Virus record (IMG/VR): IMGVR_UViG_3300029318_000058
Span: 1-31,441 of that record
From: a virus
Lineage: Duplodnaviria > Caudoviricetes
DNA: 31,441 nucleotides
Strand: one strand, 5' to 3'
The notes below the pieces were generated by a model. It searched no databases and had not been told where the DNA came from. It was given only the letters and a program-made list of their open reading frames with translations. Positions 1-31,441 of the stretch are shown one piece after another. A program made the position numbers and the translations under genes. How positions within the stretch are numbered: the first letter of the stretch is position 1; each line of letters opens with the position of its first letter.

Positions 1-423
1 GATGAAACAACTCCATTTCAAATACTTAGACAACAAGGCATCCAAGCATTTCCTGCACCATCTAATGATGTAGGACTAAGAATAGAATCTGTAGAAACTG
101 CATTGAATAGAATGGTAGATGGTAAGCCTGGATTCTTATTGAATAGATCTTGTAAATCTTTACGTAAAGGATTTTTAGGTGGATATCATTACAGAAGAAT
201 ACAAACTTCTGGAGAAAGATATGAAGATAAACCTAATAAGAATAAATTTTCACACGTACATGATGCACTACAATATTTGATGCTAGGTGCTGGTGAAGGT
301 AGATCATTGACTGTAGGTCCAGCTAAACCTCAAGTATCTAATGCTTATAAGAACTGGAATATATTTGATCGTAGTACAATGAATAGGAGGAAGAAGTGGG
401 ATATTTTCCGAAGGAATGGTTAA
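1..423 (+). CDS. terL: Terminase large subunit, C-terminal nuclease part (5'-truncated)
   Basis: Frame is open from base 1 (DETTPFQILRQQGIQAFPAPSND...). It ends with KPNKNKFSHVHDALQYL, typical of the TerL RNase H-like C-terminus, and lies upstream of the portal. Confidence 0.85.
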   Translation, partial: DETTPFQILRQQGIQAFPAPSNDVGLRIESVETALNRMVDGKPGFLLNRSCKSLRKGFLGGYHYRRIQTSGERYEDKPNKNKFSHVHDALQYLMLGAGEGRSLTVGPAKPQVSNAYKNWNIFDRSTMNRRKKWDIFRRNG

Positions 424-803
424 TATATTTTTATGATCCACCCCATGAGGAGTGGTATCATGTATTTAGAAGAAAGAATATGGCTCATTGTGGTATGTTA
501 GGATTTGATGTGAAACAACAAAAATGGATAGCTATAGAACATATTCACAAAAGATTAGATATTAAAATACTCGATGGTGAAGATGTAGCTAAAGTCTTTG
601 ATTTTGTTAAAGCTATGAATGGTAAGTTTATAAAAGCTAAATTATTCAAGCAAAAGTTTAGATTATTCCAGGCTGCATGGTTAAGAGAACATTCATGCGT
701 AACTACTATAATGAGAGTACTAGGAATAAATAAGTTGATTATTACCCCTTATCAGTTATATAAATATTTAAAGAAACAAGGTTGTGAACAATGGGATTTT
801 TAA
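396..803 (+). CDS. Hypothetical protein, possibly a permuted papain-like (His-before-Cys) peptidase
   Basis: GTG start after AGGAGG; AHCG...HSCV order; C-terminal ITPYQLY. Confidence 0.5.
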   Translation: MGYFPKEWLIYFYDPPHEEWYHVFRRKNMAHCGMLGFDVKQQKWIAIEHIHKRLDIKILDGEDVAKVFDFVKAMNGKFIKAKLFKQKFRLFQAAWLREHSCVTTIMRVLGINKLIITPYQLYKYLKKQGCEQWDF

Positions 804-1012
804 AACCACCAAAATATAGAAAATCAGCTAGTGAAGAAGCATTAGAAAAACAAATGGAAGAAGAAAGAAAAGCAGCTGAAGAAGAAAAGAAAAGATTAGA
901 AGCAGAAGAAGAACGCAGAAAAAAAAGATTTGCTGCTGGTAAGTTAGGATCTAGATCTTTATTTTCTAGAGCTGGTGGTCGTGGATTTTATACTGAAGGT
1001 GAAGAAACATAA
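791..1012 (+). CDS. Small charged coiled-coil protein
   Basis: 73-aa E/K/R-rich ORF coupled to its neighbours, in the position of the small pre-portal podovirus gene. Confidence 0.6.
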   Translation: MGFLKPPKYRKSASEEALEKQMEEERKAAEEEKKRLEAEEERRKKRFAAGKLGSRSLFSRAGGRGFYTEGEET

Positions 1013-1779
1013 TGGGATCTAGTACATCTACATCAAGTGGTGGAGGAAATAAAACATATGGAATGGGTCCAGGTCAGTCAATGGCTATGGCAGGAAATAC
1101 TGGACTAGCTACTGCTACAACAGAACAAGCAGAAATTATTAAAAAAGGAACTGGTAAATCATTTAAAGCTATTGGTCAAAATATTGGTGAAGTAGGTTCT
1201 AAATATCGTAGACCAGCTGATGTTGATAAATATGCAGATAAAGTTCGTATGATGAATGAAGGTTTAGAAAAAGGTGGAAAAATTTTTGTTGGTGCAGATG
1301 GAGTAGAAAGAGTGAGTTTAATGGGAACTGGTGTTAAAGATGCACAAGGTAGAACTGTGTTATCAATTTTAAAACCAGAGCTTACTGCAAAAGCACCTAC
1401 ACTTAGACAATTAGGTGGAGATATTGGTAGAGGATTAGTGGGTTATAATACATTAAAGTATAAAGATAATACTAATAAAGTTGAGATGGTTAGAGAAAAA
1501 GGTTTGATTCCATCTTTATTTGATGCTGCTATAAAAGGACAATTTAGTCCAATAGGAGCTGCATTAAGTATTGGAAATAATTTTTTCTCATATGGATCTG
1601 CATCTAAAAATAATCAAACACAAGATCAAGTAACTAATTTGCCAGAAAGTGATATTAGAGAAAACGAAAGAAAAATGAAAATAGAAAAAAGATTAGCAGC
1701 TCTTGGTAGTTCAACTACAGATAATACTAGACCTTTCCTTACTATTAAAAGGCAAGGGTTTGGTGGGTCAATGAGTTAA
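1012..1779 (+). CDS. Hypothetical protein
   Basis: 255-aa ORF with TAATG overlaps on both sides. Confidence 0.7.
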   Translation: MGSSTSTSSGGGNKTYGMGPGQSMAMAGNTGLATATTEQAEIIKKGTGKSFKAIGQNIGEVGSKYRRPADVDKYADKVRMMNEGLEKGGKIFVGADGVERVSLMGTGVKDAQGRTVLSILKPELTAKAPTLRQLGGDIGRGLVGYNTLKYKDNTNKVEMVREKGLIPSLFDAAIKGQFSPIGAALSIGNNFFSYGSASKNNQTQDQVTNLPESDIRENERKMKIEKRLAALGSSTTDNTRPFLTIKRQGFGGSMS

Positions 1780-3356
1780 TGTATAGTTATAATTATAGAT
1801 CAGGACCTAATGAAGGAGTAATGAATCCTAAATCATTTCTTAAAAAGTTTAGTCATGCAGAACAATTAAAGACACATTGGATTCCAAAGTTTGAAGAAGC
1901 ATATGAATATACAATGCCAGGGAGAGAAGCATTTTATGATGAAGCTCCTGGAGAAAAAAGAACTGATAGAATTTTTGATGAAACAGCTGTAGTAGGCATA
2001 CAAGAGTTTGCATCAAGACTACAAGCAGGTATTACACCTACGTTTGGTAGATGGATAAATTTAAAAGCAGGTTTAGAAATACCTACACAATTAGCACCAC
2101 AAGTAGATGAACAATTAGATTCTATTACAGATTATATATTTGAAATACTTCATGCTTCTAACTTCAATCAAGAAGTACATGAATCATTTATGGACTTAGC
2201 TATTGGTACTGGTGTGATGTTAGTAAATGAAGGAACATCTACTAATCCTATAGTATTTAATTCTATCCCATTACCACACGTATACTTGAATGGTGGACCA
2301 GACAACAAGATTGATTGTGTATATAGAAAACGTCAAATTAGATTAGGTGATATAAAAGTATTATATCCAGAAGCACAACTAGATACATTAGAAGATAAAA
2401 TATTAAATGATGGTGATGCTAAGTGTACTGTAATTGAAGGTACAATGAGAAACTACAAAGATCCAAACAAAGAAGTTTATGACTATGTAGTATGTGTAAA
2501 AGACTTTGAACAAATAATATTTGAAGATCAGTTTGAAGGACAAGGTTCTAATCCATTTATTACATTTAGATGGAACAAAGCTAGTGGTGAAGTATATGGT
2601 CGTGGTCCAGTATTTAACGCTATGTCTGCAATCAAAACTACTAACCTTACTATTGAATTAATTTTAGAAAATGCACAGATGAATATATCTGGTGTATATC
2701 AATTAGAAGATGATGGAGTAATTAATCCAGATAACATTCAGTTAGTACCTGGCACAATTATTCCAGTAGCTCCAGGATCTAGAGGTTTAGTTCCTATTAA
2801 TGGAGCAGGTAGATTTGATGTAGCACAATTAGTATTAGATGATATGAGGCAGAATATACGTAAAGCATTATACATGGAAACACTTGGTCCAACCAAAGGT
2901 ACACCTATGTCAGCTACTGAAGTAGCAGAAAGAATGGCAGATTTATCTAGACAGATTGGATCTTCATTTGGCAGACTACAGTCAGAGTTTATTATGCCTT
3001 TGATTAGACGTGTAATTTATATTTTAAAGAAGCAAGGTAGAATAGAATTACCTTCATTGAACAATAAAGAGATTAAAATTATTCCAGAATCACCATTATC
3101 TAGAGCGCAGAATGAACAAGATATAGCTGATATAAATAGATTTAATGCAACACTAGGTCAAACATTTGGACCACAAGTATTAAATTTAATTGTTAAACAA
3201 GAAGAAGTAGCTAGATATCTAGCAGAAAAAATGAATTTACCTGAAAAATTAATTAGAGATGCAGCTGAACAACAACAAGTTGTACAACAGATGCAGCAGG
3301 TAATGCAACAACAGGGAGGTATGAATGAGTTGGGAGCAGCTCCAGAACAAGCCTAA
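1779..3356 (+). CDS. Portal (head-to-tail connector), T7 gp8-like
   Basis: 525 aa. Motifs FASRLQAGITP, SNFNQEVHESFMDLAIGTG, RWNKASGEVYGRGP, SATEVAER, GRLQSEFIMPLI and SPLSRAQ. Confidence 0.95.
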   Translation: MYSYNYRSGPNEGVMNPKSFLKKFSHAEQLKTHWIPKFEEAYEYTMPGREAFYDEAPGEKRTDRIFDETAVVGIQEFASRLQAGITPTFGRWINLKAGLEIPTQLAPQVDEQLDSITDYIFEILHASNFNQEVHESFMDLAIGTGVMLVNEGTSTNPIVFNSIPLPHVYLNGGPDNKIDCVYRKRQIRLGDIKVLYPEAQLDTLEDKILNDGDAKCTVIEGTMRNYKDPNKEVYDYVVCVKDFEQIIFEDQFEGQGSNPFITFRWNKASGEVYGRGPVFNAMSAIKTTNLTIELILENAQMNISGVYQLEDDGVINPDNIQLVPGTIIPVAPGSRGLVPINGAGRFDVAQLVLDDMRQNIRKALYMETLGPTKGTPMSATEVAERMADLSRQIGSSFGRLQSEFIMPLIRRVIYILKKQGRIELPSLNNKEIKIIPESPLSRAQNEQDIADINRFNATLGQTFGPQVLNLIVKQEEVARYLAEKMNLPEKLIRDAAEQQQVVQQMQQVMQQQGGMNELGAAPEQA

Positions 3357-3600
3357 AGGAAGTCAATTATCTATTGATGGATTTTATCGTACAGAAAAAA
3401 GAGAAAGAGAACTTAATTCTGATATGGCTGCTGTATTTAGTACAGTAGTAGGAGAACAAGTTTTGGATTATTTAAGGTCCATTACAGTAGATGCAGTTGC
3501 AGGTAAAGACGTAAGCAACGAACATTTACGACATCTTGAAGGTATGAGATATTTATATTTTATCATCAAGAAAAGAATTGAATCTGATAAGGAGGTCTAA
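3325..3600 (+). CDS. Conserved small phage protein (Bbp19-like)
   Basis: VFST..GEQVLDYL...EG.R motif, located between portal and scaffold. Confidence 0.6.
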   Translation: MSWEQLQNKPKGSQLSIDGFYRTEKRERELNSDMAAVFSTVVGEQVLDYLRSITVDAVAGKDVSNEHLRHLEGMRYLYFIIKKRIESDKEV

Positions 3601-4349
3601 TGTCAGAAGAACAAGTACAAGAAACACAAGAAACAACACAAGAGATATCTCAAGAAAACACTAGTGAAGTTCAGATACCTGAGTATATTCCAGAAAAGTT
3701 TTGGGATACAGATAGAAATGAAATTAAAGTTGAAGAACTGGGTGCATCATACAAAGCATTGGAGCAAAAACTTGGGATGCGAACTGAAGATCTTACGAAA
3801 CAATTACGTGAAGATCTGGAATCAGAAAGAAAATCTAGCGTTCCTGAATCATATGAAATAAAGCTACCAGAGATACCACAAGATGTTGAAATATCAGTTG
3901 ATCCAGAACAAGAACTTGTTAAGTCTTGGGAACAAATTTGTAGAGATAATGGGTTATCACAGGAGGTATTCAACCAGGGAGTGGCGGCTTTTGTTAATAA
4001 TGAAATTGCTGGTTTGCCGAATCTTCAAGAAGAAATGGGCAAATTGGGAGATAATGCAAAAGAACGCATTGAAGCTGCTGATCTTTGGAGCAAAAAGTAT
4101 TTATCTAATGATGCCTATAATGCTATTGCCAATATGGCTGCTACTGCTGAAGGCGTTAAAGCTCTAGAAGAAATCATGGCTTTATCTAAAAACAAGCCAT
4201 TACCTAATACCAATACTGTAGTAGATGTAGAACTAGATGAAGGTGATTTACAGTCTATGATGAGAGATCCTAGGTATTGGAAAGATGGTGAAAAAGATCC
4301 ATCATATATTAGGAAAGTAACAGATCTATATCAAAAGAAATATGGCTAA
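3600..4349 (+). CDS. Capsid scaffolding (assembly) protein
   Basis: Acidic; PEYIPEKFW, SYKALEQKLG and C-terminal DPRYW motifs; between portal and capsid genes. Confidence 0.8.
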   Translation: MSEEQVQETQETTQEISQENTSEVQIPEYIPEKFWDTDRNEIKVEELGASYKALEQKLGMRTEDLTKQLREDLESERKSSVPESYEIKLPEIPQDVEISVDPEQELVKSWEQICRDNGLSQEVFNQGVAAFVNNEIAGLPNLQEEMGKLGDNAKERIEAADLWSKKYLSNDAYNAIANMAATAEGVKALEEIMALSKNKPLPNTNTVVDVELDEGDLQSMMRDPRYWKDGEKDPSYIRKVTDLYQKKYG

Positions 4350-4596
4350 GAAGTTTCCATATAAGAAATACGTACTTATATGGGAAGATCCTACTGGGGA
4401 TAGTGCATGGATGTCTGATAAAGATATGGAATACCTATCTCCAGCTATTATTACTACAGAAGCATACATTTATTCAAAGAATAAGAAGTATATCAAGACA
4501 TTTGCAAGTTATATTAGAGAAAGCGATGGATCATACACATACGCTGATGTCAATGTTTTTCCTGCATCTTGTCTTGTAAAGATGACGAAAATATAA
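4342..4596 (+). CDS. Hypothetical protein
   Basis: 84 aa with W-E-D...W and FP..C motifs of a common small phage family. Confidence 0.6.
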   Translation: MAKKFPYKKYVLIWEDPTGDSAWMSDKDMEYLSPAIITTEAYIYSKNKKYIKTFASYIRESDGSYTYADVNVFPASCLVKMTKI

Positions 4597-4597
4597 T
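4569..4597 (+). promoter_or_regulatory. Sigma70-like promoter for the capsid gene
   Basis: TTGTCT (4569-4574), 17 nt, then TATAAT (4592-4597), immediately before the capsid leader. Confidence 0.55.
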
Positions 4598-4610
4598 ATA
4601 TCTCAACTAA

Positions 4611-4676
4611 CAAGCCGATTTAAACTGGACTTTGCCCAGTAATGGATAACTTAGAAATGTTTATGACGACAACTTG
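4611..4676 (+). promoter_or_regulatory. Structured 5' leader of the major capsid gene
   Basis: CAAG/CTTG and TAAAC/GTTTA stems around a CCA-GTAA-TGG GNRA hairpin; nested GCC...GAYAACTT motif occurs twice. Confidence 0.5.
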
Positions 4677-4702
4677 GATTTAATAATGAAAGGTAAAACA
4701 CA

Positions 4703-5536
4703 ATGACAGCAACAATAGATCAAGCATTTGTGAAACAGTTTGAAGCTGAAGTTCACATGGCTTATCAACGTATGGGTTCAAAATTGAAGCCCATGGTACG
4801 TAATGTCAATGGTGTAAAAGGAAATACTGTTCAGTTCCAAAAAGTAGCGAAAGGTTCTGCTTCAACTAAAGCAAGACACGCTGAGGTTGTCGCTATGAAC
4901 TCTGTTCACTCAAATGTAACTGCAACACTATCAGACTTTTATGCTGCTGATTACGTAGACAAACTAGACGAACTAAAAGTAAACATTGATGAGAGAAACA
5001 TTGTAGCACAAAATGCTGCATATGCTCTAGGTCGTAAGACTGATGAAATCATCACTGATACTTTTGATGCAGGTGCAACTGCTTTAGCTAACAACTCTGC
5101 TGGTTCAACTACTGGTATGAACTTAGACAAAGCTCAGAATGTTTTTGAAATCTTTGGCAACAATGATGTGCCAGATGATGGAGGAAGATACTGGGTAGTC
5201 GGTCCAAAACAGTGGTCTGACCTATTAGATATAGATCAGTTCTCAAGAGCTGAATATATCGGTGAAGCAGATCTACCTTACAAAGGTGGAATGACAGCTA
5301 AAAGATGGTTGTCTTTCATGTGGTGTGGTTTTAGTGGTCTACCAACATCTGGTTCAACAGATAGACACACTATGGCTTTCCATAAATCATCTCTAGGTTT
5401 AGGTGTAGGTTCAGACGTAAGAACTGAAGTGAACTATATCCCTGAGAAAGTAGCACACCTTACAACTTCATATATGTCAATGGGAGCAGTCCTAATTGAC
5501 GGTGATGGTGTAAGAATCCAGAAGTGTGCAGAGTAG
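4703..5536 (+). CDS. Major capsid protein
   Basis: 277 aa. FVKQFEAEVHMAYQ..GSKL, D.YAADYVDKLD and AAYALGRKTDE motifs; follows the scaffold and has its own promoter and downstream terminator. Confidence 0.92.
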   Translation: MTATIDQAFVKQFEAEVHMAYQRMGSKLKPMVRNVNGVKGNTVQFQKVAKGSASTKARHAEVVAMNSVHSNVTATLSDFYAADYVDKLDELKVNIDERNIVAQNAAYALGRKTDEIITDTFDAGATALANNSAGSTTGMNLDKAQNVFEIFGNNDVPDDGGRYWVVGPKQWSDLLDIDQFSRAEYIGEADLPYKGGMTAKRWLSFMWCGFSGLPTSGSTDRHTMAFHKSSLGLGVGSDVRTEVNYIPEKVAHLTTSYMSMGAVLIDGDGVRIQKCAE

Positions 5537-5545
5537 GAGTAAATA

Positions 5546-5794
5546 ATGGCATACGCAACTTCAAACCCTGTAAAAAAAATCTCTCAAATGGGAGATTCTA
5601 ATTCACTTTGGTATTATGCTGATGGTGATGCTATCGGTACTATTGATGATAATGAATACTTTTTAGCATCAACTGGCGATTTAAATGCTGGTGATGTTAT
5701 CATAGTCAATAGTGGTGGATCAAATGGTGTTGTAGATATATTAATTGTAACTACAGCATCTTCAACACAAGTAAGAACTGCCTTACTATCATAA
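5546..5794 (+). CDS. Probable capsid decoration / minor capsid protein
   Basis: 82-aa beta-rich ORF co-transcribed with the capsid gene ahead of the terminator; AGGAG RBS. Confidence 0.55.
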   Translation: MAYATSNPVKKISQMGDSNSLWYYADGDAIGTIDDNEYFLASTGDLNAGDVIIVNSGGSNGVVDILIVTTASSTQVRTALLS

Positions 5795-5801
5795 TGATAT
5801 T

Positions 5802-5823
5802 GGGGGGATTTATTCCCCCCTTT
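5802..5823 (+). terminator. Rho-independent terminator after the capsid operon
   Basis: GGGGGGA-TTTAT-TCCCCCC followed by a short TTT tract, so probably leaky. Confidence 0.75.
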
Positions 5824-5828
5824 AAATA

Positions 5829-6425
5829 ATGGCAGATACTAAAGTAGACATTTGTGCAAGAGCCTTAATTATGATAGGCGCACAGCCTATATCTTCTTTT
5901 GATGATGGCTCAACAGAAGCATTAGTAGCTTCAAACATTTACGAAAATATTACTCAATCAATTCTTTGCAGACATAGATGGAGATTTGCAACAGAACAAC
6001 AACAACTTTCTTTATTAGCTGCAACACCTACAGGTAGATATGAATATGCTTATCAGCTACCTACCTCACCAGATTTATTACAATTAAATACAATTACAGT
6101 TGCTGATGTACCTATTGAATATGCTAGGTATGGAGATAAAGTATTTGTAAATGGGTATGATTCACAGTCAGCATTGATTGCTGATTATATATTTAGACAA
6201 GATGAATCAGAGTTTCCTGCGTATTTTAAATTAAGTTTAGAATATACATTAGCTTCTATTTTTGCTGGATCAGTAGCAAGAGATGCAGCTATGATAAAAC
6301 AGTTTTCAGACTTAGCAGAAAGACAAGTATTAATAGCTAAGAATACAGATAGCCAAGAAGTAACAAACAAAAAACTTAGCACAAAGAGATTTATAACAAA
6401 CAGATTAACTACTAGGGGATATTAA
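5829..6425 (+). CDS. Tail tubular protein A (adaptor), T7 gp11-like
   Basis: TKVDICARALIMIGAQPI, HRWRFA and YAYQLP motifs; synteny. Confidence 0.88.
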   Translation: MADTKVDICARALIMIGAQPISSFDDGSTEALVASNIYENITQSILCRHRWRFATEQQQLSLLAATPTGRYEYAYQLPTSPDLLQLNTITVADVPIEYARYGDKVFVNGYDSQSALIADYIFRQDESEFPAYFKLSLEYTLASIFAGSVARDAAMIKQFSDLAERQVLIAKNTDSQEVTNKKLSTKRFITNRLTTRGY

Positions 6426-8620
6426 TGGCTAACACCCTAAGAACTGTTTACACTAACTTTGCAAGTGGAGAGCTAAATCCATTACTAGTCACTAGAACAG
6501 ATGCTAACGCATATTTTAGTGGTGCTAAAACTTTACGTAATTGGTACTTACTAGATGAAGGTGGTATTATGCGTAGACCTGGAACTACATATAAGGCTAC
6601 TTTGCCAGGAGCATCAAGAATTATACCATTTATATTTTCTAATGATGAACTAGCAGTATTTGTTTTATCTAATAATAGATTAGATGTTTATGGATCTGAT
6701 GGTGCAGCCATACAAACAAATATAACTAGTAATTGTAATTGGACTACAGCTCAGTTATTTGAATTAAACTTTGCACAGTTTGGCGATACTGTGTTTATGA
6801 CACATCGAAATAATTCTATTAGAGAAATAAAAAGAACTAGTGCTTCTGCATTTACTGTATCTGCTTTTACGTTTGAAGAAGATACAAGTGTAACTGTAGG
6901 TGGTGTAAACAAAACTACACAACCTTTTTATAAATATGCTGCTGCTAGTTTAACTATTACATTATCTTCTCATGCTACTGGAACAGGTAGAACACTAACA
7001 GCAAGTGCAGATTTTTTTACAACCAATCATATTAACACATATTTAAAAATAAATGGTAAGCAAGTTTTTATTACAGCTAGAACTAATGCTACTGAAGCAA
7101 CTGCAACTGTGTTAGAAGATGTTGGTACTACTGGACCTCATGCAGATTTTGAAGAACAATTAATATCTGCTGAAAGAGGATTTCCACAAGCAGTTACATT
7201 TCATGATAACAGATTATATTTTGCTGGAGTTAGAGATGCTCCTGCTGCTGTAGTAGGATCACAAGTTGGTGGATATTTTAACTTTGAAGTAGGTACTGGA
7301 TTAGCGGACCAAGCTATTAATGTATTTGTATCTGGTGATAGAGTAAACGAAATTAGACATTTAGTATCTTCAAGAAACTTACAAGTATTAACAGATGGTG
7401 GTGAATACTTTGTTCCTACATCTACAGATACTTCTGCTGTAACACCAGCTAACATTACATTTCTTAGACAAACACCTTATGGTTGTAGTAGAGCAAAGCC
7501 AATTATTTTTGATGGAGCAACATTATATGCACAGAAGAATGGTAAAGCGATTAGAGAATATTTATTTAGTGATGTAGAAAATGCTTATGCTTCTACATCT
7601 ATATCTATATTAGCCTCGCATTTAGTTAATGATCCAGTAGATATGGCTATGATAACAGGTAGCACAACTAGACCAGAACAGTTTGCTTTCTTTACAAATG
7701 ATGATGGAACACTTGGATTGTTTCATAGTGTACGTGCAGAAAAAATAGCTGGTTGGACATTATGGAGTACTAAAAGTGGAGATGAGTTTACTAGTATTAC
7801 AGCAGTAAATGAAAATTTATTCTGTGTTGTTAAAAGACAATTAGAAGGTGGAACTGTATATACATTAGAAAAGTTTGCTGAACAGGATGATTTAACATTA
7901 GATTGTTCTGGAACAACTACTGTAAATCAACAAGGAACTCCTTTAGTAAATGGTGCTAGTCAAACAGGTACAAGTTTAAATGTAGATGGATATTCAACTG
8001 CACCTAATACAGGTGATGTTATTACCATAGCTGGGATTACTGGTAGTTATGAAATACAAACAGTTACAGCTACAGCTAGTGGTCATACTGTAGTTTTAGA
8101 CCAGGCACTAGCTTCTTCACCTGCTGATAACGCTGCTATTACTATTACTTCAGGTCGTGTCCATAACAGTCCAGCTCACTTAACACAAGAAACTGTTAAT
8201 GCTGTTGATGGTACATTTTCATTAGGATCATTTACAACATCAGCTAGTGATACAATTACATTTGATGTGGCTCATAGTGCAGGTGTAATTATAGGATTTA
8301 ATTATGAGCCTAGTTTAGAAACTATGCCTATTGATAGAGAAGTACAAAATGGTCCATTGACAGGTCAGATAAAGCGTATATCTAGAGCAGTTATAGACTT
8401 ATCAGATTCTTTAAATGTAGCTTTACAGGCAGCGGACAGTACTGCTAAAAGTTTAGTTATAAGAGATGTAGCATTTGATGTAGCAGCTCCAGTAGCTAAA
8501 GTAACAGGAAAGAAAGAGTTTTTCTTTTTAGGCTATGATAGAGAGCCTACATTGAAGATAACACAAACAGCACCCTTGCCTTTGAAAGTATTGGGTGTAG
8601 CATTAGAGGTAGTATTTTAA
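6425..8620 (+). CDS. Tail tubular protein B (nozzle), T7 gp12-like
   Basis: NFASGELNP, GGIMRRPGT, FAQFGD and GFPQAVTFHDNRLYFAG beta-propeller motifs; 731 aa. Confidence 0.9.
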   Translation: MANTLRTVYTNFASGELNPLLVTRTDANAYFSGAKTLRNWYLLDEGGIMRRPGTTYKATLPGASRIIPFIFSNDELAVFVLSNNRLDVYGSDGAAIQTNITSNCNWTTAQLFELNFAQFGDTVFMTHRNNSIREIKRTSASAFTVSAFTFEEDTSVTVGGVNKTTQPFYKYAAASLTITLSSHATGTGRTLTASADFFTTNHINTYLKINGKQVFITARTNATEATATVLEDVGTTGPHADFEEQLISAERGFPQAVTFHDNRLYFAGVRDAPAAVVGSQVGGYFNFEVGTGLADQAINVFVSGDRVNEIRHLVSSRNLQVLTDGGEYFVPTSTDTSAVTPANITFLRQTPYGCSRAKPIIFDGATLYAQKNGKAIREYLFSDVENAYASTSISILASHLVNDPVDMAMITGSTTRPEQFAFFTNDDGTLGLFHSVRAEKIAGWTLWSTKSGDEFTSITAVNENLFCVVKRQLEGGTVYTLEKFAEQDDLTLDCSGTTTVNQQGTPLVNGASQTGTSLNVDGYSTAPNTGDVITIAGITGSYEIQTVTATASGHTVVLDQALASSPADNAAITITSGRVHNSPAHLTQETVNAVDGTFSLGSFTTSASDTITFDVAHSAGVIIGFNYEPSLETMPIDREVQNGPLTGQIKRISRAVIDLSDSLNVALQAADSTAKSLVIRDVAFDVAAPVAKVTGKKEFFFLGYDREPTLKITQTAPLPLKVLGVALEVVF

Positions 8621-8621
8621 A

Positions 8622-9080
8622 ATGGGAGCAGATCCAGCAACATTATTTTTAATTAGCGCAGGTATTTCTGCGACAGGTTCTTTTGTTCAGATGAAACAAC
8701 AAAGAGAAGCTGCACGTGAAATGACTAGACGTTATGAACAAGAAAAAAGAATAGCTTATATTGAAGGTTTACAAGCAGAAAACTCTAGAACTAATGATAT
8801 GAATATGGTTCTTGCTAATAATAGAGCAGTTAGAGGTGCGTCTGGTGTAGGAGATAGTCCAAGTTTTGATGCGATACAACAAGATATTATTGATACTACA
8901 AAGAAAGATTTAGCAAGTATTAGATTAAATTCTAATAAAGTTAATTCAAGTTATGATAGAGCAATATTTAATACAAAATCTCAAGCATACTATTCTGATA
9001 TTGCATCTGTTATTAATGCAGGATCTACCATAGTTAATGGATGGAATTATTATAATTATTACAAGAGTACAAAAGTATAA
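8622..9080 (+). CDS. Small internal virion (ejection) protein, gp14-like
   Basis: Hydrophobic Gly/Ala N-terminus and GASGV motif; position after the nozzle. Confidence 0.65.
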   Translation: MGADPATLFLISAGISATGSFVQMKQQREAAREMTRRYEQEKRIAYIEGLQAENSRTNDMNMVLANNRAVRGASGVGDSPSFDAIQQDIIDTTKKDLASIRLNSNKVNSSYDRAIFNTKSQAYYSDIASVINAGSTIVNGWNYYNYYKSTKV

Positions 9081-12000
9081 TGGCTACAGAAATTAAAAGA
9101 ACTAGAAGAATGAATACAGTATCACCATCTGCTACTGCATCAAGGATGGGTGTAGTAGATGTATACACACCAAATTTATCTCAAACTTTTAATGTAGTAG
9201 CTGATACAATGAATACATTAGCAGAGAATCAAATAAAGATATTAGATGCTAAATGGCAAAACAATTTTGAAACAGAAACAACAAAGTATTTAAACAATAA
9301 ATTAAATACTATTTTACAATCAGGTGAGAAACCTGATCTAGAAAAATTTCAAGAAGAAGCTGATGGATATATAAATGGAGTATTAGCTAATGTACCAGAA
9401 AGATTAAGTATTGGTGCAGAATCATATTTTAATCAAAAGAATTTAAATGCGTTTGAACAGTTAAGAAAACAAGCAAACATTATAGAGTATAATGAGTTAG
9501 TAGCTTCCTATGATACACATATAGATAGTGAACTAGAAAATATAGATATTAAAATAGCAGCTCTAACTACCACATCACAATCACCTCAAGATTTTTTAAA
9601 TGGTTTAGATCAACTTTTTGCAACAGAAGTTACACAGTTTTTAGGAAAACACTCTACTAATTACGATAGTATTATTTCAGGTAGTCAAGGTAAACTAAAT
9701 GAGGTAACAAAAAAGAAAGCAGAAGAAGCATTACTTTTAACTGTGGAATCTAAAAGAGTTAATGCAATAGTAAAAAGTTTTTATCAAAACATTGATGTAA
9801 TGAATAAAGCTGAAGTAGATGCAGCAGATGAACAGGCTCAAATCTTTTTAAGAAATTATGCTTTAAATGAAGGTGGAGTAAGAGGAGTAAACTATGATGT
9901 GTTCAAAGATGAAACTGGACAAAATATTGGACAAGATAATATTGATTCTATAGTTGCAAATGGTATTGCAGAGTTTAATAGAATTAAGTCATTGAATGAT
10001 TTTGGTTTGAAAGAAGTAACCAGAAAGAAAATGACAGAAGATTCTATTGCTTTATCTGAAATAGATAAACAAATTTCAAATATAACATCACCAGTTTTAA
10101 ATCAAATGAACTTGTTTACAGACTTAGTAAATGGTCAAGAAGTGCCAGTAGGTCCAGAAGCAATTAGACAATTTTTAGAAAGCAAAGGTATTGTAGCTAA
10201 CACAAGTGATGTTACAAACTTGTATAACAAAAACTTAGCAGCATTTAATATAAGAAATAATATAAATCTAGCGAATGAAGATTTTAGTTTAACAGAAGTA
10301 TTAGCTTCACAAGAGAATCAAGGATATCTAGATACATTAGGACTTTCTACAGAAGATGTAGTAAAAAGCACACTAACAAATATATCTACGTATTATGGTA
10401 TAGAAGATACGTTAGAAGGATATTTAAGTTTAGGTGAAGGAGATGAAGGAGTAGCTAATGTATTGTATTCATTTATGAGAGATAATCAGGTACTTAGCTT
10501 TGGAGCAGAACAATTATTTTCACAAATAGGTACAACTAGAATGATAGATCTACTAGATAAAGGTGATAAAGAAAGTATTGATAAATGGTTTGATGAAGTA
10601 TTACCACAGTGGGCATCCTTAACAAATAATGGTGGAATTAAATTTGATAATATTAGTAAAGAAACTAATGAGATGTTTACATTTTTTGATGGTTTAAAAC
10701 AACATTATCAACCTATGGATATAGCTAATAAATGGAAAACAGTAATAGAAAACAGAGCTAAGACTGATGCAGCTGAACTAATACCAGAAAGTGGTGCATT
10801 TAAATCTTGGTTTAAAGAATTTGAAAGTAATGAAAATAGAAGTGTAACAACAGATTATATTGAAGCGTTTAGAAAAGCACGTAATAAAAACAAAATATGG
10901 AATGAAAGTTTTTATGGTTTTGATAGTGAACCTTTAATGACCATGATTGAAACAGAACAAATGATTCAAGAAAAGTTTAATCCAGATTACATTACACAAT
11001 TAGATACTAAAATTGAAATGGAAGCCTTAAGACTTACTAAGATAGATACACAAGATATAGACGATCCAAATATTATAGAAAATGTATTTAATCAAAATGT
11101 ATTTAAAGTAATGGAAAATTTAATCAAAGAAGAAGATTATGGTGTTACTTTATTTGCACCTAATAGTGGAGATCAATTTGCATTTCATAAAGATGCTATG
11201 GAAAAGGTCCATGGTTTATCTAATGATGATGCGTTGAATTATGTATCTGCATTTGTAAATACATATATGAAACAAAACTATGATACAGATCCTGATTTAA
11301 GAAACGCATTTAAAGATTTTAATGATGTTGAAAGACGACCAACATTTGAAGAAATATATAAAATGGCAGAAAGTGGTGTATTTGAATTAGAAAGAATAGA
11401 AGGAACAAAAGATTATAAAGTTAAATTAAACTTAGATTATGCACGTAATTTTGATATTTCACCTTATCCATTTGCAGATGATACGATTGAAATAAAAGTA
11501 GATGGTAAAGACTTTAATCCAAATATGTACTATAGAAAATTTGATACATTCTTAGAATCTGAAACAAATAAGTATTTAGATGAAATTGGTGTAGATGGTA
11601 TGGCTAGAGGATTAATTAAAAAATTTGTAATGAGTATTAGACAGATGGATGCTCCATTTGACTCAACAGAATTTAGAGCAATAGATCAAAGATTCCAAGA
11701 TGACATTATAGAATTTTATGAAAGAGTATCTAATGATGAAGCGTTTAGTTATGCAAATAATATAACAAATAATTTTTTAATTGCTGGTGATGAAAAACCA
11801 GAAGATTTCTTAATAAGAACAGCAGGTAAAATACACAATTCAATTTATGAAGGTGATAGTTCAAGTAAAGTTACTGATTCTTATGAAGATAATACAAAGA
11901 TTATATTAGATACTTTTGAAGAAAGATTTAAAACAAGACCTGGTCAAGTAGCATATTTATTAGATATTTATACTGTTTATCAACCAGATATAAATAGTCT

Positions 12001-12121
12001 TAAAGCAGCTATAGAAAGTGGTAAAGAAGATCAACTATTAAGTTTATTCCCAACAATGGGGGATTATCAAAAGAGAACATTGTTGTATTTATTTGGAGTA
12101 GATTACAGTGAAACCAATTAA
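9080..12121 (+). CDS. Large internal virion (ejection) protein
   Basis: 1013-aa acidic, helical ORF in the T7 gp15 position. Confidence 0.65.
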   Translation: MATEIKRTRRMNTVSPSATASRMGVVDVYTPNLSQTFNVVADTMNTLAENQIKILDAKWQNNFETETTKYLNNKLNTILQSGEKPDLEKFQEEADGYINGVLANVPERLSIGAESYFNQKNLNAFEQLRKQANIIEYNELVASYDTHIDSELENIDIKIAALTTTSQSPQDFLNGLDQLFATEVTQFLGKHSTNYDSIISGSQGKLNEVTKKKAEEALLLTVESKRVNAIVKSFYQNIDVMNKAEVDAADEQAQIFLRNYALNEGGVRGVNYDVFKDETGQNIGQDNIDSIVANGIAEFNRIKSLNDFGLKEVTRKKMTEDSIALSEIDKQISNITSPVLNQMNLFTDLVNGQEVPVGPEAIRQFLESKGIVANTSDVTNLYNKNLAAFNIRNNINLANEDFSLTEVLASQENQGYLDTLGLSTEDVVKSTLTNISTYYGIEDTLEGYLSLGEGDEGVANVLYSFMRDNQVLSFGAEQLFSQIGTTRMIDLLDKGDKESIDKWFDEVLPQWASLTNNGGIKFDNISKETNEMFTFFDGLKQHYQPMDIANKWKTVIENRAKTDAAELIPESGAFKSWFKEFESNENRSVTTDYIEAFRKARNKNKIWNESFYGFDSEPLMTMIETEQMIQEKFNPDYITQLDTKIEMEALRLTKIDTQDIDDPNIIENVFNQNVFKVMENLIKEEDYGVTLFAPNSGDQFAFHKDAMEKVHGLSNDDALNYVSAFVNTYMKQNYDTDPDLRNAFKDFNDVERRPTFEEIYKMAESGVFELERIEGTKDYKVKLNLDYARNFDISPYPFADDTIEIKVDGKDFNPNMYYRKFDTFLESETNKYLDEIGVDGMARGLIKKFVMSIRQMDAPFDSTEFRAIDQRFQDDIIEFYERVSNDEAFSYANNITNNFLIAGDEKPEDFLIRTAGKIHNSIYEGDSSSKVTDSYEDNTKIILDTFEERFKTRPGQVAYLLDIYTVYQPDINSLKAAIESGKEDQLLSLFPTMGDYQKRTLLYLFGVDYSETN

Positions 12122-15100
12122 ATTTGGTAGAAATATAACACCAAGATATACACCTTCAGTAGATCCAAAACCAGAACCTACTACAGATGAAATCTTAGGA
12201 ACTTTAAAAAGAGGTTTCTTAGATAGATCAGTTGTTGGTGCTATTAATAATATTCAAAAAGAAATATTTGAATATCAAGATATGGATGAAGAAGGATATA
12301 ATCCATATACAGATCCACAAGTACCACCCCATTTAAGATTTTTAGTACCAAAAATATTACACACAAGTGGTAGTGCAGAAGAAACTGCTATCAAACTAGC
12401 AGAGTATGAGCAATATCAAGATGATTTACAAAATCCATTATTTAATGCAACTAGTTTAATGTCAGAAATTTTATTAGATCCTGTTGCTGTAATGACTATG
12501 ACTCCAGGAGTAAGTGCCTTGTTTAAAGGTAAAAAGGCAATATCAAGAATAACTAAAGGTTTAGCTGGTGAAGAAATAATTAAACAAATAGGTGATGAAG
12601 ATAGATCATTACAAGATGCAGCTGTAGTTATTGGTGGTGCATATGTAATTAACAGAATAGGAAACAAGTTTCAAAAGTATGACAAGTTTGATTCAAGACG
12701 TAGTGGTACTACAAAACAAAAGTTAAAAGAGTGGGATGAAGCTACTAAAACAGAAACAGGTGTTAGTACCAATCCATATAGAAGAAAAAACAAAATAGTA
12801 GAATCAACTATTAAGCCTACAAAAAAGAAAGTAAAGTTTGATGCAAAAGTAAAAACAATATCAAACATTCTTTCTCAAGAATATAATGGACTCAAAGTAA
12901 AGATTACTACTATGGCAATACTAGATGCCATAAAAGATTTTAGAAACTTTGGTGTTGTATATGACAGAATGAACAACACAGTCAGGATTAATATTAGTCA
13001 GTTAAAAAAAGGATTTGCTGAAGGTAGAAAAAAATATGGTTTGAAAACAGAAGATGAATGGATTGAGTTTCAAATTAGAAAGATAATAGAATCTAAAAAA
13101 GTAAAGAAAGCTGATGAGCCATTAGTTAATAAATACATATTGGAGTCTATGAAAGAAAGACAAAAGTTTAAAGGTAATGATTCTATAGTACTTACTGATG
13201 TAGAAAAGAAAATACAAATGGAAAAAAACAATATCAAGTTTAGAAACAATGTAGACGAAACTGTTAAGTCAGAAGATATAACACCAGTTAAAACTGGATT
13301 AGGTTTAGAAGGATTAGGTTTATCTGCATTTGATAAGATATTTAATGGTCCATCTAGAAAAGCAAAAGAATTTTTATTAAACCTTAGTAAGTCAGATATT
13401 TATATGAACTATGAAAAGTATTCAGCATCACCAGATAGTGTTGAGATAATTATGAATACATTATACAGACCACACTTAGTATCTGTTATTGAAAATTTAG
13501 AAAATGCTTACATAAGATATGTAAAAGAAATAAGTGGTAAAGATATAAAGTATTTTAAAAAAGCTAGGATGATGTTTAGTAGAACTAAAACATTACCTAA
13601 TGGAGAAACTGTTTTATCATATAATGATTTTCAAACAGAAGTATATAAAGCAATAAGAAACAAAGGCAGAATACTAAATGGAAGTACAATTACTAAAAAG
13701 TATATAAGCGAAGCTACAGAAACTACACAAGGTTTTTTTAAATTTTATGAACAAGAGATTGTAGATACTAAGTTATTCTTAATAGAGCTAATAAAAAAAG
13801 AAGAATGGCTAACAAGTTCTATACAAAGAATGAGAGCTGCTAACTTTAAGAAAACTGCTAAACCAAAGATTGTCGATCCAAGAACTAAAAAAGAATGGAC
13901 TTTAAAAGAATTAGAAAATGCTTTGGAAGCAACTTTAAAAAATATGAAAGATACTAATAAGCTATTAGATGGGTATGTACCTCAATTATATAAAAGAACA
14001 AACATAGAAAGAAACTTTGGAACATTTAAACAAATTTTAATGAAAAGAGTTTTAAGAGATATGGACCCAAAAGATGCAGATGAAGTATTGGATAGCTTTA
14101 AACAGTATAATCCATTTAGAAAACCATTTGAAAACTTAGATGAAGCTAATGCTGTTTATAAACAAAAGGTTAGTCCTACAAGTAAGTTTTTAAAACAAAG
14201 ACTTTTAAAAATAGATGATGCTACTTTAGATGAACTTATTGCTAATGATTTTATAGAAACAAATATAGAAACACTTTCATCATTTTATTATAGATCAATA
14301 ACACCAGATATAGTAATGACAAAAAAGTATGGTGATCCTGGAGGATATGGTTGGTTTGGTGATATAAAAGATATGGGATATGCACCTGGACTAAATCAAG
14401 TAGCTAATGAACTAGCTGATTTATTAAAAGCTAAAAAAATTACATTAGCAGAAAGAAACCAAATATTAAAAAGATTAGAAAATTTAAGAGATTTAAGAAA
14501 AGGTATATTTGGATTAAGTGATAATCCACACGGATTTTGGTCTACATCTATTAGAAACTTTAAATTATTTAATACCCTTACACAATTAACAGGTGCATCT
14601 ACATTAGCGGATATCGGTAGATTAGTTACTATAGGAGGACTACAACAAAACTTTAATAGAATATTTAGTACATTTAGTAATGGTTTATATAAAAGTTATA
14701 TAGCAGGTAAAAGTGTAGGTAAAAAAGTAGGTCAGCTAAATGACTTAACCTTACAATTTTCAAGAGCACAGATACTATCTGGTAATGATGTTATACAATC
14801 TAGCTTTGTAGGATTTGAAAAACAGTTACAAAAGCTAGGTGCATTAAACTTTCAATATGGAAACTTACAGAATGCAGCTACTACAATAACTAAAACTTAT
14901 GCCACACTTTGGGGTGGTGATGACATACTAATTAAAATATCTAATGTAGTATCTGGTAAAGCTAAAGATGTAGACATTATGTTTTTAAATCAAAAAGGTA
15001 TTAGCAAAGAAGATGCTTTTAAAATATGGGATAACTATACAAAGAAAGGCTATGGACCAGGAGCTAATAAATGGGATTTTGATGATGTTAGTGTTGCTAA

Positions 15101-15740
15101 CTCTGATCTATGGGATGATTCAACATTAGCATTTAAATTTAATAGAGCATTAAATGATTATGTAGATGAGATTATTATTACGCCTGGAGATGGATCTGCA
15201 CCATTAATAGCTAATGCAGAGATCGGATCTCTGTTTTTTCAATATAAAAAGTTTAGTTTAGACATGACAAGAAAACTATTGATTAAAGGATTACAAAGAA
15301 AAGACTCAAAATTAATAGGTGATATAGCTGCATTAACAGCATTCGGTATGATTGTAGATAGAAGTAGAACTGAAGATTATGGTAAAGATTATGGTAAAAA
15401 ATCATTGACTGAAAGAATATTAGATGGTGCTGAAAGAGGTGGAGTATTTGGTATATTTGGTGATATTAATAGAATATTAGAATCTTTATCAGATAATAAC
15501 TTAGGATTAAGACCATTATTAGGTGAAGGTAGACCATATGGTACTTCATTAACAAGTAAAGCTGGTAGTATAACACCAGTAGCAAGTACAATAGGAATAA
15601 CTGCACAGATACTATATGACTGGGGTAGAGGTAGACATACACATCATACTGCTAGAAGAATAAGAAAACTTGTGCCATTAAACAATATATGGTATTTGGA
15701 TAGTATATTCGATAAAATAGAAAAAGGTTTGAGATTTTAA
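12108..15740 (+). CDS. Large internal virion (ejection) protein
   Basis: 1210 aa, GTG start after GGAG. C-terminal LFFQYKKF and LVPLNNIWYL motifs typical of gp16-position proteins. Confidence 0.7.
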   Translation: MKPIKFGRNITPRYTPSVDPKPEPTTDEILGTLKRGFLDRSVVGAINNIQKEIFEYQDMDEEGYNPYTDPQVPPHLRFLVPKILHTSGSAEETAIKLAEYEQYQDDLQNPLFNATSLMSEILLDPVAVMTMTPGVSALFKGKKAISRITKGLAGEEIIKQIGDEDRSLQDAAVVIGGAYVINRIGNKFQKYDKFDSRRSGTTKQKLKEWDEATKTETGVSTNPYRRKNKIVESTIKPTKKKVKFDAKVKTISNILSQEYNGLKVKITTMAILDAIKDFRNFGVVYDRMNNTVRINISQLKKGFAEGRKKYGLKTEDEWIEFQIRKIIESKKVKKADEPLVNKYILESMKERQKFKGNDSIVLTDVEKKIQMEKNNIKFRNNVDETVKSEDITPVKTGLGLEGLGLSAFDKIFNGPSRKAKEFLLNLSKSDIYMNYEKYSASPDSVEIIMNTLYRPHLVSVIENLENAYIRYVKEISGKDIKYFKKARMMFSRTKTLPNGETVLSYNDFQTEVYKAIRNKGRILNGSTITKKYISEATETTQGFFKFYEQEIVDTKLFLIELIKKEEWLTSSIQRMRAANFKKTAKPKIVDPRTKKEWTLKELENALEATLKNMKDTNKLLDGYVPQLYKRTNIERNFGTFKQILMKRVLRDMDPKDADEVLDSFKQYNPFRKPFENLDEANAVYKQKVSPTSKFLKQRLLKIDDATLDELIANDFIETNIETLSSFYYRSITPDIVMTKKYGDPGGYGWFGDIKDMGYAPGLNQVANELADLLKAKKITLAERNQILKRLENLRDLRKGIFGLSDNPHGFWSTSIRNFKLFNTLTQLTGASTLADIGRLVTIGGLQQNFNRIFSTFSNGLYKSYIAGKSVGKKVGQLNDLTLQFSRAQILSGNDVIQSSFVGFEKQLQKLGALNFQYGNLQNAATTITKTYATLWGGDDILIKISNVVSGKAKDVDIMFLNQKGISKEDAFKIWDNYTKKGYGPGANKWDFDDVSVANSDLWDDSTLAFKFNRALNDYVDEIIITPGDGSAPLIANAEIGSLFFQYKKFSLDMTRKLLIKGLQRKDSKLIGDIAALTAFGMIVDRSRTEDYGKDYGKKSLTERILDGAERGGVFGIFGDINRILESLSDNNLGLRPLLGEGRPYGTSLTSKAGSITPVASTIGITAQILYDWGRGRHTHHTARRIRKLVPLNNIWYLDSIFDKIEKGLRF

Positions 15741-17129
15741 ATGGCACTACAAATCAGTGATACAACACCTAGAATACAATATACAGCTACGTCTGGACAG
15801 ACTACATTTGCTGTCAATTTTGAATTTTTTAATGTAGCAGACTTAAAAGTTTACAACGGTACGACACTCCTTACTTACAACAACTCACCTTCATCTGCAT
15901 CACAATACAGCGTTACTGGTGCAGGTGTTACAGGTGGGGGATCTATAACATTAGGAGGATCAGGTGCTACCCTGAATGATAAGATTACTATAGTTAGAGA
16001 TCTAGCTATATCTAGAACATCTGACTTTCCTGTATCTGGTAACTTCCCAATACAAACTCTTAATACAGAACTAGATAAGATTGTTGCTATGATGCAACAA
16101 TTAGAAGAACAGTTTGCTAGAACACTACAATATCCTGTTACTACAACTACAGGATTTAATGTAGACCTACCAGATTTAGTAGCTAATAGAGTATTATCTG
16201 TAAACTCAGATGCAACTGCATTATTAGCTAATCAAGAACTAGGTACAAACAAAGGTAACTGGGCAGCTTCTACTAGTTATCAAGTTAGAGATTTAGTTAA
16301 AGATACATCTACAGGTAATATATTTTTTGTTAATACTGCACATACATCAACTGGTAGCCAACCATTAACTACCAATGCTAATAGTGCTAAATATGATTTA
16401 ATAGTAGATGCGGCATCAGCTACTACGTCAGCTACAAATGCTGCTAGTTCAGCTACAGCTGCCGCATCAAGTGCAACTACTGCATCTGGTCATGCGACTA
16501 CAGCAACTACCAAAGCTGGAGAAGCGGCAACTTCTGCCACTAATGCAGCCAGTTCTGCGACAGCGGCTGCCAGTTCAGCTACTAGTGCTAGTGGTTCTGC
16601 CACAACTGCAACTACTAAGGCTAGTGAGGCAAGTACCAGTGCAACTAACGCAGCATCATCTGCAACATCTGCTGCAAGTTCTGCTACCACAGCAACGACT
16701 AAAGCAAGTGAAGCATCAACATCTGCAAGTAATGCTGCTACCTCTGCAACGACAGCTACGACTCAAGCTACAACTGCTACAACCAAAGCTACAGAGGCTG
16801 CTACATCAGCTACGACAGCAACAACACAAGCAAGTACAGCTACAACTAAAGCATCAGAAGCCGCTACATCAGCGACTAATGCTGCTGCTAGTGCTGCCGC
16901 TGCCGCTGCATCTGCTGATAACTTTGATGATACCTATTTAGGAGCTAAGTCATCTGATCCAACACAAGATAATGATGGAGATGCCTTGAACGCAGGAGAT
17001 TTATACTTTAATACTTCTAGTAATGAACTTAAATATTATAATGGATCTGCTTGGAACGCTATTGTGGCTGTTGATACTAGTGGATTTGCAACGAAAGGAT
17101 TTGCGACAGCTATGTCTATCGCATTGTAA
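15741..17129 (+). CDS. Tail fibre protein with T7 gp17-like N-terminal adaptor and Ala/Ser/Thr coiled shaft
   Basis: YTATSGQTTF, ITIVRD and LNTELD adaptor motifs; AST repeats; GDLYFNT...YNGSAW C-terminal motif. Confidence 0.85.
   Translation: MALQISDTTPRIQYTATSGQTTFAVNFEFFNVADLKVYNGTTLLTYNNSPSSASQYSVTGAGVTGGGSITLGGSGATLNDKITIVRDLAISRTSDFPVSGNFPIQTLNTELDKIVAMMQQLEEQFARTLQYPVTTTTGFNVDLPDLVANRVLSVNSDATALLANQELGTNKGNWAASTSYQVRDLVKDTSTGNIFFVNTAHTSTGSQPLTTNANSAKYDLIVDAASATTSATNAASSATAAASSATTASGHATTATTKAGEAATSATNAASSATAAASSATSASGSATTATTKASEASTSATNAASSATSAASSATTATTKASEASTSASNAATSATTATTQATTATTKATEAATSATTATTQASTATTKASEAATSATNAAASAAAAAASADNFDDTYLGAKSSDPTQDNDGDALNAGDLYFNTSSNELKYYNGSAWNAIVAVDTSGFATKGFATAMSIAL
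16408..16915 (+). repeat. Degenerate coding repeat (ATTKASEA.TSATNAA, heptad-based)
   Basis: Repeated A/S/T-rich peptide units with synonymous nucleotide divergence. Confidence 0.8.
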
Positions 17130-17140
17130 AGGAGAAATAG

Positions 17141-17476
17141 ATGGCACAAGACTTTGAAAGATCATATGCAAGTTCAATCTCAAACTCATCTGGTTCACCT
17201 ACGACACTAGTTACATCTAATAGTGATGATGCAATAGTATCTATTAGATGTGTAAATAAACATACAACAGCAGTAACTGTGAGTGTTTTAATTAGTTCTG
17301 GTGGAACAGATTATTTTGTAATTAAAGATGCACCTCTACCTACAGGGGGTTCTTTAGAACTTATAGATTCTGGGAGTAAGATTGTCATACAGAGTGCAGA
17401 TGTCGTAAAAGCCTATGCTGATACAGCTAGTGCAGTAGACGTTCTTGTATCTTATGTAGACGCAATTAGTACATAA
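17141..17476 (+). CDS. Small structural (tail-associated) protein
   Basis: 111-aa beta-rich ORF, IKDAPLPTGGSLELI motif, AAGGAG RBS. Confidence 0.65.
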   Translation: MAQDFERSYASSISNSSGSPTTLVTSNSDDAIVSIRCVNKHTTAVTVSVLISSGGTDYFVIKDAPLPTGGSLELIDSGSKIVIQSADVVKAYADTASAVDVLVSYVDAIST

Positions 17477-18243
17477 TGGCATATATTGGAGTACAACCTC
17501 AAGATACTTTTATAAGTATAGATAAGCAGACATTTAGTACATCTGCTACAGCTACTTATACTTTAGATCATACAGTTGGTTCTGTTAATGATATTGCATT
17601 ATTTTTAAATAATGTCAGACAAGAGCCTACTACTGCATATACAATATCTGGTACAACTTTAACATTAGCCTCTGCTATTACATCTAGTGATAGTATGTAT
17701 TGTATTTACTTAGGTAAAAGTATTGGAACACAAGCTCCAGCTACAGGATCAGTAACAAATGATATGTTAGCTGGTTCTATTGCTAATGCTAAATTATCTG
17801 GACCATTAGGTAAGATTGGTCAAGTGGTTCATGGTTCAACTTCTACAGCAGTGAATGTAACAACAAGTACTTTTACAGATACAGGATTAACAGCTTCGAT
17901 TACCCCTACTAGCACTTCAAGTAAAGTGTTAATTATAATTTCTCAAACATTAGTTACTGATAGAGATAGTGAGTATGGAAGGTCTAGATTTAGAATACTT
18001 AGAGATGGAAGTGGTCTTGCAAATGCTGAATGGAATAGATTAATGTGGGTCGAAGCGGGGGGAGTAAGCTCAGTGAAAAATGGTGGATTAGTCGCTACAA
18101 ACTATTTAGATACTCCAAGTTCAACAAGTTCTTTAACCTACAAAACACAAGGAGCGGCAGAAACTACAACTAATAATGGAACTGCAAGATTTCAACAAAA
18201 TTCAGAATCATCTTTTATAACACTAATGGAGGTACTAGCCTAA
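17476..18243 (+). CDS. Tail fibre / receptor-binding protein 1
   Basis: MAYIG start, NNVRQEP domain, C-terminal GKIGQVV...SSKVLI...MEVLA module. Confidence 0.75.
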   Translation: MAYIGVQPQDTFISIDKQTFSTSATATYTLDHTVGSVNDIALFLNNVRQEPTTAYTISGTTLTLASAITSSDSMYCIYLGKSIGTQAPATGSVTNDMLAGSIANAKLSGPLGKIGQVVHGSTSTAVNVTTSTFTDTGLTASITPTSTSSKVLIIISQTLVTDRDSEYGRSRFRILRDGSGLANAEWNRLMWVEAGGVSSVKNGGLVATNYLDTPSSTSSLTYKTQGAAETTTNNGTARFQQNSESSFITLMEVLA

Positions 18244-18719
18244 TGCCATTATCTAAAATACCAACACTAGGAATAGATGATACAGCAATATCAACAGCTA
18301 AAATAGCTGATGATGCAGTGGACAATACAAAATTAGATTTAAGTGAAACATATAATTTTACAGCTATGCCACAAAAAAGTGGCACTGACATTGTTAGTAA
18401 GGGAAGTAACTCTAATGGATATTATGTTAAATTTGCAGACGGAACACTAATATGTCATGTTGATAAATCAACATCTGCACAAAATCAAGGACCAAGTGCA
18501 GGTAATTTTTATACAAGCACTGCTGGAACTTGGACATATCCATTAGCTTTTAATGCAGCTCCTCGTGTTATAGCTCAAGTAAATGGAGGTCATTATAATG
18601 CTATAAGTGCAAAGGCAGTTAGTATTAATAGCACTACAACCAACTATGTAACACAGAGTATAAATAGTACAAGTAATGCTCAAGGACTGTCATTACTTGC
18701 AATAGGAACTTGGAGTTAA
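18243..18719 (+). CDS. Tail fibre protein with gp53-like C-terminal domain
   Basis: ISTAKIADDAV repeat, then GSNSNGYYVKFADGTLIC...YPLAF...AIGTW. Confidence 0.75.
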   Translation: MPLSKIPTLGIDDTAISTAKIADDAVDNTKLDLSETYNFTAMPQKSGTDIVSKGSNSNGYYVKFADGTLICHVDKSTSAQNQGPSAGNFYTSTAGTWTYPLAFNAAPRVIAQVNGGHYNAISAKAVSINSTTTNYVTQSINSTSNAQGLSLLAIGTWS

Positions 18720-18721
18720 TT

Positions 18722-19114
18722 ATGAGATATTACGATACAGCTATAAGAAACGAAATACACGAACAAAATCCAGAAAAAGTTCCTTCAACTGCTATACCTA
18801 TGACTGATGCTAGGGTGTCAGCTTTCTTTCAAGAATTACCCCCTAACCATGAATTAACTTTTGACTCAAATAACTTACCTATTATTTCTGAAATACCACC
18901 TCTAACAGCAGAACAAGAATTTGAAATAAGTATTTCTGAACTTAGAAGTAAAAGAAATAACCTACTAGCACAAACAGATTACTTAGCCTTGTCTGACCAA
19001 ACTATGACTGCTGAAATGACAGATTACAGACAAGCATTAAGAGATATTACTAACGGATTAACTACAGTAGAAGATGTTGAAGCTGTGGAATTTCCAGAAA
19101 GACCAGAGGCATAA
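18722..19114 (+). CDS. Tail fibre assembly chaperone
   Basis: LRSKRNNLLAQTDY...YRQALRDIT...FPERP signature. Start moved from 18710 to the ATG after GGAG. Confidence 0.8.
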   Translation: MRYYDTAIRNEIHEQNPEKVPSTAIPMTDARVSAFFQELPPNHELTFDSNNLPIISEIPPLTAEQEFEISISELRSKRNNLLAQTDYLALSDQTMTAEMTDYRQALRDITNGLTTVEDVEAVEFPERPEA

Positions 19115-19953
19115 TGGCATATATAGGTAGAGGAACAGAAAACATATCTAATGTAGAGGTACTGGATAACTTAACATTTAATGGATCAGCAAGTTACACC
19201 TTACAGAAATCATCAACAAACTTTGTACCTTCTAGTGCTAACAACTTATTGATTAGTATTAGTGGTGTGGTACAGCAAGGAAACTTTACTGTTAGTGGAT
19301 CTACGATTACCTTTGATACCACAGTAGCATCTAGTGATACTTGTGATTGGATACTGCATTATGGTACAGGATTAATTACGACTGTAGCAGACGGAGCTAT
19401 TACAGAAGCGAAGTTAGGCAGTGGTGCTGTAACCAATGCTAAATTAGCCAATTCTTCAATTACTCTTAATGGTAGTGCAGTATCACTAGGGGGTAGTGCT
19501 ACTATTGCTGGTGGAAAGATTGGTCAAGTAATTAATGTACATAAAACTAATACAGAAACATCAAGTTCTACAAGTTATGTAAGTGTAGGAATGGATATTA
19601 CAATCACACCTTCGGCTACATCTAGTAAAGTATTATTAATGTTTTATCCAAGACTGGGTTGTAATACAGGAAGTGCAAATGTTTACATGAAAATTAGAAA
19701 TAATACTGCTGGTTCTGATGTTATATCTGATCCTTTGATAGTAAGCAGATGGCCGTCAGACGGACAATCTGCTTACTATACACAACCTCAACCAATGGTG
19801 GTATTAGATTCACCTAACACTAGTTCAGCTGTCCAATATAAAATGCAAATAAAAACTAATGCTGGAGCATGGACTTTAAATATGCCAGCAAATACTGGTG
19901 GATATAGTGATCCAGAAGTTTCAACTATAATAGCTATGGAGGTACTAGCATAA
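19114..19953 (+). CDS. Tail fibre / receptor-binding protein 2
   Basis: MAYIG start, ISGVVQ domain, ITEAKL/VTNAKL repeats, GKIGQV...MEVLA module. Confidence 0.75.
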   Translation: MAYIGRGTENISNVEVLDNLTFNGSASYTLQKSSTNFVPSSANNLLISISGVVQQGNFTVSGSTITFDTTVASSDTCDWILHYGTGLITTVADGAITEAKLGSGAVTNAKLANSSITLNGSAVSLGGSATIAGGKIGQVINVHKTNTETSSSTSYVSVGMDITITPSATSSKVLLMFYPRLGCNTGSANVYMKIRNNTAGSDVISDPLIVSRWPSDGQSAYYTQPQPMVVLDSPNTSSAVQYKMQIKTNAGAWTLNMPANTGGYSDPEVSTIIAMEVLA

Positions 19954-20438
19954 TGGCGTTAATCAGATTAAATAATCAATCAATCAGTTCTGTTACTGCT
20001 TTGCCTAGTGGTATTGATACAGGTAAGATTGGTCAAGTAGTTCAAAATAGTGGTAATGGTGGAGTTTCAACTACATCAACAAGTTTTGTAGAAGCTCCTA
20101 TTTCAGTAACTATTACTCCAACTGCAACTACTTCTAAGATTTATGTTTCAATAGCTTTTATGAATAAAACTGCAACCGATCAAGAATTTATCGCAACTAT
20201 TTATAGAGATCCTAGTGGAAGCAGTGCAGTTAATTTAGGTGATGGTACAGATGGTTTTTTCTCTGACCAAACTAGAGTGGCTAATAGTAAATCATTAGTG
20301 TATATGCAATATTTAGATTCACCTAACACCACTTCACTTATTGAATACAAAGTTTATTTTAAAGGTGAAGGTCAAACAGTTACAGCTAATAATGATGAAG
20401 CTGACTGGGCTTTCATAGCTATGGAGGTACTAGCATAA
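19953..20438 (+). CDS. Tail fibre / receptor-binding protein 3
   Basis: Short N-terminus plus the GKIGQVV...LDSPNT...MEVLA module. Confidence 0.7.
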   Translation: MALIRLNNQSISSVTALPSGIDTGKIGQVVQNSGNGGVSTTSTSFVEAPISVTITPTATTSKIYVSIAFMNKTATDQEFIATIYRDPSGSSAVNLGDGTDGFFSDQTRVANSKSLVYMQYLDSPNTTSLIEYKVYFKGEGQTVTANNDEADWAFIAMEVLA

Positions 20439-20460
20439 TGAAATTTAAAGGAGAAAAACA

Positions 20461-20802
20461 ATGACAGACATAGCAAGTGCAATCAAAGCTCTCAAAGACG
20501 ATGCAGAGTTTGTAGTATCAGGCGAACCCAGCAATCAAGCTGAGTACGAAGCTAATGTAAAATATGTAACTGGTGCAGATGAAAATGGTACAGCTGTTTT
20601 TGGACCACAGTTATTTACATGGGCAGAAGTATCAGCAAAAAAAGCTGAGTTACAGACTGAATACGATAACAATCAGTATCAAAGAGATAGAGCTGCTGAG
20701 TACCCAGCTGTTGTAGATCAACTTGATGACATTTTTCATAATGGCATTGATGGTTGGAAAACTACAATTCAAGCAGTCAAAGATAAATACCCAAAGGAGT
20801 AG
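20461..20802 (+). CDS. Probable tail fibre chaperone
   Basis: YQRDRAAEYP..DQLD...WK..I..VKDKYPK motif; follows the fibre genes. Confidence 0.6.
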   Translation: MTDIASAIKALKDDAEFVVSGEPSNQAEYEANVKYVTGADENGTAVFGPQLFTWAEVSAKKAELQTEYDNNQYQRDRAAEYPAVVDQLDDIFHNGIDGWKTTIQAVKDKYPKE

Positions 20803-20805
20803 ACC

Positions 20806-20844
20806 ATGTGTGAATACTGTAATGGGGAATGTATCTGTAGGTAA
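20806..20844 (+). CDS. 12-aa Cys-rich micropeptide MCEYCNGECICR (not in ORF track)
   Basis: AAGGAG RBS 6 nt before the ATG; fills the gap exactly; its TAA overlaps the next ATG (TAATG). Confidence 0.55.
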   Translation: MCEYCNGECICR

Positions 20845-21203
20845 TGCCTTCTCTTTCTGAAAAGACAGAGATAGGCTTACCTCTTAAGAATCTTATTGGT
20901 TTATTAGGAGCTACAGCTACTGCTGTTTGGGCATACTTTGGTATTATAGAAAGACTAAACAATATAGAAACTAGAGCTACATTATTTGAGGCTGATCTTG
21001 TTAAGAACGCAGATCAAACTCCTATAGATCAAGAACAGTTTATGCTATTAGAATTTATAGCTGGACAAGTAGAAGGTATGTCAGAAGATTTAGAAAACAT
21101 GGCACATAACAAAGTAAACATTATGAGATTACAAACTGATATGGAAAAAGCCCTTATTGATATTGAAGAATTAAAAGATAAAATTAGAAACAATGGTCAT
21201 TAA
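20844..21203 (+). CDS. Membrane-anchored coiled-coil protein
   Basis: N-terminal TM segment (LIGLLGATATAVWAYFGII) followed by a coiled coil. Confidence 0.7.
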   Translation: MPSLSEKTEIGLPLKNLIGLLGATATAVWAYFGIIERLNNIETRATLFEADLVKNADQTPIDQEQFMLLEFIAGQVEGMSEDLENMAHNKVNIMRLQTDMEKALIDIEELKDKIRNNGH

Positions 21204-21408
21204 AACAGTCATAGCATTATTATTAGTAAGTCAAGGCGTTTTGATTGAGCATACAATTATGCCATCAGTTCACGACTGTCTTAAATCTAAAAGAGAAATG
21301 TTGAGAAATATGTCAGATTCTGTACAAATAACTTGTGCTGAAGTTGAAGCAGAGATAAAAACTATACAGGGTAAAGAATTTATTCAGTCAATAAAAAAAC
21401 CATCATAA
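21193..21408 (+). CDS. Small exported protein with two Cys
   Basis: Hydrophobic N-terminus; Cys pair. Confidence 0.6.
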   Translation: MVIKTVIALLLVSQGVLIEHTIMPSVHDCLKSKREMLRNMSDSVQITCAEVEAEIKTIQGKEFIQSIKKPS

Positions 21409-21707
21409 TGGCTACATTAGCAGAAGTACAAAAAGAACTTAGATCTATAAAAAAAGAAGTAAGAGAACTAAGAACACATAACAAGTTTTTATTAGATAGA
21501 CTTGATTTAGCACATGAAAAAAATGCTAAGTTAAGAGAAGAGAAAAACAACATGACTGTAGATGATGTTGTGTTGATGCAGAAAGCTAAAGCTGAGTATG
21601 CTTCATCAATAGAAAAATCAATTAGTGAACAATTATCTATACAAGAAAAAGTTCAATTAGATTCAGCAGGACTATCTAATGCCCAGTCAATCGGAAAAGA
21701 TAAATAA
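21408..21707 (+). CDS. Coiled-coil hypothetical protein
   Basis: 99-aa ORF, TAATG-coupled. Confidence 0.6.
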   Translation: MATLAEVQKELRSIKKEVRELRTHNKFLLDRLDLAHEKNAKLREEKNNMTVDDVVLMQKAKAEYASSIEKSISEQLSIQEKVQLDSAGLSNAQSIGKDK

Positions 21708-21873
21708 GTTAGAAAAAGATATCCTATTAATTAAAAAGGATATCGAGATTATCAAATCTAATCATCTCAAACATATAGAAACAGATATAGGCATGATTAA
21801 AAGAGTCATGTGGACCGTAGGATTCTTAGTATTTTCTAATTTACTAGCTATGGTTATCTCTATACTTTATTAA
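21679..21873 (+). CDS. XhlA-like coiled-coil protein with C-terminal TM segment
   Basis: IKSNHLKHIE motif and a C-terminal hydrophobic helix. Confidence 0.55.
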   Translation: MPSQSEKINKLEKDILLIKKDIEIIKSNHLKHIETDIGMIKRVMWTVGFLVFSNLLAMVISILY

Positions 21874-21875
21874 AT

Positions 21876-22082
21876 ATGAAGGTATATCTTATTTTGATTG
21901 CCTGTGTGCAGTCGCTAAATTCACCATTAAATGAAGTGTGTATAGCAGAACCCCTAACTATGCCATTCGATACAGTTCCACAGTGCCTTGCATATATGGA
22001 TAATTTTAAATATACTTTGAGAGAAGAAAAGGATTTGTTTTTGACAGGATTCTGTTCAACAAAAAATTATGATGTATACTGA
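21876..22082 (+). CDS. Small exported four-Cys protein
   Basis: Hydrophobic N-terminus; four Cys. Confidence 0.55.
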   Translation: MKVYLILIACVQSLNSPLNEVCIAEPLTMPFDTVPQCLAYMDNFKYTLREEKDLFLTGFCSTKNYDVY

Positions 22083-22491
22083 TTTAAAAGAGAGGATTAA
22101 AGAACATGAAGGATATTGTGAAACTGTGTACAAAGATACACTGGGATTTGAAACTGGTGGGTATGGACATAAGATTATACCTGGAGAAGATATACCGACA
22201 GACCGAGCAGGATGGGATGCTTTATTTGAGAGTGATTTTCAAAATGCAGTTGATGGTGCTTCGAGGATTCTTGATGGCTATGATATTAATGATACAGCTA
22301 GGGAAGTTATTATTGAGATGGTGTTCCAAATGGGCGAAGGTGGTGTATCTAAATTTAAAGGTGCTTTATCTAATCTTAAAGAACAAAGGTATTCTGAATG
22401 TGCAGCAGAAATGTTAGACTCGAGATGGGCAAATCAAACACCCAACAGAGCAAAATCTCTGGCATCAATAATGGAGAACTCAAATGCTTAA
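22069..22491 (+). CDS. Endolysin, T4-type lysozyme (GH24)
   Basis: IKEHEG..YKDTLG..TGGYGH catalytic E-D-T region, MVFQMG, SRWANQTPNRA. Confidence 0.93.
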   Translation: MMYTDLKERIKEHEGYCETVYKDTLGFETGGYGHKIIPGEDIPTDRAGWDALFESDFQNAVDGASRILDGYDINDTAREVIIEMVFQMGEGGVSKFKGALSNLKEQRYSECAAEMLDSRWANQTPNRAKSLASIMENSNA

Positions 22492-22867
22492 CTTACTCGG
22501 ACCTGTCGCTGGAGCAGTCTTTAAAACTATTGATAAAGTTGTCGATAATAAGGGAGAGGCTGACAAACTTAAAGCTAAAGTACAAGAAAAGATTATCGCA
22601 GGAGAACTAGCAGAGCTAGAAGGTGCTGCGAAAACTATACAAATAGAAGCACAGGGAGGATTCTTACAAAGAAACTGGCGACCAATTATGATGTTGGTCT
22701 TTGCTGGTTTAATGGTAGCTCATTGGTTTGGATTTACTGCACCAAACATTCCAGAGTCTGTACAGAACTCTCTATTAAATATTATCCTAGTGGGGATAGG
22801 AGGGTATACAGTTGGAAGATCAGCAGAAAAAGTCGCAGGTAAATTTAAAGATAATAAAAAGGGGTAG
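22484..22867 (+). CDS. Holin of the 3TM (GTA-type) family
   Basis: EAQGGFLQRNWRP, TM helices and GGYTVGRSAEK; adjacent to the lysozyme. Confidence 0.85.
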   Translation: MLNLLGPVAGAVFKTIDKVVDNKGEADKLKAKVQEKIIAGELAELEGAAKTIQIEAQGGFLQRNWRPIMMLVFAGLMVAHWFGFTAPNIPESVQNSLLNIILVGIGGYTVGRSAEKVAGKFKDNKKG

Positions 22868-23624
22868 GGGTAGACCTAGGAAGGATGAAAGTACCCCTTC
22901 TACGGCTCTTAAAACAGGAAAAAACGACAGAATTTTGGTCATCTCTGACCTTCATGTGCCTTATCACCACCCTGATAGTTATAGGTTCTTGGAGTCTTTG
23001 GCTGCTAAGTATGATCCTACGAATGTTATTCATATCGGAGACGAAATGGATTGGCACTCAATTAATGTTTCTCACATAATCAATCCAGATCTACCATCAC
23101 CTGCTGATGAACTAGAAATCGGTAGATATCACATGAAGAAACTAGAATCTATGTTTCCTGTAATGACTATACTAGAATCTAATCATGGTTCTATGGTCCT
23201 TAGACGTGCTATGGCAAAGGGTATGTCTAAGTTCTTTCTGAAAGACTACAATGAAATACTAGATGTAGGTCATGGTTGGCAATGGAAAGAATCCCATTGG
23301 GAAGAAACTGCTATGGGTAGAGTTTACTTTGCACATCAAGTATCTAAAAACATTGTGAAGGCAGTACAGATGATGTCTGCTTCGGTAGTTCAAGGACACT
23401 ATCATACTCAGTCAAACATAGAGTATGTAGGTAATGACTTCCATCTAAACTGGGGTATGTCCGTTGGTTGTTTAGTTGATAAGAAGTCTATGGCTATGGC
23501 TTACATGAAAGTAAACATGGCAAAGCCAATCTTATCTTGTGGTGTCATCACTAATGGTGTACCATCCATAGTTCCAATGTTATTGAGGAAGGATGGTTCA
23601 TGGGATGGCAAAGTATACGTCTAA
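22812..23624 (+). CDS. Calcineurin-like metallophosphoesterase with N-terminal AT-hook
   Basis: ISDLHVP, GDEMD, SNHG, FAH and GHYH motifs; KRGRGRPRK; TTG start after GGAGG. Confidence 0.88.
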   Translation: MEDQQKKSQVNLKIIKRGRGRPRKDESTPSTALKTGKNDRILVISDLHVPYHHPDSYRFLESLAAKYDPTNVIHIGDEMDWHSINVSHIINPDLPSPADELEIGRYHMKKLESMFPVMTILESNHGSMVLRRAMAKGMSKFFLKDYNEILDVGHGWQWKESHWEETAMGRVYFAHQVSKNIVKAVQMMSASVVQGHYHTQSNIEYVGNDFHLNWGMSVGCLVDKKSMAMAYMKVNMAKPILSCGVITNGVPSIVPMLLRKDGSWDGKVYV

Positions 23625-23895
23625 AGATAAAAAATATTTTAAGAAAATAATCCAAGAAGGATGCTGTGTTCCAGGTTGTATGTCTAATTCACCAATGAAT
23701 GTTCATCATCTACGTGGTAGCCAGGTTCAACATAATAGATCTAATCAGCTTGTAGTACCATTGTGTTTTGAACACCATTCGGATCTGACATGGGGTAAGT
23801 ATAAACCAGAACATAAGTTTTGGGAACATCATAGTTTTGATGCAGTAGAATATGCTAATGAACTGTACCAGAAATACGTGTCTGAACGACACTAA
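23605..23895 (+). CDS. DUF968 / HNH-like Zn-binding putative nuclease
   Basis: CCVPGC...VHHLR...VVPLCFEHH pattern. Start may be 23593 or 23605. Confidence 0.7.
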   Translation: MAKYTSKDKKYFKKIIQEGCCVPGCMSNSPMNVHHLRGSQVQHNRSNQLVVPLCFEHHSDLTWGKYKPEHKFWEHHSFDAVEYANELYQKYVSERH

Positions 23896-24088
23896 GTTCT
23901 TTCATACGTTCTTTGATAGCATCTGTAGTTTGATTTTTGTTTATCTTTTTGCCTGATAGCGAAGCTGCCATGATGGCATATGCTGCAAAAATAGTATCGG
24001 TACTATAACCGAACTGTTTAAGGTAGACACTGTAATCGTTGAGTGTGTCTACTAACTCGTCTAATTCACCTTTAACAATCATTGTCAT
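23855..24088 (-). CDS. Hypothetical protein
   Basis: 77 aa; last gene of the leftward arm. Confidence 0.6.
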   Translation of the reverse strand: MTMIVKGELDELVDTLNDYSVYLKQFGYSTDTIFAAYAIMAASLSGKKINKNQTTDAIKERMKELSVVQTRISGTVH

Positions 24089-24109
24089 TAATTCTTTCTA
24101 TCATTTAGG

Positions 24110-24231
24110 GGGTGCTAATACTAGAGGATATATACACGAAAATAATTCCTTTCACTATAGTTTGTACTAGCACCCATATTCCCCAACAACCTAGCTAGGT
24201 GAAGGTTTTACCTTACATAACGAGGGGGAAA
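24110..24231 (-). other. Two structured RNA domains (12-bp hairpin and a branched domain)
   Basis: GGGUGCUAGUAC/GUAUUAGCACCC stem (G-U pair only on the - strand). UUCCCC/GGGGAA encloses AAGGU-AAA-ACCUU and ACCUAGCUAGGU. Confidence 0.5.
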
Positions 24232-24235
24232 CTTT

Positions 24236-24345
24236 ACTGTGTAGGCGTGTAGCCACCTGCATTATAGACCATGAGCACAGAGCCTTACCTCAGGAACTTT
24301 CGTCTATTGCATTAAGCTCACTACCTTATGTCTTTCCTACACAGT
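24236..24345 (-). ncRNA. Putative structured ncRNA, element A
   Basis: Perfect 10-bp closing stem ACUGUGUAGG/CCUACACAGU. Inner GUAGU/GCUAC, UGCA-AUAGAC/GUCUAU-AA-UGCA and an alternative GAC-GAAA-GUU hairpin. Core shared with element B. Confidence 0.65.
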
Positions 24346-24357
24346 TCCATATGGAAA

Positions 24358-24762
24358 CTAAAATGGTATATCACTAGGGATATCATCATCTGGTAAGTCA
24401 TTAGATGACTGCTGTTTAGCATCACCTTTGCTGCTTACCATCTTCATAATACCCATTCTAGGGATAATGATAGAAGTGTTATAACGTTTGTTACCATTAC
24501 TATCTGTGTATTCAGATACATCTATCTCACCTTCAAGATATAACATTGTACCTTTCTTCACATAGTTCTTGATAGTCTGTGTTAGATTAGGATCAAAGGT
24601 AGTAACCTTGTGCCAAGTAGTTTTCTCTTGCCACGTACCATCTTTGGTCTTGATCTTCTTTGAAGTTGCAAGGCTAAAGTTAGCAAACTCATCACCTTTA
24701 CTGGTAGCTTTGATCTCTGGATCTGTACCCAATCTACCTACTAGTATTACTCTGTTAATCAT
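24358..24762 (-). CDS. ssb: Single-stranded DNA-binding protein
   Basis: INRVILVGRLGTDPE, TTWHKV, KKGTMLYLEG and acidic DIPF tail. Confidence 0.97.
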   Translation of the reverse strand: MINRVILVGRLGTDPEIKATSKGDEFANFSLATSKKIKTKDGTWQEKTTWHKVTTFDPNLTQTIKNYVKKGTMLYLEGEIDVSEYTDSNGNKRYNTSIIIPRMGIMKMVSSKGDAKQQSSNDLPDDDIPSDIPF

Positions 24763-24763
24763 A

Positions 24764-25072
24764 TTACCTCCTTAACTCTACTAGGTTATCTTCTGACTTT
24801 ACCTTTGGTCTAGGAAAAGCCTTTTCAATCTTCTTAATGATGTCATTCATTAATAGATTCTCACACATTCTAATCGCTTTCCTCTTAGCAGTTGCGTAAG
24901 AATCCCAATCAGATTTATGTTGATTCTTGATGAGAGTATCATCAATAGTTAGCCTCCATTTAGTAACGGAGTCTTGAAAGCGAGGAGTTACCTTCACTAT
25001 GTTTACTATAATATTTAGGCTATGCCCATATGCTATAGTTGTTTGGTAATGTCCAGCTCTTATACACTTCAT
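24764..25072 (-). CDS. Hypothetical protein
   Basis: 102 aa, GGAGG RBS, ATGA coupling. Confidence 0.65.
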   Translation of the reverse strand: MKCIRAGHYQTTIAYGHSLNIIVNIVKVTPRFQDSVTKWRLTIDDTLIKNQHKSDWDSYATAKRKAIRMCENLLMNDIIKKIEKAFPRPKVKSEDNLVELRR

Positions 25073-25563
25073 GTAACCTCCTTAACTTTTGACTTATCTA
25101 CATTAGATTTAATATCTGCTTTGACTTTTTCAACGTACTTACTGCTATCATGTAAACCTAAGAATACATCTGCACTCATACCTAGATGCGACATAGCTTT
25201 AGTTAGTGCATCTGTCATAGCTTTCTTAGGTGCTTCATCATCTAGCTTACCATTGTTTTTGTACAATGATTGAACTGAAGATACAGGTCCAAAGCCACCA
25301 ACACTTGAATGTGAACCAGCCCACATCTTTAACTCACAGAACACTAAAGTATCTGTATACTTGTACTCAGCGTTCCACTGCCAACCTTCACCAATCGGAC
25401 CGAATACTTCAGTCATCTTTCCGATCTGCCACATTGGATCAATAGTTGTTATCTCACCAAAGCCTTTGTTGATCTTCTTAGTAAAGTCTGGGTTAGTAAC
25501 TTTAAGTTGATCCCAGTATCTTTTGTGTTCTTCTGGCTTAGCCAGTGGTTTATATTTAGTCAT
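25069..25563 (-). CDS. Rad52/Sak-like single-strand annealing protein
   Basis: TEVFGPIGEGW and DEAPKKAMTDALTKAMSHLG motifs; lies between exonuclease and SSB. Confidence 0.75.
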   Translation of the reverse strand: MTKYKPLAKPEEHKRYWDQLKVTNPDFTKKINKGFGEITTIDPMWQIGKMTEVFGPIGEGWQWNAEYKYTDTLVFCELKMWAGSHSSVGGFGPVSSVQSLYKNNGKLDDEAPKKAMTDALTKAMSHLGMSADVFLGLHDSSKYVEKVKADIKSNVDKSKVKEVT

Positions 25564-26167
25564 TAGTTCCTCCTATTGAATCGAACTCTACATAATCAGC
25601 AGGTTCTTCATCATTGATAATATGTTGCCAAAACATTTCCTCTGCCTTGATTAGTTTCTTTTGAAACTTCTTGTCAGCTTGTACATGAAATGATTTCCAT
25701 TTATTATTACCAAAGATAATAGATAACCATGCTTGTGGTAAATTAGATACAATCATATAGTGCTGTATCTGTGCATAGTATTTCTCTAGTATAGTATCAT
25801 CTTTAGTAAATGCGTGTACGTGCTTTGCTTCAAAGACACCTACTGTTTTAAGATCTTGGTTTAATACAAAGCCATCTAGATTAGCCATCATCCACTTACT
25901 TCCATTCTTATCTACTGGATTGTGTACGAGTGTCCAATCACATTCTTTAACTGGCATATCTGTTTGTGCAGTAAACCAATCTCTATTGAAATCTTCGGTA
26001 TATATACCTAGCTGTACTGGTAGCACAAAAGATAGATCTTCATTTTCTTTCAGACCTTTCTTCTCTAGGTATAGATCTTTCCAAGTACCAGCTACTATCT
26101 TAGTAGCATCACTTCCTCCGATCCCTTGACTTCTGTCTATAACTTTCTTTTGCTTGTGAATATTCAT
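25556..26167 (-). CDS. YqaJ / lambda-exonuclease-like recombination nuclease
   Basis: GIGGSDA, MANLDG, FEAK and YYAQIQHYM motifs. Confidence 0.93.
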   Translation of the reverse strand: MNIHKQKKVIDRSQGIGGSDATKIVAGTWKDLYLEKKGLKENEDLSFVLPVQLGIYTEDFNRDWFTAQTDMPVKECDWTLVHNPVDKNGSKWMMANLDGFVLNQDLKTVGVFEAKHVHAFTKDDTILEKYYAQIQHYMIVSNLPQAWLSIIFGNNKWKSFHVQADKKFQKKLIKAEEMFWQHIINDEEPADYVEFDSIGGTND

Positions 26168-26447
26168 TTACCTTCCTCTCGATAATATTATCAAATTCTT
26201 TTTTTCTTGACCATATTTCATTAGCTATCTTTTTGATACTAGGTTGAACATATGGTTTAGTTAGTTCAATACGTAATGCGTTAGCTACATCCCTGCCTTT
26301 TTCTAGATATGCAAAGTAACAAACGGATCTGATCCATGCTTGTTTACGCTGCATGGGATCACGAAGATTATACTTTCTTCGTTGTGGTTTGAGTTTCTTT
26401 TCATTAACTAGTTTTCGGGCCAGAAATTTAGGATCTATCGTATTCAT
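26109..26447 (-). CDS. Basic hypothetical protein
   Basis: 112-aa K/R-rich ORF within the operon. Confidence 0.6.
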   Translation of the reverse strand: MNTIDPKFLARKLVNEKKLKPQRRKYNLRDPMQRKQAWIRSVCYFAYLEKGRDVANALRIELTKPYVQPSIKKIANEIWSRKKEFDNIIERKVNEYSQAKESYRQKSRDRRK

Positions 26448-26628
26448 CTATGGCTTTTTGTAGATACCACAGAGCTTTCTGTAGATCTACGACTCCTCCT
26501 TTGAACTTATGTCTAACAATATATTTTATCACATTTCCTAATGGATATGATAATTTTTTTTCCATTATAAAATCATAAGTTTCAATTTTGCCTTGCTTGT
26601 AATGGCTCGGATTTATCTGATCTGTCAT
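26428..26628 (-). CDS. DUF3310 protein (related to T7 gp1.7 nucleotide kinase)
   Basis: INPSHY..GKIE...GNVIKYIVRH..KGG..DLQKALWYL. Confidence 0.9.
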   Translation of the reverse strand: MTDQINPSHYKQGKIETYDFIMEKKLSYPLGNVIKYIVRHKFKGGVVDLQKALWYLQKAIDEYDRS

Positions 26629-26866
26629 AGGGATTCCACCTCACATCTATTAGTCTATAAGTCTTACCACTATACACTGATTTCTGTGGTGTGCCTATAT
26701 TTAAATCAATATCTTTAAGCCTTGATGGTGTAAGCATCATTACTTCACCTTTGTGAACTGCCTGGATAGTATAGTTCTTATCAATGGCTTGTTGGATTTC
26801 GTAATCTCTTAACGAGATATACATACCTTTCCATAGTTTTTTAACTATTCTTGTTTTTGTTTTCAT
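26582..26866 (-). CDS. Hypothetical protein
   Basis: 94 aa, AGGAG RBS. Confidence 0.65.
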   Translation of the reverse strand: MKTKTRIVKKLWKGMYISLRDYEIQQAIDKNYTIQAVHKGEVMMLTPSRLKDIDLNIGTPQKSVYSGKTYRLIDVRWNPYDRSDKSEPLQARQN

Positions 26867-27017
26867 AATAACTCCTGTTGTAACATTTAATACATAACAG
26901 ATTATTTCCTGTCGTATCTATGTTTATCATCATTGGTAAAGTGTACTTCCTCCCACATAGAAAGCATTGTTGGATGGGAGTACTTTTGGAGGAGGAAGGA
27001 TTAGATTGTACTCCCAT
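26841..27017 (-). CDS. 58-aa zinc-ribbon protein (not in ORF track)
   Basis: MGVQSNPSSSKSTPIQQCFLCGRKYTLPMMINIDTTGNNLLCIKCYNRSYYENKNKNS; CxxC-x20-CxxC. Confidence 0.65.
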   Translation of the reverse strand: MGVQSNPSSSKSTPIQQCFLCGRKYTLPMMINIDTTGNNLLCIKCYNRSYYENKNKNS

Positions 27018-27024
27018 CTAAACT

Positions 27025-27828
27025 CTAGGCAGCTTGGCTAAACCAAGCCATGTTAGACACTTTCCTCTCTCTATCATAGCGAGTATTTACTGAATCGCTA
27101 GGATAATGTGTACTCCAATGCGTGATTGCTTGATATGCACTGAATTTATTAGGTCCAAACTTCTGTGCATAGTTATCATTGTACTCAATAAGAATAAAAT
27201 TCTTGTGGTTTTGATTGACATGACTCTTGTCAGTACGTGTTGGTTGATAGCATAACTTATCTACTTCAGCTTCGAACTGATAGTCATCTACTGGTATTTC
27301 TAACCAGTTAGTCATGTAGTTATGTACAGTATGTAGTCCATCAATAGCTGCATAACCACCAGGTAATGCTAGTTTAATCTCACCACTACCTTTGTGTGCA
27401 GTATTTAAACTGATATCCCATACTGAACTCTTGAGTCCATTAAGACATAGCCATAGATAGAAACCTAAATCAAATCTAAATGAACGCATACCATTGTAGC
27501 TGTTCCATATCACAGCTTCTAGACCAATAGATGTATCTTTGAATGGTATCTGATACTCTGGTAAAGAGAATCTAGTAGCCATCACAGCACCATTGTTAGA
27601 GTGCTTGTGTTGTTCAGTCATACCGTTGGTATCAAAGTGTTCATTGAGAAAGTCAATAGCTTTATCATACGCTGTGTCATGTGAAATGACTCGGTATGTG
27701 TTTTTGTGAACTGCAATCAGTTCGTTGTTATCTTCTTTAACCAACTGCTTGTAGCCATCTAGCCTTGAGCCATGTTGATTGTATACAGGTTCTTCACGAA
27801 CCTGAAATAGTAGTTCTTGTGGTAACAT
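27025..27828 (-). CDS. DUF932/DUF945 family protein
   Basis: YRVISH, WNSYNG, LCLNGL, H(KG) and YQAITHWSTH motifs; AGGAGG RBS. Confidence 0.85.
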   Translation of the reverse strand: MLPQELLFQVREEPVYNQHGSRLDGYKQLVKEDNNELIAVHKNTYRVISHDTAYDKAIDFLNEHFDTNGMTEQHKHSNNGAVMATRFSLPEYQIPFKDTSIGLEAVIWNSYNGMRSFRFDLGFYLWLCLNGLKSSVWDISLNTAHKGSGEIKLALPGGYAAIDGLHTVHNYMTNWLEIPVDDYQFEAEVDKLCYQPTRTDKSHVNQNHKNFILIEYNDNYAQKFGPNKFSAYQAITHWSTHYPSDSVNTRYDRERKVSNMAWFSQAA

Positions 27829-27846
27829 ATTTCCTCCTTTGTTACA

Positions 27847-28120
27847 TTCGCCAAGGGCGAGGGATTAGTGTTATTACCCTCATGCTTTCAGCTACAGATA
27901 TACATTCATCATTTGCCTACTTACAACCACCTTCGAATACCTCAGGCATTTGCCCATACTTCATCTCCAGTGTACCTTACGCCTCTGTATAGACGTTATT
28001 CAGTCAGCCGATACTGATAGCTATTCAGTACCACGAAACTTCGAGAGCCGACACCATGCTATTCATAGGTGCTTTAGCGGTGATCATGGTCCACTAGCAC
28101 TAGCTCTCTCGCTCAGCGAA
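27847..28120 (-). ncRNA. Putative large structured ncRNA, element B (about 275 nt)
   Basis: Fills the whole intergenic gap and is closed by UUCGCUGAG/CUUGGCGAA. At least six internal helices, several with minus-strand G-U pairs, and a 6-bp pseudoknot ACCAUG/CAUGGU. Confidence 0.75.
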
Positions 28121-28122
28121 AC

Positions 28123-28533
28123 TTATAACTCTGCTCTAAATGAACAGAACTTATCTGATTTAACACGATCTAGTATTTTTTTACCTAGTTCATATCGTGC
28201 ATACCACATTAGATAGTAGTGGTATTTACTTTTTTGATGATCTTCTATTGACTGACCTGTTTCTGGTACAGGTACATTCAATAGCTTACACATTTCTTCT
28301 CTAGTATAGCCATCATTCTTTTTGAAGAAATCATCTAGTAAACCTTTTCTCCAATCTAAACGCTGACAACATTCATCTAAACCTGCTTGTATTTTTGGTA
28401 TATGTTCATCATCAAAATAATATTCAAGATAATCTGGTTGAAATCCTATTGATCCAAAGAAATCTGCATCATTACTAGATTGTATACCAAACCAGAACTT
28501 ACCTTCTATATCACCCTCGTAATATCTACCCAT
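28123..28533 (-). CDS. Conserved hypothetical phage protein
   Basis: MGRYYEGDIEGKFWFGIQSS..ADFFG N-terminus; GGAGG RBS. Confidence 0.75.
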   Translation of the reverse strand: MGRYYEGDIEGKFWFGIQSSNDADFFGSIGFQPDYLEYYFDDEHIPKIQAGLDECCQRLDWRKGLLDDFFKKNDGYTREEMCKLLNVPVPETGQSIEDHQKSKYHYYLMWYARYELGKKILDRVKSDKFCSFRAEL

Positions 28534-28777
28534 TTCTAATAGCCTCCTTTAGTTTTACTGCTGCTTCATTTAAATACTTAATCGTATGTGTTGTTTGAAT
28601 TAGTTCTGCTTCTACATTATCTATAGTAGAACAGAGTTGTGTTATCATTTCATTATGTACTAACACAACCTCATCAAACTTATGTCTAGATACAACATCA
28701 GTAGGAGCTATATCATCATACATTTTTTGTACTGACTCAATCCATCTGAGTTGTAATACTTTCATTGACTCACTCAT
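28526..28777 (-). CDS. Hypothetical protein
   Basis: 83 aa, GGAGG RBS, coupled to neighbours. Confidence 0.65.
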   Translation of the reverse strand: MSESMKVLQLRWIESVQKMYDDIAPTDVVSRHKFDEVVLVHNEMITQLCSTIDNVEAELIQTTHTIKYLNEAAVKLKEAIRNG

Positions 28778-28961
28778 TATCTTCCTCCTTCATATCCACT
28801 GGCTCTAGCCATTCACCATGTCCTTCACATTCTTCACATGGATCACATTCATCAGGAGCATTACCCCATGGTATTACACCTAGTCCATTACATCTAAAGC
28901 ATGGTACGGACACACTAAACTCAACGTTTAAGTCCGTTTCTGCATATGTTTTTGTACTCAT
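28770..28961 (-). CDS. Small DnaJ-type zinc-finger protein
   Basis: CFRCNGLG...CEECEGHG (CxxCxGxG twice). Start moved to the ATG after GGGAGG. Confidence 0.75.
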   Translation of the reverse strand: MSTKTYAETDLNVEFSVSVPCFRCNGLGVIPWGNAPDECDPCEECEGHGEWLEPVDMKEEDNE

Positions 28962-29151
28962 CTCGTTCCTCCCAAGTTTCAATTAGTTTATTCAAACGAT
29001 CACTTACATCTTTGATACGATCCTCTAAATTTTGTGATGCTTCAAATACATATTTAGCATCAGTCATAATTACTCCTGCTTCTTCTTGGCATTTACCAAG
29101 ATCAGTTAGTATATTCTCAATGACATTCTTATCTAATAGATTACTCATCAT
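28921..29151 (-). CDS. Hypothetical coiled-coil protein
   Basis: Start moved from 29232 to the ATG after GAGGGAAG. Confidence 0.55.
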   Translation of the reverse strand: MMSNLLDKNVIENILTDLGKCQEEAGVIMTDAKYVFEASQNLEDRIKDVSDRLNKLIETWEERDEYKNICRNGLKR

Positions 29152-29431
29152 CTTCCCTCTCTGGTATATCTTCGTAGTCTGGATCTGGATAGTCATCTCG
29201 GATTGCATCATCAACAACATCATAGATCTCATCCTTTAGTCTGAATGGATATCCTCCTTGCAACATTGATATATAGCAGTTTTCTTTTAGTTCCTCCCAT
29301 GTATCAAATCCTACGAACTTGTTTTCATCATATACTTTCATTAGATAATCTAATGCTTCATCATCTAGAGTATCACCCTCATAGTCTGATGGTGGTATAT
29401 CACTGTCTTGTATTTTCTTTAGTAATGACAT
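29141..29431 (-). CDS. Very acidic hypothetical protein
   Basis: 96-aa D/E-rich ORF, AGGAGG RBS. Confidence 0.7.
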   Translation of the reverse strand: MSLLKKIQDSDIPPSDYEGDTLDDEALDYLMKVYDENKFVGFDTWEELKENCYISMLQGGYPFRLKDEIYDVVDDAIRDDYPDPDYEDIPEREDDE

Positions 29432-29492
29432 TTATTCCTCCTTTTGAATAATTCAAAACATCGGATTCGGACCTTACAATCTAACGCAAGGC

Positions 29493-29618
29493 TTAAGCCT
29501 TGCTGTCGTCATCCAGTATTTGACGTACAAATTTATATGATAGATATCCTCCTACTATCATAGATATAATATATAATACTAGAACAATAGATCCTAGCAC
29601 AGATAGTACTGTCATCAT
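29493..29618 (-). CDS. 41-aa single-TM membrane peptide (not in ORF track)
   Basis: MMTVLSVLGSIVLVLYIISMIVGGYLSYKFVRQILDDDSKA; ATGA overlap with the upstream stop. Confidence 0.65.
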   Translation of the reverse strand: MMTVLSVLGSIVLVLYIISMIVGGYLSYKFVRQILDDDSKA

Positions 29619-29908
29619 TGTTTCTTACCTTTCTTTTTGTTCACAATGTATTTGGTTACACGATTAGCAGTAAACACAATGTATATCCATACTGGAGCTG
29701 CGATTACAGATAGCACCAGAGTTGGATTGATACCCAACAATAGCATCATAAATACAAACCCACCACCAAGTGATAGATATACGATAACAAATGTTCCTAT
29801 ATAATCTGCATTAGATTGGAAATCAAAACTTGTCAGAGCTTTGAATATATCCTTGAACATCGTTATGATTGATAGACTTAATACGCCTAATATTTTTCCT
29901 ATGGTCAT
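29615..29908 (-). CDS. Small multi-TM membrane protein
   Basis: Two to three hydrophobic segments and a basic tail; AAGGAG RBS. Confidence 0.7.
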   Translation of the reverse strand: MTIGKILGVLSLSIITMFKDIFKALTSFDFQSNADYIGTFVIVYLSLGGGFVFMMLLLGINPTLVLSVIAAPVWIYIVFTANRVTKYIVNKKKGKKQ

Positions 29909-29960
29909 TGTTACACTCCTTCCACATTACATATATTAGAAAACATAAAGCTAATTCCAT
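29823..29960 (-). CDS. Possible small peptide (MELALCFLIYVMW...)
   Basis: GGGAGG RBS, but an 86-nt overlap with the next gene. Confidence 0.3.
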   Translation of the reverse strand: MELALCFLIYVMWKECNNDHRKNIRRIKSINHNDVQGYIQSSDKF

Positions 29961-29992
29961 ACGGACCTCCCTCAGTTCATCCCACTCGATAT

Positions 29993-30036
29993 AAAAAAAA
30001 TAGTTGGACAATGGGGTAGAAACCCCACTATCCCAA
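29993..30036 (-). terminator. Rho-independent terminator in the early operon
   Basis: Minus strand: GGAUAGUGGGG-UUUCUA-CCCCAUUGUCC stem followed by a U-tract. Confidence 0.8.
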
Positions 30037-30045
30037 ATAAAACTT

Positions 30046-30549
30046 TTACTTCAGCATAGACTCTGTCAATCGCTGCACATCTGCCAATTCCTTTGGTGTC
30101 ATGTCTTTCAATGTTCTGACACTACCATTTGACTTCTGTGGCAATTTACGTTTTTTGTAATCCTCTTGGTATAATTCAAGATACAACTTAGCTGCTGCCT
30201 CATTCATAGCTTGAAATTTACGATACAAAGCATCATATGTTTTTGCAAGAGCTACCTGACTGTCAAAGTTAGTCTGTGCTATTTCTTGACCTGTCGTTGC
30301 AACACGCTCATTGATAATACTGTCTTGCAAATTATCTTTTGCTTTATCGTAATATCCTTTGAATGTTTGCATTGATTTGAAAGTGCTGTTGCAAATACCC
30401 CACAGGTAGATATTCATATACTTGGTATCAATACCAGATGTTTGATCTACTTGTGCTTGGTAAATACTATACCAATCTACCCCTGTCATTGCATTGATTG
30501 CATCAATTTCAGCGGCATTAGTTTCGATACGTGGAACAAAATTAGTCAT
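30046..30549 (-). CDS. Hypothetical early protein
   Basis: 167 aa from the ATG after GGAGG. Confidence 0.75.
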   Translation of the reverse strand: MTNFVPRIETNAAEIDAINAMTGVDWYSIYQAQVDQTSGIDTKYMNIYLWGICNSTFKSMQTFKGYYDKAKDNLQDSIINERVATTGQEIAQTNFDSQVALAKTYDALYRKFQAMNEAAAKLYLELYQEDYKKRKLPQKSNGSVRTLKDMTPKELADVQRLTESMLK

Positions 30550-30733
30550 ATACAACCTCCAATTCTTGTTGTGTTTGTTCATCTAGCTCTGCAAGATCCT
30601 CATAACCCATATACTGGTTAATACTTGCTAGAGTATTTTCCTCTAGAGCTGCCTCATCAAACTTTTTCTGAGCTTTTAAATCCCTAATTCTCTGAACTTG
30701 TTTGACGTATTCTTCTTCAAATGGATTAAACAT
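30542..30733 (-). CDS. Hypothetical early protein
   Basis: ATG after GAGG; coupled to neighbours. Confidence 0.6.
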   Translation of the reverse strand: MFNPFEEEYVKQVQRIRDLKAQKKFDEAALEENTLASINQYMGYEDLAELDEQTQQELEVVYD

Positions 30734-30917
30734 TTTTATCCTCACTTTCTTCTATCGCCTTGGCGAGATCCTCTATCGCCTGATGGTAACCATCTATGTA
30801 AAGCCAATCTGGTCCATCACCACCCCCTGATTTCTCAAGTTCTTGTTTTTTTGTAATACCGATCCATTTGAGTTTCTGAAGCAGTATGAAGCCAGTACGT
30901 AAATCTAGTTTTTTCAT
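30726..30917 (-). CDS. Hypothetical first early protein
   Basis: ATG after AAGGAG; Y..GY..AI.DL motif. Confidence 0.6.
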   Translation of the reverse strand: MKKLDLRTGFILLQKLKWIGITKKQELEKSGGGDGPDWLYIDGYHQAIEDLAKAIEESEDKNV

Positions 30918-30927
30918 TATATAACTC

Positions 30928-31237
30928 CTTTCTAGATTTCTAAAGATTATCATAAACTTTAGTCAAGGTTGGCGAGACGCACGAGCCTATCTCAATGTCG
31001 CACACCTTCGTGCGATATTTAGACGATTTTGGAGGAATCAGCGCCTCGAAGCGCCCTCCAAAATTGCCTTGCACTTTTATGATATCCTAGTAAATCTAGA
31101 GAGAGAGAAGGACTAACCGAACAGACTCGATTGTCTTGGCATCTGCGTAGCAGATCTAAACACGTGGATCGCTGTGAGCTAGTCCCAGTCCTAGAATACC
31201 ATGTATTCATCGGCTAGGAGGGTGGTTCTATGCCACC
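30928..31237 (+). other. Structured divergent control region (candidate origin, packaging site or antisense RNA)
   Basis: Long imperfect inverted repeat (30928-30969 / 31066-31103) enclosing three hairpins, followed by about five more hairpins. The wobble pairs found favour the + strand. Confidence 0.6.
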
Positions 31238-31272
31238 ACGAGTAGACGATACAAATGATTACAAAAAAGTAC

Positions 31273-31302
31273 TTGACAGCCAATATTGGCACAGGGTATC
31301 TA
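31273..31302 (+). promoter_or_regulatory. Promoter for terS with a palindromic operator in the spacer
   Basis: TTGACA, 18 nt, then TATCTA; perfect palindrome GCCAATATTGGC at 31279-31290. Confidence 0.6.
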
Positions 31303-31307
31303 TCGTT

Positions 31308-31441
31308 ATGGCTAGGACAATGAAAGGTCAAGACGGTTTGACATACAAACAACGGTTATTGGTCGATACCCTCGTAACGTCTGGTTGCACCATAACCGAA
31401 GCTGCGAAAAAGGCAGGATATTCTAAGACAGAAAGTGGCAG
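31308..31441 (+). CDS. terS: Terminase small subunit (3'-truncated, not in ORF track)
   Basis: MARTMKGQDGLTYKQRLLVDTLVTSGCTITEAAKKAGYSKTESG matches the LT.KQ...T.AA..AGYS TerS helix-turn-helix motif. Confidence 0.85.
   Translation, partial: MARTMKGQDGLTYKQRLLVDTLVTSGCTITEAAKKAGYSKTESG

Follow-up and report, generated by a model that had tools for sequence, protein, structure and literature searches.

The window, meaning the whole stretch of 31,441 nt analyzed here (IMG/VR record IMGVR_UViG_3300029318_000058), belongs to a podophage akin to Pelagibacter phage Hodr. The host was inferred to be SAR11-like. All of the genes and units described below are encoded on the minus strand. As earlier described, the locus contains an SSB gene (24358-24762; PF00436, E 2.6e-30), a YqaJ/RecE-like exonuclease gene (25556-26167; PF09588, E 1.2e-15; phrog_434) and a DUF932 gene (27025-27828; PF06067, E 1.5e-8), each identified by Pfam. 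The gene at 25069-25563 was predicted to encode a Rad52/Sak-like annealing protein from ESM atlas clusters named Rad52/22 (score 0.97). PF04098 was present on 10% of the members of one such cluster, and a Pfam search of the ORF itself gave no match. The product of the gene at 28123-28533 is of unassigned role (phrog_33624). One array of structured units lies at the 3' end of the SSB gene and a second at the 3' end of gene 28123-28533. The Sak-like, exonuclease and SSB genes are located between the two arrays.

The first array starts with an AGUUU leader (24355-24359) that overlaps the SSB stop codon. It is followed by unit A in its long form (24236-24357), an AAGUUU linker (24229-24234) and unit C3 (24179-24231), a two-arm hairpin unit of about 53 nt. 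C3 occurred in 14 of 40 distinct SSB arrays and has variants. A terminal long hairpin, T (24110-24175), lies at or near the array end, and its anchor was found in 30 of the 40. In the second array an AAGUUU leader (28119-28124) overlaps the stop codon of gene 28123-28533. Behind it are unit h4+C4 (28042-28121), made up of a small hairpin and a three-way junction whose outer stem varies, then the AAGUUU leader of B (28036-28041) and unit B itself (27847-28038). The leaders and the linker were read directly from the sequence. A fixed hairpin with an anti-Shine-Dalgarno word in its loop follows the DUF932 stop codon (26973-27018) and has an AGUUU head in the window (27024-27020). A and B thus both lie within arrays of structured units that follow stop codons and are usually headed by AGUUU. 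About twenty such units were found in the arrays of related marine phages. The earlier note was right to suspect here an RNA arrangement not described before.

Both elements are real structured RNAs as judged by covariation, as had been proposed. Folding of single sequences was uninformative (z of -1.15 for A and 0.35 for B). A is comprised of a small 5' hairpin, a 9-bp outer stem, a conserved AAAGRCANAAG/ACG internal loop, a 5-bp P2, a short P3 and a variable distal part. Over 24 sequences the fold was 97.6% paired with 12 of 19 pairs compensatory, a level reached by none of 500 shuffles, the compensatory counts for A and for B coming from a few related clades and not from independent events. 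A held-out stem test, with a pattern made mostly of loop letters, gave 27 distinct matches. Twenty of these paired at 5/5 in P2 and 7-9/9 in P1 and covered five versions of P2; the remaining seven paired at 1-5/9 in P1.

A search of the window and 33 loci against Rfam gave no family match for A. A likeness to the c-di-GMP-I riboswitch (RF01051) and one to wcaG (RF01761) were dropped. With E values of up to 10 allowed and five records searched per model, the first matched none of the records and the second matched at no A copy. The manA and B covariance models gave no match on any A copy. A is a separate new covarying family and is not manA. Weak Rfam matches to isrG, HOTAIR_2, STnc400 and the L20 leader lay elsewhere, far below cut-off, and were ignored. 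No tRNA was called on the elements by the tRNA model or ARAGORN. A ribozyme had also been suggested; the Rfam search gave no ribozyme family match, and the Rfam models found no self-cleaving ribozyme in the window or the 33 loci. The invariant internal-loop letters between covarying helices do recall catalytic or ligand pockets, and A could belong to a new class of self-cleaving ribozymes or bind a metabolite as an aptamer, for instance as a nucleotide-signal sponge. We give this a slim chance, as no Rfam ribozyme or riboswitch matched at E up to 1-2, the c-di-GMP-I and wcaG models were negative, and a simple rod with two internal loops would suit a protein-binding site at least equally.

B is a trimmed manA-type RNA and a relative of manA; the earlier view that no named family is involved was not confirmed. 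It matched RF01745 over the whole model (positions 1-192 of 192) with 33.5 bits (E 3.2e-5 against all of Rfam, 7.5e-9 in a single-family search), under the gathering cut-off of 55.2, and its relatives scored 29.1-41.6 bits. In the fold 94.9% of cells were paired and 16 of 39 pairs were compensatory (0 of 500 shuffles as high). Nine core helices were 94-100% paired over 47 distinct sequences, and one helix was 85.5% paired in a corrected register. Because the D-like region supplied the pattern by which the copies were collected, its conservation is a product of that selection. The covariation fold reads as a cloverleaf-like core with a closing stem. One covarying hairpin is predicted at the center, where three manA model segments were matched by only 9-10 letters each. 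A loop-loop pseudoknot was predicted by eye, the CAGA/UCUG complementarity being present in 46 of 47 sequences with letters invariant within the set.

The earlier note had read A and B as one fold used twice, with three fixed boxes in a shared order. The boxes are indeed present in that order and are intergenic. TAAGGTA, CCTGAGGTA and AGGTGG lie at 24328-24322, 24294-24286 and 24258-24253 in A, and at 27979-27973, 27946-27938 and 27932-27927 in B. On this reading A and B would be paralogous forms of a single scaffold, placed on either side of the recombination module and working as a pair, whether in binding DUF932, in processing or as guides. The common order, the retention of box 1 in some A cores and the relatives in which A lies beside B speak for it. 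The likeness was at chance level, however: ordered exact words totaling at least 22 letters arose in 5,097 of 20,000 dinucleotide shuffles, and when A and B were aligned locally under four scorings, p was 0.21-0.58, against 0/1000 for three positive controls. Nor are the boxes fixed. Among 23 distinct A cores box 1 was found in 12, box 2 in 2, box 3 in 4 and all three in 1, and distant A copies have GAAGCCA in place of box 1. All three were present in 12 of 47 distinct B sequences. A search with the three-box pattern returned the A form in one contig only, identical to the window at both elements. A third TAAGGTA lies inside a C3 stem.

The roles of the boxes also differ. Box 1 is the 3' strand of a helix in B, and a loop plus the 5' strand of a helix in A. 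The A models on B and the B model on A gave no cross-match (E up to 10, 10 and 5). The helices said to join the ends fared differently. GUAGU/GCUAC in A showed compensatory changes in relatives; UACA/UGUA in B showed none and had 13 of 188 cells unpaired, and a competing CAC/GUG helix was 100% paired with one compensatory pair. The two 17-nt segments, proposed as guides, owe their equal length to the place at which gaps of 27 and 26 nt were divided, and are structural, being parts of helices and loops. With 3 mismatches allowed, the window contained no other site for them, and a guide role was dropped on both counts. A and B bracketed the recombination module in 1 of 17 contigs, neither RNA being at these sites in 7 of the 17, and B preceded DUF932 in only 8 of 47 variants. 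The shared three-box scaffold was dropped, given chance-level likeness and the loss of boxes in relatives. The paralogue view is largely refuted and highly improbable.

The arrays are instead shuffled between relatives. Forty distinct SSB arrays had 30 unit orders, and 26 distinct arrays behind SSBs of at least 85% identity had 16; these orders are slightly undercounted, as the C10 anchor misses one variant. The gap upstream of DUF932 ranged from 12 to 551 nt among relatives. Up to five or six different units were stacked behind one gene, empty stubs were found between two leaders, and A adjoins B in several relatives. A and B are, with high confidence, separate structured RNAs that are gained, lost and reordered independently. 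The manA-type RNA behaves as mobile cargo and not as a fixed 5' leader. It moves, precedes different genes or RNAs and is missing from close relatives, and these traits speak for an RNA that is accessory and free.

The units could act instead as cis elements of the early mRNA, either as 5'-leader regulators or as 3' stability or processing elements that tune SSB, DUF932 and their neighbors. All units are on the coding strand and adjoin genes, manA has been reported in potential 5' UTRs (PMC2864571), and hairpin T and the anti-Shine-Dalgarno hairpin, both fixed, could well act in cis. In 21 of 47 variants, the window among them, a gene with its ribosome-binding site came directly after B; in the other 26 this was not so. 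Downstream of B was a gene in 21 (DUF932 in 8), a non-coding unit in 20 and a promoter-like TTGACW word in 6, and a cis role fixed by position is therefore disfavored. The fold of B ends 5' of the Shine-Dalgarno word, so no expression platform is visible. DUF932 and SSB persist in 7 of 17 contigs with neither A nor B at these sites, and the stacking of up to five or six different units behind one gene also fits poorly. We regard a cis role as rather unlikely.

The leader word was concentrated in the arrays. AAGTTT occurred at 4.86 per kb there against 0.51 per kb in neighboring genes, and its reverse complement at 0.26 per kb. RGTTT preceded A in 24 of 26 distinct contexts, C3 in 15 of 15 and the 5' end of B in 33 of 47; it was absent before 14 of 47 B copies, in 2 of 26 A contexts and before several other units. 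The leader coincided with 22 of 120 homology breakpoints (mean 7.5, maximum 18 in 2,000 draws) and the other 98 lay away from it; the test has a noisy background, since alignments are interrupted at variable inner stems as well. No promoter-like or terminator-like site was found at the leaders. AGUUU before A, C3, B and h4+C4 fits, in a single-stranded linker, the RNase E consensus RN/WUU (PMC5222698), which is short, AU-rich and derived from Salmonella, the host here being only inferred as SAR11-like. From this word match, release of the units by RNase E at the AGUUU linkers appears somewhat probable.

AAGTTT might alternatively be a DNA recombination site, with the units as mobile cassettes of folded single-stranded DNA, integron-like or selfish, that have little role as RNA. 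Gain and loss at the leader with empty stubs left behind, and the position of the Sak-like, exonuclease and SSB genes between the arrays, would suit such cassettes, and PeSL cassettes are reported to shuffle via repeated stem-loop elements (PMC2839356). Many G-U pairs, a predicted pseudoknot and multi-branch cores are RNA traits, however, and manA RNAs are reported to fold and assemble as RNA (bioRxiv 10.64898/2026.07.01.735769). No integrase was found among the 34 and 23 ORFs scanned, in a record that is 94% complete, and no internal site is common to the units. This explanation is improbable.

Our preferred reading is that the arrays behind early-operon stop codons are swappable, that RNase E frees their units by cutting the AGUUU linkers and that the freed units act in trans as decoys; taken jointly, these have a little below an even chance. 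The units would be transcribed together with the early operon. Host RNase E would cut at AG/UUU in the linkers and free each unit, which its 5' hairpin or closing stem would stabilize, and short-homology recombination at the linkers would exchange units. B may oligomerize by loop-loop contacts, as other manA RNAs do in vitro. The freed RNAs would then bind host RNA-binding or defense proteins as decoys. By analogy with known phage decoys such a trans role is plausible, though on balance not expected. SAR11-like hosts are not known to carry many defense systems, which weakens an anti-defense reading. Seven RNA runs contain part of the stretch. Contigs assembled from five of these cover B; these are possibly from DNA and cannot show strand, ends or level. 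No listed piece of an RNA-run contig spans A, which is not evidence against A.

A metagenome scan with a 17-letter A word gave at least 119 loci; among the matches listed nine were true A copies, all of the near type, and the rest were chance. GTDB genomes gave no match for A and one for B, judged to be chance. Among isolated phage genomes neither a DNA match to the arrays nor a relative of DUF932 was found, and none of the three models gave a significant match in Hodr. No paper on such arrays was found in the literature, and A or other units may be among the candidates of Fremin et al. 2023 (PMC10690425).

The listing of manA among riboswitch candidates dates from 2010, and recent in vitro work showed it to assemble into cages made of RNA alone. 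With it found here as a moving unit, the question of cis or trans action becomes testable, and phages that are almost identical, distinguished by nothing but single RNA units, serve as natural knock-outs. A adds a strongly covarying family, and the arrays yield some twenty more candidate RNAs not yet catalogued. More tentatively, and with less than an even chance, marine podophages may draw on a common pool of some twenty structured RNA genes, exchanged among them and set in arrays punctuated by RNase E sites. Its units would be decoys against different host proteins or signals, manA-type cages included, and would cross unrelated phage groups. If true, it would be an RNA counterpart of anti-defense gene islands.

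Phage genomes with RNA decoys are known, namely pseudo-ToxI and Racr (PMC3475682, PMC10651486). As accessory non-coding phage RNAs they are a working analogy for the units; they mimic a known host RNA, whereas A had no host counterpart in GTDB genomes. The PeSL cassettes of T4-type phages (Arbiol et al. 2010, PMC2839356) are described as shuffling in a modular way at repeated non-coding elements of the early region, as here. PeSLs are reported to consist of a promoter and a terminator and to carry protein genes from place to place. In the present arrays it is RNA that is moved, and the element common to the units is a word of 5-6 letters at which no promoter-like site was found. The 3' UTR sRNAs released by RNase E (Chao et al. 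2017, PMC5222698) are likewise reported to start at RNWUU at or just behind a stop codon. In contrast, many unrelated folded units lie in tandem here and vary between strains, and their cleavage is predicted only.

The wcaG-manA-abiF cluster of cyanophage S-CREM1 (PMC9964418) is reported to contain several structured RNAs within about 800 nt, as here. Its RNAs are described as cis regulators and one sRNA; the parts of that report consulted do not mention shuffling or a leader. In part of the wcaG alignment, modules likewise begin with RGUUUC and end in UGGUG/GUGGC words. manA was proposed as a riboswitch-like 5' element (Weinberg et al. 2010, PMC2864571), and the portions of the literature on the motif that were covered gave no established function. 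manA RNAs other than B are reported from cryo-EM to assemble in vitro into 8-, 10- or 60-mers (bioRxiv 10.64898/2026.07.01.735769). B resembles manA in its whole-model alignment, its GACUGAAUAA...UAAGGU core, its 5' hairpin and its 3' hairpin ending in AAUCCC, and its predicted loop-loop pairing would be at the same place as in the more canonical copy L143 (52 bits), with other letters there. It differs in scoring 29-42 bits (below 55.2), in having one central hairpin against three model segments and in adding a closing stem. Above all, it is a mobile array unit in a podophage and not a fixed 5' leader.

In the record (31.4 kb, completeness 94%), the plus strand encodes podophage head and tail proteins and the minus strand an early operon. 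Its capsid protein was 60.6% identical to the counterpart in Pelagibacter phage EXVC031P Hodr. The Hodr genome was matched by 14 of the 29 window proteins tested, the holin at 78.6%, and we infer a SAR11-like host. Genes for SSB, a Rad52/22-like protein, a YqaJ exonuclease and DUF932 lie between two intergenic elements on the minus strand, A behind the SSB gene (24357-24236) and B before the DUF932 gene (28038-27847). Where the operons converge, the plus-strand gene at 23593-23895 runs at its end into a small minus-strand gene (23855-24088) that follows the SSB array. A weak isrG match at 16609-16911, antisense to a repetitive tail gene rich in Ala, Thr and Ser, was taken as a composition artefact.

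An earlier note had proposed A and B to be paralogues of one RNA scaffold bracketing this recombination module and sharing three ordered words, boxes 1 (TAAGGTA) to 3 (AGGTGG). The words were located exactly where they had been placed. Similarity between A and B was at the level of chance. Ordered chains of exact words of at least 22 letters were found in 5097 of 20,000 shuffled pairs, and p values of 0.21-0.58 were obtained when A was locally aligned with B. The control alignments (A with distant A, B with distant B, B with more canonical manA) each scored above all 1000 shuffles. The exact three-box pattern occurred in 16 stretches of IMG/VR, consisting of B-type matches, one coding-region match and the A form, the last in only one contig, whose A and B do not differ from those of the window. 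The boxes were not fixed in A: among 23 distinct cores box 1 was present in 12, box 2 in two and box 3 in four, with all three together only in the core of the window. The third TAAGGTA of the window lies within a stem of C3, the next unit after A. Nor was one fold used twice, as the A models matched no B and the B model no A. The bracket itself was found in one of 17 contigs with both sites resolved, the window's twin. The two-paralogue system as proposed is not real. The stretch instead contains a manA-type RNA in trimmed form and an RNA family that is new and covaries, both carried by a shuffled array.

Element B, which the note had not recognised as a named family, matched manA in Rfam (RF01745) over all 192 model positions (33.5 bits, E 3.2e-5). 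This score is under the cut-off of 55.2, so B is named manA-type and not filed as an Rfam member; its relatives scored 29-42 bits. In the consensus fold, drawn from 47 distinct copies, the ends of the core are joined by a 3-bp stem. A second 3-bp stem bears a hairpin, the central arm has a single hairpin, and there is one more arm besides a 5' hairpin and a 3' hairpin of 5 bp. In total 94.9% of cells were paired, a figure that used another register for the closing stem, which in the correct register was 85.5% paired with one compensatory pair. Sixteen of 39 pairs were changed on both sides, and neither the slid controls nor any of the 500 shuffles reached this pairing support. In B, box 1 is the 3' strand of a helix, box 2 the 3' strand of a hairpin with covarying letters and box 3 the 3' strand of a CAC/GUG helix. 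The UACA/UGUA helix drawn earlier showed zero compensatory changes. In 46 of the 47 copies a CAGA loop word can pair with UCUG, and different letters pair there in L143, a more canonical manA copy (52 bits), which suggests a loop-loop contact. To our eye B is laid out rather like a tRNA cloverleaf, and its last loop starts like a T-loop; tRNA models gave no score on B. A manA cryo-EM preprint (bioRxiv 10.64898/2026.07.01.735769) describes 8-, 10- and 60-mers joined by kissing loops, and the word tRNA is absent from it.

Near copies of A kept both ends and exchanged the middle, from 3-6 letters up to about 50. A model of these copies found three distant ones in another phage group, with GAAGCCA at box 1. 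The GUAGU/GCUAC helix proposed for A held up, being CCAAC/GUUGG in the distant copies and still pairing. A pattern of mostly loop letters matched 35 loci (27 distinct sequences). In 20 of the 27, P2 was fully paired in five versions and P1 had 7-9 of 9 pairs; the remaining seven had only 1-5 of 9 in P1 and look like chance matches in coding DNA. An alignment of 24 sequences had 97.6% of cells paired and 12 of 19 pairs compensatory, from a few clades and with fewer events than cells. No form of A matched an Rfam family, and single-family searches with c-di-GMP-I and wcaG gave no match. Because of this and the absence of cross-matches between the A and B models, A is, on sequence comparison, a separate RNA family, predicted to be rod-shaped and to contain two conserved internal loops. 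The window capsid protein had no match in two incomplete records that carry distant A copies. One gene neighbouring distant A was closest to HTVC023P/027P-type pelagiphages (38%). A minimal 52-nt form (L192:1373-1424) retains the 5' hairpin and outer stem and is devoid of the large internal loop.

Relatives were collected via SSB and DUF932 and unit types told apart by short anchors. Both intergenic sites were variable strings of folded units, of which about twenty types were distinguished. Behind SSB, 30 orders were seen among 40 distinct sequences. For SSBs at least 85% identical there were 26 distinct arrays in 16 orders, 134-508 nt long, one of them with A. The gap before DUF932 (16 distinct sequences) was 12-14 nt in five and contained B in eight. 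The 17 contigs with both sites resolved included seven with neither A nor B at these sites, seven with B before DUF932 and two with B behind SSB. In related phages a third array site lies behind a distant DUF932, with units as at the other two. Among the 47 variants of B the 3' neighbour was a gene in 21 (DUF932 in eight), a non-coding unit in 20 and a TTGACW word in six, one of which is another unit by eye. Arrays of 600-900 nt were also present in other phage groups (L351:300-1200, L374:200-830, L188:1676-2278), and have units A, B, C15, C16 and C18 in common with the window's phage family.

Further units were predicted on the minus strand of the window. Unit C4 (28107-28042) is a three-way junction with four outer-stem versions and no Rfam match; its 5' linker and last loop probably form a pseudoknot, this reading and that of the junction being made by eye on 12 variants. 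In unit C3 (24231-24179), a 12-letter arm that is self-complementary is retained through compensatory changes in two variants and could serve for dimerisation. Hairpin T (24175-24110) closes most SSB arrays and has an SD-like GAAAGGA in its inner part. The DUF932 3' hairpin (27018-26973) keeps the anti-Shine-Dalgarno word UCCUCC in its loop while stem letters vary between relatives, and could mask the next ribosome-binding site or mimic the 16S tail. The complementary GGGAGGAAG is located downstream of it.

Most units are headed by the word AGUUU (24 of 26 A contexts, 33 of 47 B, 15 of 15 C3). The density of AAGTTT in arrays was about 10 times that of flanking genes and was strand-specific. 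The word was enriched at homology breakpoints, with 98 of 120 starts located elsewhere, and several relatives had empty stubs between two leaders. Each half of the wcaG motif starts with RGUUUC, the same word (PMC2864571 supplement 5, part 183). The units follow stop codons on the coding strand and no promoter-like site was found at the leaders, so they would be transcribed as part of the early message. B is covered by RNA-library contigs (X1, 27750-28176; X2, 27519-28013) that may be DNA and from which strand and ends are not readable; among the pieces listed none spans A. The leader AGUUU conforms to RN/WUU, a cutting consensus of RNase E derived from Salmonella (PMC5222698). If the message were cut at AG/UUU, a 5' hairpin or closing stem would lie within a few letters of each unit's end and would stabilise it. 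The main rival is that the units act in cis, the role proposed for manA by Weinberg et al. 2010 (PMC2864571). Since the units can be absent, occur in stacks and stand next to various genes, they are taken as putative trans-acting RNAs. Once freed, they would most likely serve as decoys that bind defence proteins or RNA-binding proteins of the host, the analogy being the pseudo-ToxI and Racr RNAs. Units may be exchanged via short-homology recombination at the linkers.

In cyanophage S-CREM1, manA is clustered with wcaG and abiF (PMC9964418), as repeated in a 2025 review (PMC12197685). Genes of T4-type phages are shuffled by PeSL cassettes (Arbiol et al. 2010, PMC2839356). No description of leader-punctuated, shuffled RNA arrays was found in the literature covered, which took in few subscription papers and stopped short of the large supplements of Fremin et al. 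2023. Compared with the known phage RNA clusters, the array of the window is a new variant of them.

Follow-up and report, generated by a model that had tools for sequence, protein, structure and literature searches.

A marine podovirus carries two separate structured RNAs, a divergent manA relative and a small knotted RNA, between early genes

Introduction

The window analyzed here is a whole virus record (G000) of 31,441 bases that is 94% complete and belongs to a marine podovirus. The nearest relative of its major capsid protein is that of Pelagibacter phage Hodr (60.6% identity), with HTVC010P more distant (30%), and Hodr likewise provides the top match for the YqaJ protein of the window. 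From the capsid identity and the YqaJ match we infer a SAR11-type host. The minus-strand early region of the record contains a gap that is bordered upstream by a 136-aa phrog_33624 gene (28123–28533), the function of which is not assigned, and downstream by a 267-aa gene (27025–27828) that an initial annotation had designated DUF932. The latter designation is confirmed by a match to PF06067 (E 1.5e-8), and BLAST of the protein produced no match among 50,697 phage records. The DUF932 gene is followed by genes for a YqaJ exonuclease, a phrog_7838 protein and SSB.

The initial annotation described the gap as a single pseudoknotted RNA of ~275 nt (27847–28120, minus strand) attached to the ribosome binding site of DUF932, and proposed that its complexity might denote a catalytic or RNP-forming (assembly-forming) RNA. 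The question raised by the locus is whether this stretch is one RNA that belongs to the gene behind it, or an assortment of modules with a separate existence.

Results and Discussion

The flagged stretch consists of two modules

The distances originally reported are correct: the upstream gene terminates with TAA at 28125–28123, the proposed outer stem starts at 28120, and 6 nt lie between position 27847 and the ribosome binding site AAAGGAGG (27840–27833, minus strand), which is outside every covarying helix. All of the proposed pairings can be written on the minus strand at their positions, and GAGAGCU/GGCUCUC, GUGG/CCGC, GGUACU/AGUAUC, ACGUCU/AGGCGU, GGGC/GCCU and GAGGG/CCCUC are confirmed by homologues. 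The outer stem UUCGCUGAG/CUUGGCGAA did not withstand this comparison. It bridges two modules, termed A and B here, that are found apart, and each of its arms possesses a local partner: the 5′ arm is a hairpin of A in which CGC/GCG is replaced by CCC/GGG in homologues, and the 3′ arm pairs with UUCGU of B, a pairing that appears as UUCAC/GUGAA in 4 of 21 sequences. The long-range stem can be drawn because A and B both start with UUUCG. Its 5′ arm is present in three of the 13 relatives with B at this site and is missing in the other ten, and the 9-bp stem may form in this one precursor. Since relatives have A, other units or nothing in front of B, no RNA family corresponds to the 275-nt unit; both modules are found singly, in either order and at further positions, instead of as a unit tied to the DUF932 ribosome binding site. 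Overall, the flagged stretch is two separate folded RNAs, a manA relative (B) and an uncatalogued knotted RNA (A), each with its own closing stem.

The prediction of a conserved, multi-helix RNA on the minus strand that is not a terminator was borne out, as homologue alignments revealed covariation in both modules and no terminator-like site was found in the gap. The stretch also is non-coding: stop codons interrupt all six frames in 28 of 33 B copies, and an 88-codon open reading frame on the plus strand is reduced to 42–63 codons in all five relatives that were checked. The folding energy of the 286-nt gap was not above chance (z −0.03 for the minus strand; z −1.86 for the plus strand).

Module A is a small knotted RNA

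Module A spans 76 nt (28043–28118, minus strand) and had no Rfam family match at E values up to 10; BLAST of the gap and of A against the 50,697 phage records produced only chance matches. The module opens with the mini-hairpin CGC/GCG (28118–28110), after which the 7-bp stem GAGAGCU/GGCUCUC (28108–28102 with 28049–28043) closes the remainder. Enclosed by this stem are the hairpin GUGG/CCGC (28094–28091 with 28080–28077), which bears the invariant loop UGAUC (28086–28082), and two helices, GUGCUA/UAGCAU (28100–28095 with 28061–28056) and GCACC/GGUGU (28072–28068 with 28055–28051), that cross to form a pseudoknot. Thus, the pseudoknot predicted by the initial annotation is real and is located on the minus strand, but its partners differ from those that were proposed. 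The original combination of GUGCU/AGCAC with ACCAUG/CAUGGU was paired in 88.4% of cases, was equaled by shuffles in 76 of 500 trials, and had a G-C pair broken in five of nine sequences for each helix. The minimum-energy fold of A alone (z −1.26) is identical to this discarded fold and was rejected by the homologues.

Loci with A were collected in scans that yielded overlapping sets of 12 plus 3 viral and 17 metagenome loci and that comprise two subtypes. The subtypes were counted apart since a joint plain alignment displaces the first pseudoknot helix by one column, making it look unpaired. Pairing was 99.6% in the subtype of the window (nine sequences), with two-sided changes at 3 of 25 pairs, and 97.1% in the other subtype (eight sequences), with two-sided changes at 8 of 26 pairs. 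A model constructed from the latter eight sequences recovered the copy in the window in a held-out search (52.9 bits, E 8e-12). The A sequence of locus L384 differs from that of the window at two positions only, which convert GUGCUA/UAGCAU to GUGCUC/GAGCAU.

Module A also possesses invariant unpaired letters. Its size, pseudoknot and invariant joining letters are those of a ribozyme, and self-cleavage by A and other small modules would account for the processing of the module trains described below without host enzymes. However, many trains hold B alone, and no ribozyme family in Rfam, hammerhead, HDV-like, twister, pistol and hatchet included, was matched at E values up to 10, nor at values up to 0.5–1 in searches of 45 further loci. 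The earlier proposal of a catalytic RNA was not sustained by these searches, and self-cleavage is the least probable of the readings weighed here. The strand order of A, P1-a-b-b′-c-a′-c′-P1′, is one that we take to be unlike the topologies of HDV-like, twister, pistol and hammerhead ribozymes.

Module B is a divergent manA RNA

Module B spans 191 nt (27847–28037, minus strand). The Rfam comparison that the initial annotation recommended detected nothing at gathering level in the window, but did produce a match below the cut-off over the 3′ two-thirds of the stretch: manA (RF01745) aligned with 27851–28030 at 33.5 bits (E 1e-6, model positions 1–192). The gathering cut-off of 55.2 bits was not attained by any B copy that was scanned (28–42.2 bits). 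The ends of the module are closed by UUCGU/GCGAA. Inside this stem are the P1 hairpin (28032–28010); the helix GGC/GCC (28009–28007 with 27858–27856); the segment UGACUGAAUAA; the helix ACGUCU/AGGCGU (27996–27979) and then UAAGGU; a CAC/GUG arm that holds UGGGC-AAAU-GCCUG (27956–27943); a GGC/GCU arm (27917–27890); and the helix GAGGG/CCCUC (27881–27859).

Two pattern scans of viral contigs provided at least 60 distinct full copies of B, at least 42 of which are under 93% identity. Among the 21 closest sequences, 97.2% of cells were paired, two-sided changes were evident at 12 of 38 pairs, and none of 500 shuffles matched this result, a test that is inflated by kinship and in which the structure was drawn from the same 21 sequences. 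Sliding of the partners in a control decreased pairing to 37–48%. RNAalifold with 33 B sequences assigned 27 pairs, 14 of them with two-sided changes; it also placed a GUAC/GUAU helix that competes with CAC/GUG, and the assignment of the inner arm is tentative. The motif AUGAUGA, which had been suggested to denote a kink-turn or C box, is retained in only seven of the 33 copies. A conserved RUGAUGA with a CUGA partner, as in box C/D RNAs, was not found in B, and matches to snoRNA families were at chance level (E 2–7).

The core of manA is present in B in the correct order: the 5′ hairpin, UGACUGAAUAA, P3-UAAGGU, the 3′ GGGU/AUCCC hairpin and the closing stem. This assignment is based on the full-length alignment, the covariation in the core helices and reciprocal matches to loci that pass the Rfam cut-off. 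Specifically, a model built from B detected the cut-off-passing loci L178 (52.6 bits), L224 (48.8 bits) and L177 (45.6 bits). The same model matched canonical cyanophage copies weakly (L068, 30 bits) or, in the case of L053 (182.6 Rfam bits), missed them at E 0.1.

The portions available of a cryo-EM preprint report that manA RNAs fold and oligomerize alone in vitro into pentamer-based, RNA-only 8-, 10- and 60-mers, which kissing-loop contacts hold together; the L5-L7′ contact is found in each of the two structural groups (10.64898/2026.07.01.735769). A GUGGU-loop hairpin, scored as GTGGT within 25 nt after TAAGGT, was absent from all 33 B copies versus present in all ten cut-off-passing loci, and an ACCA-loop hairpin, judged by eye, also is missing from B. 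We infer that the GUGGU and ACCA loops are the L5-L7′ kissing pair of manA cages and that this pair is lost in B. Moreover, no covarying loop-loop helix was detected in the 33 B sequences (effective number 11.5), in which the L8-L9 arm aligns poorly. With the hairpin missing and no such helix, cage formation by B cannot be assumed. The earlier suggestion of an assembly-forming RNA nevertheless may still hold, since members of the manA family form RNA-only cages in vitro. Overall, B descends from and works like manA, yet counts as a variant, and not as a filed member of the family, because it falls below the cut-off and lacks the defining hairpin pair.

Eight loci with 62–84 Rfam bits (L175, L177, L178, L199, L220, L222, L224 and L261) share the AAAU-loop hairpin with B, and are a sister group that links canonical manA with the trimmed form. 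Further divergent RNAs with a UGACYGAAYAA...UAAGGU core were observed at L058, L070, L072, L079, L083, L085, L064, L077, L145, L148, L154 and L158. These L058-type RNAs suggest that the manA clan extends well beyond what the Rfam model captures.

The B pattern had one match in GTDB genomes versus more than 100 in viral contigs, and in view of this single match B is considered a viral RNA. The GTDB match (L383, 1485–1683) resides on a contig of a WOR-3 metagenome-assembled genome, scored 31.5 Rfam bits and 33.5 bits with the B-built model, and may represent viral sequence that was binned with this genome. Neither A nor B was found in pelagiphage Hodr or in the fetched stretches of records G027 and G037.

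Presence and absence at the DUF932 site

A total of 48 loci with DUF932 relatives, near-duplicate records included, were fetched, 34 of which also hold the upstream gene. The site between the two flanking genes in these 34 loci is empty in 18, with a gap of 12–14 nt, and contains B in 13, A alone in one and a small open reading frame in two. B was present in 20 of the 48 DUF932-bearing records, with one copy per record in all 20, and in three of five near-complete relatives, the other two having none. Small open reading frames with their own ribosome binding sites occupy the same position before DUF932 in L009, L025 and L033; thus, the site accepts protein and RNA cassettes alike. On a DUF932 tree made with 26 of the 48 loci, from which partial and some duplicate rows were left out, the distribution of B needs four changes; the well-supported branches force only one, and several origins are not demonstrated.

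The precise presence and absence of the modules, their occurrence at several sites with swapped order, and the lack of B in two of the five near-complete relatives are patterns expected of selfish or neutral RNA cassettes that spread by linker recombination or through an RNA stage with no benefit to the phage. Such elements would proliferate, whereas B never exceeds one copy per record in the set above. Furthermore, both the structure and the unpaired letters are under strong selection, and no transposase or reverse transcriptase was identified among 13 window proteins that were scanned. A selfish origin is very unlikely on this balance.

A common linker heads the modules of reordered trains

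The sequence AAGUUU precedes both modules on the minus strand. Linker 1 (28119–28124) is overlapped by the stop codon of the upstream gene and matches the RNase E core RN|WUU in the form AG|UUU, which makes it a putative cleavage site. Linker 2 (28036–28041) lies between the modules, and its last two U residues also are able to pair in the closing stem of B. In the wider collection of 12 module types, AG(U/A)U(U/C) is located at the head of 110 of 120 distinct 5′ contexts, compared with 3.0% of background positions; the module starts and anchors were set after the linker had been seen and linkers travel with modules, so that the contexts cannot be counted as independent, and two of the anchors (K and N) may include false matches. 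The variation between AGUUU and AGAUU is the same freedom that the RN|WUU consensus allows. As RAGTTT is not scarce across the genome (88 sites versus 64 expected), only its placement at module starts counts. A single short signal marks the start of every module type.

The surroundings of B were assessed in 42 distinct contexts from the close subfamily. AAGUUU is located just before B in 34 of these. The module is directly before DUF932, at most 19 nt away, in eight contexts, and ends within 19 nt of any start codon in 14; 17 run into another AGUU-headed unit, and in many B is located behind SSB or behind the 3′ end of a homologue of DUF932, with some neighbors remaining unassigned. Modules are combined in 28 multi-module order strings, some of which are truncations of others, including A-B and B-A, D-B and B-H-D. 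Trains also occur at the end of operons before oppositely oriented genes (L421, L418 and L422), and A alone precedes the DUF932 ribosome binding site in L019, L391 and L393.

These contexts bear on two readings in which the modules would act in cis. In the first, a module placed at a new 5′ end by cutting at the linker would shield the DUF932 or recombination message from 5′-end-dependent decay. The closing stem of B stops 6 nt short of the ribosome binding site, one-third of the B contexts are within 19 nt of a start codon, and A alone also is found before the DUF932 ribosome binding site, all of which are compatible with shielding. However, 17 of 42 contexts lead to another module, trains at operon ends have no gene to protect, and 18 of 34 relatives lack any RNA; in addition, one hairpin would suffice for this purpose, which leaves a dozen unrelated folds with invariant loops unneeded. 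mRNA stabilization consequently is regarded as unlikely. In the second, the stretch would be a riboswitch or tandem riboswitch for DUF932, with the long-range stem as one of two conformations. The position before a ribosome binding site, the aptamer-like invariant unpaired letters of A, the ability of the 9-bp stem to form here, and the listing of manA as a riboswitch candidate (PMC2864571, in the portion available) speak for regulation of this type. Against this, the ribosome binding site is covered by no helix and no terminator follows, downstream neighbors are unrelated or absent, and most relatives with B at this site are missing the 5′ arm of the long-range stem. A switch is distinctly improbable, more so than the stabilizer.

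The window itself contains a second train on the minus strand, which consists of module D (24237–24354), directly after the SSB stop codon with an AGUUU head, and module E (24181–24228) with an AAGUUU head; neither showed an Rfam match in a near-identical record. D and E (24181–24354) both contain UAAGGU, as does manA, and D in the window has a 40-nt insert, with the 12-letter palindrome TTCCATATGGAA in the head. Long trains, which reach five or more units (uncatalogued ones as well as F, G, H, J, K, N and P) and cover 300–600 nt with no open reading frame, are found in L370, L378, L402, L408, L412, L418 and L422. Module C, of ~85 nt and with two crossing long-range helices discerned by eye, has no Rfam match and is present in L007 (2695–2785), L189, L201, L212, L276 and L399. 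The other modules also were without Rfam matches in 45 loci scanned at E values up to 0.5–1. None of these modules is a tRNA: ARAGORN and Rfam detected no tRNA or tmRNA in the window, and the one tRNA detected among 43 loci is adjacent to a manA that passes the cut-off.

An 11-bp hairpin after DUF932 (26973–27018, minus strand) has a CCUCC-rich, anti-Shine-Dalgarno-like loop, CCUUCCUCCUCC, that is complementary to AGGAGG ribosome binding sites of the phage. CCTCC is retained in all 27 relatives while the stem changes, and the head is AGUUU in nine and AGAUU in 11 (20 of 27). This hairpin probably is a further module, and presumably resembles the small RNAs of alphaproteobacteria with CCUCC loops. 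At 30006–30045 on the same strand, AAGUUU right after the stop codon of a 178-aa early gene is followed by a 12-bp terminator-like hairpin.

Expression and a proposed mechanism

Part of the stretch occurs in 17 RNA runs. In contigs of the four marine metatranscriptomes that were examined, B was covered in all four and A in two; in run X7 only 27846–28124 was covered, with contigs that continue into module D sequence. These contigs were selected by matches to this sequence, possibly include DNA, and carry no information on strand, level or RNA ends. They signify presence in RNA libraries and do not prove that the RNA is separate or abundant. No sigma-70-like site was apparent near 28125, and a promoter scan gave no excess over shuffles (28 versus 30.5). 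In the absence of a promoter-like site at the head and of a terminator, the modules most simply are read as part of the early transcript.

The two folds are found with or without each other, in either order and at several sites. It is reasonably probable, in our estimation, that the modules are released as separate non-coding RNAs from the early transcript and act in trans. Module A followed by manA-like B would be a two-car train of self-contained non-coding RNAs in an early operon, transcribed by read-through from the early promoter, after which an endonuclease of the host would cleave each AG|UUU linker. Since stems close both ends, the modules would persist as compact, stable RNAs that may work in trans, binding proteins of the host as scaffolds or decoys, a guess prompted by the closed ends, the invariant loops, the optional presence and the self-assembly of manA; B possibly is an oligomer like other manA RNAs. 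The short linker, in proximity to genes for the YqaJ exonuclease, annealing-type proteins and SSB, could supply microhomology for the gain, loss and reordering of modules, which thus would be accessory cargo and not controllers of DUF932. The 14 of 42 B contexts that end near start codons count against release of a trans-acting RNA.

RNase E is the first candidate for the cutting enzyme, a choice that we make tentatively because the linker fits the RN|WUU core and the motif is located at the 5′ ends of the modules. The consulted portions of Chao et al. (2017; PMC5222698) describe RN|WUU as the RNase E consensus, with GA|UUU in ArcZ and a preference for single strands, and an AU preference of the enzyme also is reported in Rhodobacter (PMC6238624, in part). 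The linker is mostly open before A, and in B, D and E its U residues can pair with AA at the 3′ end of the module. As RNase E prefers single strands, the linker instead may mark the junction of helices or be cut by a different enzyme.

Relation to known systems

The accessible text of Weinberg et al. (2010; PMC2864571) places manA as a riboswitch candidate in 5′ UTRs. In common with manA, B has the 5′ hairpin, UGACUGAAUAA, P3 with UAAGGU, the AAAU-loop inner arm, the 3′ GGGU...AUCCC hairpin and the closing stem, and derives from marine phage. In contrast, B is ~20 nt shorter than the nearest cut-off-passing group, has an extra outer closing stem, and resides in a small podovirus whereas canonical manA is found in T4-like cyanophage. 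The identified neighbors of B are phrog_33624, DUF932, SSB and other modules, and not genes for mannose, fructose, sugar or nucleotide functions, ibpA or photosynthesis. The T4-like cyanophage S-CREM1 has clustered non-coding RNA genes, wcaG, manA and abiF (PMC9964418, in the portion available), that resemble the present arrangement in that structured RNAs of unrelated families are packed into a few hundred bases. However, no wcaG, abiF or other Rfam match is found here, and the modules abut behind a common signal in changing order. Small RNAs that RNase E releases from ncRNA precursors and the 3′ ends of mRNAs (PMC5222698, in part) likewise start right after a stop codon at a site of the RN|WUU type, here AG|UUU, but are Hfq-bound, base-pairing and terminator-ended, whereas the present modules are closed multi-helix folds in series for which cutting is predicted. 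Within the portions available, PMC7779021 and 10.1101/2020.02.04.933952 concern the model only, and PMC12379486 does not cover manA. No account of these trains was found in the literature searched, which covered few subscription journals, and A or other modules may be among the 10,000 candidate viral RNAs from IMG/VR in PMC10690425. New here are the precise empty sites, the order inversions, the single head signal that 12 module types have in common, the trimmed form of manA and the fold of A.

A broader proposal, which we offer as speculative and rather doubtful, is that these abundant marine podoviruses possess an RNA cassette system of a dozen or more uncatalogued families, analogous to an array of gene cassettes, in which the shared head would be both cut site and recombination joint and the RNAs would be exchanged among strains as decoys in counter-defence or host takeover. 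The manA devoid of its main kissing pair might then be a monomeric core that exposes the true function of manA, or a subunit that assembles otherwise, and A might self-pair through its self-complementary GAUC loop.

Conclusions

Since 2010, manA has remained an orphan among riboswitch candidates. Its cages were reported recently, and the part of that report available assigns them no role in vivo. Here, manA moves from site to site, is located in trains and at the ends of operons, and is lacking from half of the close relatives, a distribution that argues for the RNA itself being the product. In the trimmed form, nature has provided a deletion test that sets the cage-making parts apart from the indispensable core. 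The trains, in phages whose hosts probably are of the SAR11 type, supply ~12 short covarying RNA families that Rfam does not list, and the module RNAs are small enough to be transcribed, folded and assayed jointly.
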